Part shown: piece by piece, positions 1-64,000 of the stretch | Layout of the letters: every line of letters begins with the position of its first letter | Numbering within the stretch: the stretch's first letter is position 1 | NCBI GenBank assembly: GCA_937952265.1 | Contig: CALFYW010000016.1 | Span: 13,086 to 77,085, forward strand | Origin: an uncultured bacterium | Lineage (GTDB): Bacteria; Patescibacteriota; Minisyncoccia; Phycocordibacterales; GCA-2401445 | Direction: 5' to 3' | Length of the DNA stretch: 64,000 nucleotides | The notes under the pieces: model-generated | The model's input: the letters and a program-made list of their open reading frames with translations, nothing else | Told to the model about the DNA's origin: nothing | Database searches by the model: none | Program-made: the position numbers and the translations under genes

Positions 1-665
1 GTATCAAATGGGTATTAGGAAGCGCGCTTACGATGCCTTCTGTCCAGAAACATAAAGACTTAAAGATATTGTTAGAGCGCGCGCATAATACCCTTCGAGC
101 TATTATGAATATCACCAACCAACTCTTGAGCGCAATTCAAATATCTGCAAGTGAATTTGCTGAACAACGCGAAAATCTCGATATCGAATCAATGGCTCGT
201 GAATTGATCACGGAAAACAAACTCCTTGCGCAGAGTCGAGATGTTGACCTCATCTTATGCAAAAAGAAAAATATCATTCCAAGTATCAAAGGGAATCGCG
301 AACAAGTTCGACTTATTCTCCAGAACCTTGTTGCAAATGCAATATATTACAGCCCATCGAATCAAAAAATAGAGATCGTGCTTGATCATGAAGATGCGTT
401 TGTATACGCCCATGTTATTGACCACGGAATTGGTATTCCTGATGAAGAAAAACACCTGGTATTTGAGCGATTCTTCCGAGGCAGCAACGCAACTCGTGTG
501 CGGACTGAAGGATCAGGCCTCGGGCTCAATCTTGCCAAAAATATCGCGCTCCATCATGGCGGAGATATTACTTTCAAGAGTAAACCTGATGAAGAGACCG
601 CATTCACAGTCTCTTTCCCAATACCGCGTGAAGGAGAACTTGAAACATTTATCGCACCCAAATAG
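1..665 (+). CDS. Sensor histidine kinase, C-terminal part (HATPase_c); 5' end lies outside the window
   Basis: Reading frame is open to the window edge. N/G1/G2-like motifs present: NLVANAIYYS, HGIGIPDEE, GSGLGLNLAKNIALHHGGDI. Confidence 0.75.
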   Translation, partial: IKWVLGSALTMPSVQKHKDLKILLERAHNTLRAIMNITNQLLSAIQISASEFAEQRENLDIESMARELITENKLLAQSRDVDLILCKKKNIIPSIKGNREQVRLILQNLVANAIYYSPSNQKIEIVLDHEDAFVYAHVIDHGIGIPDEEKHLVFERFFRGSNATRVRTEGSGLGLNLAKNIALHHGGDITFKSKPDEETAFTVSFPIPREGELETFIAPK

Positions 666-670
666 CTATC

Positions 671-1384
671 ATGGTTTTTAGTATTTCAAGTATTATTATG
701 GCAGTCAGCGCCTTTATGGTAATGTTTTTCTCCTATACCAGATATGAAATTTTCCAACGAAATAGATCAAATAAAATTACCTTCTTTTTTTGGTGTGCCT
801 CATCCGCTTTTAGTCTCGCCTTGCTACTCTACGCCCTATCTGGTGTACTTCTAACAACGGATACCTCTCTACTTTCCTCTTTCATCGTAAGCATCGCACT
901 TATCATTACTTCGATCGGTATTGGGTTCTTTCTCATGATTCCGTTTTATAGCTGGGGATCAGCGTATTTCTTCGTTTTCGCCAAATATAGTATCTATCTC
1001 TTTTTGCTTTCCCATATTGGCTTCCTCCTTATTTACCCCCCTGCACCATACACTGATCTCTTCGGAATCACTCATTGGGGTATCCATGCATATCTAAAAT
1101 GGATACTGGGCACTTTCTATCTTTTACCCTTCGTATTTAATATCGTTCTATTAGTGAAATTTTTACTACACGCTCCAAAGAAATTCCAAAAAAACACCAG
1201 TACCCTTATTATTGCGTTCTTATTAACAGGAATTGGTGGGAGTTACCAATACATTGGAGATGACACTACGCTACTCACTGCTTCGCTACTCACCATACTT
1301 CTTGGTAGTATCATACTTCTTTACAACACTTTCATAACGCGCTCGTACATGAAAGAGAAAGATTTTATGGCACACCATGGGTAA
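671..1384 (+). CDS. Polytopic membrane protein, hypothetical
   Basis: 237-aa ORF with at least six hydrophobic helices. Starts 5 nt after the kinase stop. Confidence 0.45.
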   Translation: MVFSISSIIMAVSAFMVMFFSYTRYEIFQRNRSNKITFFFWCASSAFSLALLLYALSGVLLTTDTSLLSSFIVSIALIITSIGIGFFLMIPFYSWGSAYFFVFAKYSIYLFLLSHIGFLLIYPPAPYTDLFGITHWGIHAYLKWILGTFYLLPFVFNIVLLVKFLLHAPKKFQKNTSTLIIAFLLTGIGGSYQYIGDDTTLLTASLLTILLGSIILLYNTFITRSYMKEKDFMAHHG

Positions 1385-1740
1385 GATTAAAAAATCATGT
1401 TATATACAAGCAATCAACAGCATATCCACGAAAAATGAGAAAAAATAGATTGACAAAAGCAACTATTATGCAAGAATTAAACTAACGATTATCCATTCTT
1501 TTGAGAGGGTTCCGAACAAATAATTTATTCTCATTATGGGTTCATATAGCATGTATCCGAGGATACATGCTGCGAACACCACATTTGCGAGACATGCGGA
1601 TCCATTCTCTCTTAATGAAGAGGAGTGATCGGGGTCAGAAAATCTCTGTGTGGAAAACACGGAGATTTTCTTAATTTAAGAATTTGCTTTTTTAATAATT
1701 CTCATGTAGGCTCTTCATTAGAAAACAAAGGAGGTGCAAC

Positions 1741-2067
1741 ATGGATTCGAGCGAGACCAAACCCCTTCTCAATAACATAGAGAAATACTACCAAGGGCAG
1801 AATATCGATACGGACATTCTTTGTGATCTCATTTCCTTGTTCACAGAGCTGGTACGAAATAATGATGACTTTAGTCTTTCTCTCCCCCAATTGAAAAGAC
1901 CTCGGTCATCGGCACAGCTCTTTCTCATCACTCATCGGATGATCATTAGAGTAATAGAAGATGATAACGAATGTTTAATCTTTATTACGGATAATTTAAT
2001 TCCGTATTTCCTCACACGGATCGCGGAGAAAATCAAATCCGACACACCGATTAAATGTGTCGGTTAG
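1741..2067 (+). CDS. Hypothetical protein
   Basis: 108-aa ORF preceded by AAGGAGG 8 nt upstream of the ATG and followed by an intrinsic terminator. Confidence 0.45.
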   Translation: MDSSETKPLLNNIEKYYQGQNIDTDILCDLISLFTELVRNNDDFSLSLPQLKRPRSSAQLFLITHRMIIRVIEDDNECLIFITDNLIPYFLTRIAEKIKSDTPIKCVG

Positions 2068-2073
2068 CATGAG

Positions 2074-2101
2074 CAAGCGGCCTTATGGCCGCTCTTTTTT
2101 C
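2074..2101 (+). terminator. Rho-independent terminator
   Basis: Hairpin agcggcc-ttat-ggccgct followed by TTTTTT. Confidence 0.6.
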
Positions 2102-3289
2102 TTATTTCTCAATCCCCATATCGAGAATGAGACCGCCCCAGGTAAACTGCTTTGCACCAAGACCTGTTCCATTATGCGGATTAAAATTTTCTCGAAATCC
2201 TGATTTCTCAATCAACGCAAGCGATTTTTGAGCAAGCTCTTTCGCGATATCATTAAAGCCATACTTCCGGAGACCGTGGTATACAAACCAATTAGAAGCA
2301 AACCACGTAGGGCCTCGCCAGAACCCGTGTGGATTAAAAGATGGCTCATCTAAAGACACCGTTGGGATTGGGTATGTTGTCCAAAACTCTTTTTCATTCA
2401 ACAGGTGTTCCTCAACAAGACGCCGGGCATCTTCTTTCTCACATATTTCCCCAAAGAGCGGTGCGAAGATAGCCCATGTCTTTACTTTGATACTTCGATA
2501 GTCTTCTCCAAAGGTGGACCAAAAAATTCCATCTTGAAACATGAGTTTCCGCATTGACTCAATAATTTCCTCTCGGGCTCGATTAAAATAATTAGCATCA
2601 TACGCGCGACCTAACTTGTCTGCGATGTGGGCAAGTGCGGCCAAATTTTCAACCATAATTGAGTTAAAAGGAACATCTTTAACCCAAAAAAAGTTTTTCA
2701 TGCAGAAAGGCGCATCAAAATTACATTTCTTATTTTCTTTAACCAGCGCTAAGCGTTTTTCCAGATTTTCCTCTAGAGAATGTACTGGTGGAAGATTAAG
2801 AAGATGATCAAACCGAGGTGAGTCGTCTTCTCCTGATTCATCAGGGTTAATGATTCCGATTAAATTCCGCTCATGTGGATCACGCTCATTGATCAAGTAT
2901 TTATAAAAATGAAACAAATTTCGATATACTTCTTCTAAAAATTTTTCATCCCCATCACATTCAAAGATACGTCGTACCGCGTAGGCAAGCATTGGAGGTT
3001 GAGTAATACTTGAGGTTCCTTCAGTACCCCAATCAAAATTAATCACATCCCCTTCCTCCCAATAAATAATATGGGGTATCATTCCATTATCAAACTGGCG
3101 GGCTAATAGTGAACGGATTTCTTTCTTTGCACTTTGGAGATCAAAATAAGAAAGAATGATTGCATGAAAACACGAATCCCATAGCCATTGATACGGGTAC
3201 GCGGTCGGAGATGGAACCGTATACTGATAGGTATCTGTAACGCGCCGATTTGCTTGGAAGATTTTTTCTACATCAGATTGGAATCCCAT
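2102..3289 (-). CDS. GH63-family glycoside hydrolase (mannosyl-/glucosylglycerate hydrolase-like)
   Basis: Motifs YPYQWLWDSCFHA and FNPHNGTG plus acidic residues typical of the (alpha/alpha)6 GH63 fold. Family recalled from memory. Confidence 0.55.
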   Translation of the reverse strand: MGFQSDVEKIFQANRRVTDTYQYTVPSPTAYPYQWLWDSCFHAIILSYFDLQSAKKEIRSLLARQFDNGMIPHIIYWEEGDVINFDWGTEGTSSITQPPMLAYAVRRIFECDGDEKFLEEVYRNLFHFYKYLINERDPHERNLIGIINPDESGEDDSPRFDHLLNLPPVHSLEENLEKRLALVKENKKCNFDAPFCMKNFFWVKDVPFNSIMVENLAALAHIADKLGRAYDANYFNRAREEIIESMRKLMFQDGIFWSTFGEDYRSIKVKTWAIFAPLFGEICEKEDARRLVEEHLLNEKEFWTTYPIPTVSLDEPSFNPHGFWRGPTWFASNWFVYHGLRKYGFNDIAKELAQKSLALIEKSGFRENFNPHNGTGLGAKQFTWGGLILDMGIEK

Positions 3290-3336
3290 ATTTTTCTATC
3301 TTACCATACCCTCTTAATGGACCAATCTTTAAAAAC

Positions 3337-3360
3337 AAAACCCCGCATACGCGGGGTTTT
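3337..3360. terminator. Hairpin terminator downstream of the DUF378 gene
   Basis: aaaaccccgc-atac-gcggggtttt. A U-tract follows on the minus strand. Confidence 0.55.
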
Positions 3361-3374
3361 GGAAGGACTATATC

Positions 3375-3605
3375 CTACATACCCATTCCTTGGGGCATAC
3401 CATTATCGCGCGTGCATGCTTTGCAAGTGCTTTTGTGGGTAAAAATCTCCACCACAGCTGCAAGACCAACAAGAATATAGATCACTTGTGCAACACCCCC
3501 TGGAAGCTTGGCAACAAGATTCCAGTCCATATTGATTCCATAAAGGAGCCAATTAAGACCTCCAATAATAAGGAGGATGAATGCAACTACATGTAAACCT
3601 TTCAT
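3375..3605 (-). CDS. DUF378-family small membrane protein
   Basis: GGLNWLLYGI motif and two TM helices; 76 aa. Confidence 0.65.
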   Translation of the reverse strand: MKGLHVVAFILLIIGGLNWLLYGINMDWNLVAKLPGGVAQVIYILVGLAAVVEIFTHKSTCKACTRDNGMPQGMGM

Positions 3606-3690
3606 AGGTTATGCAATCTAAAAATTTGTCTAATAAAAATCGACTTTTTATTGCATCTTTATCATATCGCCCATCAAGGAATGCGTCTAT

Positions 3691-4131
3691 ATGAGTAATA
3701 CACAGGTAGATTTTTCTATTACGATCGCTATAATAGTGGTTATTATGCATGTAATATATAAACACACTGGCCTTATTATCGGATTAATTATCTTTTGTTC
3801 AGTTGGGCTTATTATTTTTACGCAGATACAACCTGGAAAACTCGATGCATTCGCGCAATGTATTGCCGAAAGTGAAGCTCAATTCTATGGAGCATTCTGG
3901 TGTCAGCACTGCGAAAACCAAAAGGCTCTGTTTGGAAAATCAGAAAGACTGCTCCCTTATATTGAATGCTCTACTCCCGATGGCAATAACCAACTACCTC
4001 GATGCACCGATGCGGGTATTAGCGCGTATCCAACATGGCGTTTCAGTGATGGGAGTGAGTTCATCGAAGTACTCTCTCTCGAAGCATTGAGTGAAAAAAC
4101 GGGATGTCAAATCCCCAGTCCTGAAGCATAG
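3691..4131 (+). CDS. Membrane-anchored thioredoxin-like oxidoreductase (DsbA/VKOR-associated type)
   Basis: N-terminal TM segment followed by a WCQHC CxxC motif in a thioredoxin-like context. Confidence 0.55.
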   Translation: MSNTQVDFSITIAIIVVIMHVIYKHTGLIIGLIIFCSVGLIIFTQIQPGKLDAFAQCIAESEAQFYGAFWCQHCENQKALFGKSERLLPYIECSTPDGNNQLPRCTDAGISAYPTWRFSDGSEFIEVLSLEALSEKTGCQIPSPEA

Positions 4132-4133
4132 GT

Positions 4134-4694
4134 ATGATTGAACTCTCTCAAATTCTTGCCTCTTTTACACTTATTGCCATTGTTGGGCTCCTATGCTGGT
4201 TTGTTATGTTTTTCTTGGCAAGAATTACGGGAACCTATGATCAGTTCCAAGAATCAGCCCTCATGAGGTTTATTGGTCGCAATGGAGTACTCTTTGCCTT
4301 CATCGTGGCTCTTGGTGCAACCGTAATGAGTCTCTACTATTCTGAAATTCGTGGTTTTACTCCGTGCAAACTCTGCTGGATTCAGCGCATTTTTATCTAC
4401 CCTCAGGTAATTATTCTTGGTATTGCGCTATGGAAGGGAGAACGGCACGCGGTGCGTTTCTATAGTGGCGCTCTCGCCATCTTAGGAATCTGTGTTTCTC
4501 TATTCCATTATTATCTACAACAAGGAGGAACCCTTATCACAACCGACTGCTCTATTCTTGGGTCTGCTACGGAATCGTGTTCAAAAATCCTTATCCTTCA
4601 TTACGGCTTTATTACCTTCCCCTTAATGGCGTTAGTAGCCGGTATTCTTATATACGTATGTATGGCCTTTTTGAAGGAGACACCTCACTATTGA
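4134..4694 (+). CDS. dsbB: Disulfide bond formation protein B (DsbB/BdbC family)
   Basis: Four TM helices and a PCKLCWIQR motif typical of BdbC/DsbB. Adjacent to the Trx-like gene. Confidence 0.7.
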   Translation: MIELSQILASFTLIAIVGLLCWFVMFFLARITGTYDQFQESALMRFIGRNGVLFAFIVALGATVMSLYYSEIRGFTPCKLCWIQRIFIYPQVIILGIALWKGERHAVRFYSGALAILGICVSLFHYYLQQGGTLITTDCSILGSATESCSKILILHYGFITFPLMALVAGILIYVCMAFLKETPHY

Positions 4695-4697
4695 TCT

Positions 4698-5153
4698 ATG
4701 AGATCCTACCAATCATTACTTCAAAAAATAGACAGGGGTATTATCAGAATGAATGGAAACATTACATCTCTTCTGTCACGATGGGCTCTCTTTATTATCT
4801 TTTTCTGGTTCGGATTTCTTAAAGTAATATCAGTAAGTCCCGCGGACCCTTTGGTTGAGGCGCTTCTCAAAGAAACCCTTCCTTTTTCTTTTGAATACTT
4901 TATCGTTTTTCTAGGAATTTATGAAATGTGTATTGGTCTCCTCTTTGTTATTCCGCGATGTGAACGAATTGCTATTGCACTATTCATCCCACACATGATT
5001 ACCGCCTTCTTTCCACTTATACTACTTAAGGATATGACATGGGCGGGATCTTTTATTCCTACCCTTGAAGGTCAGTACATCATTAAAAATGGAGCCCTTA
5101 TCGCGCTCGTGGTAAGTGTCGCAAGCCGTCTTCGCCCATTATCAAAGTCATAA
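4698..5153 (+). CDS. DoxX-like membrane protein
   Basis: Four predicted TM helices with a DoxX-like topology. Weak assignment. Confidence 0.35.
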   Translation: MRSYQSLLQKIDRGIIRMNGNITSLLSRWALFIIFFWFGFLKVISVSPADPLVEALLKETLPFSFEYFIVFLGIYEMCIGLLFVIPRCERIAIALFIPHMITAFFPLILLKDMTWAGSFIPTLEGQYIIKNGALIALVVSVASRLRPLSKS

Positions 5154-5157
5154 AAAA

Positions 5158-5194
5158 AGAATCTGCGCTATTTTCTTTGAGCAGATTCTTTTAT
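5158..5194 (+). terminator. Putative intrinsic terminator
   Basis: agaatctgc ... gcagattct stem followed by TTTT. Confidence 0.45.
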
Positions 5195-5484
5195 GTTTCT
5201 AAAAAGATCTCTTGGTGGGTAAAGAGATAATCAATCAGTACGGAAATAGCTATCCAATCCGTTTCACTGCGAAAAGAGGGAGTTGATACCATGGTGCAAT
5301 GCAATAAATTTTTTATTTCATTTAAAATTTTTGGAAGATCCCTCAAGGAAACCATTGCTGTTTCTTTTTCAAAATCTTCAGTATGAGAATTTGGTGTTAC
5401 TAGCACCAAACCGCTTCGAACCGCTTGCGCAATTTGATCTCGGGTAAATGACATAGGGCAAATATAGTATTTTTCAAAAAACAT
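5191..5484 (-). CDS. Hypothetical protein
   Basis: 97-aa ORF with no recognisable motifs. Confidence 0.25.
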   Translation of the reverse strand: MFFEKYYICPMSFTRDQIAQAVRSGLVLVTPNSHTEDFEKETAMVSLRDLPKILNEIKNLLHCTMVSTPSFRSETDWIAISVLIDYLFTHQEIFLET

Positions 5485-5561
5485 TTCTCTTACATTGATA
5501 ACTATTGATTTCTGATCAAGAGTTAATTCTTTCTTTAGAATACTCCATTTACACTCAAATG

Positions 5562-5591
5562 AAAACCACCCCTTTCGAAGGGGTGGTTTTC
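5562..5591 (-). terminator. Hairpin downstream of the RRM gene
   Basis: gaaaaccacccc-tttcgaa-ggggtggttttc; perfect 12-bp stem. Confidence 0.45.
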
Positions 5592-5620
5592 TTATTAAAA
5601 ATAAGTAGTGTTACTTATTT

Positions 5621-5893
5621 TTAATAGCTATTTGACGGTTTTCGCTCACTCATCGGTCGAGCTTCGCTTACAGAGATTGAACGTCCTTCAAAATCAGTTC
5701 CGTTTAATGTTTCAACAGCGCGGTCTGCGTCTGCATCATTTGCCATTTCGACAAAACCGAATCCTCGAGAACGACCAGTAACACGATCGGTAATAATATT
5801 TACAGAGGCTACTTCGCCTACTTTTGTAAATACTTCCCGAAGCGCATCCTCAGTAGAACTATAAGGGATTCCGCCAATATAAAGCTTCTTTGC
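5621..5893 (-). CDS. RRM-type RNA-binding protein
   Basis: RNP2 motif LYIGGIP and RNP1 motif RGFGFVEM. Start set at MAKKLY. Confidence 0.75.
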   Translation of the reverse strand, partial: AKKLYIGGIPYSSTEDALREVFTKVGEVASVNIITDRVTGRSRGFGFVEMANDADADRAVETLNGTDFEGRSISVSEARPMSERKPSNSY

Positions 5894-6081
5894 CATGTAT
5901 AATTTCAAAAAGCTACTTGATATACGTAGTGCGACCTTCTCACCGATAATCGCACGACACAAGGCACTGCCTGGAAGGGAATCTCGTTGAGACTAACTAC
6001 ACCTAGTAGTATACCCCATTATTATTAAAAAAGCAAGTCTTCAAAATACGGCTTGTTCATTAGGCCTAGCTTCGATACAAT

Positions 6082-7407
6082 ATGCGTATGTTTGAGAAGC
6101 TGCGCCATATTGCTACTGATCCTTATCGTGGTGTGCGTGATTTCTATCCCGAAGACCAGGCAGTACATAACTATCTGCTTCACACCATGCGGACCAGTAT
6201 GGAGCGTTTTGGATACGAAGAGTATCATGCTTCAATTTTGGAACCAGCAGAACTCTATCGAGCGAAGACGAGTGAGGAGATCGTGAGCGAACAGACCTAT
6301 ACCTTTACTGACCGGGGCAACAGAGAGGTTACCCTGCGTCCTGAAATGACGCCCACCACCGCACGAATGGTTTCCGCCCGAAGAAGAGACCTCGCATTTC
6401 CCCTTCGATGGTTTTCAGTTGCAAACGTATTCCGATATGAACGGCCTCAGCGCGGACGTCTTCGAGAACACTGGCAACTCAACGCTGATTTTTTCGGACT
6501 TGAAGGGATACACGCAGAAACCGAAATTATCCATACCGCATCCTCAATACTTAATACATTAGGTCTTAAAGAAACTGACTTCTCAATACAAATCAATAAT
6601 CGTGCTATTCTCCGAGAACTCCTTATCGAAGGTATGGGAATATCAGAAGCATCTTTCTCAACCATCACACGTATTCTGGATAAAAGAGAAAAAGTCCATC
6701 CTCAAAATTTCAAGGCGGCTATTTTTGATGCTTTTGGAAAAGAGACCGCTCAAGCTGAACGATTCCTTTCTTTTCTTGATACGAAAGATCTTCATGGAAT
6801 TATTGCTACATTTTCAAACCATGAAGCACTAAAAGAGAAGTTGCGGGATACCGAGGAGCTTATTCACAACCTTTCACAGAAAGGGGTTACGAACGTGAAT
6901 TTTAATCGAGGACTTGCGCGTGGTTTTGACTACTATACGGGTATGATTTTTGAGATTTTTGATACTGATACAAAAAACAACCGGTCTCTTGCTGGGGGTG
7001 GCCGTTACGATAACCTCATTAAAACATTCAGCGGGCATGATATTCCTGCCGTTGGATTTGGTATGGGAGACGTTACTATAGCCCAAGCACTTGAATCACG
7101 GGGGCTTTTACCTCCTTATACCTCACAAACCACCCTTTATCTCTGTATCGCCCAAACTGGGGCATTGCCTTACGCAGAGAAGGTTGCAGCGATGTTGCGA
7201 GACGCGCATATTAATACCGCAATTGACTTCACCGGAAAGAAAATTGGTGACCAGATACGTTACGCGGTTCGACACCATATTCCATATATCGCCTGTATTG
7301 GAGACCAGGAAGTTTCTTCAAAAAAGATAGTAGTGAAAAACCTCAAAGAAGAATCCGAGAAAACAGTCCCTGAAGACGAACTCATTACGTATTTAACACA
7401 TGAATGA
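6082..7407 (+). CDS. hisS: Histidyl-tRNA synthetase
   Basis: Class II aaRS motifs; N-terminus and the GGGRYD motif typical of HisRS. Confidence 0.9.
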   Translation: MRMFEKLRHIATDPYRGVRDFYPEDQAVHNYLLHTMRTSMERFGYEEYHASILEPAELYRAKTSEEIVSEQTYTFTDRGNREVTLRPEMTPTTARMVSARRRDLAFPLRWFSVANVFRYERPQRGRLREHWQLNADFFGLEGIHAETEIIHTASSILNTLGLKETDFSIQINNRAILRELLIEGMGISEASFSTITRILDKREKVHPQNFKAAIFDAFGKETAQAERFLSFLDTKDLHGIIATFSNHEALKEKLRDTEELIHNLSQKGVTNVNFNRGLARGFDYYTGMIFEIFDTDTKNNRSLAGGGRYDNLIKTFSGHDIPAVGFGMGDVTIAQALESRGLLPPYTSQTTLYLCIAQTGALPYAEKVAAMLRDAHINTAIDFTGKKIGDQIRYAVRHHIPYIACIGDQEVSSKKIVVKNLKEESEKTVPEDELITYLTHE

Positions 7408-7988
7408 TTATGCGGAAAATTACTTTTGATATTGAAACGAGTAATCAATTTTCAGATGTCGGTAGCTCAGATCCCGCAGACCTCGACCTTTCAATTATTT
7501 GTATTCATGATTCTCTTGGTGACGAGTTTAAAAGCTTTACCCAGGAAGAGCTTTCAAACCTTTGGCCAATCATTGAAAAAGCGGATATGCTGATTGGGTT
7601 TAATTCCGATCATTTTGATATTCCGCTTCTCAATAAATATTACGCGGGAGATCTTTCACGCATCAAAAGCCTCGACCTACTCAAAGAAGTGAAAAAATCT
7701 CTCGGACGACGAATTAAACTCGACACCCTTGCGCAGGGAACTTTAGGAAAAAAGAAAATCGGTAATGGTTTAGAGGCCCTAACGTGGTGGAAAAATGGCG
7801 AAGTGGAAAAAGTAAAAAAGTACTGTATTGAGGATGTTCGTATCACGAAAGAACTCTATGAATACGCCAAAAAAAATGGTTCCCTAAAATACCCGGATAT
7901 GGGAACGATCAAGGAAATACCCATTGATAGTAGCTCGTGGGAAAAGAAAGACACCTCGGGCGTACTCACATACACACTACCGTTTTAA
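7404..7988 (+). CDS. RNase H-like 3'-5' exonuclease (PolB-exonuclease-like, PF13482-like)
   Basis: ExoI FDIETS, ExoII FNSDHFDIPLL and ExoIII YCIEDV motifs. Start may be M3 at 7410. Confidence 0.5.
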   Translation: MIMRKITFDIETSNQFSDVGSSDPADLDLSIICIHDSLGDEFKSFTQEELSNLWPIIEKADMLIGFNSDHFDIPLLNKYYAGDLSRIKSLDLLKEVKKSLGRRIKLDTLAQGTLGKKKIGNGLEALTWWKNGEVEKVKKYCIEDVRITKELYEYAKKNGSLKYPDMGTIKEIPIDSSSWEKKDTSGVLTYTLPF

Positions 7989-7990
7989 GC

Positions 7991-9046
7991 CTAAATCCCC
8001 TCCTTGCGCAATTTTTCAATAAGCTCGCGCGCTTGTTTTGAGGTCTTGCGTGGTAGTTCAATGGAAACCGTAATCAAAAGATCACCTCGTTTTCCATGTT
8101 CATAAGGAACACCCTTACCACGGACACGCAATATCTCATCAAAGGAAACTCCTGCTGGTATCTTCACCTCAATAGTTTTTCCTTCAAGAGTTTCAACTAA
8201 ATAGACTCCCCCGAGTAGCGCGTCCGTAAGCTTAACCTTTAAATCCAGAAGTAGATTTGTGCCTTCTTTTTTGAAAGCACGATGAGGTTTAACTTGGACC
8301 TTAATGTATAAATCTCCCGAAACACCACCAGCAATAGCTTCGCCACTACCAGAGAGACGTATCATTTCTCCATTTTCGATACCTGATGGAATCTTAACAC
8401 GAATTTCTTCTTCACGACGATAGACTCCTGCTCCTTTACAAGTCGCGCATTTTTCTTTAGGAGTCTTACCGCTCCCGCGACAAAGTTCACAGACGCGCTC
8501 AGTGCTTAAGGTTCCAAAAATTGAACGTCTTGTTTCATGGATGCGCCCTTTCCCATTACATCGGGTACACGTCGTGAACTCTGCCCCTTTTTTAGCCCCA
8601 CTTCCCTCACACACCTCACATTGAGCTGTTTTAGCAAGAAGGATCTTTCGTTCAACTCCAAATACCGCTTCTTCAAAGGTAAGCTCAATACCAATTGAAA
8701 TATCACGACCTCGTTTTGTACGAGCACGAGCTCCACCAAAAAAATCACTAAAGATATCTCCGAGGTCAAAATCTTCTGCGGAAAACTGGGAAAAATCAAA
8801 CCCACCGAATCCTCCACCTGAAGGACCCGAACCTCCCCCAAAGACGCGACCATACGAGTCATACTCTGCGCGTTTTTTCTCGTCGGACAAGATGCTATAC
8901 GCCTCACTCACCTCTTTAAATTTCAACGGATCACCACCTTTTTTATCAGGGTGATATTTGTGGGCAAGTTTTCGAAATGCTTTCTTTATCTCATCTTTAG
9001 TCGCATTCTTCTCTATTCCTAAGATTTCGTAATAACTTTTATTCAT
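7991..9046 (-). CDS. dnaJ: Chaperone DnaJ
   Basis: J-domain with HPD motif, Gly-rich linker, four CxxCxGxG repeats. Confidence 0.92.
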
Positions 9047-9048
9047 AG

Positions 9049-10950
9049 CTATGATGTAGTTGAGTCATTGGATTCATCCTCTTTCTTCTTTTCTTCATAA
9101 TCGACATCTCTCGCTTTCTGTTCATCTGCTTTTCCTTCTTCCTTTTTTCCTTCTTGACTCATAGAGGCGCCGATTTTCTGTAGTGCTTGAGAAAGAGCCT
9201 CGGTTGATTTCTTTATCGTGTCAGTATCCTCCCCATCTTTTACCGCCTTCAACGCCCCAATAGCGTCTTCTACTTGTTTTTTAATATCTGCCCCAACCTT
9301 ATCTCCGTTATCTCGAAGTGCTTTCTCCGAGGTATAAATGAGCTGTTCTGCGATATTCCTGCTTTCAGCGAGCGCTTTCTTCTTTTCATCCTCTGCGCTG
9401 TGAACTTCTGCGTCTTTCTGCATTCGTTCGATGTCATCGCTCGAGAGGCCAGAGCTTGCTTCAATCCGAATCGACTGCTCTTTTCCAGTTGTTTTATCTT
9501 TTGCGCTCACTTGTAAAATACCATTCGCATCAACATCAAAAGTCACTTCAACTTGTGGTGTGCCTCTTGGTGCAGGAGGAATTCCATCAAGGATAAACTT
9601 TCCGAGGCTTTTATTATCTCCCGCCATGGCACGTTCTCCTTGTACCACGTGTATCTCTACTGAGGTTTGATTGTCGGAAGCAGTAGAAAATACCTGGGTT
9701 CGAGAACTTGGAACCGTCGTATTCTTCTCAATTAACTTAGTGGCAACTCCTCCCATTGTTTCAATGCCGAGTGAGAGTGGAATAACATCAAGCAGAAGGA
9801 TATCCTTTACATCACCTGAGATAACACCCCCCTGAATCGCCGCGCCAAGCGCAACAACTTCATCAGGGTTAATTGACCGATTTGGTTCTTTCCCAAAGAG
9901 CGCCTTCACCGCCTCAATAATTTTCGGCATGCGTGTCTGACCTCCCACCAAAATTACTTCGTCAATATCTTTAATCTCAAATGGGGATGCTTCAATAGCG
10001 CGTTTCGTGATACTAATTGCCCGATCAATATACTCTTCCGCAAGCTCCTCTAAGGTAGAACGTCTCATGGTGATCAAAAGGTGGCGCGGACCACTTGCAT
10101 CAGAAGTGATGAAGGGAATATTGATCTCTGTTTCAGTAGTCGTTGAAAGTTCAAGTTTTGCTTTTTCCGCTGCTTCATCAAGTCGCTGTAATGCCAAGGG
10201 GTCATTCCGCACATCAATACCACTATCGCGCTTGAACTCGTTCGCGATCCAGTCTACAATCTTTCGATCAATATCGCGTCCTCCAAGATGGCTATCACCG
10301 TCAGTTGATTTTACTTCAACCACATCATCACCCACTTCAAGGACGGAGATATCAAAGGTACCTCCCCCAAAGTCGAATACTGCGATTTGTTCGTTTTTCT
10401 TTTTGTTAAATCCGTATGCGAGTGCCGCAGCAGTAGGTTCATTGATAATTCGCTTTACTTCTAATCCCGCGATCTTTCCCGCATCTTTTGTTGCTTGGCG
10501 TTGCGAATCATTAAAATATGCAGGTACAGTAATAATTGCTTCCGTGATCTTTTCTCCCAATTTTGCCTCTGCGTCCTGCTTCATTTTTTGAAGGATCATG
10601 GCTGATACCTCCTCAGGGCGATACTCTTTATTTTCTAGCACCACCGAGACCCCACCGTTTGGTGATTTTTTAATTTCATAAGGAACTGAAGATTTATCTT
10701 TGGTAACTCCCTCATCATCAAATGTGTGCCCGATAAAACGTTTGATACCATACACCGTGTTTTTCGGATTGGTAACTGCTTGCCGTTTTGCCAAAAGACC
10801 AACAAGACGTTCTCCTGTCTTAGAAATTGCGACAATAGAAGGAGTGGTTCGAGCACCCTCCGCGTTTTCAATAATACAGGGTTCCCCACCTTCAATAATT
10901 GCCATTGCGGAATTAGTAGTTCCAAGATCAATACCTAGTATTTTTGCCAT
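9049..10950 (-). CDS. dnaK: Chaperone DnaK (Hsp70)
   Basis: IDLGTTNS and DFGGGTFD Hsp70 signatures. 633 aa. Confidence 0.95.
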
Positions 10951-10969
10951 AAAAATAAAAAATTAATTA

Positions 10970-11545
10970 CTAATGCCTCTGATAAACAAACACTTTAACG
11001 GAAGCTGGACGTACCACATGGCCGTTTAAAATATACCCTTTCGAAATTCGTTCCGCGATTAACCCATCCTGCTTTTCATCTCCAGGTAATGCCTCCAAAG
11101 AATGGTGCTGTAATGGATCAAATGTGTCACCAGGCTCAGGTTTTATCTCTGATAACGTGTAATTCTCGAGTGTCGTCTTTAATTTAGTATGTATATATTC
11201 AACCCCCTGTCGCCACACCTGATCCACCGCGCTCCACGACTTATTGCCTATCGCCATCTCAAAGCTATCGAGCACCGGAAGCAAATCTAAAATTATTTTT
11301 TCAGTAATACGATTTTTTTCAGATTTTTTTTCTTCTTCAGCACGTCGACGAGCATTAACGAAATCAGCTTGACTACGTTGCCACCCATCGAGATATTCCT
11401 GTTTCTGTGCTTCGCTTTGAGCGAGCTTCTTTTTAAGTTTCTTTATTTGCTCCTCTTCGCTATTCTCGGCATACTCAACATCATGAGACTCAACAACGTC
11501 GTATTCCTCTTGAGATTCTGTTTTCTTATTGTGATCTTTTTTCAT
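10970..11545 (-). CDS. grpE: Nucleotide exchange factor GrpE
   Basis: GrpE C-terminal region. Upstream of dnaK in the classical order. Confidence 0.8.
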   Translation of the reverse strand: MKKDHNKKTESQEEYDVVESHDVEYAENSEEEQIKKLKKKLAQSEAQKQEYLDGWQRSQADFVNARRRAEEEKKSEKNRITEKIILDLLPVLDSFEMAIGNKSWSAVDQVWRQGVEYIHTKLKTTLENYTLSEIKPEPGDTFDPLQHHSLEALPGDEKQDGLIAERISKGYILNGHVVRPASVKVFVYQRH

Positions 11546-11622
11546 ACTACGTGCTTATCTTAGCAGAAAATTCCCATAAGTATATACCACGGGTACCGTG
11601 ACAAAATTCCTCACCCAACCTT

Positions 11623-12027
11623 TTAACGTTTTGACCACTGGGAACTCTTTCTTGCCTTCTTGTGACCGAATTTTCTTCGCTCTTTTGAACGCTGGTCTCT
11701 TGTAAGAAAACCTTTTACTTTCAACTCCCGACGAAGGGTGTGTTCGTGTTTGACGAGCGCACGTGAGATTCCGTGACGAAGCGCCACAGCCTGTGCTGAA
11801 ATTCCACCACCTTTAATTAAAGCTGTGATCTTAAACTTGCCACCTTCAGTGACCTCAAGCGGAGCAAGGACAATTCGCTGGAGATTCTTATTGGGAAAAT
11901 AAACCGAAAGTTCTCTCTCATTTATTGAAATAGCTCTTCGGCCACTCGGTGTAATTCGAACTCGAGCAACCGCGCTTTTACGACGTCCGGTTCCTTCAAT
12001 ATACTTTTCTTTTGATGCCGTGTTCAT
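11623..12027 (-). CDS. rpsI: 30S ribosomal protein S9
   Basis: GGGISAQAVALRHGISRAL motif and basic C-terminus. Confidence 0.85.
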   Translation of the reverse strand: MNTASKEKYIEGTGRRKSAVARVRITPSGRRAISINERELSVYFPNKNLQRIVLAPLEVTEGGKFKITALIKGGGISAQAVALRHGISRALVKHEHTLRRELKVKGFLTRDQRSKERRKFGHKKARKSSQWSKR

Positions 12028-12032
12028 AATAA

Positions 12033-12380
12033 CTATTCAGAAATAATCAAATTTTTAATCATAAGAAAGCGAAGCTTGTTGCGTGGAAGCATTCCCATTA
12101 CTGCATCACGGATAATAACCCCATTCCCTTTATTCTCAACTCGCTTTTGGAGACTCTCTTTCTTAAGGCCCCCTGGATAACCAGAGAAACGAGTGTATAT
12201 TTTTTGTTTTGCTTTTTTAGGAAAAATATCAAGTTTTCCCGCATTAGTCACATGAACAGAGACTTGGGGAACTCGATTTCTTCGAAAGTGAGGCTCATTT
12301 TTCCCCATCAAAAAGACCGCCGCCTCTGACGCAATACGACCCAATCTTTTTCCATCCGCATTAATAGTGTGTTTTTCCAT
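12033..12380 (-). CDS. rplM: 50S ribosomal protein L13 (short)
   Basis: LGRIASEAA and YTRFSGYPGGLK motifs. Confidence 0.75.
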   Translation of the reverse strand: MEKHTINADGKRLGRIASEAAVFLMGKNEPHFRRNRVPQVSVHVTNAGKLDIFPKKAKQKIYTRFSGYPGGLKKESLQKRVENKGNGVIIRDAVMGMLPRNKLRFLMIKNLIISE

Positions 12381-12391
12381 ACCTTTAGCAA

Positions 12392-12745
12392 TTATACAAA
12401 CTCAATGAACGCTCGAGCAATAGCTCCGTGTCCTTTTGGTGTCAATTTGATAATTCGAGTATATCCACCTTGTCGATCCTGATACTTAGGTGAGAGTGTG
12501 GTAAAAATCTTCTGCATTGCTTTATCATTTCCCCCGAGACGAGCCTTTACTAAACGTCGTCGCGCAACTGTATCAACTCTTCCCAGAGTTAAGAGTTTTT
12601 CAACAAAAGGACGTACTTCTTTTGCTTTCGCTTCGGTAGTTTGAATGCGCTCATGCGCGATCAATGAACGAGTTAAAGAACGCAACAGTGCAGTACGCTG
12701 TCGTGTTACCCGCCCCAATGTTCGTGTTCTTTTATGATGACGCAT
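12392..12745 (-). CDS. rplQ: 50S ribosomal protein L17
   Basis: MRHHKRTRTLGR N-terminus typical of L17. Confidence 0.85.
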   Translation of the reverse strand: MRHHKRTRTLGRVTRQRTALLRSLTRSLIAHERIQTTEAKAKEVRPFVEKLLTLGRVDTVARRRLVKARLGGNDKAMQKIFTTLSPKYQDRQGGYTRIIKLTPKGHGAIARAFIEFV

Positions 12746-12766
12746 GATGCTATTTCTACTTAATGA

Positions 12767-13747
12767 TTACTGTTTTAAAGAAACACCGAGTGCTGATAGC
12801 TTTTCTCGTATCTCTTCAACCCCTTTAGTGCCCATTCCCGGGATATCCAGAATATCATCTTCTCGTTTACGCACCAAACCACCGACTGTTCGAACATTCG
12901 CATTCGAAAGCGCGTTGAGAGTTCGAGATGAGAGATCCAAGGACTCGATACGAGTCTTTAAGATATCAGGATCTACTTCTTCATCTTTTGAGTCTTCGGT
13001 TCCTAACACAGCCTCTCCTTGTTTCTCTCGATACAGCTCTTCAACTCCATCTTCTTTAAATCCAACAATTGCTTTGAGTTGATTGATCATTGTGGCGATA
13101 GAATGCTCAAGTGCTTGACGAGGAGAAATGATTCCGTCTGTTTCAATAAAAATACGGAGGCGATTAAAATCAGTCCGATCTCCAACTCGCATATTTTCAA
13201 CTTCATAATTTACTCTACGGATAGGGGTAAATATTGCATCCAGTGTAATTGAACCAATTTCTGCGCGCTCTTTCTGTAATACCTCCTTAGGAATATAACC
13301 AATCCCTTTTTCAACACGAAGCTCCATAGAAAGCTCTGACTGCTTCTCGGTCAATGTTGCGATAGGTGCTTCAGGATTGAGAATTCGAACCTGACTTGGA
13401 ACCGTAAGATCTGAAGCCACCACCTCTTTTACTCCCTTTACAGTAAGTGAAATTGTCTGTGGTTCATCGGTAAGCAATTCAATTCGAATCTTCTTCAAAT
13501 TAAGGAGGATCATGATTACATCTTCTTTTACTCCACTGATCGTTGAAAACTCATGATCGACCCCGTCGATTTTTACCGAAGTAATCGCAGCACCAGGTAG
13601 TGATGAAAGGATGATACGGCGCAATGAGTTTCCAAGGGTGTGGCCGTATCCTGGATAAAGACCATCAACCTCATATACACCGGTATTCTCTTCTTCCCGA
13701 ACAACTTTCGGTTTTGATGGCAAAACAATAGTGTTGTAATCAGACAT
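12767..13747 (-). CDS. rpoA: DNA-directed RNA polymerase subunit alpha
   Basis: N-terminal dimerisation domain GNSLRRILLSSLPGAA; C-terminal domain present. Confidence 0.9.
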   Translation of the reverse strand: MSDYNTIVLPSKPKVVREEENTGVYEVDGLYPGYGHTLGNSLRRIILSSLPGAAITSVKIDGVDHEFSTISGVKEDVIMILLNLKKIRIELLTDEPQTISLTVKGVKEVVASDLTVPSQVRILNPEAPIATLTEKQSELSMELRVEKGIGYIPKEVLQKERAEIGSITLDAIFTPIRRVNYEVENMRVGDRTDFNRLRIFIETDGIISPRQALEHSIATMINQLKAIVGFKEDGVEELYREKQGEAVLGTEDSKDEEVDPDILKTRIESLDLSSRTLNALSNANVRTVGGLVRKREDDILDIPGMGTKGVEEIREKLSALGVSLKQ

Positions 13748-13829
13748 AAAAAAATAATGAAGGGCTATTGGTAAATAGGACTAAAATTATACCTTATTTT
13801 CAAATAATTGCAAGTCATACCTCATCTTA

Positions 13830-14450
13830 CTAACGGCTATAAAATTCAATTACTGCATTGAGGTCAAAAAGTGACTCACTCGGTACGTAATGAGGCATTC
13901 CCACTATTTTTCCCTCTTTCTTTTCATAGTCAAGAGAAAGCCACGATGGAATGGTCGCCTCTTTTAATCGCTCATTTAAATCACTGAAGACGGTCTTGTT
14001 CCGACTTCCCGCTCGAATACTTACGGTATCTCCAACACCGAGCGTGTGTGAAGGAATGGTTACCCGCTTCCCATTGACACACAAATGTCCGTGAGATGCC
14101 AGCTGACGAGCTGCGGCACGTGTTTTTGCTAAACCAAGTCTGAAACAAACATTATCAAGACGGCGTTCCATGTTCTGAAATAGTCCGTCAGCCGAATCAA
14201 CATGCTTCTTTGAAACTGCTTGAGCAACGTAGCGAGCAAACTGACGTTCACGAAGACCGTACATCAAACGCGCCTTTTGTTTCTCGTTAAGCTGGCCCGC
14301 GAAATCAGAAGCATTTCGGCGTGGTTTTCTACCACCTTGTTTTCGAGAGGTATTTCTGGTTTTTGCAATTGCAAATTTCTGAGTATCACATTTCTCAAAA
14401 ATATTTGCCCCGAGTCTCTTACAAATTTTGTATTTTTTTTGTACCATCAT
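13830..14450 (-). CDS. rpsD: 30S ribosomal protein S4
   Basis: S4 domain with RRLDNVCFRLG. Confidence 0.9.
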   Translation of the reverse strand: MMVQKKYKICKRLGANIFEKCDTQKFAIAKTRNTSRKQGGRKPRRNASDFAGQLNEKQKARLMYGLRERQFARYVAQAVSKKHVDSADGLFQNMERRLDNVCFRLGLAKTRAAARQLASHGHLCVNGKRVTIPSHTLGVGDTVSIRAGSRNKTVFSDLNERLKEATIPSWLSLDYEKKEGKIVGMPHYVPSESLFDLNAVIEFYSR

Positions 14451-14471
14451 ATGATTTAAATGACTATACCA

Positions 14472-14906
14472 CTAAACACGGCGTGGTTTTGGCGGGCGAG
14501 GACCATTATGGGGAACCGGGGTTCGGTCACTCACCGTAAGCAGATTAATGCCTCGGGATGCAAATGAGCGCAGTGCTGATTCCCGACCCGCACCAACTCC
14601 CTTGATTACTATTTTCGCTTCTTTCATACCAATAAGAGTGGCTTTATCCCCAATGAGTTCTCCAACTTTTGCAGCAGCAAAAGGAGTACCCTTTTTTGCC
14701 CCCTTAAATCCAAGCGCTCCAGTTGATGACCACGCAATTGCATTGCCCGAGGCATCTGTCAGCAATATCTTGGTGTTATTGTATGTTGAGTCAATATATA
14801 AAATTCCGGCCAGCACTTTCTTTTTTGGAACACGAGAAAGAGAGCGCTCTTTGAGGCTTGCGTCCATTTCTCCACCTGCTTTTCGTGCAATTTTTTTCTT
14901 ACCCAT
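14472..14906 (-). CDS. rpsK: 30S ribosomal protein S11
   Basis: C-terminal DRTPVPHNGPRPPKPRRV. Confidence 0.9.
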   Translation of the reverse strand: MGKKKIARKAGGEMDASLKERSLSRVPKKKVLAGILYIDSTYNNTKILLTDASGNAIAWSSTGALGFKGAKKGTPFAAAKVGELIGDKATLIGMKEAKIVIKGVGAGRESALRSFASRGINLLTVSDRTPVPHNGPRPPKPRRV

Positions 14907-14909
14907 ACG

Positions 14910-15290
14910 CTATTTCTTATCAACCTTCTTTTTACCTGATCCCATAGTCTTTCGTGTGTTACCTCTTACGGTTCGTGAGTTTGATTTGGTTCGTTGCCCA
15001 CGGCTTGGAAGCCGTCGGGAGTGGCGAGCGCCACGATAGCACTTTATATCCTTTAAACGTTTAATATTTGAGGAAATCTCGCGTTTCAAATCACCTTCAA
15101 CTGGACGAGATTCTACTTGTTCGCGAATCTTATTCTCCTCTTCATTTGAAAGTTCCCGCGCCTTCTTTCCGTGATCAATACCCACCGTATCGAGAATTTC
15201 TCGAGCACGAGAGCGGCCAACACCATAAAGCGCAGTGAGTGCGATCTCCATTCGTGCATTATCAGGAATCGTAATACCTAAAATTCTCAT
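14910..15290 (-). CDS. rpsM: 30S ribosomal protein S13
   Basis: MRILGI N-terminus and GxRHxxxLPxRGQRT motif. Confidence 0.9.
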   Translation of the reverse strand: MRILGITIPDNARMEIALTALYGVGRSRAREILDTVGIDHGKKARELSNEEENKIREQVESRPVEGDLKREISSNIKRLKDIKCYRGARHSRRLPSRGQRTKSNSRTVRGNTRKTMGSGKKKVDKK

Positions 15291-15293
15291 AAA

Positions 15294-15407
15294 TTAACCT
15301 TGTTTTTGTTTATGACGTGGGTTAGCACAGATAACATACAAAACTCCATGGCGACGAACCATCTTACATTTTGCACAGATTTTTTTTACTGATGCGCGTA
15401 CTTTCAT
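15294..15407 (-). CDS. rpmJ: 50S ribosomal protein L36
   Basis: [37 protein letters not shown], 37 aa. Start reassigned inside the 80-aa ORF. Confidence 0.8.
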
Positions 15408-15420
15408 GCCTTCTTGGTTA

Positions 15421-15648
15421 TTACAACCGTTTGATGATTCTCGCTTTTCCTCCATAGTGGTCGAGTTCAACCAACACCTTATCTCCGACCAAAACACGGA
15501 TACGATGCATCCGCATCTTCCCTGAAAGATACGCAAGAACCTCCTTTTTTTCGTCCCCTACAGACATCGCGAGACGAAAAAGCGTGTTGGGTAACGCTTC
15601 AACTACTGTTCCAACAACGCCTGAATCCTTTTCTTTTTCGTATACCAT
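15421..15648 (-). CDS. infA: Translation initiation factor IF-1
   Basis: S1-like OB fold: [12 protein letters not shown] ... [10 protein letters not shown]. Confidence 0.85.
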
Positions 15649-15708
15649 CTAACGCTTATTAAGGAAGTTCACGTATATTAGCAGAAGTGAGGTGGGTTCG
15701 TCAATACA

Positions 15709-17031
15709 CTAACGGGTAATTTGTATCGTAATCCGTTCCGAACGTTGAGGAAAGCGATCTTTCCAAAACGGACGGATCACTATTTCAGCCCCTTCAATAC
15801 CGGGATAGCGTGATAAAATCGTGTCAATATCACTCTTGAGCTGGCCCGCGAGGTCCTCTTTGAGCCTCATCTCATCAAATGTCCATTCAATATGCGGGGT
15901 TCCTTGAAAATATATCGATAATTCTTGGGCCTCCCAGGGAGATGCTTGTTCGCGGTTTGGTATCGTAGCCTCAAGGTTCTCCAAATTAGTCACGATTACC
16001 TCCCCTCCATCAAAATCCGCAATGGTTTGCTCCGCAATATAATTACTCATATGAGCCCTATCAAAAATGACCGCATGCAACATCCCCCTTTCCCTTACCG
16101 TGAGATCTTTAGCACTTGAACTACTTTCATCTGGTACTATTGATTCAAACTCAATAAATATGCCGTCATCGTAGAGAATGAAATCATCTGGAACTTGTGT
16201 GCGCGCTTGAGCGGTCAAGGTCTCGGTCAGGCGCTCATGAAGGAGCGCTTTCGCCTCAACAATATCTGCTTCTTCTGCAACTGGACGTGATCCCACAAAT
16301 CCTCCGGTCATTCGAGTTTTCGACCGAGCGTAAAACCCATTATAACGAGGGTCACCTTTAAGCCCAGGGACCGTAAAGTCAGTGAGATCGATATTATACT
16401 CTTTTCCGGGAGCTTGAGCGGTCACGGCAACCTCGATACTCCCTGGTACTGATTTACCATTTTCATCAACACTTTTTCCTGGAACTGTAATTGAACGATT
16501 CCCTATCAAAAATATCTTTCCATCTGGTGTTTCAAAGCGAGTTCGTGGAACAAACTTTTGAGGAGAAGTGCTGAAATCATTATAGACGATGATTGTTCCA
16601 GAAGCATATTCAGCGACCTCTTCAACTCCTTCTGCGGGAATATCCATGCGATCTTCCTGAGTAATTGACATTACCTGATACGCAAGCCCTCCACCCGGAG
16701 CATTCTTTTGGGCTACAAAAGTACTATCGAGCACTGTGGGAAGATTTCGAACCGCAACCACCACCCTCGCTCCAGAGAAAAGTAGTGCTACGGAAAAAAT
16801 AAGAAAGAGTCCGGCAAGGACGACTAATATCCAAACGAGTACCGAAGGAAGTTTCCCTTTTCGGCCTTGCTGAACTTGACGCCCAGTATGACTCATTGGA
16901 CCACGCTCATCAGGAGGAAGATAGTCTGAATTTCGAGCTGGCATTGGGCCCCGCGCACGACCTTCAAGGGGAATATCACGAATACTGCGTCGTTCTGGGG
17001 GGACAACATCTTGTACCATTTTCTTCATCAT
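15709..17031 (-). CDS. Membrane-anchored hypothetical protein (single TM, large extracytoplasmic domain)
   Basis: A basic cytoplasmic N-terminus of about 60 aa, one TM helix, then about 360 aa of mixed domain. No known motif. Confidence 0.4.
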   Translation of the reverse strand: MMKKMVQDVVPPERRSIRDIPLEGRARGPMPARNSDYLPPDERGPMSHTGRQVQQGRKGKLPSVLVWILVVLAGLFLIFSVALLFSGARVVVAVRNLPTVLDSTFVAQKNAPGGGLAYQVMSITQEDRMDIPAEGVEEVAEYASGTIIVYNDFSTSPQKFVPRTRFETPDGKIFLIGNRSITVPGKSVDENGKSVPGSIEVAVTAQAPGKEYNIDLTDFTVPGLKGDPRYNGFYARSKTRMTGGFVGSRPVAEEADIVEAKALLHERLTETLTAQARTQVPDDFILYDDGIFIEFESIVPDESSSSAKDLTVRERGMLHAVIFDRAHMSNYIAEQTIADFDGGEVIVTNLENLEATIPNREQASPWEAQELSIYFQGTPHIEWTFDEMRLKEDLAGQLKSDIDTILSRYPGIEGAEIVIRPFWKDRFPQRSERITIQITR

Positions 17032-17107
17032 ACAAACAACATATTGTTACGTAGTTTTATCATATCACACCACTCAAAAATTTTCGAATTCAAACTCTAT
17101 CTAAATC

Positions 17108-18364
17108 TTACCTTAGACGATTGTTCAAAAAAAGTGTTTCAATCATAATAAACGGATCACGACGCACCCCTTTTGTAAAACCGAGGTAGGAAGCAAATAA
17201 CTGTTCTCCTAATAAATACACGTTAAATGTCAGATCACCGAAAACAACTTTATCAATACGATTCTTTTTAAAATAAGCTAACAACCAACGAAGCAGTTCC
17301 TCATCTAATGTAGCAAATACGGCGCGAGGAACGGATCCTACATGGCGATTTTTAATATCCGTAATAAAAGAGCCGAAAAAGGTATTAAACGAGGCAACTT
17401 CTTTTTCAAGAATTTTTTCAATACGCCCGATCACGCTCCGTTCAGCAGACCCACTTCCATATAAACGGAGTAAAGAAAGCGCGTGCTCTGGATCCATATG
17501 AAAAGCTTCAGCAACCCCACGTATAATACTATTTCTTCCAAGAGGAGTGGAAACTGTTTTCTCTAAAATACCACCTCGAACAACACTTAAATCGATTACC
17601 TCACCACTCACATCGAGAATGAGAAAATCGTCCACATTAATAAACAAATCTCGCACAAGCGTAAAGGCAATCAATGGGAAAGAGTGTATTCGTAGATTTT
17701 CAGTATGAAAATATTTGCTAATCGCATGTTCAACCCCTTGAATTACTTCTTGAGAAGCGAGGCTCAGAAAAGCGGTAGCCTCTACTGATTTTGTCTTTCG
17801 ATCAAACGGCTCAGCTGTTTGATACCCATTTAACTTCATTGAGATAGTCGTACTGTCAATAATATATCCCTCACTATTTGAAGCCCCTCTTCTCTCCTCT
17901 TTGAGGGCACTCTCCTGAAACCGCTTGACCTCTTGGACAAGTAGTGAGCGCAAAAGCTCGGGGGTAACCGTAAAATATTCTGGCTGTGTATACCGGACTA
18001 CGCGTGTTTGGGCACGATACCATGGCGATGTGAGGCTACAGAGTATATGCGATGGACGACTTCCGATCTCCCGCGCTGATTTGGTGCTTAACCCGTATTC
18101 AACTACCCCTCGTAATACCTCGCTGAGCGACGAGAGCATCGCGTGAAAAAAGGAGGACTGATTATCGTTGACACTCACGGTAATCGGGTGCCGTGTACTT
18201 GAAATAATCTGTGGAGCGCCTTCTCCATCAAGCAACACCAACGCCGCACCAACGCTCGCGCTTCCGATATCAATGACCAATCCAAGTTCTCGTCCAGAAC
18301 CCTTTCCAAAAAATCTCATACGTAAATAAATTGTACTATGTATCATACTGGAGGAGCAATCCAC
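17108..18364 (-). CDS. Actin-like ATPase (PilM/FtsA-like), hypothetical
   Basis: N-terminal LGLVIDIGSASVGAALV resembles the phosphate-1 motif of the ASKHA superfamily. Weak. Confidence 0.35.
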   Translation of the reverse strand: MDCSSSMIHSTIYLRMRFFGKGSGRELGLVIDIGSASVGAALVLLDGEGAPQIISSTRHPITVSVNDNQSSFFHAMLSSLSEVLRGVVEYGLSTKSAREIGSRPSHILCSLTSPWYRAQTRVVRYTQPEYFTVTPELLRSLLVQEVKRFQESALKEERRGASNSEGYIIDSTTISMKLNGYQTAEPFDRKTKSVEATAFLSLASQEVIQGVEHAISKYFHTENLRIHSFPLIAFTLVRDLFINVDDFLILDVSGEVIDLSVVRGGILEKTVSTPLGRNSIIRGVAEAFHMDPEHALSLLRLYGSGSAERSVIGRIEKILEKEVASFNTFFGSFITDIKNRHVGSVPRAVFATLDEELLRWLLAYFKKNRIDKVVFGDLTFNVYLLGEQLFASYLGFTKGVRRDPFIMIETLFLNNRLR

Positions 18365-18450
18365 ACATCGATCATTCAGAGAGCTTATTCTTGAAATGTA
18401 TTGACGAATGACCCCGACTAATCTAAGCTTATGTTCAGGAAAAAAACGCT

Positions 18451-18636
18451 ATGAAAATACCAATTAAAGATCTACCGGAAATGGTAGATTACCAAGTTGG
18501 TGAAGTAAGGCCGACTCGGTTTTCTTCCAACCGAACCTGTTCGGGTTGCGGAACCAAACTGAATCAGTATCACAAAGGAGCATTTTGCTACCATTGTGAT
18601 AAAGCGAGAACGGTGAAAGACACCTCTTTAAAATAG
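18451..18636 (+). CDS. Small zinc-ribbon protein
   Basis: CSGCG ... CYHCD pairs; 61 aa; followed by a terminator. Confidence 0.35.
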   Translation: MKIPIKDLPEMVDYQVGEVRPTRFSSNRTCSGCGTKLNQYHKGAFCYHCDKARTVKDTSLK

Positions 18637-18656
18637 CGTCGTATTGTAGCGAAATT

Positions 18657-18684
18657 ACCACCTCTTTTCAGAGGTGGTTTTTTA
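18657..18684 (+). terminator. Rho-independent terminator
   Basis: accacctct-tttca-gaggtggt followed by TTTTTT. Confidence 0.6.
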
Positions 18685-20445
18685 TACCAACACTGCTTTA
18701 ATGCGACGAACTCCCTGAGAAACAGCCTCCTCTTTTATTATCTGAAATCGGCCCAATTCCCCTGTTCGAGAAACATGCGGACCACCACAAAATTCTTTTG
18801 AGTACGCATTTTCAATCGAGTTGCCAATATAATATACCGTAACCATATCGCCGTACTTTTCATTAAAGAAATGTCGTGCTCCGAGTGCTTCTGCTTCCGC
18901 GCGAGGCAGTGTTATATGCTGAACTGGTAAATCCGCTTCAATCTTTTCATTTATGATTTGAGTGATTTGATTTTTTTCATCTTCATGTAATTTTCGATCA
19001 AATGAGAAATCGAACCGAAGACGCTCTGGTGTAATATTGCTTCCTCGTTGGGCTATGGTATCCCCCAATACATCACGAAGTGCCTGATGCAAAAGATGTG
19101 TCGCGGTGTGGTAGCGCAATGATGCGTCGCTCGTATCTTTAAGTCCACCCTTAAATTTCTTTTCTGCGCCTTGTCGTGATGTTTCTTGATGCTTCTTAAA
19201 CTCCTCCATAAATTCATGAGTATCAACCGAGATACCACGCTCAATCGCCAATTCAAGCGTAAACTCCAAAGGAAAACCGTAGGTAGAAAAGAGGTTGAAA
19301 ATCTCCTTACCAGAAATTGTGTTCTTAGAAATTTTTTCAAACTCTTTTAACCCTTTCTCGAGGGTCTTTCTGAATCGCTCTTCTTCTTGAAGAATTTCTT
19401 TTTCGATACGCGCTTCGGTGAGCTCAAGATTCTCATACGCAGGAGCATATTTTAAAATAACTTCTTTTGCCACCCCATGAAGGGATGCGCCAAGGAGGTC
19501 CGCATGACGAACCGCACGCCGTATGAGCCGACGAAGAATATATCCACGATCAGTATTTGAAGGACTTACCCCATCGGCAACTAAAAATACCGATGCCCGT
19601 ATGTGGTCAGCAATAATTCTTCGTGATTTCTCCTCTCCCTTAGGAATGACCTTTAAAATAGGTTCAAAAAGATCTGTTTCAAAAACTGAATTTTTCTTCT
19701 GTAGAATAGTCGCTACACGCTCAAGACCGGCTCCGGTATCGACATTTTTACTTTGAAGTTCCCCAACGATCTCCCCTCCCCGCTTCTCAAAAGACATAAA
19801 CACATCATTCCAAATCTCGACAATTTTCTGCTCATTATCTGCCTTAATAAATGCGTCATGTGTTAAATCACCCAACCCTTCCGGGGTTAAATCGTAAAAC
19901 ATTTCCGTACTTGGACCAGTGGGCCCTGTCCAGGTGTCCTTACCTTTTACGTTTGGCCACCAATTTGCATCCGAACCTAAATAGTAAATTCGCTCCTCAG
20001 GAATTCCTACCTTCATCCATATTTTCTTCGCCTCCTCATCAGCCGGTACTACTCCATCACCTTTGAAGACCGTAACATAGAGACGTTTTGGATCAAGCCC
20101 GAAACCTTCTTCTTTATCTGTTAAGAGGGTGTAGCTCCATTCAATAGCTTCCTTTTTAAAATAATCACCCAATGACCAATTCCCGAGCATCTCAAAAAAG
20201 GTGAGGTGCGTATTATCTCCAACATCCTCAATATCTCCCGTTCGAATACATTTTTGAACATCGACAATCCGTTTTCCAGCAGGGTGTGGCCGACCCATAA
20301 GGTACGGCACGAGAGGCTGCATTCCTGCAGTAATAAAGAGAACCGAAGGGTCGTTTTCGGGCACCAGTGATGCTGACGGGATAATCGAATGCCCTCGTTT
20401 CTCAAAAAATTTAAGAAAGCGTTTTCGGATTTCATCAGCAGTCAT
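18682..20445 (-). CDS. alaS: Alanyl-tRNA synthetase, short form (catalytic plus editing domains, no C-Ala domain)
   Basis: N-terminus FLKFFEKRGH and GNWSLGDYFK; editing HxxxH (HTATHLLH) and CGGPHV motifs. Only 587 aa. Confidence 0.85.
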   Translation of the reverse strand: MTADEIRKRFLKFFEKRGHSIIPSASLVPENDPSVLFITAGMQPLVPYLMGRPHPAGKRIVDVQKCIRTGDIEDVGDNTHLTFFEMLGNWSLGDYFKKEAIEWSYTLLTDKEEGFGLDPKRLYVTVFKGDGVVPADEEAKKIWMKVGIPEERIYYLGSDANWWPNVKGKDTWTGPTGPSTEMFYDLTPEGLGDLTHDAFIKADNEQKIVEIWNDVFMSFEKRGGEIVGELQSKNVDTGAGLERVATILQKKNSVFETDLFEPILKVIPKGEEKSRRIIADHIRASVFLVADGVSPSNTDRGYILRRLIRRAVRHADLLGASLHGVAKEVILKYAPAYENLELTEARIEKEILQEEERFRKTLEKGLKEFEKISKNTISGKEIFNLFSTYGFPLEFTLELAIERGISVDTHEFMEEFKKHQETSRQGAEKKFKGGLKDTSDASLRYHTATHLLHQALRDVLGDTIAQRGSNITPERLRFDFSFDRKLHEDEKNQITQIINEKIEADLPVQHITLPRAEAEALGARHFFNEKYGDMVTVYYIGNSIENAYSKEFCGGPHVSRTGELGRFQIIKEEAVSQGVRRIKAVLV

Positions 20446-20446
20446 A

Positions 20447-20701
20447 CTATACTAATCCAGCATTAAAGATTTCGATCAAATAGCTTGCGACAAGAAGCAT
20501 AATACCGATAACAATATAGACCTGTTCTCTACGCATTGTTCGTAACACATCTAAATCAATACTCCGTTCTTTAAAAATATGAAAATGTACATTGAATACG
20601 ACTACCGCAATTAAAATATCACCAATAATATTTAAGGTGCTTGCGATAAAAAGCGGGTCCATTGATGAGAGAACGACACTTGCAGTTAGAGCTGTTTCCA
20701 T
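20447..20701 (-). CDS. Small membrane protein
   Basis: 84 aa with two or three TM helices. Confidence 0.3.
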   Translation of the reverse strand: METALTASVVLSSMDPLFIASTLNIIGDILIAVVVFNVHFHIFKERSIDLDVLRTMRREQVYIVIGIMLLVASYLIEIFNAGLV

Positions 20702-20708
20702 AATTTTG

Positions 20709-20978
20709 TTATCGGTTCTTTTTTAATAATACACCTTCAGTAAAGAGCTTTCTTTCTTTTTCTTTTCTGCCTCGATTGTATCCCCCCGCCACCCCATCAG
20801 ACCGAACCACACGATGGCATGGAACTTCAGGATTATAATTTTTATTGAGGATATTGCCAACCGCACGAGAAGCACGCGGATTTCCCGCCCGACGCGCAAC
20901 CTCTTGATAGGTGAGTACCTCCCCTTTCGGAATTTGACTCACGATACTCAATACTTCTTGGGTAAAAGAGTGTACCAT
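20709..20978 (-). CDS. MGMT-family DNA-binding protein (Ogt C-terminal-domain-like)
   Basis: PCHRVV active-site motif and the helix-turn-helix of the methylated-DNA-protein-cysteine methyltransferase C-terminal domain. 89 aa. Confidence 0.7.
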   Translation of the reverse strand: MVHSFTQEVLSIVSQIPKGEVLTYQEVARRAGNPRASRAVGNILNKNYNPEVPCHRVVRSDGVAGGYNRGRKEKERKLFTEGVLLKKNR

Positions 20979-20988
20979 ATTATTTTAT

Positions 20989-21777
20989 TTATCTAGTTGT
21001 TACCTTCTTCATATGGACAGAGAACACGTCACGCACGCCACGACGATATGCACAATAATCGCATTCGCCTCCATGTGTTGGTATTTTTTGAGAATCAAGA
21101 GTTGACCGAGCATTAAGAAGTGTTTCTTCAATCCACGTATCACTCCCAACATAGGAGAGAACCCTAACATCAAATTCAAGTTTTCCATCAAACGCTTCTC
21201 GATCACGAAGCCCATTTGCATATACAAAATATCCGGTATCAGAAACAGTGAATCCGTTTTGTCGCAATAGCCACTGATAAACTTCCATCTGTCGTTTATA
21301 CCCATCCTGCCATGGAGCATCGAGATTCACCTCGCTCTCCTTGCTTGTTGATTTATAATCAACTACCAAAAGATGTTCATTGGGATCAACCCATACATCA
21401 TCTACCGCTCCAAATACAAGAAAATTGGTTTTGGCATGAAGTGCGCGCACTCCTGTAAAATTATGCCTCCATTGCTCTAAATCAGGATGCGTAAATGGAA
21501 TTGCATCAATGCCGTATTGCTCCATCAATGGATGGGTGCTTTTCTGATTCCGATGAATATCAAACTCTTTCTTTAAGAGATGGTCAACCGCACTATTGAG
21601 ATTAAAAGGAAATCCAGGTGGGCGCTTTACCCCCAAACGCAGGTCAAGATAAAAACAACGAGGACACTCAAGAAAAAGATCGATTTTAGATCGACTCAGT
21701 TTGAACGGGTTTTTTGAATCAGGATCAAAAAGATTCCTACTTCGTCGTGCTTGGTAATATTCTGACATAGCAGTCAT
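20989..21777 (-). CDS. PD-(D/E)XK nuclease, Cas4/RecB-like with Cys clusters
   Basis: N-terminal CPRC and C-terminal CDYC; D...VVDYKS (D/ExK) and QMEVY (QxxxY) motifs. Confidence 0.6.
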   Translation of the reverse strand: MTAMSEYYQARRSRNLFDPDSKNPFKLSRSKIDLFLECPRCFYLDLRLGVKRPPGFPFNLNSAVDHLLKKEFDIHRNQKSTHPLMEQYGIDAIPFTHPDLEQWRHNFTGVRALHAKTNFLVFGAVDDVWVDPNEHLLVVDYKSTSKESEVNLDAPWQDGYKRQMEVYQWLLRQNGFTVSDTGYFVYANGLRDREAFDGKLEFDVRVLSYVGSDTWIEETLLNARSTLDSQKIPTHGGECDYCAYRRGVRDVFSVHMKKVTTR

Positions 21778-21834
21778 TATAACACACCGCGCGTTTCTAA
21801 CGCGCGGTGTGTTAATCCCTATCTCATACTCATT

Positions 21835-22083
21835 CTAAAGCGCTCTGCTCAAACGGTTATATAACCAAGAAAAGATTCCACCAAGAATGAGCCCGTCAAT
21901 AAAAGCCCATATTGATCCAACAACTGATCCCAAGAGGGAAGCAGTAAATCCCGGATACAGTCCGCTCAGCGATTCAACGAAGGATGTTCCGATACCTAAA
22001 CTTCCCAGTATGCCAACCAAAAATACTGAAAATCCTGATATGATTCCGCATGAGAGACTAAATGCTTTACTATGCAATTGCAT
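21835..22083 (-). CDS. Small Gly-rich membrane protein
   Basis: 82 aa, three hydrophobic helices. Confidence 0.3.
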   Translation of the reverse strand: MQLHSKAFSLSCGIISGFSVFLVGILGSLGIGTSFVESLSGLYPGFTASLLGSVVGSIWAFIDGLILGGIFSWLYNRLSRAL

Positions 22084-22106
22084 TTGGTGAGTGTTTAAGA
22101 ACTACA

Positions 22107-22724
22107 CTAGAGTGGAAGCCCTGGCCCAGCTCCTGCTTCAGTCGTAAATGAGACTTGATAGGCGCTTCCATTACCAGACAATACTGGAGTATCGATCTTA
22201 TGGTCAAAGTCTTTATCACCATTATCAATAAAAATAGTAGCGTAATTAATTCCTCCTTCAGTGGTTCCGCGAAGCAAATTTACTGAAACATCCGTATGAG
22301 TACCTCCAGGAAGCCAACGCGCACCAAGAATATTTCCAACTCCACCCTGTTCATTCGTTTCTCGTATTGCTACCCAGCTAGCCTCCGCAAGCACCGCGCG
22401 CGCAATTACTACACGATCACCAGGAGCTTGATCATTTACTGATAATGAAAAATCTCCTACTGCTGGTACTGAAGGCGCTGGTACAGGATCAAGTGACACA
22501 TCAAGGCCTCCTTCAATAATTGATGGCGCAACCATTGCACCATTATCTTCACCAATCATCATTGCCCCTCCATCTTCCATACCAGCGGTATTTTCTTCGT
22601 CTGTTCCATTTAATGGATCCGCAGCACCTCTTCCACTTGCCGCAAACCAGCCGATACCAAAACCGATAAGTAAACTAATAATAATGACAAGAACCATTCG
22701 ATTTGTAGAACGTGTATCCTCCAT
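22107..22724 (-). CDS. Secreted/membrane-anchored hypothetical protein
   Basis: N-terminal TM anchor, then a Gly/Asp-rich region. Confidence 0.3.
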   Translation of the reverse strand: MEDTRSTNRMVLVIIISLLIGFGIGWFAASGRGAADPLNGTDEENTAGMEDGGAMMIGEDNGAMVAPSIIEGGLDVSLDPVPAPSVPAVGDFSLSVNDQAPGDRVVIARAVLAEASWVAIRETNEQGGVGNILGARWLPGGTHTDVSVNLLRGTTEGGINYATIFIDNGDKDFDHKIDTPVLSGNGSAYQVSFTTEAGAGPGLPL

Positions 22725-22845
22725 AACCTTCTTTAAAGTTTAATAATGAATAATAAACTACTACTATGTACCACACTATAGTAATGGGATTTACTTTCGA
22801 ATGCAAATGGGTTGACAGACTATATTTTATAATCTATTTTTTTAG

Positions 22846-23292
22846 ATGGACACTATAGAACTTAAAATTATGTTTTCATTACCTGCTCTTCTCATGGTGG
22901 TAAACGGGATTGGAATCGCCGGATCAATTCTATGCTACACACTGATGTGGCCAACTTTTTCGCAACGATGGAATAAAAAAACCTCTCGCAATATACGCTG
23001 GGTGAGTGCTACAATTATTGGCCTCATTACGCTCTCATACACTTCCTTATTAGGATATCGATCGGGCACAGGTTTACCGATTCGAGATGTCCATTTTACA
23101 AACACTGGTGCCTTTTCTGTCATTGGTGAACCAGCTACTTATCAAGATCGATATTATTTCTTTGCACACGATGTGGTAGCAAATCGCATTGTCGCGCTTT
23201 CTTTTAAGGAGTCTCCTCCGAGAGATTTTGCTCCGTACTATGAAAGACCCGCACTAAATCCTGAGTCGATTTCGAATATTTTTACACCATAA
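22846..23292 (+). CDS. Hypothetical membrane protein
   Basis: 148-aa ORF, two or three TM helices. Confidence 0.3.
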   Translation: MDTIELKIMFSLPALLMVVNGIGIAGSILCYTLMWPTFSQRWNKKTSRNIRWVSATIIGLITLSYTSLLGYRSGTGLPIRDVHFTNTGAFSVIGEPATYQDRYYFFAHDVVANRIVALSFKESPPRDFAPYYERPALNPESISNIFTP

Positions 23293-23344
23293 AAATATCT
23301 TCCGTCACATTCATATCCATACCAAAAAGACGGTATGGATTTTT

Positions 23345-24439
23345 TTATGCAATAATACCTCCTCCAAGACACTCTCCGGTATCGGTATAAAAAACTATTG
23401 ATTGACCGGGGGTTGGTAGAGCAATTTCCGAACTCCGAAGAGAAACAGTAGTGGTACTATCTTTAAAATAAATCGTGGAAGAAACCAGTGGCGCACGGTA
23501 TCGTATTCGAGCGAGTGACTGGTATCCATCCTGAGGCGGTATACCCGAAATCCAATTTACTGATTCAATCAAAAACGAGCTCGTACGTTCCTCTTTCTTT
23601 TTAGGAAGAGACGAGACCATGATACGATTAGCGTCAAGATTTTTATTGATCACATAATACGGTTTATCTGAAGGAGTCTTTTTGGTAATGGTAAACCCAT
23701 GTCGCTCTCCTAGCGTATAGAGTTCCGCTCCTTCATGCCACCCAATGACCTCTCCGGATTCATTGCACACTTCTCCAGGAGAAGTAGTAATGAATGTTTT
23801 AAGGAAATCTTTCATGGCCACCTTCCCCACAAAACAAAGACCTTGGCTGTCTTTCTTTTTTGCCGTGAAGAGATTCAGGTTTTGCGCTTTTTTTCGAACC
23901 TCACTTTTTTTCATGTCACCAATTGGAAAGAGTGTTGATCGAAGCTCGTCTTGGGAAAGCTGCCACAAGAAATATGTCTGGTCTTTTTCCTGGTCAGTAC
24001 TTGCTTTTAATACAAAACGTTTCTTTCCTCCTTCAATAGCTACGGCACATTTTGCGTAGTGGCCAGTTGCAACATAGTGAGCGCCATCTCTTTTAGCCCA
24101 CGCAAGAAATGCACCGAACTTAATTTTTTTATTACAAAAAACATCTGGATTAGGAGTACGACCCGCTTTGTATTCCCGAATCATATAATCGACTACTTCC
24201 TTCTTATATACATCAGATAAATCGATGGTTTTAAATGGCACCTCAAGTGCGCTCGCCACCCTCATTGCATCAAGCCGATCCGATTTCCAGGTACAATCTA
24301 GAAAATCGGGTTCCCATATTTTGATAAAAACACCAACTACATCAAAGCCTTGCTCTTTTAAAAGCGCGAGGGAAACTGAGCTATCTACCCCACCAGAAAG
24401 ACCCACATATACCTTTTTATGTTTCTCTTGCTTCGACAT
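23345..24439 (-). CDS. mnmA: tRNA-specific 2-thiouridylase MnmA
   Basis: PP-loop SGGVDSS. Start set at MSKQEK. Confidence 0.85.
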   Translation of the reverse strand: MSKQEKHKKVYVGLSGGVDSSVSLALLKEQGFDVVGVFIKIWEPDFLDCTWKSDRLDAMRVASALEVPFKTIDLSDVYKKEVVDYMIREYKAGRTPNPDVFCNKKIKFGAFLAWAKRDGAHYVATGHYAKCAVAIEGGKKRFVLKASTDQEKDQTYFLWQLSQDELRSTLFPIGDMKKSEVRKKAQNLNLFTAKKKDSQGLCFVGKVAMKDFLKTFITTSPGEVCNESGEVIGWHEGAELYTLGERHGFTITKKTPSDKPYYVINKNLDANRIMVSSLPKKKEERTSSFLIESVNWISGIPPQDGYQSLARIRYRAPLVSSTIYFKDSTTTVSLRSSEIALPTPGQSIVFYTDTGECLGGGIIA

Positions 24440-24475
24440 TATTCCACAGGCTACTATGATTTCTTGAAAAAGCAA

Positions 24476-25477
24476 TTACCGCAAATAACGTGCTTTATTC
24501 TGCACATGCACATCATGCGTTACCGCATAATGCATTGCCCCGCTCAGATCAGAGAGGTAGAAAAGGTACTCTGATGATTCAGGTCGCAGTGCTGCTTGAA
24601 TAGAATCGATACCTGGATTTGCAATAGGTCCAGGAGGGAGACCAGTATATTGGTAGGTATTATATGGAGAATCAAACGCAAGGTCATCATACGTGAGCTC
24701 AAACGTGTTTTTACCTAAAATATAGGGGAATACGGCATCAACCTGCAACGGCATGCCTATTTCAATACGTTTCCAGAGGATCCCTGAAATCATACGTTTG
24801 GTATCATATTCACGCGCCTCTTTCTCAAGAATAGAAGCCATAACAAGAATTTCTTCAAGTGTCCATTGAGAATCTTGTATTTCCTCAAAAACACTTTGAA
24901 TTTTTTGATCAAAATTATGCTCAAGCGCAGCGATAATCTCTGAGGGCGAGCTATTAGGAAGGAAAAAATAAGTATCGGGAAAGAGAAATCCTTCTTTATC
25001 TCTTGCAAGATCCAAGAACTTCTCTTGATTAAATTCCGGAAGCTGCTCGCTTAAAATTGCTCCTATATCATAGACCGTCGCCCCCTCAGGAATAGTCACC
25101 CGAATACTCGACAATCCATACACACCATTACTGACGCGATAGGCGATCCGGACTGCTGAAAGTGGTTTTTCAAAGTAATAGTCTCCAGCAATCACCCCTC
25201 TTCCATCACCAAAGAAACTAACCAGTAAACGAAAGAGAAATGGTGATCGTATCAATTCTTTCTCTGCAAAATGATGCGCGACCCCCGTAATACTCATTCC
25301 ATCTTCAACGGAAGCAAGCTCATACGAAGAGAAAGAAGCCGGAGCACTCACTACCGCTCCCCCAATCAAGGCAAGTCCTAGAAAAACTGAAAGCGTAATA
25401 CGTCGAATCGGTGTCCGAGTACTTTTCTCTACGACACTCAATACAATTTTTAAAAAAGAAGACGCTGTCTGCTTCAT
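24476..25477 (-). CDS. mltG: Endolytic murein transglycosylase MltG (YceG-like)
   Basis: N-terminal TM plus YceG core: LQVDAVFPY, TYQYTGLPPGPIANPG. Confidence 0.8.
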   Translation of the reverse strand: MKQTASSFLKIVLSVVEKSTRTPIRRITLSVFLGLALIGGAVVSAPASFSSYELASVEDGMSITGVAHHFAEKELIRSPFLFRLLVSFFGDGRGVIAGDYYFEKPLSAVRIAYRVSNGVYGLSSIRVTIPEGATVYDIGAILSEQLPEFNQEKFLDLARDKEGFLFPDTYFFLPNSSPSEIIAALEHNFDQKIQSVFEEIQDSQWTLEEILVMASILEKEAREYDTKRMISGILWKRIEIGMPLQVDAVFPYILGKNTFELTYDDLAFDSPYNTYQYTGLPPGPIANPGIDSIQAALRPESSEYLFYLSDLSGAMHYAVTHDVHVQNKARYLR

Positions 25478-25488
25478 AGATAGTATGA

Positions 25489-26817
25489 TTATGATACTGG
25501 AAGATTAGGAGGGGCCTCACCTTTTCGTGACGCAGTTCGCCGTAAGGTTGGAGTTTGCACAATCTCACCAGGAAAGTGATAAATGGTGGCAAGTTCTTCG
25601 GTAGTGAGGATGATAGGTTTTTGATGGAAATACCGGTATGGAGCATGGAAGAAAGAACGCCGCTTATAGGCATCGAGCATCTGCCGTTCAATTTGATTTC
25701 GGCGAACTCGCTTAAAATCCTGCCACGGATAGTCAAAGTCGGTATACCACCCAATTCGAAAGCCATTTAGTGTATTTGAGCTGTACTGTCTGAAAGACCC
25801 GATAAGCCCAGGAATATTAATTGAATTAAAGCTCTCCATCTTTGAAATATAGAATCCCCGTATCGCACATTCAAAAGGGATTTTTTCCAAACTTCGAGTG
25901 ATCGCATCCGCTGTTTTTTTCTCCTCATCAGTCAATACCGGGCTCACTGGTAAATCCCCAATTTTTGTGCTACTCAACTTGGTCTTAGGATCACGAGAAA
26001 GCAATTTACTCACCTCTTTCATGGCACCCTCTTTCCAAAATTTTTTCTTAAAGAGATATCCTTCTTTTATTTTTTCCTCTTTATGCGCTTGAATTAATAT
26101 CTGGATCCATGCTTGCTCCCCTGGTTTAAGTGATCCAAGATACTCAAGCATTGAACTCATTGGCTCAATTTTTAACTCCTCCTTGGGGTCTTTATCAAGA
26201 CCGTAATCGACATAGGTTTTGATTGGATACCAATCAGGCTTCGTTAAGATAAAGTATGTTCCCCACTGCACTTCATGTACTGAATCATGTTTTACATCCC
26301 GAGTATAATCTTCTGCTTCATGAATTTCGACGTTTGGATATTGAGCATAGATTGTAGTTTCAATCATGTGTCGATATTTAGGTTGGGTCCAAATATAAAA
26401 ATGAATGTCTCCTCCAATAGAGACCAACTCAAAAGAAAACCACGGCTTCACCTTGCCACCCCAGTACGTGTCAATATAGGTAGGGCCACCAGTTTGATAG
26501 AGTGTGGTAAATACAAGCTCCATCGCTCGAGGAGAACGCACAATCTCTTGCGGAAGACGGACCTCAAGTAGTATTGAACCTTGTTCTTTAATAAATTGCG
26601 CTCGAATGTACTCCATCCACAGGGACCAAAAGACGAAAAGTAAGGTAATGGGAAGCCAAATTGGTATTAAATCAACAAATAATCCGAGAACTCCCGAGAA
26701 TTGAAACCCTAAGGGATTCCAGAATAACAACCCAACACCAACGAGGAGCCCGAGTGCAAGAAGCATCCACCCGAGCTCATAGAGAAAATCAATAAAAAGA
26801 AACAGTGCGGTTCGCAT
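25489..26817 (-). CDS. Large membrane protein, hypothetical
   Basis: Two N-terminal TM helices, then a 370-aa soluble domain. No known motif. Confidence 0.4.
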   Translation of the reverse strand: MRTALFLFIDFLYELGWMLLALGLLVGVGLLFWNPLGFQFSGVLGLFVDLIPIWLPITLLFVFWSLWMEYIRAQFIKEQGSILLEVRLPQEIVRSPRAMELVFTTLYQTGGPTYIDTYWGGKVKPWFSFELVSIGGDIHFYIWTQPKYRHMIETTIYAQYPNVEIHEAEDYTRDVKHDSVHEVQWGTYFILTKPDWYPIKTYVDYGLDKDPKEELKIEPMSSMLEYLGSLKPGEQAWIQILIQAHKEEKIKEGYLFKKKFWKEGAMKEVSKLLSRDPKTKLSSTKIGDLPVSPVLTDEEKKTADAITRSLEKIPFECAIRGFYISKMESFNSINIPGLIGSFRQYSSNTLNGFRIGWYTDFDYPWQDFKRVRRNQIERQMLDAYKRRSFFHAPYRYFHQKPIILTTEELATIYHFPGEIVQTPTLRRTASRKGEAPPNLPVS

Positions 26818-26877
26818 AGTAACGTACTAACTATACCATAGCTTAAACGCAAAATAGGAGTGGAAACAGGAAGCTAT

Positions 26878-27906
26878 TTACGCTACCATGTATCGCCCAT
26901 CATCGAGTTTTCGAAAATAACGAGTGTTCTGCAAATTAACCAAAATTGTATTTTCTTTAACGTAGCGCTCTTTTAATACACGTTCAATAACTTCATCTCG
27001 ATTAAGGGGGCCAAATTTTTCAAGCACTTGTGCAATAACATCCTTAACTACTCCGCTGGTATGACCCCACTCACGAAGCGCGTAGAGTCCGCGACCCACC
27101 AAGACGAAACGCTTGTCTTTAATAAGTTCATTATGGCATGTTGCAACATGCGCTTTTTTATTAAAAGTGTCTGAAATTGCCTGCGCTACCTCAGTAAAAT
27201 GCATCGGTGATCCATGTCGGCGAATAATCAAAAATGCATAATCACGCATTCGCTTCGCTCGTATATTTGGCGATTTTGCCATCCCCCATTCCCCTAATTC
27301 ATTTTTACCAATATGTTTTGAGAGTGTAAGCCAGCGTTTTGCGATTTCCTCATTGCGATATTTCTCTGAGATATCTTTCATGTGCACAAAAAACTGATCA
27401 ATAATTTTTGATTCTGGAATCAGATCTTCATCCGAAAGACCTTGATAGAGTTTTTTTAATGCCGTATGAATCTTCTCTGCATGTTGTGTATCAATAAACC
27501 ACTGATGCTTAAACTCCCCATCCTCCCGACGGTGCTTGAACGAGTCTCCTACGACCAACAAAAAATGGATGTGGTTCTGAGTGCTCGCATCTTTTGAGAT
27601 CGATAAAAGCAGGTCCTCCTCAGCAATCACTCCTCCGAGTGAATCAATGGTCTTTTCTAATTTTTCAAATGTCTGTTTCTCTTTTTCATATGCAGGAGAT
27701 TTTCGAATGGTGGTGAGCGCATAATTCTCTACTTGGCGTACCCGCTCTCTCGTAATGCCATATTTCTTCCCAATTGCTTCAAGTGTAAAACGTTTGGTGT
27801 CTTTTCCCAAACCAAAACGGCTTACCAATACTTCCCGTGCGCGAGGAGACAACACCGACAAAAGGCGTTTGGTGGAACTCTTGGGGGTGAGGTTCATCTG
27901 TGGCAT
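26878..27906 (-). CDS. DNA-binding protein with sigma-70 region-4-like N-terminus and C-terminal HARE-HTH
   Basis: N-terminus RAREVLVSRFGL ... LEAIGKKYGITRERVRQVE (r4 HTH). C-terminus PMHFTEV ... RFVLVGRGLYALREWG (HARE-HTH signature). Confidence 0.5.
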   Translation of the reverse strand: MPQMNLTPKSSTKRLLSVLSPRAREVLVSRFGLGKDTKRFTLEAIGKKYGITRERVRQVENYALTTIRKSPAYEKEKQTFEKLEKTIDSLGGVIAEEDLLLSISKDASTQNHIHFLLVVGDSFKHRREDGEFKHQWFIDTQHAEKIHTALKKLYQGLSDEDLIPESKIIDQFFVHMKDISEKYRNEEIAKRWLTLSKHIGKNELGEWGMAKSPNIRAKRMRDYAFLIIRRHGSPMHFTEVAQAISDTFNKKAHVATCHNELIKDKRFVLVGRGLYALREWGHTSGVVKDVIAQVLEKFGPLNRDEVIERVLKERYVKENTILVNLQNTRYFRKLDDGRYMVA

Positions 27907-27964
27907 AAAATTACAAATTATTTATGTTGAATAGATAAAACTTTATCATCATAATAATTTTTAG

Positions 27965-30406
27965 TCAAGATACCCGCTTTTTCTCTTCCACGACAATATT
28001 AACCAACCGTTCTGGAACATAAATCTCTCGTTGAATCTCTAACCCGTGAATACGTCTCTTTATTTCCGGAATTGCTTTCGCGGCATCAATGATCTTCTGT
28101 TTATCTTCTTTAAGAGGTACCGTAAATGATGCCCTCGTTCTTCCATTTACCTGCACCACAATCATCATTTCATCTGTTAAAAACTTTCCCTCATCGAATG
28201 ATGGCCATGGTGCCGTATGCACGCTCGTCTTTTCACCTCCATGGGTATGCCACAATTCTTCCGCAAGATAGGGCATAAAAGGGGCAACGAGACGAAAGAG
28301 GACGCGCTTTCCTTCAAGGCTCACCACTTTGCTTCGTTCGATTTCATTACAGAGGATCATTAGTGTAGAGATCGCTGTATTAAATCGAAACTGCTGAATA
28401 TCTTCTCCCACCTTTTTTATACTCTGGTGTAAAAGCGAATCTAATTTTGGATCAAGCGATTCCGTAATGCTGAGGTTACCGATTCGCCACACCTTTTCAA
28501 CAAATCGACGAGCACCAATAATGCTCTCCGTGCTCCACGCAGTATTCTGATCAAATGGACCCATAAACATTTCATAGACTCGAAGCGTGTCAGCTCCGTA
28601 GGTATCAACTACTTCATCAGGGTTTACGACATTACCATATCGTTTACTCATCTTCTTTCCGTCTGAAGCCAAGATCAAACCGACATGTTGCAGTCGAGAA
28701 AAGGGCTCCGGAGTATGCACTACTCCTATGTCAAATAATACCTTGTGCCAGAATCGAGCATAAATAAGATGACGTGTTGCATGCTCAGCACCACCAACAT
28801 AGAGATCGACAGGATCCCAATATTTTTCTCGATCTGAAGAGACTAATGCATCGTGGTTATGCGGATCCATATACCGCAAGTAATACCAGGAGGAACCAGC
28901 CCATTGTGGCATGGTGTTAGTTTCTCGTCTTCCACGACCACCACAGGATGGACAGGTGGTGTTAACCCAAGAAGGAATACCTGCAAGCGGAGATTCCCCC
29001 GTGCCTGTTGGCTCATAGGAGGAAACATCGGGTAAAACTACCGGTAAATCTTTTTCAGGAACCGGCACCGCACCACAAGACTCACAGTGAATAATCGGGA
29101 TGGGTTCACCCCAATAACGTTGTCGCGAAAATACCCAATCTCGAAGACGATACACTGTTTTCTTTTCTGCGATCTTCTGCCTAATAAGATAGTTGATAAT
29201 GTCAGCGCGAACACTCCCTGCCTGCTTCCCTTTAAATTGAGCTGGCTCATCGAGTACCCCTTCCTTCATGTCAGTAAAACAAACCTCAAGTGACGCTACC
29301 TTTTTTCTCTCCTCTTCATCGCGCGGAAAAAGTACTGGCTTTAGAGGAATATCGTACTTTTTAGCAAAGGCAAAATCACGCTCATCATGGCACGAGGCTT
29401 TGACGATTCCGGTGCCATAATCAGCAAGCGCGTAATTAGCAATCCAGATTGGGAGATCTCCGTTCCCGACCGGATCAACAATGTACGCACCCGTAAACAT
29501 TCCTTCGGGTTGAACCGCTTCGCGACTTTGAGATCGTTTTACCACTAATTGCTTCGCATACGTAAGTATCTCATCTTTATTTGAAGATTTCGCCACCAAC
29601 TTCTCTAACAGTGGGTGATCAGGAGCAATAACCACAAACGTATCGGCACAAAACGCCTCAAAATGGGCGGAAAAAGTCTGGATCACGAGGTCGCTTCCTT
29701 TTACGGGAGCAGAAAAGAGCATTCCCTCTGATTTACCGATCCAGTTTCGCTGACTTTCTTTAATTGATTCTGGCCAATGAAGTTGCGCGAGGTCATCCAA
29801 GAGGCGTTCAGCATAATCGGTAATACGTAACACCCATTGCGGTAGACTTCTTTTTTCAACTACACTCCCGCATCGCTCACAAGTATTCCCCTCAAGATCC
29901 TCATTCGCCAATCCGGTCTTACATGATGGACACCAATTTATCGGTTCATTCGATTGATACGCAAGCCCTTTTTCAAACAGTTTTAAAAAGATCCATTGTG
30001 TCCAACGATAATACGATGGATCAGTGGTATTAATTTCGCGACTCCAATCATAACTAAGACCTAATTGTGATAACTGACTTTTGTATCGAGCAATATTTTT
30101 CTCAACAGCGATTCGAGGATGCACTTTATGCTTAAGCGCGTAATTCTCTGCGGGCAACCCAAACGCATCCCAACCCATAGGATGCAGTACCGATTTCCCC
30201 GACATGCGTTCAAAACGCGCGTAAATATCAGAAGCAATATACCCTTTTGGATGTCCTACATGGAGCCCTTCCCCTGAAGGGTACGGGAACATATCGAGCA
30301 CAAAGCATTTCCGCTGATTCTTGTTTTCTGAAGTTTGATAAAGACCTTCATCATCCCATACACGTTGCCACTTTTTTTCAATCTTACGATGATCGTATTG
30401 TTTCAT
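27965..30406 (-). CDS. leuS: Leucyl-tRNA synthetase
   Basis: HVGHPKGY (HIGH) and KMSKRYGN (KMSKS) motifs; 813 aa. Confidence 0.95.
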   Translation of the reverse strand: MKQYDHRKIEKKWQRVWDDEGLYQTSENKNQRKCFVLDMFPYPSGEGLHVGHPKGYIASDIYARFERMSGKSVLHPMGWDAFGLPAENYALKHKVHPRIAVEKNIARYKSQLSQLGLSYDWSREINTTDPSYYRWTQWIFLKLFEKGLAYQSNEPINWCPSCKTGLANEDLEGNTCERCGSVVEKRSLPQWVLRITDYAERLLDDLAQLHWPESIKESQRNWIGKSEGMLFSAPVKGSDLVIQTFSAHFEAFCADTFVVIAPDHPLLEKLVAKSSNKDEILTYAKQLVVKRSQSREAVQPEGMFTGAYIVDPVGNGDLPIWIANYALADYGTGIVKASCHDERDFAFAKKYDIPLKPVLFPRDEEERKKVASLEVCFTDMKEGVLDEPAQFKGKQAGSVRADIINYLIRQKIAEKKTVYRLRDWVFSRQRYWGEPIPIIHCESCGAVPVPEKDLPVVLPDVSSYEPTGTGESPLAGIPSWVNTTCPSCGGRGRRETNTMPQWAGSSWYYLRYMDPHNHDALVSSDREKYWDPVDLYVGGAEHATRHLIYARFWHKVLFDIGVVHTPEPFSRLQHVGLILASDGKKMSKRYGNVVNPDEVVDTYGADTLRVYEMFMGPFDQNTAWSTESIIGARRFVEKVWRIGNLSITESLDPKLDSLLHQSIKKVGEDIQQFRFNTAISTLMILCNEIERSKVVSLEGKRVLFRLVAPFMPYLAEELWHTHGGEKTSVHTAPWPSFDEGKFLTDEMMIVVQVNGRTRASFTVPLKEDKQKIIDAAKAIPEIKRRIHGLEIQREIYVPERLVNIVVEEKKRVS

Positions 30407-30483
30407 TACGTTGCATCATACAATAAAAAAAACATTGCGACAAATAAGTCGAAATGTTTTTTACTCTTCAGTGGTGCAAAACA

Positions 30484-31458
30484 CTACTGAACGCGTTTCG
30501 GAAACAATTCAGGATCAATCGTTCGCTCAAAACAGGTTCGGCCTGCGCCGTGATTCCATATCCCATTCTGATTATTACCCACTACACCAAAGAGGGGCTC
30601 TCGATACGAGGGGGAACTCGAGGTATCCTCGCGCGCAAAGGTTGCGCATAATTCAAACGTTAATGGACCACGTACATAATATTCATACTCTTCCTTAGTT
30701 TCGGGATCCGTTGGGGTAACAAAACCGATAAGCGGATCTTCAACTTCTTCAAGGGTTTGTGGTAACACCTCTTTATGTTGCCAAAAAGAGACCACTGAGG
30801 ATTGGATATAGAGAAGATCTTGAATGCGCCGATTGTCAGCAAGTTGTTCACGTTGTGCTGTCGGGGAACCCACAATGAATAATCCTCCGATAATGGCAGC
30901 TAATACAAAGAATGCGCTTATCTTTGCAAACCTCCCTTGAATCACTTGTAACCGAGATACATCAGTAACTCGTAGTGCAAAAAGATAATTTCCAAATACC
31001 AGTGCGCCAAGAGCTAATACCGAAAATACTTTCAAAAGAAACTGGGTGGTTAACTCTCCTCCAAGGAAATAGTTAATGAGTACGATGAGATCAACCGCTA
31101 CCGTGCTACCTGCCAAAAAAAGAGTTAAAAATAGAAGCCATTTATAAACCCAAATTTCTCGCTTTGTCGGATTTGCTCGAATATTTTTTTGAATAATATG
31201 TGTGATAACAAGATATAACGGGAAAATAATTACGAGCGACGCGATCGCAAATCGAATACCCCCGGAATAAAAATTATTGCCCGTAAAGGTATCACTGTAA
31301 GCATAATTAATAATGCCGAAAATTAAAGTTAGGAAACTCGCAACACTCACATAGAGTGTAATGACCATACCAATATTAAGAAAAAAATCTTTTGGTGTGG
31401 TTTCAGGCACTGGCTTTGAATGATTCATATCCATGGTGGTTATCATACCATATCTCAC
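30484..31458 (-). CDS. Polytopic membrane protein, hypothetical
   Basis: Six or seven TM helices then a C-terminal soluble tail. Confidence 0.35.
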   Translation of the reverse strand: MRYGMITTMDMNHSKPVPETTPKDFFLNIGMVITLYVSVASFLTLIFGIINYAYSDTFTGNNFYSGGIRFAIASLVIIFPLYLVITHIIQKNIRANPTKREIWVYKWLLFLTLFLAGSTVAVDLIVLINYFLGGELTTQFLLKVFSVLALGALVFGNYLFALRVTDVSRLQVIQGRFAKISAFFVLAAIIGGLFIVGSPTAQREQLADNRRIQDLLYIQSSVVSFWQHKEVLPQTLEEVEDPLIGFVTPTDPETKEEYEYYVRGPLTFELCATFAREDTSSSPSYREPLFGVVGNNQNGIWNHGAGRTCFERTIDPELFPKRVQ

Positions 31459-31482
31459 CCGAGAAATGGTAGCGATCTTCTA

Positions 31483-32580
31483 CTAAATTCGAAACTCCAT
31501 CACGTCACCGTCAACTACCACATACGTTTTCCCTTCAGTTCGAATGGCTCCATTCTCGCGTGCAACCTGAAATGACCCTGCTTTAATGAGCGCGTGCCAC
31601 GGAATAACCTCTGCTCGAATAAACTTATCACGAAAATCAGAATGGATTGCGGATCCTGCAACTGGTGCGGTAGATCCTCTCACGATTGTCCACGCCCTGC
31701 TTTCATCTTCACCGGTAGTAAAAAAAGTGATGAGGTTCAATAATTCATACCCTTTTTGTATTAAGAGATCGACACCATCATCGGAAACGGTAAGATCCTT
31801 ACGAAATGATTCGCGTTCCTCGTAAGAATAATCTTTTAATTCATGCGCGATGTGCGCATCTACCTTTACCCATAGAGACCCCTCTTTCTCCATTTTAGCC
31901 AACAGCTGTTGGTAACGAATGTCATTCATTTCATCAAGATTCTTTCCTCCACTTTTTTTATTCAACACATACAATAGAGGCTTCCTGCTCAACAGGTGAA
32001 GATCAGCGATCATCTTTTCCTCTTCTTCTGAAAAAGAGAGTGCGCGAGCAGGCTCTCCTTTTGAGAGGACAGATTCAATTCGATCAAGAAGCGTGTCGAG
32101 TATTTTTGCATTTTTTTCACCACGCTTTACCTCGCGCGTGATATGCGCACGACGCTTCTTAATCGTTTCGAGATCTGCAAAAATAAGCTCAAGAGAAATC
32201 GTTTCAATGTCACTAACGGGATCAATCCGGCCTCCAACATGCACTACGTTATCATCCTCAAAAATACGAACCACCTCGGCAATGGCATCTACTTCTCGAA
32301 TATGGGAGAGGAATTGATTCCCCAATCCTTCACCTTCTGCGGCACCTTTTACTAAACCCGCGATATCTACAAACTCGACAACTGCCGGTATCGTTTTCGA
32401 AGAACGGCTCAATTGAGAAAGCTCGAAAAGTCGATCATCTGGCACAGGGACTACCCCAACCGATGGATCGATAGTACAGAAAGGATAATTCTCAGCGGGC
32501 ACCGATTTTTTAGTCAGCGCATTAAAGAGCGTTGACTTCCCAACATTTGGCAAACCCACAATACCTATTGATAAATGCAT
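31483..32580 (-). CDS. ychF: Ribosome-binding ATPase YchF
   Basis: GIVGLPNVGKSTLFNALT P-loop and TGS domain. Start set at MHLSIG. Confidence 0.85.
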   Translation of the reverse strand: MHLSIGIVGLPNVGKSTLFNALTKKSVPAENYPFCTIDPSVGVVPVPDDRLFELSQLSRSSKTIPAVVEFVDIAGLVKGAAEGEGLGNQFLSHIREVDAIAEVVRIFEDDNVVHVGGRIDPVSDIETISLELIFADLETIKKRRAHITREVKRGEKNAKILDTLLDRIESVLSKGEPARALSFSEEEEKMIADLHLLSRKPLLYVLNKKSGGKNLDEMNDIRYQQLLAKMEKEGSLWVKVDAHIAHELKDYSYEERESFRKDLTVSDDGVDLLIQKGYELLNLITFFTTGEDESRAWTIVRGSTAPVAGSAIHSDFRDKFIRAEVIPWHALIKAGSFQVARENGAIRTEGKTYVVVDGDVMEFRI

Positions 32581-32666
32581 GGGCACATCGTAGCGCACTC
32601 ATAAGAAAAGAACAAATGAAAAACCCCTCATATTGAGGGGGTGACACCGCGCGGATTTTTAAAAAA

Positions 32667-32879
32667 TCATGCTCGCCTTAAAGACGTTTCAGATACCGTA
32701 ATATGCGCTTCTCGGTTATGAGATTGGATCGGATCAGAATGTGGGTGACGATCAAGTCTAATCGTAATTATTGGATCACCATCAAGCGGCTGATAGACCA
32801 CTGCAACAACACCTGTGTGGCCTCGCCACATCCCTCCAATGATTTCTACTCTATCACCAGTATCAATAGTTTTTTTCAT
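32667..32879 (-). CDS. Small hypothetical protein
   Basis: 70-aa ORF. Confidence 0.25.
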   Translation of the reverse strand: MKKTIDTGDRVEIIGGMWRGHTGVVAVVYQPLDGDPIITIRLDRHPHSDPIQSHNREAHITVSETSLRRA

Positions 32880-32938
32880 TCAGGATATTCTCCAAAAAAG
32901 GTTTGTGATTGAGACTAATACTTTCTCTAGTATACTCT

Positions 32939-33523
32939 TTACTTCCCTTTTTTTCCAAGACGGTACACTTTTTCTGCCAACCTCTGTTTCTTTGCTTCAG
33001 AAGCATTTTTAATTCCCCCAATACGAAGAATTCGAACCGGCGAAAAACCAGCAAAACGCAAAATACCCCGTTTAATTTCATTCGTGGTATCCCCGAATAA
33101 AACCCAGAGCATGAACGCTGGTGAATCAGAGGTAACAATCACCCGCGCGCTTCTGCCTTTGAGGAGCCGCTTCCATCCCAAACCATTTTTATTAAAATGA
33201 AACGCAAAACCGGGAAGCCACGCACGATCAAAAAAACCTTTTAATAACGCGGGCATGGTTGAGAACCATGTTGGATAGAGTATGACGACATGATGGGCCC
33301 ATTTGATGGCTTCCTGTACACGAAGCAGATCAGGCTCGAGCTCCTGAATCACTTTATATCCCTTATGAAGGATAGGATCAAAATGCAAATCACCGATATT
33401 TATCCGCTGAACCTCAAAGCCCGCCTCCCGTGCTCCGCGCTCATACGCATCCGCAAATAACCCGCCTTTCGTTTCTTTATCTGGGTGCCCGAGAAAAATA
33501 AAAATGTTCTTTTTTTCCACCAT
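32939..33523 (-). CDS. Flavodoxin-like NAD(P)H dehydrogenase (quinone)
   Basis: Flavodoxin_2-like: IFIFLGHPDKET ... VVILYPTWFSTMPALLKGFFDR. Confidence 0.65.
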   Translation of the reverse strand: MVEKKNIFIFLGHPDKETKGGLFADAYERGAREAGFEVQRINIGDLHFDPILHKGYKVIQELEPDLLRVQEAIKWAHHVVILYPTWFSTMPALLKGFFDRAWLPGFAFHFNKNGLGWKRLLKGRSARVIVTSDSPAFMLWVLFGDTTNEIKRGILRFAGFSPVRILRIGGIKNASEAKKQRLAEKVYRLGKKGK

Positions 33524-33528
33524 GAAAA

Positions 33529-33756
33529 CTATGACATTAGTTTCTTGAGCTCCTCCTCATGTGCTCGCACGACTTCCATTGTTGCCGTCATCTGATCTTT
33601 TCCTGATTTCATTTTTTCCTCGACCTCACGCGCGATTCGCTCAAATAACGCGGGATCCTTCTGAATCAATGCAAGCATTTTCTCCTGCTCATCCTTAGGA
33701 ACCCCCTGCATACGAGCACTTACCATTTTTTTTAACAAAAAATTTTTTAATCCCAT
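33529..33756 (-). CDS. Small hypothetical protein
   Basis: 75 aa, helical and charged. Confidence 0.25.
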   Translation of the reverse strand: MGLKNFLLKKMVSARMQGVPKDEQEKMLALIQKDPALFERIAREVEEKMKSGKDQMTATMEVVRAHEEELKKLMS

Positions 33757-33839
33757 ATGTGGTAAGTATAACTATCGAAGCAGTGATCCGCAACAAAAAA
33801 GACCCGGGGCTTGCGCCACAGGTCTTCGCATAATGCATA

Positions 33840-34133
33840 CTAGAGATAGATTCTTATCAAATCAAAAGAATCATCGTTGAAAAAGAGAATCTGCTCACAG
33901 TATCTGCGAGGTTCAACCGTAACTCGAATCTCGACAGTTGGTTGATCAATCAGTACCCACTGACTGTGTCCTGGCCGGATAATGAGTCGACTAACATTCG
34001 AAATAACAAATATCGTATGCTCTTCGTGTGCCACAACCTTTAAGATCAGACCACGAAGAATCGCGCCATTGTCGATCTCCACGGACTTTCCTTGTATCGC
34101 TGTTACATCAATCCCTTTCCACAGTGATGTCAC
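33840..34133 (-). CDS. Hypothetical protein
   Basis: 97-aa ORF, no motif. Confidence 0.25.
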   Translation of the reverse strand: MTSLWKGIDVTAIQGKSVEIDNGAILRGLILKVVAHEEHTIFVISNVSRLIIRPGHSQWVLIDQPTVEIRVTVEPRRYCEQILFFNDDSFDLIRIYL

Positions 34134-34203
34134 TAAATCCTCCCGGTTAAGGTTCCATATTCAGTATAACACACCCACATAAGATCGAGCGCGCATAAAT
34201 ATC

Positions 34204-34881
34204 TTAAAACCAGAAAATAGGTTTTTTTCCGTGTTGCGCGAGGTATTCATTGGTCTGACTGAAATGTTTATTGCCAAAAAACCCATTGTGTGCCGAAAAA
34301 GGAGACGGATGGGATGATTCTAGGATACAGTGCTTACCTGGATCAATAAGCGCCCTTTTAGCACGCGCGTAATTTCCCCAGAGCAAAAAAACAATATTTT
34401 CTTTCTTTTCCGAAATTGCCTGTATCACCGTGTCCGTAAAATTCTCCCATCCTTTATGTTGGTGTGAGCCCGCGACATGGGCACGTACGGTAAGCGTTGC
34501 GTTCAAAAGAAGTACTCCTTGCCGTGCCCAATGCTCTAAGTTACCGTGTTTGGGAATTTCTCCGCCTACATCACTCTGTATCTCCTTATAGATATTTTGC
34601 AGAGAAGGAGGCACCTGTATGTTTTCAGGTACGGAAAAACAGAGTCCGTGTGCTTGCCCTACACCATGATATGGATCCTGTCCCAAAATGACGACGCGCA
34701 CCTGGTCAAACGGGCATAGAGAAAACGCATGAAATACAAACTGAGGTGGTGGATATACCTTCGTGGACAAAAACTCACTCCGTACAAAGGCGCGTAATTC
34801 TTTGAAGTAGTCCTTTTCAAATTCATCAGAAAGCACGGCTTTCCACGATGGTTCAATAGCAACCTCCATGAAAAATATCAT
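34204..34881 (-). CDS. ung: Uracil-DNA glycosylase (family 1)
   Basis: ILGQDPYHG, GLCFSV and HPSPFSA motifs. Confidence 0.85.
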   Translation of the reverse strand: MIFFMEVAIEPSWKAVLSDEFEKDYFKELRAFVRSEFLSTKVYPPPQFVFHAFSLCPFDQVRVVILGQDPYHGVGQAHGLCFSVPENIQVPPSLQNIYKEIQSDVGGEIPKHGNLEHWARQGVLLLNATLTVRAHVAGSHQHKGWENFTDTVIQAISEKKENIVFLLWGNYARAKRALIDPGKHCILESSHPSPFSAHNGFFGNKHFSQTNEYLAQHGKKPIFWF

Positions 34882-34980
34882 AGCACATGAGTATATTCCG
34901 TTGTTTAATACCCATCAATCTTTTTTCAAATTCAGAATTGGTGGTGTTTGTTTGAAAAAGTTAGAACTCATTTCCGAGAA

Positions 34981-35247
34981 GGCAACGACTGACTCGCCCC
35001 GCCGCCCGCCTCCGCTAACGCTCCGGCGGCAACCTTGCAGAAACATTTTCTTTACAATTTTCTTTTTTGCGCGCGCCCCAGAAATTTTTTCAATTAAGGA
35101 AAAGAAAATGTTTCTGCTCGGTTCCGCCCGTGAAGTTTCCGGGCGGAGCGGCGGGGCTTCCACGCTCGGACGGCTCGGCATTCCTCCCCCAGACCCCCTC
35201 CTGCCGAGCCGTCCTCGCTTCGGGGCGGGAATTTTTTGCGGGGCTAC
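34981..35247. repeat. GC-rich palindromic repeat, copy A; inverted relative to copy B
   Basis: About 75-85% identical by eye to the reverse complement of 39483-39812. Its end (cgcttcggggcgggaattttttgcggggctac) overlaps the stop of the 35244 gene. Confidence 0.7.
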
Positions 35248-36068
35248 TTATCCTGATTTGCCTCCTCATTCGGTTTATATTCTATTTTAAGTGGTAAATC
35301 AGTCATTGCATAGTGAACAAATTGCTGTCCGAGGTCTGTAAGTTCATACTTTTCCTCACGGTCAAATGCTGATTTCATCTCACGAGAAGCAACATAACCT
35401 TTTGGTCTTTTTTGTGGAGTATCTTTCAAGAACCGTCCATCATAAGTTTTTTGTCTGTGTTGGCGTATAATCCCTCCTGTGCTTAAATCTCGGAACAGCA
35501 ATTTGTACAAATCGGCATCTGCCGAATCTTCGCGCACGGTTTCTTTTCCAATTTTTTCCCACACTTCACCTCGCGAAATACCGCCACTATTGTAAATTGC
35601 TCCGATGACATGGAAATGTAGTTCGGAATAATCTTTTAACCAGTCGATAAATAGTCGCACCACATCATCACTTGTTAGGTCTGAGGCGGCGGCATTCGCG
35701 AGAATATTTCTGATGTACATCCTCTTTTCGTCGCTTTCTGCTCCCGACCATTCTCGAAATGTCTTTTTGAGTAAGGATTGATACTCCTTGCTTTCAATCC
35801 TTCTGGCAATTTCTTCATCGTGAATATCGAGCCGCGCCATTATTTCGAGAATGGTCTTTTCTTTCTCACGAATTTCGTCTTCAAGCATTTTAATCCAATG
35901 CTTGAAAAAATTATTAACCTTCTCTTGTTCTTTTTCTGACCATGCTCCCGCCGCCGCTGAAAACAAGCCACCAGCAAATGGGACGGCTCCCCCGACAACT
36001 TGCAAAGCACCCCGAACGATTTTCGGGGCACCGCCTTCCTTTGGTAATTTTTTATCTTCTTCCGCCAT
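35244..36068 (-). CDS. Hypothetical protein (island gene 1)
   Basis: 274 aa, Gly/Ala-rich N-terminus, no known motif. A 4-nt gap separates it from the upstream gene. Confidence 0.45.
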   Translation of the reverse strand: MAEEDKKLPKEGGAPKIVRGALQVVGGAVPFAGGLFSAAAGAWSEKEQEKVNNFFKHWIKMLEDEIREKEKTILEIMARLDIHDEEIARRIESKEYQSLLKKTFREWSGAESDEKRMYIRNILANAAASDLTSDDVVRLFIDWLKDYSELHFHVIGAIYNSGGISRGEVWEKIGKETVREDSADADLYKLLFRDLSTGGIIRQHRQKTYDGRFLKDTPQKRPKGYVASREMKSAFDREEKYELTDLGQQFVHYAMTDLPLKIEYKPNEEANQDK

Positions 36069-36072
36069 AGTT

Positions 36073-37002
36073 CTATTGCAAGCTATCGATATATATTGTT
36101 ACTTCATCATCAAATTCTCTCACCAAATCCATTGAGTAAATCACACCTAAACTTTCTGCTTCGTCAGAACTTACCAACGATGGAACACCAATCATACAGC
36201 CATGTCTATCAACAGCTAATCCGCCAGAGTTTCCATGACTAATTTTTGCAGAAGTTACTATCAAACCATCACCGGGGAAACTACTAACCACACCATCGGT
36301 TACTGTTAGAGAATATCCTCCACTGATTGCCGGGTATCCGAAAATACGGATTGGCTCACCAAGTTGTACATATTCATTTGTGCAACTTGTTGTATCATCA
36401 AAAGTTGGAAATTTACGCGGATATACCCCCGCATATTCTCCAGTTTCTTCATCGTAGTAAGCTGCGTAAATTTCCATGTACGCCAAATCGTAATTATCGC
36501 TAATGGTTGGCAATACAATCGGATTAGCTAAATAGATACCGTCTGGCTGTCCAGTTACAGGATCGGGCAGGACAACTAGACATCCCGTTTCATCTACGTG
36601 GAGATAAACCTCGTCCTGGGGAATTATGTGCGAGTTTGTGAGAATTAAGCCATCCTCGCTTATTATCGTGCCAGAACCGCCACTTGATTCATCTTCCGAC
36701 TCTGTGCTTGGGCAGAAGATATTTACAACGGACGCCGCGATTGAATTTTGATTGTATGACGTCGTGTGCGTTGCTGGATAATCGGTCGTGCTGTAGTCAG
36801 TTGAAGAATCATCGTAAACACCAATAACAATAAAGAAAGCTAATACTCCGAGTATAATTAAAATCGCTTTCAAATGATCTTTAATCCATTGAGAAAATCG
36901 TTCTCTAAAAATTGCGAACCGACTAAATTTTAATTCATGCCCACAGTTCTTGCAGAATCTCGTACCCAGTTTTATTTTTTGTCCGCAATTTTTACAAAAC
37001 AT
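36073..37002 (-). CDS. Zinc-ribbon / TM / trypsin-like serine protease
   Basis: MFCKNCGQKIKLGTRFCKNCG zinc ribbon, one TM helix, and the triad context LTNSHI ... D ... GNSGG. Confidence 0.6.
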   Translation of the reverse strand: MFCKNCGQKIKLGTRFCKNCGHELKFSRFAIFRERFSQWIKDHLKAILIILGVLAFFIVIGVYDDSSTDYSTTDYPATHTTSYNQNSIAASVVNIFCPSTESEDESSGGSGTIISEDGLILTNSHIIPQDEVYLHVDETGCLVVLPDPVTGQPDGIYLANPIVLPTISDNYDLAYMEIYAAYYDEETGEYAGVYPRKFPTFDDTTSCTNEYVQLGEPIRIFGYPAISGGYSLTVTDGVVSSFPGDGLIVTSAKISHGNSGGLAVDRHGCMIGVPSLVSSDEAESLGVIYSMDLVREFDDEVTIYIDSLQ

Positions 37003-37003
37003 G

Positions 37004-37246
37004 TTATGTTAATTTACTTCCGCAATGAGTGCAGAATTTTTGCCCTTCCTCAACAGGAGAACCGCAAGACCAACAGAAACTGCCTTTTGCATCATTATCG
37101 CCAACATCTTTCGTCCCTCCAGTAACTTCTGCAAGTTCTTTTTTCTTTGCAATAAGTTCGTTCTTAGTTTTTTCATCTATTCGTCCTTTTACTTGAAATA
37201 GGAAATTAAGAAAATCAGGAAGAACAACAACGTTCATTACATCCAT
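37004..37246 (-). CDS. Small protein with C-terminal zinc ribbon
   Basis: CWSCGSPVEEGQKFCTHCG at the C-terminus. Start ambiguous; set to MDVMNV to limit overlap. Confidence 0.4.
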   Translation of the reverse strand: MDVMNVVVLPDFLNFLFQVKGRIDEKTKNELIAKKKELAEVTGGTKDVGDNDAKGSFCWSCGSPVEEGQKFCTHCGSKLT

Positions 37247-37793
37247 TGAATATGCAGAAAATTCCTTGTATTTCTTTTTTTTGGTCATCGCGAAATACAT
37301 GCAATGCACCCTGTTGTAGAATTGAATTATAGTATTGATCCCAGGGCAAGAGCTCTGGGTCTCGCCAAAATCTCTTTTTTAGTAATCCCTGCGGAGTAAT
37401 AGTTAGTGAGTCAATCTTTAATTCTTTATCTTTTGCAAATTTTAGAAGTAAATTGATTACTACGTGCGGTTTTATAAGATTTTCTATAACCGCATAAAAT
37501 TTTGCAAAAAGTTCATCTTTCTCTTTCTCGGTCTTTCCTTTTCCAATAAAAAATGTTCCAGCAGAGAATTCTATTTTATGAGTCTTCCCATTTGCTTGAA
37601 TCTTTATATTGTACTTACTCGTTGAACCAGCAGGTACAAAGTAGACAGTAGTGGTTGTTCTTGTTAGCAGATAAGATATGCCCTCAATATCGGTATAGTT
37701 TATTCGTTCGCCTTTATATACAAGGTAGTGTTCATAAAACAAAAGAGTCTGACTCCTTGAAACATTTATAGCGATGATTGGTTCTTGTGCCAT
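37215..37793 (-). CDS. Hypothetical protein (island gene 4)
   Basis: Its start ATG lies 1 nt after the stop of the upstream gene (taacatg). No motif. Confidence 0.4.
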   Translation of the reverse strand: MAQEPIIAINVSRSQTLLFYEHYLVYKGERINYTDIEGISYLLTRTTTTVYFVPAGSTSKYNIKIQANGKTHKIEFSAGTFFIGKGKTEKEKDELFAKFYAVIENLIKPHVVINLLLKFAKDKELKIDSLTITPQGLLKKRFWRDPELLPWDQYYNSILQQGALHVFRDDQKKEIQGIFCIFNGCNERCCSS

Positions 37794-37794
37794 G

Positions 37795-38478
37795 TTATTT
37801 ACTTTCGTTGCGTAAGTTATTTTCAGCAACTCCAAGGAGATATCCATGAATAAGTTGCTGAATTAAGCTATCTTTTATTCCGTCGACAACTGCCTTAGGT
37901 AGTTCCTTCAATGTTTGGTTTGACTCAAATAGTCCGTCTCCAATTTGGTCGTTAACAGCATTGAGAACAGTTAGTACATCATCGGGTATGGAAATAATTT
38001 TATTTGTATGATTCCTGAAAACACGCTTCCATTCTTCTGCCAAATCTTCATTGTCTTTAATCTCAACTTTTTTAATTGTTACTCCTTTCAAAATCTGTTC
38101 TGCAATAAAAACTTGATAAGCGTTGTGTACAAATGAAGTTAGATAGGATTTCACAGCTTCTATTGTTTTGTACGGCTGTTTATCAAGATCAATTTTATGA
38201 TTTTCTGTTAAGGTGTTTAGCGAATTATGGCTAAATCGCCCAATCATATCCCAAACTGCTTCCGAAGTTAGTTCATTGTATTTTTTTAGTTCATTACCCT
38301 CCGCACGTGCTATTTCTAAAAATTTTTTCCAAAGAATGTTGGCTGATTCTAACTTTGGATCATTTTCTTCTGGATTCTTTTCCGCTGACTCTTGCCCAGA
38401 CTTTTTCAAGCTGTGACCGCAACTGTCACAGAAATTCGCTTGGTCCGATATTTTTGTTCCACAATTTGGGCAAAACAT
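37795..38478 (-). CDS. N-terminal zinc-ribbon protein with unknown soluble domain
   Basis: MFCPNCGTKISDQANFCDSCG. Confidence 0.5.
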   Translation of the reverse strand: MFCPNCGTKISDQANFCDSCGHSLKKSGQESAEKNPEENDPKLESANILWKKFLEIARAEGNELKKYNELTSEAVWDMIGRFSHNSLNTLTENHKIDLDKQPYKTIEAVKSYLTSFVHNAYQVFIAEQILKGVTIKKVEIKDNEDLAEEWKRVFRNHTNKIISIPDDVLTVLNAVNDQIGDGLFESNQTLKELPKAVVDGIKDSLIQQLIHGYLLGVAENNLRNESK

Positions 38479-38487
38479 ATAATCATT

Positions 38488-39120
38488 TTATGGCATAAAT
38501 GTGCCAATAAGTACTAATAGAAACCAAATGACTCCAATTACTATTAAAACCACCTCACCACCAGAAAAACCTGGAGTCAGCACATCATCGCCCTTTATTT
38601 TCTCATTATTATAATTGATTGCTTTTTGAATCGACATCAATGGAATAAAGGTTGCGACTGCAATAATCAGCCAGAGAAGATTAAAACCAACGTCATACGA
38701 TTCAACCCTACTTAGACCATTTCCTATCACGAGGAGTAAAATGTAAGCAGTTGCCAACCACCCCGGCGAATAAGACTCTTTGTAGTCGTGACTTTTAGCA
38801 GATTCTAATACTTTTTTAAACAAACTATGACAGAAAAAAATAGCAAAGATAGCTCTCCAAAACGGTGATATTTTTTGCCCTTCTGCACTTTTAACTGCTT
38901 GCCAGTTTTTGTAAAACCAATAAATTTCATAAATACCTAAAGTAAGAATCGAAAACAAGGCGAGTCGTTTAGGAGATATAGCAAAATACTCAATATCAGT
39001 TATTACGTTTTCCTCGCTTTTCGAATTAGCAGAAGGCTGATTTTCTGCCAACTTTGCTCCACACTTCTGGCAGAATTTTGAACCTTCATCTATTTTTGAT
39101 CCACAGCTTGTACAAAACAT
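38488..39120 (-). CDS. N-terminal zinc-ribbon plus DUF4234-like membrane protein
   Basis: MFCTSCGSKIDEGSKFCQKCG, then LTLGIYEIYWFYKNW (DUF4234-like) and three TM helices. Confidence 0.5.
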   Translation of the reverse strand: MFCTSCGSKIDEGSKFCQKCGAKLAENQPSANSKSEENVITDIEYFAISPKRLALFSILTLGIYEIYWFYKNWQAVKSAEGQKISPFWRAIFAIFFCHSLFKKVLESAKSHDYKESYSPGWLATAYILLLVIGNGLSRVESYDVGFNLLWLIIAVATFIPLMSIQKAINYNNEKIKGDDVLTPGFSGGEVVLIVIGVIWFLLVLIGTFMP

Positions 39121-39125
39121 AATAT

Positions 39126-39332
39126 TTAATTTATTAACTCATCAACGGAAATATCCAACGCCTTGGCGACCTTTCGCAAGGTTTCAAGCGTAGGATTTTT
39201 ATTTTCCCCTGATTCCATTTTAATAATCGTATTATTGGCGACATCGGCCAATCTCGCCAATCGCTCTTGTGAAAGGCCTTTTTGCTTTCGCAACTTTTCC
39301 ACATTCTTTGATAAATTTTCGTTCTTTGACAT
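39126..39332 (-). CDS. XRE-family HTH transcriptional regulator
   Basis: LRKQKGLSQERLARLADVANNTIIKMESGE; start set at MSKNEN. Confidence 0.7.
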   Translation of the reverse strand: MSKNENLSKNVEKLRKQKGLSQERLARLADVANNTIIKMESGENKNPTLETLRKVAKALDISVDELIN

Positions 39333-39348
39333 ATCTTTAGTGTAGTAG

Positions 39349-39395
39349 TAACATTGAAATAGAGTATGCAAATCTTTTCAACTATTTCAATGTTA
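39349..39395. promoter_or_regulatory. Perfect 14-bp inverted repeat upstream of the XRE gene (candidate operator)
   Basis: taacattgaaatag-N19-ctatttcaatgtta, 17-63 nt upstream of the XRE ATG. Confidence 0.5.
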
Positions 39396-39482
39396 CATCT
39401 AAAATATAAAAAAGTCAAAACTAAAGGGAGTTCCCTGTTGCCCGCGCACGGGAGTGGTGGGGCAAGGGCAACTATAAATCCG

Positions 39483-39812
39483 GTAGCCCCACAAAAAATT
39501 TCCGCCCCGAAGCGAGGGCGTGGCGGAAGGAGGGGGTTGGGGGGAGGAATTCCGCCACGCCCGAGCGAAATCAGAAAGAGGCCGCACCCGCCGCCCTGAT
39601 CGTCAGAGCAGAGCACCACAGAAAAGTTTTGTTTTCCTTTTAGAAGAAAAAATCGGTCGCGCGCAAAAGGAAAATCGTAAACAAAACTTTTCTGTGGTGG
39701 GGCGAGAGTCAGCGAGCGGCGGGAATCTTGGCGGTGGATTTCAGAAACCCTTGGCATTTCCTTGCGGAAATGCCTGCCGAAGCGAGGGACGAAGCCCCGA
39801 GCGAGGCAACTA
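39483..39812. repeat. GC-rich palindromic repeat, copy B (longer; extra 5' module)
   Basis: gtagccccacaaaaaatttccgccccgaagcgagg ... matches the reverse complement of copy A. Internal 20-bp inverted repeat ccacagaaaagttttgtttt / aaaacaaaacttttctgtgg. Confidence 0.7.
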
Positions 39813-39820
39813 ATCAACTT

Positions 39821-39894
39821 TGGTGGACCTAGCGAGAATCGAACTCGCGCCTCTACAATGCGAATGTAGCGTCGTACCACTAGACTATAGGCCC
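39821..39894 (-). tRNA. tRNA-Ala (CGC)
   Basis: Hand-folded cloverleaf: G3:U70, anticodon loop TTCGCAT, T-loop TTCGATT, encoded CCA. Confidence 0.8.
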
Positions 39895-39910
39895 TAAAAC
39901 GGTATATCAA

Positions 39911-39981
39911 TCGGGGTGCCGGGAATTGAACCCGGTCTACACGCACCCGAAGCGTGCGTACTACCGGTATACTACACCCCG
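39911..39981 (-). tRNA. tRNA-Pro (CGG)
   Basis: C1:G72 and A73 (bacterial Pro identity), anticodon loop TTCGGGT, T-loop TTCAATT, no encoded CCA. Confidence 0.75.
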
Positions 39982-40104
39982 CTTAACGTAACTCCTAAAA
40001 ATCCAACTCTACTGTAGCAGAAATTGCGACAAAAGATACTACTCTTTTTTTAATTAAGGCCGCTCGAAGTATTTTGCTACGTTTCAAATAGCGGTCCCAT
40101 TTTG

Positions 40105-40175
40105 TGGACTCACGGGGGATCGCACCCCGGACTCGTCCATGCCATGGACGCGTATTACTACTATACTATGAGCCC
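40105..40175 (-). tRNA. tRNA-Ala (GGC)
   Basis: G3:U70, anticodon loop ATGGCAT, A73, no encoded CCA. Confidence 0.75.
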
Positions 40176-40210
40176 AAGCTCTCACATCATACAAAAAATG
40201 GGGTGAAAAA

Positions 40211-41062
40211 TTAAGCACCTCGCTTGAGGCGCAAATTAGCAAAGGCTCCATGTAAACCACCAATATCCCCAAGGGATGCCTTTTTAATCTGAGGGAGTTT
40301 AGGAAAAATCTTTAATACTTTTTCTAGATTCCGCTCAATTGCGCTAATAGGAATTGCGGGATCCCCCACAATCATAGATCCTCCAAGCACCACCACATCA
40401 GGAGACCAATGCACAATCGTATTATTAAGCCCGTAGGCAAGCCATGCTGCCAGCTCTTCCCACAGCCCATCCCCTTGGGGAATTTCATATGGTTTTTTCC
40501 CAAAACGTTTCTCTACGGCACTTCCAGAAACCATACTTTCAAGATCGCTACCAATACAGTCGGTGCAACTGGATTGATCGAGATCAATGACCTGGTGCCC
40601 AGGTTCAAAACCAAGTACATACTCATCGATTTTTCCATTCACAATCCTTCCTCCGCCCACCCCGGTACTCACGGTAATGTACGCAACGATATTAAAACCT
40701 TTTCCCGCGCCGGCTACGGCTTCGCCGAGACCCACCACTGATCCATCATTCTCAATAAACACCTCACTTTGAAATGCCTCCTCGAGGAGCGTCTTTATCG
40801 GTACGCCAACCCATCCGCTTAAATTAGGAGAGCGCATCAACGTTCGGTCTTTCCCTGACAAAATACCCGCAATATCACCCGAGACTCCGGTAATAGGTTT
40901 TCCTTCGGTGAGCTCTCGAGCAACTTCGCTTATCTGCGTTACTCCTTCTTGGGATGTCTGAGGGGTCGGAAATACCTTCTTTTCTTCAAAAGAAGTGCAG
41001 TCGCCATTACAAACTGCAATCCGTGTCTTTGTTCCTCCAATATCAAAAAGTATGTAGGTCAT
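40211..41062 (-). CDS. ROK-family sugar kinase (glucokinase-like)
   Basis: ILFDIGGTKTRIAV N-terminus, ROK-like Gly-rich motifs. Adjacent to pgi. Confidence 0.6.
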   Translation of the reverse strand: MTYILFDIGGTKTRIAVCNGDCTSFEEKKVFPTPQTSQEGVTQISEVARELTEGKPITGVSGDIAGILSGKDRTLMRSPNLSGWVGVPIKTLLEEAFQSEVFIENDGSVVGLGEAVAGAGKGFNIVAYITVSTGVGGGRIVNGKIDEYVLGFEPGHQVIDLDQSSCTDCIGSDLESMVSGSAVEKRFGKKPYEIPQGDGLWEELAAWLAYGLNNTIVHWSPDVVVLGGSMIVGDPAIPISAIERNLEKVLKIFPKLPQIKKASLGDIGGLHGAFANLRLKRGA

Positions 41063-41073
41063 CGTTGTTTTTA

Positions 41074-42384
41074 TTACGCCCCTAATAACATTCGAGTTTC
41101 GTTTTTGTAGGATTCGACATCTGGCTGATCAAACGGATTCACATTGAATAACTTTCCTAAAAACATCATGGTTATCATCTGATACTGCATAAACTCGCCT
41201 AATGTCCCCGCATCAATTTTCTCAAGACCTACGGTGATAAAAGGAAGCTCTTTTTTTCGATAGGTCTCTACCACCCCGGTAAGTATTGCTCCCATAATAT
41301 GATCAAAAGACTTGCCCGCAATACCCTGAACCGTATTGAAAATAGTGTCCTTCGGGACAGAAGGTGTTACTCCACTTGGCGCATCAGCTACGCGCACAAA
41401 GGTAGTAAATTTATCCTGAGGACCCCCAACATAGAGCTGGCCAACTGAGTGAAGATCGACTGATCCAATGGAGATGATTGGCGTGATACCAGCGTGCACC
41501 ACTTCTCCAGCCTCATTATGTGTTTTCCCGATACTCTCACCGAGAAGTTGTCGGTACCATTTCCCTAATGACTCAAGCCGAGGTGTAAAAAAGAAACTAT
41601 TGTGAATCGTTTTCCCTTTCTTTGTATTTTCAAATAATGCAAGCGCGGTTATCAGTGCATGGTTGCTTTCCCCATCATAAAGCCCGTTTTCAACTGCTCG
41701 CTGCGCACCCGCACGAAACTCATCAACATCAACTCCCGCGCAAAGGAGCGGAAATATGCCAACCGAAGAAAAAACTGAATACCGTCCCCCTACCGGAGCA
41801 GGAATGGGGAGCGTGATAATACTCTTCTCAGTCGCATCCTTCCATAAAGGGCTCCCCTCATCAGTAATCATTACCACTCGTGAAAAAATATCCTCCCCAT
41901 GAGAAGAGAGTTGATCGAGGAGGTGCTCGGTATGCGCGATAGTCTCAACGGTCGTTCCTGATTTGCTCACCACGATAATCAACACTTCATCGCGGTGTTT
42001 GATTTCTTTCAAAAGAGTCTCGTATGCCGAAACATCAACCCCACTTACCGTATCCAGAAAAAACATTTTCGGAAACCGATGAGGATCGAGCTGATCAACC
42101 CCGCCGTATAACGCATCGTAAAGCGCTCGGACTCCTAAATTTGAACCACCAATACCAATAAGAAAAATGTACTTAACGCTATGTATCTTCTTTTCTTCAA
42201 CAATTGAAACACAGGTGTCGAGAAGCGCTTCGTCGTAAGGTAGGTTTATTGAACTCTCAGGAGCTTCGTACCCACCCTTTCCACGAACCGTACGCAATGA
42301 ATCGATATAGGGGCCAAGTAACGGTTTCGCCGCATCCACTGCCGAAGAAGAAATACCGCTCGTTTCTCGATAATGAAATTCCAT
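41074..42384 (-). CDS. pgi: Glucose-6-phosphate isomerase
   Basis: GIGGSNLG, SKSGTT and GGRYS PGI signatures. Confidence 0.85.
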   Translation of the reverse strand: MEFHYRETSGISSSAVDAAKPLLGPYIDSLRTVRGKGGYEAPESSINLPYDEALLDTCVSIVEEKKIHSVKYIFLIGIGGSNLGVRALYDALYGGVDQLDPHRFPKMFFLDTVSGVDVSAYETLLKEIKHRDEVLIIVVSKSGTTVETIAHTEHLLDQLSSHGEDIFSRVVMITDEGSPLWKDATEKSIITLPIPAPVGGRYSVFSSVGIFPLLCAGVDVDEFRAGAQRAVENGLYDGESNHALITALALFENTKKGKTIHNSFFFTPRLESLGKWYRQLLGESIGKTHNEAGEVVHAGITPIISIGSVDLHSVGQLYVGGPQDKFTTFVRVADAPSGVTPSVPKDTIFNTVQGIAGKSFDHIMGAILTGVVETYRKKELPFITVGLEKIDAGTLGEFMQYQMITMMFLGKLFNVNPFDQPDVESYKNETRMLLGA

Positions 42385-42431
42385 AGTATTAGGTAATACA
42401 CCTTAGTATATCACAGGGATAAAGACCGATC

Positions 42432-43160
42432 TCAAACCAAATCACTATCCGTACAGAAAGTTACATGGCGCATCTCGTGGACAATTTGTGCGGGCACCTC
42501 AGGAATAAAATTTGCGCCTGACGCCACTCGGGCAACCATAAGCCGTTTTTCCTTCCCTCGTGCGTAGACAAGCGCATGATCGACCTCTTCTCTTAAAAAA
42601 GAGTTGGTGACCGTAACTCGTGCAGTATGGATACTCTTTTTGGGAGAAACCTCGTAGCCAACCACCCATTGTTCTGGCAATTCAAAGAGCGCGTTAAATT
42701 GTGCGGGGTCTTCGGGAAAAGGAAAAATACCCGCGGTATGCCCATCAACGCCAACACCCATGGTTGCAATAGTAATTCCGTTTGGGTTCTCTTGCTTCCA
42801 TTCGCGAATCAGCCTCTCATGATCTTCAGCAAAAGAATCAAGGGTATGCGCAGAGCGAGGAATACTGGGGATACACGAAACCCCTGCATTCTGTGCTGAA
42901 TTAAAAAAATCACTCTTTGAGAGTAATGAGAAATTATTAACATGCGGATCGCGAGAAAAACGTTCATCAAGTACCGCGATCGTTATACGGGCACTCATCA
43001 CTTCTGGGCTTACTGAGGAGAGCATCTCTCCCGCTGATCCACCAGAGAGCATCAGCAGGATCGGATCTTGTATGTAGACTTCAAGTAAATTTTCAAGAAT
43101 GAGTCCTGCACGCTCGGGCAAACGTTCAAACTCCTGAATCACCACGAGTTCGTGCTCCAT
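42432..43160 (-). CDS. pgl: 6-phosphogluconolactonase
   Basis: NagB/DevB fold: LMLSGGSAG ... DERF. Sits between zwf and gnd. Confidence 0.7.
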   Translation of the reverse strand: MEHELVVIQEFERLPERAGLILENLLEVYIQDPILLMLSGGSAGEMLSSVSPEVMSARITIAVLDERFSRDPHVNNFSLLSKSDFFNSAQNAGVSCIPSIPRSAHTLDSFAEDHERLIREWKQENPNGITIATMGVGVDGHTAGIFPFPEDPAQFNALFELPEQWVVGYEVSPKKSIHTARVTVTNSFLREEVDHALVYARGKEKRLMVARVASGANFIPEVPAQIVHEMRHVTFCTDSDLV

Positions 43161-43161
43161 A

Positions 43162-44058
43162 CTATTTTTCTGTTACGCTATGTCCGCCAAATTGATTCCG
43201 AAGTACTGACACCACTTTCCCCGTATAGTTTGGATCCTCTTTTGAGCGTATTCGAAAATCAAATGAAGCTTGAATGACCGGAGTCTCAACCCCCAACTCT
43301 TTCCCCGTAGCAATGGTCCATTCGCCTTCCCCAGTATGCGCAATACTACCAGAGACCTCTTTGAGTTCAGCACCATATTCCTTAAAGCCCGACAAAAGCC
43401 AACCAACCAGGCGTGAATCAATCACGCTCTGATTATGGTAGACACGAGCAACCTCTTCCACATCAAGATTAAATGAAGATTTCTTTAGTATTGCAAATCC
43501 TTCCGCAAGAGCCTGCATCATGCCATACTCGATTCCATTATGTACCATTTTTACAAAATGTCCGGCACCTACTGATCCCATATGTCCAAACGCATGGGGC
43601 GCCGCAATTGCTTTAAATAGGTCCTTATGTTTCGTAACAATGGCGTGATCGCCCCCAATCATAAGACACGCACCGTTTCGAGCTCCCCCAGGCCCTCCGG
43701 AAACGCCCACGTCAATAAAATGTATCCCCTCTTTCTCGAGTGCTTCTCCGCGACGCATTGAATCCTTAAAAAAAGAATTCCCCCCATCAATCACCGTATC
43801 CCCTTTCTTGAGTAAGACACGAATCTCTTGGAGTAATTCATCAACAGCGTGATGCGGAACCATAAGCCAAACAGTTCGAGGTGCTGGGAGGAGAGAAATG
43901 AGATGTGAGAGAGAGTCCGCAGTTTCAACTCCAATCCGACGTGCTTCTTCTAAAGAGGGTGTGCTTCGATTGTATGCGATTACCTCGTGCTGATGCTCGT
44001 GCAAACGCGCAATCATATTGAGCCCCATTTTTCCTAATCCAATATATCCAAGTTTCAT
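43162..44058 (-). CDS. gnd: 6-phosphogluconate dehydrogenase (short, decarboxylating, Gnd-like)
   Basis: GYIGLGKMGLNM Rossmann motif and GxGHxVKMVHNGIEYG. Start set at MKLGYIG. Confidence 0.8.
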   Translation of the reverse strand: MKLGYIGLGKMGLNMIARLHEHQHEVIAYNRSTPSLEEARRIGVETADSLSHLISLLPAPRTVWLMVPHHAVDELLQEIRVLLKKGDTVIDGGNSFFKDSMRRGEALEKEGIHFIDVGVSGGPGGARNGACLMIGGDHAIVTKHKDLFKAIAAPHAFGHMGSVGAGHFVKMVHNGIEYGMMQALAEGFAILKKSSFNLDVEEVARVYHNQSVIDSRLVGWLLSGFKEYGAELKEVSGSIAHTGEGEWTIATGKELGVETPVIQASFDFRIRSKEDPNYTGKVVSVLRNQFGGHSVTEK

Positions 44059-44303
44059 TTTATTAAGTATACCCCACTGCTGATAATCATTAAAATCATA
44101 GTGAGATTGACAATGTGATAAGAAACCGATACACTTTCCATCGAAAGAGTACAAGGAGGGTGTACATGAGTGAGTCCCCAATAACTCCGATCTCTTCCAG
44201 CTTGGTGTGGAGAGATACGGAGAGAGAAACCACGTTAAGGATCATTCATCTACAGCGATCAAAAAGCAACGCATTTCCTCTGTTGCGCCCTTCAAGCCGA
44301 GAC

Positions 44304-45752
44304 CTAAAATAGGTCTCGGCTTTTTTCATTGATTTCTTCTCCAATCGTCTGAGGGTCCGCCCCTCGTGCATACCGATACAGCGGAGTTTTTTTCCAACGC
44401 TTAAGAATAGGAGTGATAAATTTCCATGACGCTATGACTTCTTCAGTGCTCGCAAATAATGTTTGGTCTCCACGAATACAATCAAAAAGGACCCGTTCAT
44501 ACGCATCCGGAATTCGCTCATCATTATCTGACTCTGCATAAAAGAAAGAAAGTGGTTTTTCTTGAAGCAAATTATCGAACCCTGGTTTTTTTGCCCAAAA
44601 CGAAACCTTAATCCCGGGCTTCGGTTGAATCATAAAGGTTAAGGTGTTACGACATTCACGCTCTTCTTGAGAGAAAAAATGAAGTTTTGGCAATGCCTTA
44701 AAATGGATCGTGATAGAAACGGAAGATTCATTCAGCGCTTTTCCGCTTTCGAGAAAAAACGGAACCCCGCGCCACCGTGAATTTCTCACTCCAAGAGCCA
44801 ATCGAAAATACGTCTCGGTCTCTGAACCGGAAAGCACATTCGCTTCATCCCGATATCCTTCATACTGCGCTCGCCTATGATACTTACGAAATTTTTTAGA
44901 TAAGGACAGTCGCTCCAATACACGAGCTCGCTCAGAACGAATATCAGAAGCAGTCAGTGTGCGAGGATTTTCCATCGCAATAAGCGAGAGCATTTGTAAG
45001 AGATGGTTCTGCCCCACGTCACGAAGGGCACCGATTGGATCATAAAATGCTCCGCGCTTCGAAAGATCATGTTTCTCTAAAAACTGAATGTGTACTTCGC
45101 CGATATACCGGTGATTCCATAATGGTTCAAAAATGGTATTTGAAAATCGAAAGGATAAAATATTCTGCACGGTCTCTTTGGCTAAATAGTGGTCAATTCG
45201 AAAAATTTGTTCTTCACGAAATAATTTTCCTAACATTCGGTCGAGCTTAACCGCCGTATCAACATCATTGCCAAATGGCTTTTCTACTAAAATCCGCGTC
45301 CAGCCAGCTTCTTCGCTACACGGAACAGTTAATTTTGAATGCGCGAGATTCTTAAAAATCACTTCATAATGAGCAGGCGGTACGGCAAGATAGAAAAGTT
45401 TGTTTGAGCATTGTCCAAACTCCTTATCGATGTGTTGTAGCATCTCCGCAAGATGGACATAATGCGCTTCATCGTCAAACAAACCTTGGTGATAAAAGAT
45501 GGTATTGAGAAATTCTTGCACCATGCGTTGGTTATGGTGATGCGCTTTCTCAGTAATTGCCTGATTAAGAAATGATCGAAAATCCTCGTGCGAGAATTCA
45601 CGTCTCGAGAAACCAACAATACGGAAGCGTAGCGGCAGTTTCCCTCGAACATAAAGATCAAGCAGTGCGGGAATAAGTTTTTTTTGCGCAAGATCTCCCG
45701 TAATACCCAAAATAACAAAAATGGTTGGAGGATAGGACGCGTCGCGATGCAT
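44304..45752 (-). CDS. zwf: Glucose-6-phosphate 1-dehydrogenase
   Basis: ILGITGDLAQKKLIPAL, RIDHYLAKE. Start set at MHRDAS. Confidence 0.85.
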   Translation of the reverse strand: MHRDASYPPTIFVILGITGDLAQKKLIPALLDLYVRGKLPLRFRIVGFSRREFSHEDFRSFLNQAITEKAHHHNQRMVQEFLNTIFYHQGLFDDEAHYVHLAEMLQHIDKEFGQCSNKLFYLAVPPAHYEVIFKNLAHSKLTVPCSEEAGWTRILVEKPFGNDVDTAVKLDRMLGKLFREEQIFRIDHYLAKETVQNILSFRFSNTIFEPLWNHRYIGEVHIQFLEKHDLSKRGAFYDPIGALRDVGQNHLLQMLSLIAMENPRTLTASDIRSERARVLERLSLSKKFRKYHRRAQYEGYRDEANVLSGSETETYFRLALGVRNSRWRGVPFFLESGKALNESSVSITIHFKALPKLHFFSQEERECRNTLTFMIQPKPGIKVSFWAKKPGFDNLLQEKPLSFFYAESDNDERIPDAYERVLFDCIRGDQTLFASTEEVIASWKFITPILKRWKKTPLYRYARGADPQTIGEEINEKSRDLF

Positions 45753-45962
45753 AGGGCTAGTATAACAAAAAAACATACTTCCTTGTGAATTACAAATTTT
45801 TCACTATAATGATGGAAGTTTTGCAATGTATGAAATATAGTGTCTATGTATTAAGAGATCAGAATGGTTTATACAGAAGAGTATGGTAATTTTGAAGAAG
45901 CGCGCAAAAGAGAGCTATATTTAAAATCTTCAGCAGGTCGCCGATTTTTGAAAAAACATATT

Positions 45963-46038
45963 GGGCCCGTAGCTTAGTTGGTAGAGCGCTGCATTTGCAA
46001 TGCAGAGGTCAGGGGTTCGACTCCCCTCGGGTCCACCA
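45963..46038 (+). tRNA. tRNA-Ala (TGC)
   Basis: gggcccgtagcttag ... anticodon loop TTTGCAA, G3:U70, encoded CCA. Confidence 0.85.
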
Positions 46039-46116
46039 AAGTTGATTAGTTTGATAAATGAGTCAAAATTTTTTTCAATAGATATACCAAAACAATATAA
46101 GGTATAATCAACCTCA

Positions 46117-46539
46117 ATGAAAGTGATTTATCTTGATTTCTTTGGAGTGCTCTTTGAACCGAGAGAAAAAAACTTTGACCAAAGCAATGCGGGGACAAAC
46201 CTGAATCATCCACTATTGGAATTTATCGAGCAGGCACTCAAACCTAAATACACGATTGGTATCTTAAGCAACGTGTCACGCGACATGCTTCATCGGACTC
46301 TTCAAGAGAGACTCTCTTTATTTGATCTTTTGGTAACTTCCTTTGAAACCGGATTCATTAAACCTGAAAAAGAAATTTTTAATCTAGCAATCGAGAAAGC
46401 GGGGGTTGTTCCACAAGAAATACTCTTTATTGATGACCTAGACACCAACATTAGATCCGCAAAAAATTTGAATATCATGACGCTCCTCTATACTGATTTT
46501 CCTAGTTTTACACAGGAAATTAAAATCTATCTTAAATAG
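46117..46539 (+). CDS. HAD-superfamily hydrolase (motif I atypical)
   Basis: Motif I LDFFGVL, motif II ILSN, motif IV FIDDLDTN. Confidence 0.5.
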   Translation: MKVIYLDFFGVLFEPREKNFDQSNAGTNLNHPLLEFIEQALKPKYTIGILSNVSRDMLHRTLQERLSLFDLLVTSFETGFIKPEKEIFNLAIEKAGVVPQEILFIDDLDTNIRSAKNLNIMTLLYTDFPSFTQEIKIYLK

Positions 46540-46548
46540 GAGTGATTG

Positions 46549-47514
46549 CTACCGATTTCGCAAAGCACTCGTGAGCACATGGTCAAAGAAATGTGATAGC
46601 GTTGAACCAACCGCGTGTATTGACTTCGGGAGAAGCGACTCTGTGGTTAAGCCCGGAAGTGTGTTGATCTCTAAAATATAAATATTTCCACGGGGAGTAA
46701 TGATAAAATCGCTTCGAGAATAGTGACGCGCACCAATTGCTCGATGGGCGGCCACGGCTAAATCCTGAATGGTTTCTCGTTCATACGAAGAAAGCCGAGC
46801 CGGACATATCTCATGAGATTCTCCACTATACTTTGCATGATAGTCAAAAAAATCACAGGTTCCTGGTGGCACAATCTCAACGGGAAAGAGGGGGTAAATC
46901 GAAGACCCACGAAAATTCTCAACCACACCACAGGTTACCTCCTTACCAGAGACAAACTCTTCAATCATAACTTCCGGAGCGCGAAAGAGAACGTCCCGTA
47001 TTCCTTTCTCTAAAGAAGCAAAATCACGAGCAATCGTAATACCTACTGAAGAACCGAGCTTCGTAGGTTTTATCACCGCAGGCATTGAAAAGGTGCGGAA
47101 TACTTCAAATATTTGATCGCCCACCTTTCTCTCGAGTGAGATAATACGATGTCGTGGTGTAAGTATTCCGGCCCGCAGAAATGCCTCCTTGGAAAGAACC
47201 TTATGTATACCAATTGCTGAAGCAACCCTGCGTGATCCTGTGTATGGAACTGAAAATGATTCAAGCAGTTTTTGCACCGTACCATCCTCGCCGTATTCAC
47301 CATGAAGCGCATTAAAGACCACATCATGCTGATTTAAAATATGATGAGGTTGAGATGCAACCCCACCTAGGTGCCATACTCCCTTTCGATCAATTAAAAT
47401 ATCGCTTCCTTTGTATTGAGGTGGAAGTGATTTAAGTACCGTGCCCCCACTCTTAAGAGAGACCTCGTACTCACTTGAAGGGCCACCGCGCAATACCGCA
47501 ACTCGAACTGACAT
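46549..47514 (-). CDS. ddl: D-alanine--D-alanine ligase
   Basis: VAVLRGGPSSEYEVSL N-terminus and ATP-grasp C-terminus. Start set at MSVRVA. Confidence 0.85.
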   Translation of the reverse strand: MSVRVAVLRGGPSSEYEVSLKSGGTVLKSLPPQYKGSDILIDRKGVWHLGGVASQPHHILNQHDVVFNALHGEYGEDGTVQKLLESFSVPYTGSRRVASAIGIHKVLSKEAFLRAGILTPRHRIISLERKVGDQIFEVFRTFSMPAVIKPTKLGSSVGITIARDFASLEKGIRDVLFRAPEVMIEEFVSGKEVTCGVVENFRGSSIYPLFPVEIVPPGTCDFFDYHAKYSGESHEICPARLSSYERETIQDLAVAAHRAIGARHYSRSDFIITPRGNIYILEINTLPGLTTESLLPKSIHAVGSTLSHFFDHVLTSALRNR

Positions 47515-47676
47515 ATCTATTAGTATACAACGGAGCATCACACATACCAACGATATGATTATGAAAAGAAAAAGCCGTTCAACCTCTTTCCTTGCCCTGC
47601 CTGAGCGGAAAGATGTGGTGGTTGAACGGCTACTATGCGCTTAAGGCACTCATTACTTAAGCACAATGCTATCTTA

Positions 47677-48948
47677 CTACAAAACCCGCTTTTTTTGCAA
47701 ATGTCTCTGTTGCCGATTCCGATGCGCCCTCAATGCAAACCGGTGTGCTTCATGGTTTACTAAAAGAAATGCATCTTCATTTTTTTTAATTAATCTCGGG
47801 TTTCCATGTATTTTTTGCGCGCGATGCGCACTATCTTTAGAGACTGAAACTACCGGAATAGAGAGGTCTAGCATTTCGCGCACCATACGTTCTCCCGTTT
47901 GTTGGTGCACACTACCCCCATCGAGCACGATAATATCAGGAAGTCCCCACTCTTCATGTGCAAGCCTTCGGGTGAGCAACTCTCGAAGCGCTCCAATATC
48001 ATCATTGGTGACTGTTTGTATGTTAAATGTCCGATACGCTTTCCTGTCCATAATCCCACCAATCATGGCGACCATCACCCCAACGGTATGAGTACCCGCG
48101 GTGTGTGCCACATCATACCCTTCAATACGAGGAGTAGACCCTCCTGATTGAAAAGATTTTTCTTTTCCAATGAGGGAAACATCTTGAATATGCTGTAATG
48201 AAAAAAGAGTTCGTTTTAATTCCCCCGCGTACTCAAATTCCTTTTTTCGTGCGGCAGATTTCATCTCCTTTTTAAGGGTCTGCAATAATACCTTCTGCTT
48301 TCCCTGAAGAAACAATGATAGGCGACCTATATGTTTCTGATAGGCACTACTTGAAATTTCACCCGTACACACACCAGGACAAAGACCAATCTGTCGATTA
48401 AAGCAAGGTTTTCCTTGGCGGGGTTCACACGTATCCCGAAAAGGGAAAATTTTCCTTATGATCTGAAGTGCTTTCTTTAATTCTCCACCTTGAGGAAAGG
48501 GGCCAAACGACTCTTTAATGGGAGCCTCTGAGAAGGTGTGGTCTTCGATCTCCTTCCCACGCACTACCAATACCCGGGGAAACATTTCATCTGTCACTAC
48601 AATGTGATTAAAGCTCTTGTTGTCTTTCTCTTTGGTGTTATAGAGTGGCTGGTGTTGCTTAATTAACAGTGCTTCCACAATCATAGCTTCAAGCACTGAC
48701 CCGGTTTCTTGCCATTCTACGCGGTCTGCTTGAGTAACCATATCAACCAAAAGCATTCCCCGGGAAGAGATGAGGTCCTCTGAAAAGTAACTCCGTACTC
48801 GATCTTTAAGTGAGGTTGCTCTGCCGATATAGAGGATTTCTTTTCCTCGTTTAAACCGATACACACCGGGGGTGTCAGGAATCTTGAATTTTGACAAATC
48901 TTGACGCTTCATAAAACGAATGATATCTCTTTTTTTAAAAGACGCCAA
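47677..48948 (-). CDS. uvrC: Excinuclease ABC subunit C, short form lacking C-terminal (HhH)2
   Basis: GIY-YIG (GVYRF ... ILYIGRATSLKDRVRSYF), UvrBC region, RNase H-like endonuclease domain (IEGYDVAHT). 423 aa. Confidence 0.75.
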   Translation of the reverse strand: MASFKKRDIIRFMKRQDLSKFKIPDTPGVYRFKRGKEILYIGRATSLKDRVRSYFSEDLISSRGMLLVDMVTQADRVEWQETGSVLEAMIVEALLIKQHQPLYNTKEKDNKSFNHIVVTDEMFPRVLVVRGKEIEDHTFSEAPIKESFGPFPQGGELKKALQIIRKIFPFRDTCEPRQGKPCFNRQIGLCPGVCTGEISSSAYQKHIGRLSLFLQGKQKVLLQTLKKEMKSAARKKEFEYAGELKRTLFSLQHIQDVSLIGKEKSFQSGGSTPRIEGYDVAHTAGTHTVGVMVAMIGGIMDRKAYRTFNIQTVTNDDIGALRELLTRRLAHEEWGLPDIIVLDGGSVHQQTGERMVREMLDLSIPVVSVSKDSAHRAQKIHGNPRLIKKNEDAFLLVNHEAHRFALRAHRNRQQRHLQKKRVL

Positions 48949-49042
48949 CTACTTAAAAATCAAAAGGTTATCCACAAACTTCAATAAAAAATTTTGACAG
49001 TATCAATAAAGAGCGTATGGTGAAGATAAGCGGTTCTTTGTT

Positions 49043-49261
49043 ATGAAAACCACCCCTACTCGACCACTCTCTGAGAGTGAGGAGCGGCTTACGAGGAACT
49101 GGGATGCGGCGTCTGAAAAAGCGAGGGTTTTTTCATTTGAACAGCAAAAGAAGTGTCAGCATCAGGGTACCCTAAAGGAGCAGAGTATTGGGACCCAAGC
49201 TTTTCTCCAATGCACTTCTTGCGGATGGAGAAGTGTCCCCCGCCTACACATCCCTACCTGA
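49043..49261 (+). CDS. Small hypothetical protein
   Basis: 72-aa ORF between uvrC and uvrA; contains CTSCG. Confidence 0.25.
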   Translation: MKTTPTRPLSESEERLTRNWDAASEKARVFSFEQQKKCQHQGTLKEQSIGTQAFLQCTSCGWRSVPRLHIPT

Positions 49262-49436
49262 AATGAAAAAGAAAAAGCCAAAATTCTTTGGAGCGCAATT
49301 CATCAAAAGAAAAACGATGAAGATGGTACGGAACAGACCGAATGCCAAACAGGGGAAAATTAGACCTCGTAATCGAGGGCACTAATCCTGGAAATACACG
49401 AACGCTATGCTTCTCATGAAGCATAGCGTTCTCTTT

Positions 49437-52046
49437 TTATCTTTTACGCAGTACCCGTTTTAAATATACTCCGGTGTGCGAATCACTACGTTGGGCAACC
49501 TCTTCAGGTGTCCCTTTCGCAATGATCTTTCCTCCACGCTCTCCCCCTTCGGGCCCAAAGTCAATAATATAATCAGCGCTTTTAATAATTTCCATGTTAT
49601 GCTCGATCACGACAACCGTATTTCCTTTTGCAACCAATCGCTCTAAAATAGTGATCAAACGGGCAACATCATCATAATGAAGACCAACGGTAGGCTCATC
49701 AAGAAGGTATATCGTCTTTGTAACATGCTCGCGATAAAGCTCAGAAGAAATTTTTACTCGTTGCGCTTCACCCCCTGAAAGAGTAGTAGCAGATTGGCCC
49801 AACTCAAGATAATCAAGACCCACATCAGAGAGTGTTTTCAGTCGATCATAAATAGCTGGAATATCTCCAAAAAAACTTAATGCTTCTTCAACGGTCATAC
49901 TCAGCACTTCATAAATATTTTTCTTTTTATAAAGAACCTCTAAGGTCTCTTTCGTAAACCGCTTCCCTCCACATACATCACATGGCACATAGACTGTTGG
50001 CAAAAAATGCATTTCAACCGCAATCTCTCCATGTCCCTGGCACGCCTCGCATCGCCCACCTTTTACATTAAATGAAAACCTGCGCGGTTGCCATCCTCGG
50101 GCGCGCGCTTCTGAGGTAGCGGCAAAAAGATCTCGAATGTGCGTAAATGCTCCTGTGTAGGTTGCGGGATTTGATCGCGAGGTCCTGCCAATAGGAGACT
50201 GATCAATTAAAATAGTACGCCCTAGTGCTTCCGTCCCCGTAATGCTCGCGCAGTTAAATATTTTTCCAGAACGGTACCGACGATCGAGTCGGGAAGAAAG
50301 ATTCTTATGGAGAATCTCATACATAAAAGAAGATTTTCCTGAACCCGATACTCCCGTAATAGCAACAAAACGCCCGAGTGGAACACTTACGGAAAGGTTC
50401 TTAATATTAAAGATCTTTCCGCCGGTAATATGAATATTTCCCATATCTTTCGTTCGGCGCTTTTCTGGAATCGGGATTGAGGTCTCTTCTCGCAAATAAC
50501 TTAACGTACGAGATCCACTCGTATTTTTCTTTGCGGTAAGCAGATCCTCCAAGAATCCCGAAACTACTACCGAACCCCCATGGGTTCCTGCTCCAGGCCC
50601 AATATCGATTAAGTAATCACTCGCATAAATCGTGTCTTCATCATGTTCAACAACGATAATAGTGTTGCCAATATCCCGAAGATCAACAAGCGTCTTAATA
50701 AGGCGCTCATTGTCACGCTGGTGCAGTCCGATAGTAGGTTCATCGAGCACATAGAGCGCGCCAACTAAACCGGATCCGAGCTGAGACGCGAGACGAATAC
50801 GCTGGGCTTCGCCTCCTGAAAGGGTGTGCGCACGGCGATTAAGCGAGAGGTATTCAATACCCACATTTTCCATAAAGGTAAGCCGGGAGGTGATTTCTTT
50901 AATCACTACTTTTGAAATCTCTTTTTCAATATCTGAGAGTTCTAATTTTTTAAAAAATTCATGCGTATCCTGTATCGACCTACTAATTAAATCAGCAATT
51001 GAAACCCCGCCAACAAGCACATGCAGTGCTTCCTCTCGAAGTCGAGCGCCATTACACTTCGGACATACTTCATCACCGAAAAAATGTTGCGTCCCAAGCC
51101 CATTACATTGATCGCAGGCACCATGAGGTGAATTAAAAGAAAAAAGCCGTGGCTCAATTTCAGGGTACGCATACCCATCATACGGACACATAAATTTAAC
51201 CGAGAGCATCCGCTCACCTTCTGGGGACTCTATCCGAATTAAACCGTGTGATTCAGCAAGCGCGTGTTCAATCGCTTCCGAAAGGCGCTCCTGAGCATTC
51301 TTAGGGTCACGAGAAAATTCACTAATATAGATTTCATCAACGAGTACATCAATGTGGTGTTTTTTATGACGAGAAAGAACTACTTTTTCTCGCAACGACT
51401 TCACCTCCCCATCAACTTTTATCTTGCTATACCCTTTTCCTAATAGATCATATAGCAACTGATAATATTCCCCTTTCCGCCCTACCACAACGGGAGCATA
51501 GATACGGAGCATCGCGGTATTGTAGGTAACTCCTTTGACTTTATGAGAATTTTTCTTTGTATCTATAGTGGTAACCGTACGAAGGATCGTTTCAACAATC
51601 TCCTCATGAGAGAGTCTCGCAATAGGCCGATCACAGACCAAACAGTGAGGAGTCCCAATACGAGCATAGAGAATTCGAAGATAGTCATAAATCTCTGTAA
51701 TCGTCGCAACGGTAGAACGCGGATTATTTGATCTCGATTTCTGATCAATGGAGATTGCAGGGGAAAGGCCGATAATTTCATCGACATCAGGTTTCTGCAT
51801 CACTCGCAAAAATTGACGCGCGTATGAAGAGAGCGACTCCACATACCGACGCTGCCCTTCTGCAAAAATCGTATCAAAGGCAAGTGATGATTTTCCAGAA
51901 CCAGATAGCCCCGTAAATACCACCATGGTGTTGCGTGGCATTGATACGGTAACGTTTTTGAGATTATGGGTACGAGCACCCTTAACCACGATCTCTGAGG
52001 CCTCACCGTGAGATACCTTTTTTTTCTTTTGATTTGCTTTCGACAT
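49437..52046 (-). CDS. uvrA: Excinuclease ABC subunit A
   Basis: Two ABC ATPase modules ([18 protein letters not shown]), zinc fingers, LSGGEAQR signatures. Confidence 0.95.
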
Positions 52047-52131
52047 ACACAGGACAAATCCCCACGCTTATGTGCTTAGGGGGTACAATAGAGCGTTAAG
52101 TATAGCGGAGAATAGCGACTCGTGTCAAAAT

Positions 52132-52563
52132 TTAACCTTTTTTTCTCGTTGCCATAAACTCACGGAGTTTCTGCGTAATCTCTTCTGCAGTGAAATTGGC
52201 TTTTACAAAAAAATCTTTGGCACCGAGATCTTTTGCCTTTTTTACGTCTTCTTCTTGTCCAAGGTTAGATACCATAATGACATCAATGTCTTTGGTAGCC
52301 TCATCTTCTTTAATCTTTTTTAATACCTCAAATCCATTAATGCCTGGAAGGATGATATCAAGGAGGATAATGTCTGGCTTATGTTCTTTTATTTGTGTTA
52401 ACGCGCTTTCTCCATCAATAGCATAGGTAATATGAAATTTCTCCTTACTTAAACGCATTGCAAGGATGTCTCTTAAGAGTTTATCGTCTTCAACCACAAG
52501 TACGCGTAGTTGACTGAAATCTTCTGAGGACTCTGGTGGCATATCTTTTTCTTCAATATTCAT
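52132..52563 (-). CDS. Stand-alone response-regulator receiver (REC) protein
   Basis: VLVVEDD ... D(I)ILLDIILPG ... K; CheY-like. 143 aa. Confidence 0.7.
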   Translation of the reverse strand: MNIEEKDMPPESSEDFSQLRVLVVEDDKLLRDILAMRLSKEKFHITYAIDGESALTQIKEHKPDIILLDIILPGINGFEVLKKIKEDEATKDIDVIMVSNLGQEEDVKKAKDLGAKDFFVKANFTAEEITQKLREFMATRKKG

Positions 52564-52614
52564 TTTATTATGATACCCCGAGAAGGTAAAAAGTAAATAA
52601 TGCCTGTGGAAAAC

Positions 52615-54672
52615 CTAGCTATTTTTCTGTTTAGATTTTTTACTCTTCTGCTTCTGAGAGATTTTTTTCTCAAGAAGCTCGATCTCATCACGAATAAGTG
52701 CCGCGGTTTCAAAATCCAGTATTTTGACCGCATCGTTCATGAGATTTTTCTTTTCTTTCAAAAATGCCTTTGGATTTTTTTCAAAACGCTTTTGATCGAG
52801 TTCCACCACCGTATTAAGCGCTAAGATGCGATCGCTTTGAATTTGATCTCGGATATCACTGATTTTCTTATGAATGGTTTGAGGAGTAATATGATGCTTT
52901 TTATTATACGCAATTTGAATACTACGACGTCGTTCGGTCTCTTCGAGTGCCCGCTTAATTGAGCCTGTGCTCGTATCCGCATATAAAATGACGCGGCCCA
53001 GCGCATTACGTGCCGCGCGCCCTATAATCTGAATGAGTGATGTCTCGCTTCGAAGAAACCCTTCTTTATCTGCATCAAGAATTCCAATAAGTTCAACCTC
53101 GGGGAGGTCAAGCCCTTCTCGTAATAAATTAACGCCAACCAAAAAATCAAACTCCCCTTTTCGAAAATCGGTTAAGATTTCAACTCGCTCAATGGTTTTA
53201 ATATCACTATGAAGATACACGGCTTTAATGTCACGTTCTTTTAGAAAATCTGTGAGATCTTCTGCCATGCGCTTGGTAAGTGTAGTGGCAATAACTCGCC
53301 CCCCGCGTAAAATAACCTTCTCAGCTTCTTCAATAAGGTCACGGATTTGCCCTTGATACTTTTCTCGTTCCTGAATAGGTCGTACCTCTACAACAGGATC
53401 TACCAAACCAGTAGGCCGAATCACTTGTTCTACAATACGCGTGCTGACTTCGCGTTCATAGTTTCCGGGTGTCGCAGAAGTATATATACGCATTCCAACG
53501 TGCATATCAAATTCATCAAATGTTAATGGTCGGTTGTCTTTCGCCGAAGGAAGACGAAATCCGTGCTCGACCAAAGTCTCTTTCCTTGACCGATCACCGG
53601 CATACATGCCACCCAACTGCGGAATCGTAACGTGCGATTCATCAACCACGGTGAGGAAATCAGGGGTGCCATCATTGCAGTGAGGAAAATACGAAAGCAG
53701 TGTATCAGGAGGCTCTCCTTGGGATTTTCCTGAAAAATGACGGGAGTAATTTTCAATACCATTGCAATACCCAATCTCTTTGATCAACGCGAGATCATAA
53801 TTAGTCCGCCGTTTGAGACGTTCCGCCTCAAGCAATTTCCCTTCTCGTCCAAATTTCTTTAACTGGACCTCAAGCTCGGTACGAATATCTTTAATTGCCC
53901 GAAGTCGCTCGTCTTGAGGGGTAACAAAATGCTTTGCCGGAAATATAAAAAAACTCTCGAGGGTGCCGAGGAGGCTTCGAGATACTGGGTCAATACGAGT
54001 AATATGCTCAATCCGCTCACCAGAAAACTCAATCCGATAAATCACCCGCTCATTAACCGGCATTACTTCAATCGCATTCCCCAGAGCGCGGAAGTTTCCC
54101 GGCTCCAGGTCAGCGTTGGTGCGATCATAATAGATACTCACGAGCCTCCGAATAAAATCTGAACGGGACTCTTGATTACCCACCGTTACCTCAAAATGCA
54201 CTTTTCGGTATTCTTCAGGGCTACCCAACCCATAAATACACGAAACCGAAGCAACAATAATAACATCCCGTCGAGTGAGTAATGACTGTGTGGATGCGTG
54301 GCGGAGTCGATCGATTTCTTCATTAATTTGAGCTTCCTTTTCAATATATGTATCAGTTGTCGGAAGGTACGCCTCTGGCTGATAGTAGTCATAGTATGAG
54401 ACAAAGTAATGAACCGCATTGTGCGGAAAAAACTCACGATATTCTTGTGCGAGTTGCGCGGCAAGGGTCTTATTATGCGCAATAACCAGTGTTGGTTTCT
54501 GAATTTGAGCAATAACATTCGCAACGGTAAACGTTTTCCCTGATCCGGTAACCCCAAGGAGGGTTTGGTGTTTTTCTTTTGCTTGAATGCCTGAAACCAA
54601 GCCTTTAATTGCTTTTGGCTGATCCCCAGCTGGAGAAAAATCGGTTACCAATTTAAACTTTTTATCTGACAT
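52615..54672 (-). CDS. uvrB: Excinuclease ABC subunit B
   Basis: FKLVTDFSPAGDQP N-terminus, helicase motifs GVTGSGKT and DESH, C-terminal UvrB-UvrC interaction region. Start set at MSDKKF. Confidence 0.92.
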   Translation of the reverse strand: MSDKKFKLVTDFSPAGDQPKAIKGLVSGIQAKEKHQTLLGVTGSGKTFTVANVIAQIQKPTLVIAHNKTLAAQLAQEYREFFPHNAVHYFVSYYDYYQPEAYLPTTDTYIEKEAQINEEIDRLRHASTQSLLTRRDVIIVASVSCIYGLGSPEEYRKVHFEVTVGNQESRSDFIRRLVSIYYDRTNADLEPGNFRALGNAIEVMPVNERVIYRIEFSGERIEHITRIDPVSRSLLGTLESFFIFPAKHFVTPQDERLRAIKDIRTELEVQLKKFGREGKLLEAERLKRRTNYDLALIKEIGYCNGIENYSRHFSGKSQGEPPDTLLSYFPHCNDGTPDFLTVVDESHVTIPQLGGMYAGDRSRKETLVEHGFRLPSAKDNRPLTFDEFDMHVGMRIYTSATPGNYEREVSTRIVEQVIRPTGLVDPVVEVRPIQEREKYQGQIRDLIEEAEKVILRGGRVIATTLTKRMAEDLTDFLKERDIKAVYLHSDIKTIERVEILTDFRKGEFDFLVGVNLLREGLDLPEVELIGILDADKEGFLRSETSLIQIIGRAARNALGRVILYADTSTGSIKRALEETERRRSIQIAYNKKHHITPQTIHKKISDIRDQIQSDRILALNTVVELDQKRFEKNPKAFLKEKKNLMNDAVKILDFETAALIRDEIELLEKKISQKQKSKKSKQKNS

Positions 54673-54709
54673 CACCATCATCATAGGCGATGTAGGAGCG
54701 ATAAACAAG

Positions 54710-55894
54710 CTATTCTCGATAAAAGCGAGAAAGAAACGTATTACGAAACGAATCAAATCTCTCTTCAAGAATTGATGTGCGCATCTCTCTCACTAAAGAA
54801 ATGAGGAAATGCAAATTATGTACCGATGCTAACGTGTATGCAAGGAGTTCCCGTGATCGAAAAAGATGTGCGAGATAGGCACGCGTGGAAGTTCTACAGG
54901 TGGTACAGGTGCATGAAGCATCAATAGGTGAAAAATCATGTAGGAAACGACTGTTCAGAATATTTATTTTCCCATCATAGGTATAAAGCGTTCCATTCCG
55001 CCCAATGCGCGTAGGCGCCACACAGTCAAACAAATCAATTCCGTGTTCCACACCAAGAAATAAATCTCGGGGCTCTCCAATTCCGAGTAAATGCCGAGGT
55101 TGATCTGAAGGAAGCTCTTGGGTTACCCATGCCACGGCAGTATGCATGTCTTCTTTTTCAAACGAACCGCCAATACCAAAACCATCAAATCCCATCTCCC
55201 GTATCGCGCGCGCACTTTCTTTTCGCAAATCAGGAAATCTGCCTCCTTGAATAACTCCAAACATATCCTGCCCGGGGCGCGCATACGCGCGATGATACAC
55301 AAGCGATCGCTCTGCCCATCGATGGGTACGCTCCATTGCCTCCCGCTGATATGCGTATGGCGCTTCAGGAGAGGTACACTCATCAAATGCAAAAATCATA
55401 TCCGCGCCAATATGGTGTTCAATACCGACTGCCCGTTCAGGAGTAAAGCGATGGGAGCTTCCGTCACGGTGAGAACGAAAGGTGACTCCTTCTTCATCAA
55501 TGGCTACCAACTGTGGCTTCTCATGTCCCACTGAGGAATGCGGGGTTTCCTTTACCGACTCTATTTTGCCAATACGCTTTCCATAGGCGGCGCCAAGGGA
55601 GAATACCTGAAACCCTCCCGAATCTGACATGGTGGGACCATCCCAACCCATGAACTTTCCAACACCGCCTGCGTCACGAACGAGTGTATCACCTGGTTCA
55701 AGATAGAGATGATAGGTATTTACCAAAACCACCTGGGCATGCATTTGATGGAGCATGAGCGGGGTTACCCCCTTTACTGTTGCTTTAGTACCCACCACCA
55801 CAAACGAGGGTGTGTGGATAACACCCGACCGCGTAGAAAGAATCCCCGCGCGCCCGAGCTTGTGAGTAAGCTTCTTTTCCTCAACAAATTTCAT
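54710..55894 (-). CDS. tgt: Queuine tRNA-ribosyltransferase
   Basis: TIM-barrel TGT motifs (HTPSFV, VNTYHL, DSGGFQ); zinc site CxCxxC ... H. Confidence 0.88.
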   Translation of the reverse strand: MKFVEEKKLTHKLGRAGILSTRSGVIHTPSFVVVGTKATVKGVTPLMLHQMHAQVVLVNTYHLYLEPGDTLVRDAGGVGKFMGWDGPTMSDSGGFQVFSLGAAYGKRIGKIESVKETPHSSVGHEKPQLVAIDEEGVTFRSHRDGSSHRFTPERAVGIEHHIGADMIFAFDECTSPEAPYAYQREAMERTHRWAERSLVYHRAYARPGQDMFGVIQGGRFPDLRKESARAIREMGFDGFGIGGSFEKEDMHTAVAWVTQELPSDQPRHLLGIGEPRDLFLGVEHGIDLFDCVAPTRIGRNGTLYTYDGKINILNSRFLHDFSPIDASCTCTTCRTSTRAYLAHLFRSRELLAYTLASVHNLHFLISLVREMRTSILEERFDSFRNTFLSRFYRE

Positions 55895-55969
55895 GCCTCA
55901 ACTATACCCAACAAAAAGAAAAACGCCACCGCATCTCGTGCGTGAGAAATCAAAAACGTATGAGTAACG

Positions 55970-56152
55970 TTAGAGCACGCCACCTAAAAGCGAGTTAACG
56001 AGCGGTCCACCCAGAAAAAAAGTTACCGCAAATACCGCAACTGCCACCGCAATAGACTGATGTTTATTTAAACGACGCATAATAACAACGTTAATAGTGT
56101 ACCATACCCGTTTCAAAACGAACCATCTTCTTGTACACAGCTTTGCAGACAC
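55970..56152 (-). CDS. Tiny membrane protein (doubtful)
   Basis: 60-aa ORF with one TM helix. Confidence 0.2.
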   Translation of the reverse strand: MSAKLCTRRWFVLKRVWYTINVVIMRRLNKHQSIAVAVAVFAVTFFLGGPLVNSLLGGVL

Positions 56153-56177
56153 GCCTTAATTTCCGTACAATACGAAC

Positions 56178-56891
56178 ATGCCTGAAAAAATATGTGAGGA
56201 AAAATACAACGTTCCCGCACACGAACTACCCGTTAAGCCCCTTACCATCGAAGAGCTGGAGAAAAGTTCTTCTGAACGAGTCTCTCTTATTGCTGATGAA
56301 TTTAAGAGAGGATTTGAATTCATTAAAAAATACCCTCGATCAGTAACCTTTTTTGGATCATCCCGCTTCAATGAAGAAAATCCTTTTTACCAGGACGCGC
56401 GCGCGTTGAGTAAACTCATTGTTACCTCCCTCAACTATGCCATTGTGACTGGCGGGGGCCCGGGAATCATGGAAGCGGCAAATCGCGGGGCTATGGACGC
56501 AGATGGCCACTCAGTGGGTCTTTCAATTAAGCTCCCGCGGGAACAGAGAACAAACGCTTACTTAAGTGATTTCATCGACTTCTATTATTTTTTCAGCAGA
56601 AAAGTGACTCTTTCATTTTCCGCTGAGGCATACATCTTCTATCCTGGAGGTGTTGGGACACTTGATGAGTTTTTTGAAATATTCACACTCGTACAAACGC
56701 ATAAAATTGCATGCTGCGTACCAATGATCCTTGTTGGAGAAGCCTTTTGGAAACCGCTCGACACTTTTATCCGAGAAACACTCTACGAAAAGATGCATAC
56801 GATCAGTAAAGAGGATCCTGACTACTATCTTATTACGGATGATCACAAAAAGATTGTTGAAACCATCAGAAAAGCGCCACTTCGAATATAG
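56178..56891 (+). CDS. LOG-family (TIGR00730) nucleotide-binding protein
   Basis: GGGPGIMEA and PGGVGTLDEFFE motifs. Confidence 0.8.
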   Translation: MPEKICEEKYNVPAHELPVKPLTIEELEKSSSERVSLIADEFKRGFEFIKKYPRSVTFFGSSRFNEENPFYQDARALSKLIVTSLNYAIVTGGGPGIMEAANRGAMDADGHSVGLSIKLPREQRTNAYLSDFIDFYYFFSRKVTLSFSAEAYIFYPGGVGTLDEFFEIFTLVQTHKIACCVPMILVGEAFWKPLDTFIRETLYEKMHTISKEDPDYYLITDDHKKIVETIRKAPLRI

Positions 56892-56932
56892 AAAAGCCTT
56901 ATCCCGGGGACCCGGAATAAGGCTTAACTCTC

Positions 56933-57088
56933 TCAGTAACAGTAATAAACGGGATAGTGGTAGTACGTTGGGACGACCAGCCGTGGCGGACACCATTCGC
57001 CATAGCTCACATAACGAACGGCGCACCCGTTTAGCAGAAACAAAACTGACCCGAGAAAGATCATTCGAAGCGTCTTTTTTAGATTCAT
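56933..57088 (-). CDS. Small lipoprotein
   Basis: MNLKKTLRMIFLGSVLFLLNGC lipobox signal peptide. Confidence 0.4.
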   Translation of the reverse strand: MNLKKTLRMIFLGSVLFLLNGCAVRYVSYGEWCPPRLVVPTYYHYPVYYCY

Positions 57089-57155
57089 AATATCTCCTCC
57101 AATCTGGAGAGATGAAAGCATGCTAACGGGTATAAGTCAATAGCACGCAACGTAA

Positions 57156-58610
57156 CTAAAAAGAGCTCAGCCCACTTGCCTCCATGACTCGATACAACCC
57201 ATACATAATTTTACGCTCATCAGCATAGGTGTGATAATCGCTTGTATATATATTGCCATCCTCATTATTCCAAATTGTTTCAATATAATCGTACGCTTCC
57301 GAAATCGCGGGGATTAACCCTTCGCTCTCCACTACGATATTCGTTTCAAGGTTAAAATCACCGATATTCCGACGTGTCATATTGGCAGACCCGAGAATAA
57401 GGGTGTAGGTATCTTTACTTTGAACGATAATTAGTTTGCTATGGCACTGTTCACCGTGGGTATCACACCATCTCACCTGCGCGCCATTGTGCGCATTTGT
57501 AAGCTCGCTCGCAACCGGACGATTCGGAACGCCGTTCTTTTTCCGACCAAATGCGTCTTTGTTTGGATCCAGCACTAATCGCACCGACACCCCTCGCCCA
57601 AGCGCGTCCTTGAGTGCTCGAACAACCTCTCGATCAGCAAGATAAAACATTACCAAATCAATACGATCATCAGGTTGAGTGGTGTTAATTGCATAAAGCA
57701 CCGCGTCACGAATTTTCTCTTCAGTAACCACCGTTACCGAAACATCACCTTGGCTAACCTCCGAATCATTAAAATCCGGAAGAATAATTTCCTTCCCTGA
57801 AAAATCACCTACTGCTTGTTCGCTTTTTAAAACTGCTTCAGCGGTCGAATCCCCAAAAACCAAGATCCCTACATTCTCATGCGCGCTTGACCCATCATGG
57901 GGATTCGCAGAAGTAATAAGTGTTGCCCATGATTCTCTGTCTTGGTGCGGATAATCAACCACCAACACTTTGCGATGATTTGCTTTAAAATTTAGTAGAG
58001 AAAGATACGATCGAAGACTCACCCCAGGACCGTGAGCAATAAAAGGGTTGGGGAGTCTCCCTTCCGTACTATTTCCAAACCATTGTACAAACAATCTCCA
58101 AAAAGACGCATAGAGTGGGTTACTATCCCGTAATTGTGTTAAATCGGTAATCACCACATCAATTCCCGCTGCTTCAAGTTCCTCAAAATGAGGAGAAATA
58201 TACCCTCCATAAATCATATTAATAGGATCGCTCACGACATAAATCGGCATATCAGGGTACGCCGTCTTCTTTAGAAGAAGCGCATCGGTGAGTTCAGAAG
58301 AAAGCGCTCGATACGTCTCCGGATTTTCTCCTTGAAAATCGTTATAGAGAAACATATCAAGCAGGATGTATTTCTCGGCACCTTGAATGAGCGAGAGCGC
58401 CGTGTCAAAAATCTCTTGCTCTGAGTGCCGTACTCCAGACTCATCAACATACGTAGTGTCTTTTAAAAACACCACTGACGATGGTGTTACTTCTGCGGTG
58501 CTCGAACGAGTACTGATCCCCACGGGAAGCACGCGGTTTGCATTATAAAAAACCGCAATACCAAGAATAAGAACTAAAAAAATCGTTTTGCGCCCGAATA
58601 ATCTTCCCAT
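57156..58610 (-). CDS. Phospholipase D-family protein (cardiolipin-synthase-like), membrane-anchored
   Basis: Two HKD motifs (NHRKVLVVD; HSKLIIVQ ... GSANMTRRN) and an N-terminal TM. Confidence 0.7.
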   Translation of the reverse strand: MGRLFGRKTIFLVLILGIAVFYNANRVLPVGISTRSSTAEVTPSSVVFLKDTTYVDESGVRHSEQEIFDTALSLIQGAEKYILLDMFLYNDFQGENPETYRALSSELTDALLLKKTAYPDMPIYVVSDPINMIYGGYISPHFEELEAAGIDVVITDLTQLRDSNPLYASFWRLFVQWFGNSTEGRLPNPFIAHGPGVSLRSYLSLLNFKANHRKVLVVDYPHQDRESWATLITSANPHDGSSAHENVGILVFGDSTAEAVLKSEQAVGDFSGKEIILPDFNDSEVSQGDVSVTVVTEEKIRDAVLYAINTTQPDDRIDLVMFYLADREVVRALKDALGRGVSVRLVLDPNKDAFGRKKNGVPNRPVASELTNAHNGAQVRWCDTHGEQCHSKLIIVQSKDTYTLILGSANMTRRNIGDFNLETNIVVESEGLIPAISEAYDYIETIWNNEDGNIYTSDYHTYADERKIMYGLYRVMEASGLSSF

Positions 58611-58624
58611 GCGCTAAGCCAAGA

Positions 58625-59008
58625 TTATTTTATTTTTTCAATAATCTTATCGGCGAGCTCTGAAATAGACCAGTCTCCTTTCACTAAATAGCCGACCACC
58701 CCTTTAGAGACCGTCTGAGCGACGTTCCCCATAAACTCAACTTGGGTTACCACAATGACCGGAACCTCCGCTCCCCACTTATCAGCGCGGAGCTGTTTGA
58801 GCGCATCAGGACCACTCACGTATGGGAGGAGTGTATCGAGCACAATAAGATCAGGGTGTTCCTTAAGCGCAACCGAAACCCCCTCTTCTCCGTCACTTGC
58901 GGTCAACACTCCGTAACCACGATCAGTGATCTCTTTCTTAATATTCGCAAGATACGCGCTATCATCATCCACAATGAGAATCGTCTTTTTTGTTTTTTTC
59001 TCTGTCAT
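58625..59008 (-). CDS. Stand-alone response-regulator receiver (REC) protein
   Basis: ILIVDDD ... LIVLDTLLP ... K. Start set at MTEKKTKK; upstream part of the ORF is probably non-coding. Confidence 0.65.
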   Translation of the reverse strand: MTEKKTKKTILIVDDDSAYLANIKKEITDRGYGVLTASDGEEGVSVALKEHPDLIVLDTLLPYVSGPDALKQLRADKWGAEVPVIVVTQVEFMGNVAQTVSKGVVGYLVKGDWSISELADKIIEKIK

Positions 59009-59120
59009 GATACTACAAATTATGTATATAGGATTAGTATACCAAAAAAAAGGAAAACATACTGTATGGTTGTTGACAAAAGACATTGACAAGAGACGCC
59101 TCCCCGATACCATAAACCAT

Positions 59121-59504
59121 ATGGCTATTATCTTCCTTATTGGGCGAATTCTCTTGGGGGGATTCTTTTTATACAACGGAATCAACCATTTTCTCAAAGC
59201 AGGTTCACTCACCCACTACGCCGCCTCAAAAGGTGTCCCCGCTCCAGGAATCGCGGTTTTTGGAACCGGCTTACTTCTCTTTTTTGGTGGACTCGGCGTG
59301 ATACTCGGCGTGTACCCAACTATCGCACTTTCATTCACAATCCTATTTTTGATCCCAACCACATTCATGATGCATGCATTCTGGAAAGAACATGATCCTG
59401 AAGAACGAGTGTCCCAAATGATTGCATTCAGTAAAAATATGGCGCTATTGGGAGCATCGCTTATGTTGCTCTCTTATCCCCTCCCGTGGCCATACATGTT
59501 CTAA
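59121..59504 (+). CDS. DoxX-family membrane protein
   Basis: MAIIFLIGRILLGGFFLYNGINHF DoxX-like N-terminus, four TM helices. Confidence 0.55.
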   Translation: MAIIFLIGRILLGGFFLYNGINHFLKAGSLTHYAASKGVPAPGIAVFGTGLLLFFGGLGVILGVYPTIALSFTILFLIPTTFMMHAFWKEHDPEERVSQMIAFSKNMALLGASLMLLSYPLPWPYMF

Positions 59505-59543
59505 TTCTAAATACGCTTTCTTTGATCTGCTACTTCACGAGAT

Positions 59544-60956
59544 CTAGTGGAAAAATAAACGAAACATCTTTTTTGCAAATGGAGTGAGTTTCTCCGCTTC
59601 TTGATTGAGTGCTAAACTTCGATTCACGCGTGTCATGCTCGAATATGGATATATTTTTTTAAGTAAAGTATTGAGGGTGTGGCCATGAGTCATAATATAG
59701 ATAAGCTCTTGAATGAGCTCCCCCGCATACGGCGCAATCATACTTCCTCCCAAAATTCTCCCACGAGGAGTGCACTGTACTTTGAGAAGCCCGTATTGGT
59801 ATGAACCAATAATCGCACACTCGTCGTTCTCAAAGCGGTACCGGTAAGTTTTAAAAGGCACTTTGCGTCTCTTTAATTCATCCTCACTTACGCCAAAAGT
59901 TGCTACTTCGGGGTCCCCATGGGTAACCCGAGCATATATACCCTTTCGATATTTCTTTTTAAAGAATGAAAAAAGGTTGTGCAAAATAATCTTTTCGTGT
60001 TCTTGAACATCGTGGGTAAACTGAGGACCTTCTAAAGCATCCCCGCACACCAGAACACGCTTGTTGCTCGTGCGTAAATACGCATCTACCACAATAGTAT
60101 TTTTCTCCACGCGTATTCCCGCGTCTTCTAATTTCAAATTTTCAATATTTGGAACCCCTCCTATGGCCACCAACAACGCATCAAAGGCAATTGCTTCTTC
60201 GACCTGATTTTCTTTTGAGACGATCATTTGCCTTCCGCCTCGTATTGATTCAATGTTTCGTTTTAAATAAAAACTGATACCCTGCTTCTTTAAACGGCTA
60301 AGGAGTATCTCTGATATTTCCCTATCTTCACGCGGAAGAATACGGTCTTCAACATCAACAATTGATACGTGAGACCCGAGTGCTGAAAACGCTTGTCCCA
60401 ATTCAATACCCGTGGGACCCGCACCAACAACAAGAAGCCGTTTGGGCAAAAAGGTAATGGAAAAAATATTCTCATGAGTAAATACCCGTGCATCTGATAT
60501 GCCATCAACCTCTAACGGACGGGGTCGAGACCCGGTGGCAATGACAATTTTCTTCCCCACATAACGGATACCCCCTACTACGACACTCTTCGCATTAGCA
60601 AATGATGCCTCACCTAAAACCACGGTGATACCCTCTTTTTGAAGGGATGAAATATCTTTATGCGCGCGTAGTGCGTTCGCTTGAGAAGAAATCGCTTCTA
60701 TTATTTTCCCCATATCAGCCGATCCTTCGAGTGAATACCCAAACACCGAAGCATCTCTACCAGCCCGAATACGGGAAGCAATGTGTAAGAGCGATTTTGA
60801 AGAAGCGCATCCGTTATTCAAAGAATCTCCTCCGATATGCGATGGGCTTTTGTCAATCAATAAAACCGCGAACCCTCTACGGTTCATAAACGAGGCAATA
60901 CCCAAACCGCACGCTCCGGCGCCAATAATGATAATATCAAAACGATTTGACCCCAT
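59544..60956 (-). CDS. FAD-dependent pyridine nucleotide-disulfide oxidoreductase (Lpd/MerA class I fold) with degenerate redox disulfide
   Basis: FAD GxGxxG IIIIGAGACG; active-site region GGDSLNNGCASSK where the classical sequence is GGTCLNVGCIPSK; NAD GxGxxG VVGAGPTG. Confidence 0.65.
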   Translation of the reverse strand: MGSNRFDIIIIGAGACGLGIASFMNRRGFAVLLIDKSPSHIGGDSLNNGCASSKSLLHIASRIRAGRDASVFGYSLEGSADMGKIIEAISSQANALRAHKDISSLQKEGITVVLGEASFANAKSVVVGGIRYVGKKIVIATGSRPRPLEVDGISDARVFTHENIFSITFLPKRLLVVGAGPTGIELGQAFSALGSHVSIVDVEDRILPREDREISEILLSRLKKQGISFYLKRNIESIRGGRQMIVSKENQVEEAIAFDALLVAIGGVPNIENLKLEDAGIRVEKNTIVVDAYLRTSNKRVLVCGDALEGPQFTHDVQEHEKIILHNLFSFFKKKYRKGIYARVTHGDPEVATFGVSEDELKRRKVPFKTYRYRFENDECAIIGSYQYGLLKVQCTPRGRILGGSMIAPYAGELIQELIYIMTHGHTLNTLLKKIYPYSSMTRVNRSLALNQEAEKLTPFAKKMFRLFFH

Positions 60957-61617
60957 GTTGCTTCTTAAATGTGTGATAATAATAGAACACTCCTCCTCCC
61001 ACAAATACAAAGAAAAGGATGAATGCGGGCAAATATCCTATCGTGCTGGTAACGAGCGCGTCACCTAAAATGGTTGTAGCAAATGTCCCCGGAATGATAC
61101 CGAGCAGGGTTCCCCAGAAAAAATTTCGAAATGATACCCTCGTTAAACCAAAACCAACATTCAAGAGATTGAAGGAGATAATTGGAATCAGGCGTAGAAT
61201 AAGTACAGTCTGAAATCCTCGAGATGCTATTTTCTCTTCATACAGAAAGATCTTCTTAAACCGTGTTGAGAGTATTCTCGTAACCGTTTCTTCTCCTAAA
61301 AGACGCGCCAGAAAAAAAGTGATCGCCGATCCGATAGTACCGCCAATAATAACCAGACACCCGCCAAGAAAAGGTCCAAACAGTGCGCCTCCTGCCAAAG
61401 AAAACGGGATCGCGGGTATAAAAAAAAGTATCGTACTTATAATATAGATGAGTATAAAGATAATTGGGGCAAACGCTCCATATCTACCCACATACTCACG
61501 CAACACTGATTCAGTGATAAAGTCAGTGAGGTTGTACGCATAAACCACCCACCCTGAAAGAATGAGGAGGAGAAGAAAGATGCTCGGTTTAATCCAAAAA
61601 CGAAACTGTTTATGCAT
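60937..61617 (-). CDS. DedA/TVP38-family membrane protein
   Basis: VILRLIPIISFNLLNVGFGLTRVSFRNFFWGTLLG core motif. Confidence 0.7.
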   Translation of the reverse strand: MHKQFRFWIKPSIFLLLLILSGWVVYAYNLTDFITESVLREYVGRYGAFAPIIFILIYIISTILFFIPAIPFSLAGGALFGPFLGGCLVIIGGTIGSAITFFLARLLGEETVTRILSTRFKKIFLYEEKIASRGFQTVLILRLIPIISFNLLNVGFGLTRVSFRNFFWGTLLGIIPGTFATTILGDALVTSTIGYLPAFILFFVFVGGGVFYYYHTFKKQHGVKSF

Positions 61618-61635
61618 AAGCCGTGATATAGAGCG

Positions 61636-62184
61636 TTACACTCCGCACACACCCCCTTTGCCTTGCTTCTCAAGATAGCGCTGATGGTATGCTTCAGCTG
61701 GATAAAAAGGGCCCGCTTCTTCAATACTAGTTACGATTGGACTTCCAAATACACCCGCTTCCTCTAAATTATTCTTTTTCTCACGCGCAATACGCTCTTG
61801 TAATGCGTTAAAATAGAAAACAACTGAACGATACTGGGCACCAATATCTCCGCCTTGCCGATCCGGTGTGGTAGGATCGTGAATTTTCCAAAATATATCA
61901 AGAAGGGTCTCAAAACTCACGATTGAAGGATCGGAGACAATTTCGATTACCTCAGCATGGCCAGTTTCCCCTGAACAGACGTCTTCATAGGTAGGATTTT
62001 GGGTTGTTCCTCCTGAATACCCTACCGTGGTTTGGATCACACCTTCAACCTTCCGAAAAGCTTCTTCAACTCCCCAAAAACAACCGGCACCAAATCGCGC
62101 TTTTTGATATATCCCATCATTTCCCATAAATTTAGTATAATGACTACCCACACCAGAATCAAACAGGGTTTTAACTACACACAT
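61636..62184 (-). CDS. msrA: Peptide methionine sulfoxide reductase MsrA
   Basis: GAGCFWGVEEAF active site. True start may be M20 at 62127. Confidence 0.85.
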   Translation of the reverse strand: MCVVKTLFDSGVGSHYTKFMGNDGIYQKARFGAGCFWGVEEAFRKVEGVIQTTVGYSGGTTQNPTYEDVCSGETGHAEVIEIVSDPSIVSFETLLDIFWKIHDPTTPDRQGGDIGAQYRSVVFYFNALQERIAREKKNNLEEAGVFGSPIVTSIEEAGPFYPAEAYHQRYLEKQGKGGVCGV

Positions 62185-62280
62185 GCGCCATAGAGACCCA
62201 GCAGAAGGCCGATAATGAAATATGATGCAACCATCTCAGTAAAAAGGTTATAATAAAAAAGTGAGTAGCAATCTATTTCT

Positions 62281-62796
62281 ATGACCTATAATCTCCACCC
62301 TATTATTGTTCATTTCCCTATCGCATTTCTGTTTCTCTACGCCGTGATAAAGATCCTACCGATGAGGAAATGGTTCCCGAGGATTTCGTGGATGCAGATT
62401 GAAATACTCCTTCTTTCAGTCGGAGTGGTAGGCGCCATCGGTGCAAATATCACCGGAAATATTGCCGAGAAATTACTTCGCCCCGATCCGGCGCTGGTAA
62501 ATATGCATGAGCTGTTTGCAAGCGTGAGCATACTTACCTTTGCGCTACTCTGGTTTGGAGAAATACTTTCTCTTTATCATACGTCCATCATCTCACAATG
62601 GAAGATGCGGAAAGTGGTTGTGCTCCTTGAACACCTTCAAAAAATACTGACACATCCATTGATATCAAAAATACTTGCCTTCATTGGGCTTGTTGCGCTC
62701 ATGCTAACTGGCTTACTCGGGGGGGTAATGGTGCACGGCACCTCAGTGGACCCACTCGCGCCATTCGTCCTCAATATATTAGGTATTCCCTACTAA
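62281..62796 (+). CDS. Hypothetical membrane protein
   Basis: Four TM helices; HPIIVHFPIAF N-terminus. Confidence 0.35.
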   Translation: MTYNLHPIIVHFPIAFLFLYAVIKILPMRKWFPRISWMQIEILLLSVGVVGAIGANITGNIAEKLLRPDPALVNMHELFASVSILTFALLWFGEILSLYHTSIISQWKMRKVVVLLEHLQKILTHPLISKILAFIGLVALMLTGLLGGVMVHGTSVDPLAPFVLNILGIPY

Positions 62797-62845
62797 GATG
62801 CTACACTAGATGTAGTCGTATTATGAGCCTTAATTATTACCTACT

Positions 62846-63050
62846 ATGAAAACGATTAAATGTTCACAAGTTGGCGGAGGAAGCTGTGCGTTTGAAGTAA
62901 CCGGCAACCGCACAAGAAGCAAAAGATCAATTTAGCGCGCACGCGCAAGAAGCACATGCCGAGATGGTGGCACAAGCAACACCTGAAAGCATGAAGGAGT
63001 GGCATACTATGTTTGAGGGTGTGTGGGAATCTACTCCAGAGAATTCCTAA
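62846..63050 (+). pseudogene. DUF1059-like small metal-binding protein gene interrupted by a +1 frameshift
   Basis: Frame 1 reads MKTIKCSQVGGGSCAFEVTGN and stops at 62933. The +1 frame continues from 62910 as AQEAKDQFSAHAQEAHAEMV ... to the TAA at 63048. Confidence 0.5.
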
Positions 63051-63062
63051 GCTTCTCCAAAA

Positions 63063-63095
63063 ACCGCCCTACACATCTGCAGGGCGGTTTTTTTA
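63063..63095 (+). terminator. Rho-independent terminator
   Basis: accgccct-N10-agggcggt followed by TTTTTTT. Confidence 0.65.
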
Positions 63096-63161
63096 CTACC
63101 TTCTCTCTTTAAGTATTTTTTGATATAACAAAAGCACTCACTTGCTTCATAGTGGGTAATT

Positions 63162-63235
63162 TGCCGGATCGTCTAATGGTAGGACAATGGATTCTGGCTC
63201 CATTAATCTAGGTTCGAGTCCTAGTCCGGCAGCCA
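63162..63235 (+). tRNA. tRNA-Gln (CTG)
   Basis: U1:A72 and G73 (Gln identity), anticodon loop TTCTGGC, T-loop TTCGAGT, encoded CCA. Confidence 0.75.
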
Positions 63236-63241
63236 AAAAGG

Positions 63242-63389
63242 TATGTCGCAAGGCGACATTGTTCGAGCTCTCGGCGTAAGCCGAAGTTTTGTGAGTAATA
63301 TTGAAAACGGAAAGACCAACCCAACACTTTCGACCATTAAGCGCATCGCAGATGCGCTCGGCGTGTCGGTAGATAGACTTTTGAAATGA
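63242..63389 (+). CDS. Short XRE-type HTH ORF (lacks helix 1), translationally coupled to the next gene
   Basis: MSQGDIVRALGVSRSFVSNIENGKTNPTLSTIKRIADALGVSVDRLLK. ATG is 6 nt after the tRNA-Gln 3' end. Its stop overlaps the next ATG (ATGA). Confidence 0.35.
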
Positions 63390-64000
63390 GTATGTTGAGA
63401 CAAGACGTACAAACACATACTAATTACTCCGATGGTGAAAATACCATAACCCAAATGGTGAAGAGTGCTATAGACATTGGGATTGAATCAATAGTTATAT
63501 CAGACCATGCAAAAGGGTGGGTATCCGGTGATGGAACACGGTCAGAATTTTTTCCTACTTACGAAAAATATGTGAACTATCTTCAAGAGGTAGAGCATGT
63601 AAAGAATGTCTTTAGTGACAAAATAAAGATATTCTCTGGCTTAGAAATCGAAATCGGGGTTCAAGGAGATTTTAAACTGGACGCAGGAATAATTGAATAT
63701 GCACAAAAACATAAGGACCGGAGAAAGCTTGGGGTAGATATTTTATTGGGCTCCATCCATTCAGAAAGTTTTGAAGAGGACTGCACAGAACAAGAAATCA
63801 AAGTCAAAGACAAGCGTGCAGTAATGATTGAAAATATGATCAATCTCATTCGTAATAAGAAGATTGACATATTCGCACATCCTTTTCAGGCATTACATGG
63901 ACAGTTTTCTGATAATCTTTCAGAAAAAGAAACCGAGCAGATCATTAATACTTTTGAAATGGAGTGGAGATCAGGCCACTCCATTTTCTTTGAACTCAAT
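63386..64000 (+). CDS. PHP-domain metal-dependent phosphoesterase; 3' end lies outside the window
   Basis: HTHTNYSDG and VISDHA PHP motifs. Frame open to the window end. Confidence 0.65.
   Translation, partial: MSMLRQDVQTHTNYSDGENTITQMVKSAIDIGIESIVISDHAKGWVSGDGTRSEFFPTYEKYVNYLQEVEHVKNVFSDKIKIFSGLEIEIGVQGDFKLDAGIIEYAQKHKDRRKLGVDILLGSIHSESFEEDCTEQEIKVKDKRAVMIENMINLIRNKKIDIFAHPFQALHGQFSDNLSEKETEQIINTFEMEWRSGHSIFFELN

Follow-up and report, generated by a model that had tools for sequence, protein, structure and literature searches.

The window analysed here, a 64-kb stretch of DNA from a member of the Patescibacteria, contains a 4.2-kb block of genes between a tRNA cluster and ung. All ORFs of the block are on the minus strand, separated by gaps of 1-9 nt or overlapping. 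The first gene, G1 (39126-39332), encodes a 68-aa XRE/HTH_3 regulator (Pfam HTH_3, 5.7e-17). It is followed by G2 (38488-39120), encoding an N-terminal Zn-ribbon and a multi-TM body, G3 (37795-38478), encoding an N-terminal Zn-ribbon and a soluble domain of ~200 aa with no family match, and G4/5 (37004-37793), whose soluble 262-aa product carries its Zn-ribbon at the C-terminus. G6 (36073-37002) encodes a cytoplasmic Zn-ribbon, one TM segment (residues 44-62) and an extracytoplasmic trypsin-fold protease, and G7 (35244-36068) a 274-aa protein of an unannotated family with a C-terminal winged helix. Genes for tRNA-Ala(cgc), tRNA-Pro(cgg) and tRNA-Ala(ggc) (39821-40175, minus strand) are immediately upstream, inverted GC-rich repeats flank the block, and no recombinase is encoded within or adjoining it. 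In these respects (tight packing, XRE regulator, Zn-ribbon proteins, membrane trypsin-like protease, inverted repeats, neighbouring tRNAs, missing integrase) the initial annotation is borne out.

The seven genes of that annotation are all present as ORFs, but G4 (37215-37793/37847) and G5 (37004-37309) are parts of one gene, leaving six, one of them frameshifted. The relatives of G4/5 are single proteins of 258-293 aa. If the A8 run at 37275-37282 is shortened by one A, the two parts read through as a 262-aa ORF, alignable with these relatives over its full length; the split is the consequence of one extra A. This frameshift is found in three assemblies, and a stop codon interrupts G2 in one other assembly (L002); both are marks of decay. 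The AT-richness ascribed to the block as a whole applies to G1-G5 only. G2, G3 and G4 have the lowest GC content of the 59 window ORFs (z -2.8 to -3.4), while G6 (z -1.1) and G7 (z -0.2) are genome-like.

Upstream of G1, the region 39348-39418 contains promoter-like hexamers on the minus strand (39418-39390 and 39390-39363) overlapping a perfect 15-bp inverted repeat, GTAACATTGAAATAG (39348-39362) and CTATTTCAATGTTAC (39382-39396), a probable operator for XRE. The XRE repressor would probably bind this palindrome over its own promoter, gating one polycistronic transcript.

A rare Zn-ribbon/protease module

Four proteins of the block match Zn_Ribbon_1 (Pfam), and all four strict Zn-ribbon motifs in the 64 kb are inside the block. 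G2 had been described as a Zn-ribbon fused to a DUF4234-like domain; the Zn-ribbon stands, while the match to DUF4234 (PF14018) covers 28 residues and, at 22.9 bits, falls below the gathering threshold of 25.3. PDB sequence searches with G3 and the G4/5 profile returned no match.

The catalytic domain of G6 matches Trypsin_2 (2.1e-14), with TNSH and GNSGG motifs visible, consistent with a trypsin-fold protease and its His-Asp-Ser triad. G6 shares this trypsin-fold domain and the GNSGG serine motif with the HtrA, DegS and DegQ proteases (S1C), which are its top PDB matches (E about 1e-7); it differs from them in having no PDZ domain (Pfam) and in carrying the N-terminal cytoplasmic Zn-ribbon and single TM segment. 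It scores 48 bits against NCBIfam degP_htrA_DO (cut-off 416). We consider G6 a membrane-anchored HtrA-like serine protease, facing outward. A PADLOC match to RT-Protease_XI covers profile positions 326-492 (the protease part), and no RT was found by Pfam; this candidate was rejected.

Only 7 relatives of G4/5 were found among 5.8 billion clusters, and the arrangement G3-G4/5-G6 recurs only in a handful of metagenomic contigs. A G6-like Zn-ribbon-TM-Trypsin_2 gene comes after G4/5 in L084-L087, a G3 homologue is ahead of G4/5 in L084 and L085, and in L088 a Zn-ribbon plus Peptidase_M48 gene stands where the protease is elsewhere. The Zn-ribbon module is rare and low in GC, and its conserved core is G3-G4/5-G6. 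Its domain architecture suggests that the cytoplasmic Zn-ribbon most likely serves all of these proteins for docking, as a tag through which soluble G3 and G4/5 would bind membrane-bound G2 and G6; such docking could couple a cytoplasmic signal to extracytoplasmic proteolysis. This rare protease module, in which soluble and membrane partners have one tag in common, is a testable object.

G7, a widely transferred gene

G7 comprises an N-terminal Gly/Ala-rich segment, long helices and the C-terminal winged helix. The AF2 model had a pLDDT of 49.5 from a shallow alignment and 68.7 from a deeper one, with the C-terminus near 90. The C-terminus was compared with the winged-helix regulators of the PadR/MarR type, from which G7 differs in ~140 additional N-terminal residues (Gly/Ala-rich, long helices) without a structural match, and in the lack of a full-length match in the PDB or BFVD (Foldseek, nothing at E≤0.001). 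No family model in Pfam, NCBIfam, PHROG or PADLOC corresponds to G7. Three specific candidates were rejected: Abi_alpha (PF14337) does not match G7, and 2 of 43 divergent relatives match it weakly (best 2.4e-4); the second His of an HUH-type motif (HFH) is not conserved; and XRE plus G7 as a toxin-antitoxin pair conflicts with the two genes not being adjacent and with G7 occurring alone in cassettes.

G7 has 2663 matches, of which the best 120 are at least 71% identical. The family is distributed over 263 species of several phyla (Patescibacteria, Proteobacteria, Bacteroidota, Actinomycetota) and remains 60-77% identical across phyla, even though synonymous change is saturated (dN 0.12-0.31). 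Such strong constraint on a mobile gene suggests that G7 probably touches something universal. There was no tblastn match to G7 on plasmids in PLSDB or phages in INPHARED, and only 17 matches among the 2.9 million contigs of IMG/VR.

The proposal of one conserved seven-gene system is not supported by the family's neighbourhoods. In 80 of 80 species-level loci G1-G6 are absent beside G7, and no neighbour family is shared across loci, while the G3-G4/5-G6 core is found elsewhere without G7. The neighbours of G7 are mostly co-directional with it (upstream 63+/9-, downstream 53+/22-). In Proteobacteria (Vibrio, Shewanella and other loci), attC-like sites of the form ...YTAAC...GTTRRRY occur directly past the G7 stop codon, at 5 of 80 loci against a background of 0.38% in a conservative test. 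In a Stenotrophomonas locus (L173), P0358, a member of the family, occupies the first cassette position beside a bona fide integron integrase (IntI; TIGR02249, 487 bits, cut-off 265). The array runs divergently from IntI and has canonical attC sites at about 8852-8955 and 9343-9407, as in an integron cassette array. The attC consensus (R'' RYYYAAC ... R' GTTRRRY) is absent 3' of G7 in the window, where the flank is the GC-rich repeat.

Operons that begin with an XRE gene and end in G7 recur in Patescibacteria with differing cargo (L004, L005, L006, L010, L012, L013, L172), including MFS, RM, AAA_33 and Zn-ribbon proteins. Long inverted repeats with arms 93-100% identical surround the G7 blocks of L004, L005, L010 and L012, and a large serine recombinase and a tRNA adjoin those of L004 and L169.

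G7 belongs to an unannotated, widely transferred and slowly evolving winged-helix family and is unrelated to the Zn-ribbon module. It is probably an independent promoterless gene that moves about as a single-gene cassette, its place at the end of this operon being incidental. Judging from domain architecture, its role is most likely self-sufficient nucleic-acid binding selected on mobile DNA, in defence/exclusion or in regulation, a suggestion we make with low confidence.

Structured repeats flanking the block

The left (35038-35247, plus strand) and right (39487-39694, minus strand) flanks of the block are inverted copies of a GC-rich structured repeat. Arms of 85 nt (35163-35247 and 39483-39567) are 84% complementary, and the similarity extends over ~210 nt at 73-74% identity. 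A 26-mer core has exactly two exact copies in the 64 kb (0 expected), and the two repeats are the only intergenic stretches of at least 68% GC in the window, in a genome of 43% GC. The left copy includes a large AT-stem palindrome (about 35024-35130), a hairpin designated A (35169-35213, loop ATTCCTCCCCCAGACCCCCTCCT) and a terminator-like hairpin with a T-run (35209-35238) that points into the block. The right copy has the same elements: hairpin A at 39517-39561, the terminator-like hairpin and T-run at 39520-39494, after the tRNA cluster and again pointing into the block, and the AT-stem palindrome at 39614-39699.

Hairpin A shows compensatory changes in 7 of 11 pairs and a conserved C-rich loop with two CCUCC motifs. 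Covariation was scored on trimmed, aligned hairpins; MAFFT alignment of the long flanks mis-registers the hairpin. Across 1.33 Mb of loci, hairpin A occurs solely at the flanks of G7 blocks. Only the tRNAs of the region pass Rfam gathering thresholds, and by E-value the repeats give just generic hairpin (miRNA precursor) matches far under the cut-off. Retron, IS605 and TnpB-type ncRNAs were rejected, as no RT, TnpA or TnpB is present. We suggest that the two repeats form the boundaries of the block and may insulate it through the inward-facing terminators. A covarying C-rich-loop hairpin borders accessory blocks in genomes whose mobile-element biology is almost unknown.

A tentative alternative, to which we assign some weight while doubting it, is that the repeats are two paralogous genes for an anti-Shine-Dalgarno-like sRNA with a C-rich loop and its own terminator, flanking the block by chance. 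The GC-rich islands, the covarying stems, the conserved CCUCC motifs and the hairpin plus T-run that ends both copies on the C-rich strand would all fit such genes. The restriction of hairpin A to G7 blocks speaks against this alternative, and Rfam offers no match. Also, the two copies in L010 are 100% identical over 193 nt, and L010 and L046 have only the G7 ORF and a 200-nt 3' repeat in common, an element evidently co-transferred with G7. With respect to the operon, the hairpin has one orientation in the window and another in L010/L013. An sRNA reading of the repeats is compatible with a boundary role.

Origin of the block and comparison with known systems

The block is next to three tRNAs and contains the lowest-GC ORFs of the window, as tRNA-associated islands do, and the window has neither a recombinase nor flanking direct (att-type) repeats. 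Terminal inverted repeats, as in transposons and MITEs, are present (arms of 85-210 nt, 74-84% alike), with no transposase domain in any block gene and no target-site duplication (duplicated flank) in the window, L010 or L004. A metagenome scan with Ung found only relatives that were at most 71% identical and lacked synteny, in which no empty site could be recognized, so that insertion of the block is an inference. The island reading of the initial annotation survives insofar as the block is accessory, partly foreign in composition, framed by repeats and adjacent to tRNAs, and has G7 relatives in islands with a recombinase and a tRNA (L004, L169).

On balance, we favor reading the block as a mosaic accessory islet of horizontal origin, composed of an XRE repressor, the Zn-ribbon module, a parked G7 and boundary repeats. 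Probably it is what is left, in decay, of a tRNA-associated integrative island, of a type that other Patescibacteria carry intact. The picture of one seven-gene defence operon thereby gives way to a patchwork, from which three objects open to testing emerge: the G7 family, the protease module and the hairpin.

It is unlikely that the whole block is instead one anti-phage or abortive-infection system, with XRE as controller, the Zn-ribbon and protease proteins as sensor and effector, and G7 as DNA-binding partner. The operon is XRE-led, L013 and L006 again have Zn-ribbon genes between XRE and G7, and in L004 a Trypsin_2 gene directly adjoins G7; judging by these loci, G7 and the Zn-ribbon/protease genes may be linked in function. 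A protease-like match is also found upstream of G7 in L078, and RM operons end in G7 (L172, L004; after HsdR in L071/L073). Against a single system are the absence of G1-G6 beside G7 in all 80 loci, the core without G7, G7 alone in integron cassettes, the compositional split between the two parts and the frameshifted gene. PADLOC recognized no system in the block. With PADLOC-DB 2.0, block proteins gave only generic XRE and protease-domain matches (none for G2, G3, G4 or G7), and 43 G7-family members gave nothing meaningful. The block may still have a role in defence.

More speculatively, and quite improbably in our estimation, an undescribed hairpin-guided gene-cassette system, integron-like without IntI or attC, could exist in Patescibacteria, its units being G7 together with the structured element 3' of it, and the XRE...G7 blocks bracketed by repeats. 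Recombination or recognition would then take place at the conserved-loop hairpins, to which G7 possibly binds.

Vertical inheritance of the block as a native envelope-protease operon of this lineage, with ordinary terminators as repeats, is very unlikely. The genome-like GC of G6 and G7, the missing integrase and the right repeat, which terminates the tRNA cluster, agree with vertical inheritance, but the extreme composition of G2-G4, the 7 relatives of G4/5, the sporadic cross-phylum distribution of G7 and long inverted repeats found nowhere else in the 64 kb do not. Inversion of the segment as a phase-variation switch, which a whole operon between long inverted repeats and inward-facing terminators might suggest, is scarcely credible given that no invertase is nearby, that the arms are just 74-84% alike and that three independent assemblies have the same orientation and identical sequence.

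The islet, as we interpret it, resembles several known systems in part. With tRNA islands that carry a large serine recombinase it shares tRNA adjacency, partly foreign composition and variable cargo, and L004 and L169 combine a tRNA, a recombinase and a G7 block; it differs in the absence of a recombinase and direct att repeats from the window, and in repeats that are inverted and diverged. As in RM and defence operons led by a controller (C-protein/XRE), a small HTH_3 gene comes first and a palindromic operator overlaps the promoter, a layout that L172 repeats with an RM system followed by G7; the cargo here consists of Zn-ribbon/protease genes, without a nuclease or methylase. G7 is like the genes of integron cassettes in being a promoterless single ORF with a folded 3' site, sporadic across phyla and read in the same direction as its unrelated neighbours; in Stenotrophomonas, cassette 1 beside IntI holds a member of the family. 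The window and the other Patescibacteria loci differ in having no IntI and no RYYYAAC/GTTRRRY site, and instead carry inverted structured repeats of 75-254 nt. One gene family is carried both by integron cassettes and by Patescibacteria islets.

Layout of the block and its flanking repeats

The initial annotation placed seven minus-strand genes in a tight operon beside a tRNA cluster. The packing was borne out (seven ORFs within 35244-39371, overlapping or spaced by 1-9 nt) and the gene count was not, as G4 and G5 (together 37004-37793) are one gene split by a frameshift. Three tRNA genes (39821-40175) adjoin the block, as described. The 3' ends of tRNA-Ala(cgc) (39808-39844) and tRNA-Ala(tgc) (46015-46051) have in common a trailer of about 13 nt past the tRNA, AAGTTGATTAGTT.

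The earlier domain calls match Pfam. G1 (39126-39332), the XRE regulator, contains HTH_3 (5.7e-17), Zn_Ribbon_1 is found at the N-terminus of G2 (38488-39120), G3 (37795-38478) and G6 (36073-37002) and at the C-terminus of G5, and G6 also contains Trypsin_2 (2.1e-14). No Pfam match was obtained for G4 or for the 274-aa G7 (35244-36068), and G2 reaches 22.9 bits against DUF4234 (Pfam cut-off 25.3). Hydropathy predicts several TM segments in G2, a single one in G6 (residues 44-62) and none in G3, G4, G5 or G7. The 64-kb window has four strict FCxxCG...FCxxCG motifs, all of them within the block.

The block is split in composition. Among 59 window ORFs, G2, G3 and G4 are the three lowest in GC (0.35-0.36, z -2.8 to -3.4), G6 is slightly low (z -1.1) and G7 is average (z -0.2); the AT-richness ascribed to the whole block holds for G1-G5, is mild for G6 and does not extend to G7.

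The inverted repeats said to bracket the block (left copy 35038-35247, plus; right copy 39487-39694, minus) were recovered, with 85-nt arms of 84% complementarity and similarity reaching ~210 nt at 73-74%. Their 26-mer core occurs twice (0 expected), and outside the two copies no intergenic stretch of the 64 kb reaches 68% GC; a single further stretch at this GC level lies at 56449-56510. Long ORFs across the repeats (39134-39946, minus; 34868-35290, plus) encode alike peptides, GIPPP(D/N)PLLP.RPRFGA.IFCGAT, and were rejected as inverted-repeat artefacts. Both copies fold as stacked hairpins, with a terminator-like hairpin and T-run at the inner end directed into the block (35209-35238, plus; 39520-39494, minus), the right one also closing the tRNA cluster.

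One repeat hairpin has a conserved loop of 21-23 nt, ATTCCTCCCC(C)AGACCCC(C)TCCT, on stems whose sequence varies among copies and genomes with complementarity kept. Based on five sequences only, there are compensatory changes in 7 of 11 stem pairs, and 90.6% of cells are paired (63% in shuffled and 35-44% in slid controls). A covariance model run over 1.33 Mb of loci found the hairpin only in the window (twice) and in the contigs L010 (twice), L046 and L013 from other genomes or assemblies, each time adjoining a G7 block. No Rfam family matches the repeats. They could be sRNA genes, which is compatible with a role as boundaries. Before G1 lies a perfect 15-bp inverted repeat (39348-39362 / 39382-39396) that shares its position with promoter-like hexamers; such a layout is expected of an autoregulated XRE operator, which this repeat probably is.

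A rare Zn-ribbon/protease module

Just seven relatives of G4 turned up in 5.8 billion clusters, and the full-length ones (proteins P0122, P0123 and P0125-P0127) are single 258-293-aa proteins with a Zn-ribbon. Deleting one A from the A8 run at 37275-37282 gives a 262-aa ORF that can be aligned with them over the full length; judged from this alignment, one extra A splits a single gene, hereafter G4/5. Three other assemblies of the organism show the identical frameshift; the pseudogene could be fixed, the homopolymer could have been misread in sequencing, or transcriptional slippage could rescue the gene at this site. In L002, a contig of one of these assemblies (ERZ869942), six substitutions in 70 nt of G2 (window 38986-39056, L002 634-704) create a stop codon; about 4.6-4.7 kb outside this tract is identical to the window. 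Local recombination, targeted mutation or low-coverage noise (coverage ~5.9) could account for the tract. Together, the frameshift and the G2 stop point to a decaying module, provided that G4/5 is not restored by slippage on the A-run.

In four contigs (L084-L087) the gene right after the G4/5 relative encodes a G6-like Zn-ribbon-TM-Trypsin_2 protein (44-67% identity), and in L084 and L085 a G3 homologue precedes it (50-57% identity). Another contig (L088, 118-2458) has a G4/5 relative adjoining a membrane protease with a Zn-ribbon and Peptidase_M48 rather than a trypsin-like one; that a second kind of protease carries this tag hints at G4/5 as a partner of proteases. The Zn-ribbon is N- or C-terminal depending on the G4/5 relative and so behaves as a portable tag. 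G7 is absent after the protease wherever that position is visible in these contigs, and DUF6804 takes the place in L087. From this neighbour pattern, the conserved unit is G3-G4/5-G6, which is very rare. The closest solved relatives of G6 are DegQ, HtrA and DegS (E ~1e-7); unlike them, G6 has no PDZ domain.

The G7 family and its movement

G7 is widespread. Of its 2663 matches, the best 120 all have 71% identity or more. When each species is represented by one genome, 263 species carry a copy, at 60-77% identity; they belong to Patescibacteria, Gammaproteobacteria (Vibrio salinus, Shewanella abyssi, Pseudomonas), Nitrosomonas europaea, Geobacter, Alphaproteobacteria, Bacteroidota, Verrucomicrobiota, Nitrospirota, Atribacterota and Pseudonocardiaceae. 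The wider family (615 representatives at 50% clustering) contains a second large subfamily. G7 matches no model in Pfam, NCBIfam, PHROG or PADLOC; an AlphaFold2 prediction (70-sequence alignment) has pLDDT 68.7 overall and ~90 at residues 141-255. With saturation at synonymous sites (third-position identity 33-52%) and a dN of 0.12-0.31, the similarity stems from long purifying selection, not recent transfer, and for a mobile gene G7 is constrained to an unusual degree.

None of 80 G7 loci has G1-G6 nearby, and no neighbour family is common to them, with neighbours mostly co-directional (upstream 63+/9-, downstream 53+/22-). The proposal that the genes form one conserved defence system of six or seven members is weakened by these loci and by the recurrence of G3-G4/5-G6 without G7; in its favor, a few Patescibacteria again have Zn-ribbon cargo and a Trypsin_2 gene beside G7.

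The G7 stop codon of many proteobacterial loci lies within ...YTAAC..., with ...GTTRRRY 50-110 nt further on and a hairpin in between. Sites in this subfamily were called as attC by pattern and folding, and a conservative automated test found attC-like sites in 5 of 80 loci (background 0.38%). In a Stenotrophomonas locus (L173) a G7-family member, followed by canonical attC sites, heads a co-directional array divergent from a bona fide integron integrase (TIGR02249, 487 bits, cut-off 265). Integron cassettes are known carriers of phage-defence genes (bioRxiv 10.1101/2024.07.02.601719), which is background, not evidence on G7. A Cellvibrionaceae MAG (L051, ~6930-7010) and a Shewanella locus (L056, ~10800-10880) have a near-identical 75-nt attC-like site after G7, CCCTAACAAAGCCAGCCAGAGGG...GGCGTT, and this likeness suggests whole-cassette transfer between genera.

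The Patescibacteria G7 loci have no attC. TAGCC(N)CCG right after the G7 stop is common to their copies (window 35236-35246; L010 2906-2918; just past the stop in L009/L012 and L004) and forms the inner end of the inverted repeats as well. The corresponding position in many proteobacterial copies is taken by TAGCCCTAAC, the attC R'' site, and the two may be a common remnant of a cassette junction.

XRE (70-80 aa) comes first and G7 last in operons of the window and of seven contigs (L004, L005, L006, L010, L012, L013, L172). The cargo varies: an MFS transporter, a D12 methylase with a DUF234-like protein, a type I/IIG RM system, AAA_33 or, in L006 and L013, one to three Zn-ribbon proteins. Inverted repeats enclose the block in L004 (254 nt, 95%), L005 (94 nt, 100%), L010 (193 nt, 100%) and L012 (75 nt, 93%), and in an Atribacterota locus one copy of a palindromic element lies on either side of it. 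L010 and L046 have in common only the G7 ORF and a 200-nt 3' repeat (87.8% over 1032 nt), and it is this unit that is transferred.

Probable origin of the block and known analogues

A Parcubacteria genome contig (L004, 3711-19928) has the order tRNA-Gln, large serine recombinase, repeat, XRE...G7-Trypsin_2 block, repeat, second RM module, repeat. The first of its three 254-nt structured repeats is inverted relative to the others. One module holds XRE, a D12 methylase, a DUF234-like protein, G7 and Trypsin_2, the other a D12 methylase, a 261-aa protein, Vsr and a 1076-aa protein, and the whole looks like a modular defence island. L169, another G7 contig, has the order tRNA-Met, tRNA-Asp, G7, large serine recombinase, prophage-like genes.

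The mosaic make-up of the window block is established by these data, and we consider it reasonably likely that the block is an accessory islet lodged beside tRNA genes. Its probable ancestor is an L004-like integrative island whose recombinase has been lost and which is now decaying; decay is indicated by repeats 74-84% identical (93-100% elsewhere), by the A8 frameshift and by the stop that one population has in G2. A Ung-based metagenome scan found no empty site (relatives ≤71% identical, without synteny). A native operon is unlikely, as is an invertible switch.

Within the islet, XRE would repress a single transcript, and the common Zn-ribbon may dock G3 and G4/5 onto membrane proteins, coupling them to the outward-facing protease. 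G7 may work alone, with a nucleic-acid-binding function of a kind selected for on mobile DNA; a role in defence or exclusion is rather doubtful, and one in regulation similarly so.

Neither the G7 proteins nor the conserved-loop hairpin repeat belong to a described family. The other ingredients have known analogues (tRNA-side islet, XRE-led operon, HtrA-like protease, integron cassette); their combination is new.

Follow-up and report, generated by a model that had tools for sequence, protein, structure and literature searches.

Inverted hairpin-rich DNA arms around a gene island in a Patescibacteria genome, and their apparently undescribed, recombinase-linked family

The CPR/Patescibacteria have tiny genomes, and how they gain and shuffle genes is poorly understood. 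The hairpin-rich repeats considered here, which we call arms, bring to mind several described systems. Among these are the serine-invertase systems, i.e., the Hin/H segment, the Gin/G segment of Mu and the Cin/C segment of P1, the last with 0.6-kb inverted repeats; hin itself is enclosed by inverted repeats. As in these systems, a serine recombinase gene lies in or beside a CPR segment bounded by inverted repeats, both orientations occur across assemblies and, as with hin, the recombinase gene is itself so enclosed. The CPR enzyme, however, is no small invertase but a large serine recombinase (LSR) that contains Recombinase and zinc-ribbon domains, the highly structured repeats measure 92-330 bp, the cargo consists of whole operons such as restriction-modification (R-M) systems instead of alternative gene ends, and no enhancer or promoter-switch logic is evident at the cassettes. 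LSR integrative elements (phage integrases, Tn4451/Tn5397, SCCmec) share with the CPR elements an LSR at one end that abuts or overlaps a tRNA 3' end, variable cargo and the lack of target-site duplications. They differ in that the CPR elements have nested long perfect inverted repeats around both LSR and cargo and a pseudo-tRNA end that is inverted, not direct, relative to the tRNA, and that the CPR family was not found among IMG/VR viral contigs.

The likeness to integrons lies in a recombinase gene that diverges from a structured site of the recombination type, beyond which come variable cassettes poor in promoters, and the arms, like attC, are defined by conserved structure with covarying stems. 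An assignment to integrons was nevertheless rejected, as the linked recombinase is of the serine and not the tyrosine (IntI) type and the arms are inverted, not direct, around the cassette; in addition, they measure ~300 bp against the 60-140 bp of attC, with an invariant loop in place of extrahelical bases. The pdif sites of Acinetobacter plasmids, 28-bp XerC/D sites in alternating orientation that are used by the host XerCD, likewise bound gene modules by inverted or alternating sites in various contexts and orientations, but are unlike the 300-bp CPR arms with their linked LSR. Mobile C-protein-controlled R-M units flanked by long inverted repeats have reportedly been described by the Kobayashi laboratory, and CPR cassettes resemble them in having a controller HTH gene first and methyltransferase and endonuclease cargo between long inverted repeats. 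Unlike those units, the arm family recurs across CPR phyla, has a conserved hairpin core and also encloses non-R-M cargo, including that of the locus at hand. Finally, a mirror-repeat core at the centre of a covarying inverted repeat is reminiscent of H-DNA mirror repeats and of the cruciforms of rolling-circle origins, although no Rep/HUH protein is linked to the arms. We know of no system that uses a cruciform and an H-DNA centre together as a functional site. A literature search found no published description of the arms, which apparently form a large family of ~300-base hairpin-rich DNA that is so far undescribed.

The arm pair and its island

In the window, i.e., the whole 64-kb stretch of DNA that was analysed, arm A (34920-35247, plus strand) and arm B (39483-39820, minus strand) are homologous and inverted, and the 3' ends of both are aimed into a 4.2-kb island of low GC content. 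The original prediction of a GC-rich inverted pair flanking an island, with its termini pointing inward, holds; GC content is 0.60 in copy A and 0.56 in copy B versus 0.38 in the island and 0.43 in the whole window. Identity, put at 75-85% by eye, was computed as 75% of columns (MAFFT), as 74% over the 255 columns of a local alignment (35005-35247 versus 39483-39723), and as 84% in an 85-nt inverted repeat found by a repeat search of the window (35163-35247/39483-39567). A profile of the family, used with nhmmer, matched only these two copies in the window, arm A at 34920-35246 (E = 4e-71) and arm B at 39460-39838 (E = 2e-62), and it moved the start of arm A from the proposed 34981 to 34920/34938, ~60 nt to the left. 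At its other end, arm A overlaps the stop codon of the ORF at 35244-36068, as had been noticed, the CTA within GGGGCTAC being the complement of TAG.

Arm A (type A, cargo-distal) comprises, in order, a tip that begins with TTGGTGGTG and carries a TCGAAC-like box (34938-34975), a GC helix, a long AT-rich hairpin (35024-35130, an inverted repeat with 30-nt arms at 83% and TTTGCGCGCG in its loop), a C-loop hairpin, and a 3' tail ending in GGGGCTAC. The C-loop hairpin, the hallmark of the family, lies at 35168-35214, where a 13-bp stem, GGACGGCTCGGCA/TGCCGAGCCGTCC, closes a 21-nt loop, TTCCTCCCCCAGACCCCCTCC (35181-35201). The core of arm B (type B, HTH-proximal; 39483-39723, minus strand) has a corresponding GC helix, AT-rich hairpin (39614-39699), C-loop hairpin (stems 39550-39562 and 39516-39528, loop 39529-39549) and 3' tail. 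The window arms differ from each other mostly by compensatory substitutions within a pair of hairpins, among them three double compensatory changes in the AT-rich hairpin, and not by random drift.

The tRNA cluster that adjoins arm B (39821-40175, minus strand; ARAGORN and Rfam tRNA) consists of tRNA-Ala(CGC) at 39821-39894, which directly precedes the arm, tRNA-Pro(CGG) at 39911-39981 and tRNA-Ala(GGC) at 40104-40175, so that arm B abuts a tRNA gene as expected of tRNA-adjacent integration by LSR elements. Between the CCA end of tRNA-Ala(CGC) and the core of arm B is a 5' extension (39724-39820, minus strand) with a GC mini-hairpin motif, GTTGCCTCGCTCGGGGCTTCGTCCC. This extra module had been seen as part of copy B; the sequence is there, but instead of belonging to the arm proper it resembles the recombinase-flanking repeats of two relatives (L223 and L238), a likeness judged by eye, and it is likely the remnant of a lost recombinase module.

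On the island side of arm B, the first gene is of the XRE/controller HTH type (39126-39371, minus strand); its likely start, the ATG at 39332, gives a protein of 68 aa, with matches to Pfam HTH_3 (1e-16) and to the PADLOC control protein and capH. Upstream of the gene, an inverted repeat, GTAACATTGAAATAG/CTATTTCAATGTTAC (39325-39419), within which lie promoter-like sites at 39418-39390 and 39390-39363, is its putative operator. The cargo that follows has six ORFs (35244-39120, minus strand, GC 0.38), four of them for zinc-ribbon proteins, one with a trypsin-like domain, and two of unknown function. There are no methyltransferase or endonuclease genes in the window cassette, and, despite its HTH gene, it is therefore not a C-protein R-M cassette. 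In addition, no LSR gene was found in the 64-kb window, no empty site was recovered for the locus, and no inverted variant of the segment was present among four same-population contigs.

Relatives of the arms and their neighbours

The original prediction had proposed a search for copies in related genomes, and exact-loop scans together with the nhmmer profile located the same arms at 137 CPR genome and metagenome loci. The usual order at these loci is a tRNA 3' end, an LSR gene within its own inverted repeat, an arm, an XRE/C-protein HTH gene, variable cargo, and a second, convergent arm. An LSR was present at 34 of the 137 loci, usually divergent from the HTH-proximal arm; the 103 loci where none was found include many on short contigs. 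The linked recombinases have the domains Resolvase, Recombinase and Zn_ribbon_recom. At 8 of 18 loci the 3' end of the LSR gene overlaps that of the tRNA, and at 16 of 17 loci the gene is bracketed by an inverted repeat of 92-273 nt with 98-100% identity, one copy of which begins within the CCA end of the tRNA, the other adjoining the arm tip. The outer arm tip itself resembles the reverse complement of a tRNA 3' end (TGG...TCGAAC), and the junctions fall within a few nt of the CCA/TGG ends. The cargo is often R-M: 102 cassette ORFs in 24 units included 13 that matched DNA methyltransferase families and 10 that matched the PADLOC control-protein model.

Most convergent arm pairs are 95-100% identical, over ~300 nt (L006, L163, L223, L155, L191, L151 and L215, the last having a neighbouring arm of only 70% identity), exceptions being the window pair (74%) and L172 (79%), and the inner and outer boundaries of paired arms are sharp. 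Inverted segments with their breakpoints in the arms were observed between assemblies, i.e., a 2.7-kb unit in L010 versus L148 and an LSR segment in L208 versus L240, so that both orientations are represented in relatives, though not at the window locus; these two cases could be assembly choices around perfect repeats. Between L147 and L229, the cargo is swapped behind a conserved LSR-arm-HTH arrangement.

Family-wide, 95.2% of the cells of the hallmark hairpin are paired and 15 of its 15 pairs have double changes, a result matched by 0 of 500 shuffles. At the core of the loop, homopyrimidine halves make up a perfect mirror repeat, TTCCTCCCCC-(1-5 nt)-CCCCCTCCTT, which takes the form TTCCTCCCCC-AGA/CAA-CCCCCTCC(TT) in both window arms; as H-DNA calls for at least ~8-10 bp per half and a short spacer, it qualifies as an H-DNA/triplex-type sequence, here inside a covarying inverted repeat. 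Since the loci were fetched by the loop pattern, the invariance of the loop is partly an effect of ascertainment. In three independent cases (L141/L190, L102/L149 and L215), the loop has varied and remained mirror-symmetric, and such mirrored covariation indicates selection on the core, which, together with the covarying cruciform around it, is unusual as a candidate functional site of non-B DNA. The mirror repeat has no dyad symmetry, and in this the core is unlike the usual crossover site of a serine recombinase.

What the arms may be

We consider it somewhat more probable than all alternatives together, at roughly 0.55, that the two copies in the window form the left-hand and right-hand arms of a recombinase-associated cassette, now decayed, of a type that extends throughout the CPR/Patescibacteria, and that they function as DNA and are not an RNA gene. 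The arms would serve an LSR-associated system of mobile cassettes as its recombination or boundary repeats, and, because the two boundary sites are inverted, the flanked segment could invert and its cargo be exchanged without deletion, while frequent recombination between the arms would keep them identical. What the sequences show is membership of the family, its architecture, the covariation, the flipping of the loop, the inversion polymorphism among assemblies and the linkage to LSR, HTH and tRNA genes; action of the LSR on the arms, the place of crossover, and a role for the H-DNA/cruciform core are steps that we infer. At the window locus, the recombinase would have been lost, leaving the flanking-repeat remnant between tRNA-Ala(CGC) and arm B. 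Its arms bound the cargo of a family that normally carries an LSR, in agreement with the non-autonomous mobile element that had been suggested, and as the window contains no LSR, its copy is a non-autonomous, decayed member. Judging from the two different subtypes of its arms, the unit is probably immobile.

Of the forms of mobility first envisaged, mobile elements or recombination sites lie closest to the evidence, whereas the terminal inverted repeats of a classical transposon or MITE were rejected: in the proposed look for target-site duplications, none of the well-resolved pairs that were examined had direct repeats flanking its outer ends, the window arms are of different subtypes at 74% identity, and arms also flank housekeeping genes. 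A broader proposal, which we put forward tentatively, is that CPR may carry an unrecognised LSR-driven cassette platform. Its inverted recombination sites would be multi-palindromic arms of ~300 bp, each combining a tip that resembles a tRNA end with a cruciform around an H-DNA centre, and they would let operons invert or swap without loss. If true, the platform would be an analogue of integrons or shufflons that is built on a serine recombinase and on non-B DNA structure, with defence systems, metabolic genes and the recombinase gene itself among its swappable operons, and the phylum-spanning tRNA-LSR-arm-HTH-cargo module would be a testable vehicle for the horizontal exchange of R-M and other cassettes. 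LSRs with defined sites are also sought after as genome-engineering tools. For annotation, the arms explain why contigs of CPR metagenome assemblies so often break and are ambiguous in orientation.

It is rather unlikely, in our estimation, that the arms are genes or cis-elements of a structured ncRNA of ~300 nt, with transcription running toward the cassette and often shared with tRNAs upstream. Such an RNA might clamp a purine-rich partner (AAGGAGGGGG) with its C-rich loop or bind a protein, and so regulate the HTH/cargo operon or the recombinase. The strong folding of both window copies (z = -5.5 for arm A and -5.6 for arm B), compensatory changes in several helices and a terminator-like hairpin with a T-run at the arm 3' end are all in keeping with an RNA, and the mirrored loop covariation would suit a pyrimidine triplex clamp. 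Regarding context, 36 arms precede an HTH gene on the same strand and 11 lie directly downstream of a co-oriented tRNA, but 8 neighbouring tRNAs occupy the other strand, the distal arm converges with the cargo genes and has no gene ahead of it, and AAGGAGGGGG is not enriched in the window. The signature of a generic structured ncRNA is absent: stem mismatches are divided between 28 G.T (G.U in RNA) and 25 A.C, with no G-U preference for either strand, and in 32 of 43 arms folding is at least as favourable for the antisense strand (G-U totals, 270 versus 281). This lack of strand bias suggests that the arms have their role as DNA and not as RNA. Moreover, relative to the arm body, the loop faces either way (92 'C' and 16 'G', also inside single subtypes), which in an RNA would turn a C-loop into a G-loop. 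No Rfam 15 family matched the arms at gathering or relaxed thresholds, where only tRNAs passed, and the best other matches, to miRNA and lncRNA models, were at chance level (E at least 0.1). The structured-RNA family suggested at the outset has thus lost ground.

An equally doubtful explanation sees in the arms a palindromic repeat of a generic kind, dispersed in CPR genomes like REP/BIME, ERIC or Correia elements and with no dedicated link to the recombinase. Inverted pairs would then dominate since direct pairs delete the intervening DNA, arm identity would stem from gene conversion between nearby inverted repeats, and template switching at quasi-palindromes would yield both the compensatory changes and the loop flips as by-products. 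Arms do flank defence cargo, but also housekeeping genes with no HTH gene (ddl, purD, znuAC and PPDK-like ones), a distribution that a general dispersed repeat would explain no less well than a mobile cassette. Many contigs terminate within arms, which suggests a multi-copy repeat. The lack of target duplications, the symmetric mismatch spectrum and a fusion of two arms into a double-headed palindrome (L134) also agree with a dispersed repeat. It accounts poorly, however, for an LSR as the nearest outer ORF, in fixed relative orientation, in 13 of 70 non-redundant cases (19%), for an HTH gene kept after the arm in several CPR phyla at 45-66% identity, and for arm tips that mimic the particular tRNA end beside the LSR. 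Kilobase-spaced identical pairs are nearly always convergent, L208 being the sole divergent case seen, the mirror-symmetric loop covariation argues for selection on the core, and the two copies in this 64-kb window are far below REP-type densities.

Lastly, a meaningless chance or low-complexity GC-rich match has a negligible probability, for although the loop is a low-complexity C-rich tract whose 21-mer pattern also matches unrelated loci in Bacteroidota, Myxococcota and Verrucomicrobiota, those loci gave no match to the arm profile, and the window arms share ~250 nt of collinear homology with each other and a covarying stem with the rest of the family. Their conserved blocks TTCCTCCCCCNNACCCCCTCC and CTCGCTTCGGGGCGGNAATTTTTTG occur exactly twice each in the 64 kb, against an expected count of none in 100 shuffles.

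The arm pair and its hallmark hairpin

The low-GC island of 4.2 kb in the window is enclosed by two hairpin-rich repeats, or arms, whose 3' ends point into it: arm A, of type A, at 34920-35247 (+), and arm B, of type B, at 39483-39820 (-). The original prediction of two inverted, GC-rich copies at 34981-35247 and 39483-39812 was borne out by inspection of the sequence, the copies having 56-60% GC versus 38% between them and 43% in the whole window, and copy A does overlap the stop codon of the ORF at 35244-36068. A repeat finder returned an inverted repeat of 85 nt and 84% identity (35163-35247 / 39483-39567), pairwise alignment gave 75% column identity globally and 74% over 255 columns locally, in both cases above 60%, and the 64-kb window has exactly two copies of each of the two most conserved arm blocks, where shuffles led us to expect none. 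Both copies fold much better than shuffled controls (z = -5.5 for A and -5.6 for B), and their divergence is largely compensatory: the long AT-rich hairpin (35024-35130 in A, 39614-39699 in B) has three double changes, and a 13-bp stem (GGACGGCTCGGCA/TGCCGAGCCGTCC in A, GGGCGTGGCGGAA/TTCCGCCACGCCC in B) surrounds a C-rich loop of 21 nt that is identical between the copies except for its 3-nt centre.

Arms of this family are ~300 nt long. Outermost is a tip that starts TGG(N)... and continues with a (A/G)(T/C)TCGAAC-like box; inward of it are a GC helix (CCCCGCCGCC...GGCGGCGGGG), capped by a short loop or else by a long AT-rich hairpin that has a TTTGCGCGCG loop, then the hallmark hairpin, and innermost a 3' tail ending ...TTTTTYGGCGG, beyond which the identity of paired arms breaks off sharply. 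Global MAFFT alignment of 35 full arms, analyzed with RNAalifold, contained too many gaps and recovered only the hallmark hairpin. In 40 distinct copies of that hairpin, 95.2% of cells are paired and two-sided changes occur in 15 of 15 pairs, a level attained in 0/500 shuffles. Its loop is a perfect homopyrimidine mirror repeat, TTCCTCCCCC-(1-5 nt)-CCCCCTCC(TT), in which variation is confined to the central linker (CAA 106, AGA 26, CCAA 11, and others), an invariance that is partly ascertainment, since exact loops served as the search key. Arms located by their partner or body, with no use of the loop, contain variants that preserve the mirror: CCTTCC...CCTTCC (loci L141/L190), TTCCCCCC-ACA-CCCCCCTT (L102/L149) and CCTCCCTC-ACA-CTCCCTCC (L215). 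Judged from the sequences, the mirror symmetry of these mutated loops is the constraint that would be expected for H-DNA or a triplex-type sequence. The cruciform or H-DNA core has no dyad symmetry, which makes it improbable as a standard crossover site of a serine recombinase; it may serve as an accessory to DNA structure, act as a barrier to forks or transcription, or be recognized by a protein.

Smaller hairpins accompany the arms. Type-B arms (L126, L127, L153, L195, L218, L224-L227, L232, L238) have an extra one at the inner end, after ...CGGCGGAATTGGAGGCCGT, in two alternative sequences, GCCAATTTCATTGGC or ATTTCGCAAAGCGAAAT, and L195 has one alternative on each arm. A GC mini-hairpin motif, GCCGAGGGGCGAAGCCCCGAGGCAAC, recurs on the outer side of arms and within the repeat that flanks the recombinase genes described below (window 39770-39806; L006 ~7500-7560; L208 ~700-760; L160, L155, L223), and forms triloop hairpins of the GCGAAGC/GCTTCGC type that resemble d(GCGAAGC), a very stable DNA mini-hairpin.

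A family of proposed cassette arms in CPR/Patescibacteria

Within the window, profile matches were confined to 34920-35246 (+) and 39460-39838 (-), so that the further copies for which we looked lay entirely elsewhere: the loop was scanned for in GTDB genomes and JGI metagenomes, and a profile made from the matches defined 137 homologous loci. All were from CPR/Patescibacteria-type MAGs (among the named lineages are Ryan-, Sung-, Vogel-, Wolfe-, Nealson- and Shapirobacteria, Saccharibacteria, Gracilibacteria, Peribacteria), from a small number of contigs that are evidently mis-binned, or from metagenomes of groundwater and sediment. No description of the arms was found in the literature searched, nor in a paper on gene exchange in Patescibacteria. 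More than a lone repeat pair, the window arms are a way in to a widespread and apparently undescribed family of CPR elements. A phage origin was rejected, with 0 matches among 2.9 million IMG/VR contigs.

Loci from Bacteroidota, Myxococcota and Verrucomicrobiota that match the loop pattern do not match the arm profile and are unrelated. Among the compared loci L001-L120, the 21-nt pattern TTCCTCCCCC..ACCCCCTCC stands in unrelated repeat contexts that seem to be separate repeat families: its Bacteroidota copies precede AAAGGGGGA and have a GGAGGGGG partner, in Myxococcus it lies close to contig ends with a conserved flank, and in Verrucomicrobiales it has the conserved flank ...AGCAATTTCCTAGCAG. 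Examples come in three groups of loci (L005, L022, L030, L062; L011, L041, L056, L080, L104, L111; and L004, L042, L057, L071, L083, L117). As for binning, L028 (JAWAEI010000040.1), a 5.4-kb R-M contig binned as Pacearchaeota (DPANN), has an arm and flank near-identical to those of L099, a Saccharibacteria MAG, and is probably mis-binned, as L067 ('Gammaproteobacteria'), L068 ('Nitrospina') and L095 ('Actinomycetota') may be too.

The typical layout is a convergent inverted pair, 3' ends inward, enclosing 1.2-11 kb. Identity between paired arms is usually 95-100% over ~300 nt, as in L006 (296 nt, 100%), L163 (298 nt), L223 (310 nt), L155, L191, L151 and L215, in the last of which a neighbouring divergent arm on the contig is just 70% identical; the heterotypic exceptions are the window (74%) and L172 (79%). 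Integration at the hairpin loop was rejected, as it predicts direct rather than inverted loops and is contradicted by identical inverted arms. Target-site duplications, a signature sought at the arm pairs, were not found there, which fits serine recombinases.

In 36 cases one arm has a small HTH (XRE/controller) gene on its own strand, at most ~200 nt from the arm's 3' end; these arms are C-phase or undetermined in loop orientation and in no case G-phase, and the window gene at 39126-39371 is one of these HTH genes. Immediately upstream of it, an inverted repeat, GTAACATTGAAATAG / CTATTTCAATGTTAC (39325-39419), flanks promoter-like hexamers and looks like a putative controller-protein operator. 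A survey of 102 cargo ORFs in 24 units found 13 that match DNA methyltransferase families and 10 that match a PADLOC control-protein model, together with LexA/S24 fusions, MutH-like nucleases, AAA ATPases, AlaRS, aconitase, isocitrate dehydrogenase and ZIP transporters. Inside pairs that have no HTH gene, and inside G-phase pairs, lie genes of the kind of ddl, purD and znuAC. The window cargo comprises four zinc-ribbon proteins, of which one has a trypsin-like domain, and two unknowns.

A large serine recombinase (LSR) with Resolvase, Recombinase and Zn_ribbon_recom domains is present in 34 of the 137 loci by profile search, and in 13 of 70 non-redundant cases it is the nearest gene on the outer (5') side of the arm. 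A leftward LSR, a rightward arm, a rightward HTH gene, cargo and a leftward arm follow one another in this order nearly always. In 8/18 loci the LSR and a convergent tRNA gene overlap at their 3' ends by 9-83 nt, and for 16 of 17 loci an inverted repeat of its own (92-273 nt, 98-100% identity) encloses the LSR gene. At the junctions examined, in 7 of 8 loci, one copy of this repeat starts 4-6 nt inside the tRNA 3' end and the second adjoins the arm tip. The tip itself approximates the reverse complement of the 3' end of the LSR-adjoining tRNA, e.g., tRNA-Pro TGGTCGGGGTGACAGGATTCGAACC versus arm TGGTCGCAATTACTGAACGAAGCTCGAACC in L238, and in 19 cases a tRNA gene, on one strand or the other, is no more than 200 nt from an arm tip.

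Comparison of assemblies revealed rearrangements with breakpoints within the arms, namely the inversion of a 2.7-kb unit (L010 versus L148) and of an LSR segment (L208 versus L240), which may reflect real variation in the populations or the way in which assemblers resolved perfect repeats. LSR, arm and HTH are common to L147 and L229 at 94% identity, and the two loci differ in the cargo 3' of the HTH gene and in the DNA past the LSR stop. In L134 (3138-3542) two arms stand head-to-head around one common AT-rich hairpin; their overlap is a perfect palindrome of 172 nt, and the double-headed fusion has two C-loop hairpins and suggests template switching at palindromes. Many contigs end inside arms.

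We file the arms with serine-recombinase mobile or invertible elements and favor, at a probability of a little over one half (roughly 0.55), an explanation at the level of DNA, in which they are cassette arms. They would be inverted recombination or boundary repeats of LSR-associated cassettes, such inverted sites would permit inversion and double-crossover exchange and not deletion, and arm identity would be kept by frequent arm-arm recombination.

DNA or RNA

The suggestion that the copies were a structured RNA family fared less well, in that Rfam 15, at gathering and relaxed thresholds, contained no family for the arms, and the window and 30 related loci yielded only tRNAs. Normally, G-U would be in strong excess on the strand of a single-stranded RNA, which it is not in the arms: stem mismatches are G.T in 28 cases and A.C in 25, with no wobble bias, for 32 of 43 arms the antisense of the body folds at least as well, and G-U usage is equal (270 versus 281). 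Nor would a single-stranded RNA normally tolerate a change from C-loop to G-loop, and relative to the remaining arm the loop is C-phase in 92 cases and G-phase in 16, single arm subtypes contain both phases, and the arms of the orthologous L172 and L217 are ~92% identical save precisely at the hairpin. The flipping of the loop, the unbiased mismatches and the antisense folding point to a DNA-level role. An RNA role is kept as a rival, if an unlikely one, because transcription-compatible features remain: 11 co-oriented tRNAs lie directly 5' of arms, and the tail T-run resembles a terminator in both window copies.

More specific RNA candidates were rejected. As for simple intrinsic terminators, terminator-like sites exist, but in many relatives the T-run has no preceding hairpin, and there it may pair with the 5' module instead. 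A riboswitch-like leader of the HTH operon does not suit the second arm of each pair, which is convergent with the cargo and has no gene ahead. A tmRNA, RNase P, SRP or 6S identity, suggested by the 'GTTCGAAC' box and the tRNA adjacency, was negative in ARAGORN and Rfam, the box being better explained as a look-alike, in reverse complement, of a tRNA 3' end. An anti-Shine-Dalgarno mimic or trans purine target was dismissed on finding no enrichment of AAGGAGGGGG in the window.

The window island as a family member

The proposal of a mobile element or recombination site is partly supported by the LSR-linked family, of which the window has a member with no LSR anywhere in the 64 kb. The names of its UDG homologues mark the window organism as a relative of Paceibacterota/Parcubacteria. 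Arm A is a canonical type-A arm, nearest to those of L223 and L031. Arm B starts immediately past the CCA end of tRNA-Ala(CGC), and its first ~100 nt (39724-39820), compared by eye, are like the LSR-flanking repeat of L223 and unlike a canonical arm tip. We read the order as tRNA-Ala(CGC), LSR-module remnant, arm B, HTH, six cargo genes, arm A and UDG gene, and the island as an old and now non-autonomous member of the family. An empty site for it was not recoverable because synteny is lost in the relatives with a 77% identical UDG.

At the edge of the window, a second homologue of the cassette HTH (63162-63389), N-terminally truncated to 48 aa, begins 8 nt past tRNA-Gln(CTG); no arm was detected beside it, and it may be what is left of another tRNA-linked cassette. 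The same island was present in 4/4 contigs examined from the same population, with an identical UDG gene. Between two contigs of that population, L242 (570-1202) and L243 (530-1162), the second cargo gene differs: it encodes 210 aa in the window and is called in L242 as a 44-aa zinc-ribbon ORF and a 156-aa ORF, a split that suggests a frameshift or a within-population variant.

Follow-up and report, generated by a model that had tools for sequence, protein, structure and literature searches.

A nested palindrome of CPR bacteria as probable boundary repeat of recombinase-associated, tRNA-adjacent cassette islands

Introduction

At 34981-35247 of the window (the whole stretch of 64,000 nucleotides analysed here), GC-rich outer arms enclose an AT-rich inner hairpin, and a homologous structure is present in a second copy. 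The initial annotation considered a structured non-coding RNA, a MITE-like element or a protein-bound cruciform site, which raises the question of what this nested palindrome is and what it may do. Comparison with related loci (L numbers, see below) makes it most likely a boundary repeat, present as two inverted copies that enclose a cassette acquired horizontally by a CPR bacterium. Its assignment as boundary repeat of a recombinase-associated, tRNA-adjacent cassette island is highly probable; for the complete mechanism proposed here, insulator role included, the balance tilts only slightly in favour. The role of the palindrome itself we infer from sequence comparison.

Two inverted repeat copies in the window

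Copy A (34938-35247, sense on the minus strand) and copy B (plus strand, about 39427-39723, to 39815 at its widest) represent diverged, mutually inverted copies (73-74 % identity in the alignment of A(-) with B(+)), the sense strand being defined as the one reading GTAGCCCC..CCGAAGCGAGG. No third copy was found by nhmmer within the 64-kb window, i.e., the copy number is two. The true unit of copy A exceeds the range given in the initial annotation and extends from 35247 down to ~34938. The boundary repeat is non-coding, comprises ~310 bp and is composed of modules which follow each other, outward from the cargo, in the order M1, M2, M3 and M4:

35213..35247, minus strand: copy A M1, GTAGCCCCGCAAAAAATTCCCGCC + CCGAAGCGAGG, cargo-proximal repeat end (alignment of 38 copies)
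35168..35214, minus strand: copy A M2, perfect 13-bp arms GGACGGCTCGGCA/TGCCGAGCCGTCC (35168-35180 / 35202-35214) around a 21-nt G-rich loop, GGAGGGGGTCTGGGGGAGGAA
34996..35157, minus strand: copy A M3, the nested palindrome of the initial annotation
34938..34995, minus strand: copy A M4, outer repeat end (homology to M4 of L039 and L109, junction comparison)
39427..39482, plus strand: extra module of the HTH-side copy only, GGGAGTTCCCTGTTGCCC...GGGCAACTATAAAT, including the GTTGCCC/GGGCAAC stem
39483..39562, plus strand: copy B M1 + M2, with B-type M2 arms GGGCGTGGCGGAA/TTCCGCCACGCCC at 39516-39528 / 39550-39562
39587..39723, plus strand: copy B M3, variant b, with outer arms CCCGCCGC/GCGGCGGG and a 21-bp perfect inner repeat

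M1 of copy A begins at the stop codon of a 274-aa ORF and displays on the plus strand a terminator-like hairpin (35209-35228) followed by T6 (GAATTTTTTG); a terminator-like hairpin with T6 is likewise present on the minus strand of copy B (39520-39503). In M3 of copy A, the GC-rich outer arms GCCCCGCCGC/GCGGCGGGGC (34996-35005 / 35148-35157) surround two GC side hairpins and a long AT-rich hairpin with GCGCGC apex, a shape predicted to form a four-way junction. The perfect 14-bp inner repeat (35038-35051 / 35104-35117) resides within a 30-nt, 83 % arm pair, and both the outer arms and this inner repeat were recovered as originally described. In case of copy B, the inner repeat was also recovered, but its description as 20 bp perfect had to be revised due to one mismatch at the inner end: the perfect repeat spans 21 bp with shifted ends (CACCACAGAAAAGTTTTGTTT, 39614-39634 / 39679-39699). 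The further stems reported for this copy (GGCATTTCC/GGAAATGCC and GTTGCCC/GGGCAAC) are present.

The outward promoter-like segment in M4 of copy A is degenerate. This module terminates in CACCACCAA, with a core TGGTGG (34940-34945, plus strand) that mimics the 3' end of tRNA-Ala, and its tip is proposed to represent the distal, attR-like boundary of the island. The extra module preceding M1 of copy B is near-identical in L010, and related sequences (GGGGCAAGG...) precede other HTH-side copies.

The two copies belong to different sub-types, copy A combining A-type M2 arms with M3 variant a and copy B B-type arms with variant b. Between their 13-bp M2 stems all five differences are compensated (5/5), and the inner AT-rich hairpin differs in sequence with the pairing kept. 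A coding reading of the repeat (ORFs 34868-35290, plus strand, and 34915-35181, minus strand) was rejected upon inspection, since neither is conserved in copy B, where the ATG is absent.

Folding, covariation and strand symmetry

Fold predictions for 34981-35250 yielded -122.3 kcal/mol (z = -5.5) for the plus and -123.4 kcal/mol (z = -4.05) for the minus strand, with 0 of 200 dinucleotide shuffles reaching the native energy on either strand; the structure exceeds chance, and the initial observation is confirmed. Covariation, proposed at that time as a check, was analyzed with RNAalifold on 38 distinct copies and revealed compensatory changes on both sides in 20 of 43 pairs, as compared to 9.0 +/- 1.5 in shuffles. 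The share of paired cells amounted to 97.9 % versus 91.4 % in shuffles and 39-48 % in slid controls, and helices 3 and 4 contain 15 pairs changed on both sides across the family. Strong covariation within a palindrome need not mean an RNA gene. Wobble pairs are balanced between the strands (24 G-U versus 18 A-C cells), so that pairing is maintained to the same degree on either one and lends no support to a one-strand RNA gene.

M3 stems covary freely, and the M2 arms are near-invariant (identical in 57 of 76 copies), indicating for M2 a constraint on sequence beyond structure; its loop carries two GGAGG motifs (CCUCC on the opposite strand). Rfam searches at gathering and permissive thresholds, covering the window and six related loci, returned only tRNAs as passing matches, in agreement with the missing SRP, RNase P, tmRNA and 6S signatures of the initial annotation; the best non-tRNA matches of the permissive search were microRNA hairpin models far under threshold. 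With genuine folding and covariation and without a matching Rfam family, neither of the two outcomes originally named as contradicting the nested palindrome (a hit to a known Rfam family or folding no better than in shuffled controls) was observed.

The repeat family in CPR/Patescibacteria

One pattern derived from the conserved part was scanned against two collections, i.e., metagenome-assembled CPR genomes and metagenome contigs; false positives (GC-rich Planctomycetota, Pelagibacterium and similar) were left out after inspection. About 10 true copies reside in the metagenome-assembled genomes, their hosts being Ryan-, Wildermuth- and Giovannonibacteria, Saccharibacteria, WWE3 and other Parcubacteria, and at least ~97 further copies in the metagenome contigs (groundwater, sediment and similar). 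The total amounts to at least ~100 copies, all of which, among the matches listed, are located on CPR/Patescibacteria-type contigs. The names of its uracil-DNA glycosylase homologues assign the organism of the window to Parcubacteria/Paceibacterota. The repeat is absent from PLSDB, INPHARED and IMG/VR, the lone IMG/VR pattern match (L143) being a chance match to GC-rich coding DNA. A phage or plasmid origin was rejected, as PLSDB and INPHARED contain no match.

Across the family, M1 consists of an A-run or a GC-rich variant followed by CCGAAGCGAGG, M2 of 13-bp arms with the loop GGAGGGGG-NNN-GGGGGAGGAA, and M3 of GCCCCGCCGC...GCGGCGGGGC around two GC side hairpins and the AT-rich hairpin with GCGCGC apex; the M4 consensus reads TCAAAA-17 nt-TAnAAT with the tip CACC(A/G)CCA(A). 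Among the matches listed, the A-run at M1 is kept in 64 of 106 copies, and 32 of 106 lack an A/T run. All four combinations of M2 arms occur (A/A, B/B, A/B, B/A), the hybrids being found in L085 and L093 (A/B) and in L010 (B/A). M3 deletion variants are represented by L012, L085, L107- and L125. Moreover, every M1 type is found combined with every M3 variant, and identical repeats flank unlike cargos. Together with the hybrid M2 sites, this shows frequent exchange inside the conserved 60-bp M2 region, so that the flanks may also act as recombination arms for cassette swapping.

Inverted pairs and their cargo

At all 19 of 19 two-copy loci among the matches listed, the left copy is in minus and the right copy in plus orientation, i.e., M1 faces inward. 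The pairs enclose 1.4 to about 11 kb of DNA. Identity within a pair amounts to 97.5-100 % over up to 338 bp, the pair of the window (74 %) being the exception, and the aligned-identity score between loci (identity x aligned length / 330) averages ~49 %. Perfect inverted ends on some short contigs could be assembly effects. Pairs located inside long contigs (L027, L039, L072, L083, L089 and the window) are not.

The cassettes are led by an XRE-type HTH gene (65-100 aa) that is located 60-130 bp from M1 and reads inward; HTH_3 was detected in 18 of 20 cassettes, each time at the cassette edge. Cargo genes mostly relate to defence and anti-phage functions including restriction-modification, and comprise N6_N4_Mtase (five times), N6_Mtase (three), Eco57I (three), RE_AccI, ThsB_TIR (two), RVT_1 (two), HNH and a dCTP deaminase-like protein. 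Replication, relaxase or transfer genes were found in none of the cassettes. The cargo occurs in both orientations relative to the recombinase gene described below, and L089 is arranged as a recombinase-cassette-recombinase-cassette array.

Large serine recombinase and tRNA junctions

Just outside one repeat copy, 14 related loci carry an adjoining gene for a large serine recombinase (~470-530 aa, with RD and ZD domains), which displays the domains Resolvase, Recombinase and Zn_ribbon_recom and matches the phage A118 integrase in its C-terminal part. The gene is read from the M4 side through a hairpin-rich leader of 300-450 nt (M5), with its 3' end directly adjoining that of a tRNA gene (Ala-cgc in L039, L051 and L109; Ser in L072 and L111). 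In L039, for instance, the recombinase gene occupies 4912-6400. In addition, the recombinase gene possesses its own inverted repeat (99-205 bp, 86-99 % identity), which abuts the cassette repeat with an overlap of 4-8 bp. The recombinase segment is present in both orientations relative to the repeat copy at different loci (L109 versus L089-left, L080 and L105).

Where M4 ends on its outer side, the sequence shares a core of 4-8 nt with both the tRNA 3' end and the beginning of the recombinase leader; this core reads CCACCA in the Ala and CCGCCA in the Ser case. Three junctions can be distinguished: J1 joins tRNA and leader, J2 joins M4 and leader in inverted arrangement, and J3 joins M4 and host DNA. 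The core is identical at J1, J2 and J3 in L039 and L072, and at J1 and J2 in L109 and L111; target-site duplications were not observed at the junctions. J1 and J3 would correspond to what attL and attR look like after integration, with J2 as putative attP. Thus, besides the recombinase gene, the shared-core boundaries (attL/attR) of a large-serine-recombinase integrative element are also found. As the inverted J2 is retained, the excised form may be a circle in which [M1-M4·core·leader start] occurs twice, in opposite orientations.

Ala-type and Ser-type islands share the same M1-M3, which are accordingly independent of recombinase specificity and probably represent a part of the cassette border rather than the att site of that recombinase. 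The motif TCGGCAGG shared by M2 and the recombinase leader is present, but weak as a candidate link, its count in the window not being above chance.

The island in the window

The window contains a reduced version of this arrangement. Read on the minus strand, it starts with tRNA-Ala(ggc), tRNA-Pro and tRNA-Ala(cgc), followed by a 97-nt remnant of the recombinase-flanking repeat and by copy B in reverse (M3, M2, M1); it continues with the extra module, the HTH promoter and gene, the cargo, copy A (M1-M4) and a uracil-DNA glycosylase gene. The features other than the repeat copies are:

39821..39894, minus strand: tRNA-Ala(cgc), 3' end ...GGTCCACCA
39724..39820, minus strand: remnant of the recombinase-flanking repeat (M5, or 'a'), from alignments with L109 and L039
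39126..39332, minus strand: XRE-type HTH gene, 68 aa, first gene of the cassette
35244..39120, minus strand: cargo, encoding four zinc-ribbon proteins (one fused to a trypsin-like protease) as well as a 274-aa and a 210-aa protein without family match

The 3' end of tRNA-Ala(cgc) is proposed to be the attachment site, i.e., an attL-like junction; the same tRNA abuts the recombinase gene in L109, L051 and L039. Alignment with L109 and L039 places the boundary between M3 of copy B and the leader repeat at a CCCGCCGC motif common to both, which shows that M4, the inverted leader copy and the recombinase gene were deleted. The tail of the recombinase ORF matched the window in tblastn solely at 39683-39847, and no recombinase gene was detected elsewhere in the window by this search. 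Upstream of the HTH gene, an operator-like perfect inverted repeat of 15 bp is present (39348-39362 / 39382-39396). The zinc-ribbon proteins cluster with cargo proteins of L072.

The two cores, at 39821-39826 (tRNA end) and 34940-34945 (M4 tip), delimit an island of about 34938-39820 that is flanked by tRNA-Ala(cgc) on one side and by the uracil-DNA glycosylase gene on the other, the M4 tip being located just upstream of the latter. Considering the sub-type mismatch between copies A and B, it looks like a recombined, immobilised derivative. The closest relatives of the glycosylase gene (77 % identical) lie in a different gene order and without element, and are therefore uninformative with respect to an empty site. 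An origin of the copies as template and variable repeats of a diversity-generating retroelement was rejected, since the neighbourhood in the window lacks a reverse transcriptase and the differences between A and B are not adenine-specific.

Transcription signals and proposed mechanism

A terminator scan assigned a terminator-like hairpin with T6 to the inward-reading strand of both window copies, in copy B precisely in the interval that separates the tRNA operon from the HTH promoter; this simple scan gave no call for the M1 variants of L027 and L039. For a terminator, a four-way junction of 160 nt and a hairpin of 47 nt are much more complex than required. A promoter was not consistently found ahead of the palindromes. 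M4 points outward, and the genes that come next in its reading direction are tRNA genes, the recombinase gene or the glycosylase gene, the tRNA genes starting 13-20 nt past the M4 tip (L039; third copy in L072); the -35-like hexamer of M4 is poor and fails the scan criterion. That both strands are conserved would agree with a device which has to fold whichever way it is transcribed.

The mechanism considered here would involve integration and rearrangement of the island by the recombinase at the tRNA-like core, with an excised form that may be a circle carrying two inverted repeat copies. The predicted empty-site junction would read GGTCCACCA|ATTCTGAATTTG, and the predicted circle junction would join the M4 tip to AAGTTGATTAG.... 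M1-M3, active on either strand, would block transcription in both directions and thereby separate the tightly regulated cargo from the outward M4 promoter, which in turn may re-start expression of downstream host genes (tRNAs, glycosylase gene) or of the recombinase. As universal cassette flanks, M1-M3 might also allow cassette exchange by recombination. The most economical reading would therefore be a two-way insulator plus restart promoter for tightly controlled, potentially toxic genes in a very compact genome. An excision circle, an empty site or an inversion isomer of a single locus was not found among the loci compared, which counts against the proposed explanation. So do the missing recombinase gene of the window, the low identity (74 %) and unlike sub-types of its two copies, the M1 variants without terminator call or A/T run, the poor hexamer and degenerate state of M4, the elaborate structure and the sequence constraint on M2.

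Alternative explanations

Rather than as a barrier, M2 or the whole repeat could primarily serve as substrate for inversion or exchange of cassettes, in the manner of recombinase-mediated cassette exchange; the responsible activity would be either the recombinase or, once DNA has been taken up, homologous recombination. With its 47 bp, the palindrome-like M2 falls in the size range of serine-integrase att sites and has nearly invariant arms, its four arm combinations imply exchange at the G-rich centre, and the free combination of M1 types with M3 variants, the identical repeats around different cargos, the two cargo orientations relative to the recombinase and the high identity within pairs all point in the same direction. 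However, M2 is the same across tRNA specificities and does not resemble the core junctions, which weakens its candidacy for the att site of the recombinase itself; two identical sites are not a normal substrate of large serine recombinases; and ordinary homologous recombination in the ~60-bp conserved stretch could explain both hybrids and shuffling. We consider this explanation conceivable, if improbable. Decidedly less credit is given to M1-M3 as structured RNA with a job of its own, acting either as antisense small RNA or as 3'-UTR element that stabilises or regulates the cassette mRNA. The small RNA would comprise a large 5' domain, a hairpin with the loop UUCCUCCCCCCAACCCCCUCC, whose two CCUCC motifs could pair with ribosome-binding sites, and a hairpin with U6 terminator. 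The strong folding and covariation, the highly conserved M2 loop, the terminator-like 3' end on the antisense strand of both window copies and the position of copy A directly after the last cargo ORF, making its transcription probable, agree with such an RNA. It is at variance with the lack of strand bias among the wobble pairs and of any Rfam match, with the arrangement as inverted pairs around cassettes and with the persistence of unfoldable hybrid M2 sites and of variants without M3; furthermore, no conserved promoter is located upstream, the antisense strand following a tRNA in copy B and nothing consistent in copy A. The stand-alone structured RNA of the initial annotation is thus not upheld, given the absent strand bias, the inconsistent promoter and the persisting truncated and hybrid copies.

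That each copy represents an independent MITE, two of which by chance inserted on either side of the cargo to yield a composite transposon, is very unlikely. The unit is non-coding, about 300 bp long, internally palindromic and multi-copy across genomes, and contigs often break inside it; but there are only two copies in 64 kb, copies lie exclusively at cassette borders instead of being dispersed, all 19 pairs maintain the strict M1-inward orientation, and the HTH gene is adjacent (18 of 20 cassettes). Neither are M1 and M4 inverted repeats of each other, nor was a target-site duplication seen, and the associated enzyme is a serine recombinase instead of a transposase. From the MITE-like proposal, the link to a mobile element is hence retained (inverted pairs, recombinase, tRNA genes), whereas the classical MITE, with its dispersed copies and target-site duplications, is not. 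Least probable appears a function as folded single-stranded DNA (priming site, single-strand origin or promoter) upon entry of the island as one strand, analogous to the single-strand origins of rolling-circle plasmids, Frpo of the F plasmid or the terminal palindromes of parvoviruses and Streptomyces. Nested palindromes with terminal inverted copies, the abundance of GCGAAGC/GCTTCGC-type mini-hairpins in M1 and the recombinase leader, and the symmetric pairing expected for DNA would agree with it. However, no cassette contains replication, relaxase or transfer genes, plasmid and phage collections yielded no match, and the M3 interior shows no flip/flop orientation variants. The boundary repeat of a recombinase-associated cassette island is retained as the preferred assignment.

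Relation to known systems

Bidirectional intrinsic terminators, REP/BIME and Correia elements represent intergenic GC-rich hairpins, the latter with outward promoters. The present repeat resembles them in its GC-rich hairpins, in the T-run on one strand with an A-run on the other, as kept in 64 of 106 copies, and in the promoter-like edge, but it is larger (four-way junction plus 47-nt hairpin), has a very low copy number per genome, is always located at cassette boundaries and conserves the M2 sequence across distant lineages. In the yeast 2-micron plasmid, two inverted repeats divide the circle into two arcs, and the two inverted repeats of the island would likewise split its putative circle. 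Integrons employ the tyrosine integrase IntI and attC palindromes of 60-150 nt in direct orientation, while a serine recombinase and inverted, conserved ~310-bp pairs are found here.

Cargo islands that target tRNA genes by means of site-specific integrases are known as tycheposons (10.1101/2020.12.28.424599), a minority of which use a large serine recombinase (10.1101/2020.12.28.424599), and from the pipolin defence islands (PMC11551731). Shared with both are the position of the cargo or defence island next to a tRNA gene, an integrase gene on the side facing the tRNA, a duplicate of the tRNA 3' end at the distal boundary, and tandem arrays (here L089). Differences are the structured inverted repeats of ~310 bp bracketing the cargo, the second repeat pair at the recombinase gene, the internal inverted att-like junction, the lack of a replication module and the CPR hosts.

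Invertible segments with an adjacent serine recombinase gene, such as Gin with the G segment of phage Mu, Hin and Pin (e.g., PinQ, PMC12529663), correspond to the present loci in that inverted repeats flank the segment, the recombinase gene lies beside it and both orientations of the recombinase segment relative to the repeat are seen here. Unlike the Gin/Hin/Pin and Flp systems, which employ small invertases or Flp (a tyrosine recombinase) on sites of 26-48 bp, the present loci combine a large serine recombinase with repeats of 300-480 bp. For a Hin/Gin-type segment, an invertase of ~190 aa and inverted sites of 26-34 bp would be expected, as opposed to ~470-530 aa and repeats of at least 300 bp. 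Since both flanks are identical, flipping of the cassette would have no obvious regulatory effect.

Furuta et al. (2010, PMC2853133) described restriction-modification complexes that behave as mobile units and are associated with repeats as well as with homologues of integrases or transposases. As far as the units in the consulted part of that account are concerned, a defined, conserved and internally palindromic flank, an HTH leader gene and a wider cargo distinguish the present cassettes. Searches of the literature for CPR in connection with serine recombinases, inverted repeats or structured RNA returned no description of this element. Tandemly arrayed cargo islands that adjoin a tRNA gene and carry a site-specific integrase are already known; what was not found described are the paired palindromic repeats of ~310 bp, the second pair at the recombinase gene, the internal inverted att-like junction, the HTH leader (18 of 20) and the restriction to CPR.

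Implications

CPR/Patescibacteria have tiny genomes with few recognised mobile elements, and gene flow among them is poorly understood. One may speculate that these bacteria share a pool of self-insulated, exchangeable defence cassettes, in which the M1-M3 flanks (~0.25 kb) would function both as barriers and as recombination arms, so that cassettes would be freely interchangeable, regardless of orientation and even between lineages at phylum level. As carrier one would assume an integrative element that forms a 2-micron-like circle when excised (two inverted att-bearing repeats), with the large serine recombinase flipping its own gene between ON and antisense-silenced states. Taken as a whole, this extension is tentative and rather doubtful.

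The repeat family would represent a vehicle, defined at sequence level, by which defence genes (restriction-modification, Thoeris-like, reverse-transcriptase and others) move among CPR lineages, and it explains the assembly breaks at such loci. The associated enzymes, a natural set of large serine recombinases whose att sites are predicted to lie at tRNA 3' ends, are possible genetic tools for organisms that have almost none, and the compact module may insulate foreign genes transcriptionally in very dense genomes.

Putative regulatory sequences

The region upstream of the XRE-type HTH gene leading the cassette contains two overlapping features (window positions):

39348-39396: perfect 15-bp inverted repeat, GTAACATTGAAATAG ... 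CTATTTCAATGTTAC
39418-39390, minus strand: predicted HTH promoter, TTGACT-17 nt-TAACAT

The HTH repressor probably uses the inverted repeat overlapping this promoter as its operator. The respective region is also conserved upstream of the HTH genes of two related loci (L006 and L012).

The leader (module M5, 300–450 nt) of the large serine recombinase genes that lie outside one element copy consists of a row of short GC hairpins (L111, 660–1040; also L068, L104, L130 and L072). The hairpins (GCGCGCGAAGCGCGC, GCCACGCTCCGCGTGGC, GGGCAAAGCCC and GTTTCGCCAAAGGCGAAAC) have GAA, TTC or TCC loops; the loops vary and the stems are retained. These hairpins could represent a regulatory RNA or an array of protein-binding sites.

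tRNA sequences and the element copies

tRNA sequences are found in the window as well as beside or within related loci:

Window 63162-63235: tRNA-Gln
Window 63243-63389, plus strand: XRE-type HTH ORF, 48 aa
L027 9729-9801: tRNA-Arg(tct) gene, within the cassette

The tRNA-Gln end and the start of the 48-aa ORF are separated by 8 nt, and this ORF may mark the beginning of a second tRNA-adjacent cassette in the window; no copy of the element repeat was found at 63162–63389. In L027, just 9 nt separate the intracassette tRNA-Arg(tct) from the cargo-proximal (M1) end of the element copy. In L072 (7376–7560), the outer end of an element copy is adjoined by the reverse complement of TGGCAGGAGGTGGGAAGATTCGAAC, which resembles a tRNA 3' end and is called by neither ARAGORN nor Rfam. 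Possible identities for this sequence are an insertion-bearing tRNA, a piece of tmRNA or an integration-derived tRNA fragment.

For one element copy in L008 (~6440–6600; MHTS01000017.1, Wildermuthbacteria), the genome collection gives only Ns across the masked interior, but this locus can be read in the metagenome locus L112.

Cassette cargo

The zinc-ribbon proteins of the window cargo (35244–39120) cluster with those of the L072 cassette (3985–7036); this cargo does not match any Pfam-recognised defence system. In the related loci L005/L043 (~4700–6460), one cassette encodes a reverse transcriptase and an adjoining four-helix-bundle protein, a pairing typical of diversity-generating retroelements or defence-related reverse transcriptases.
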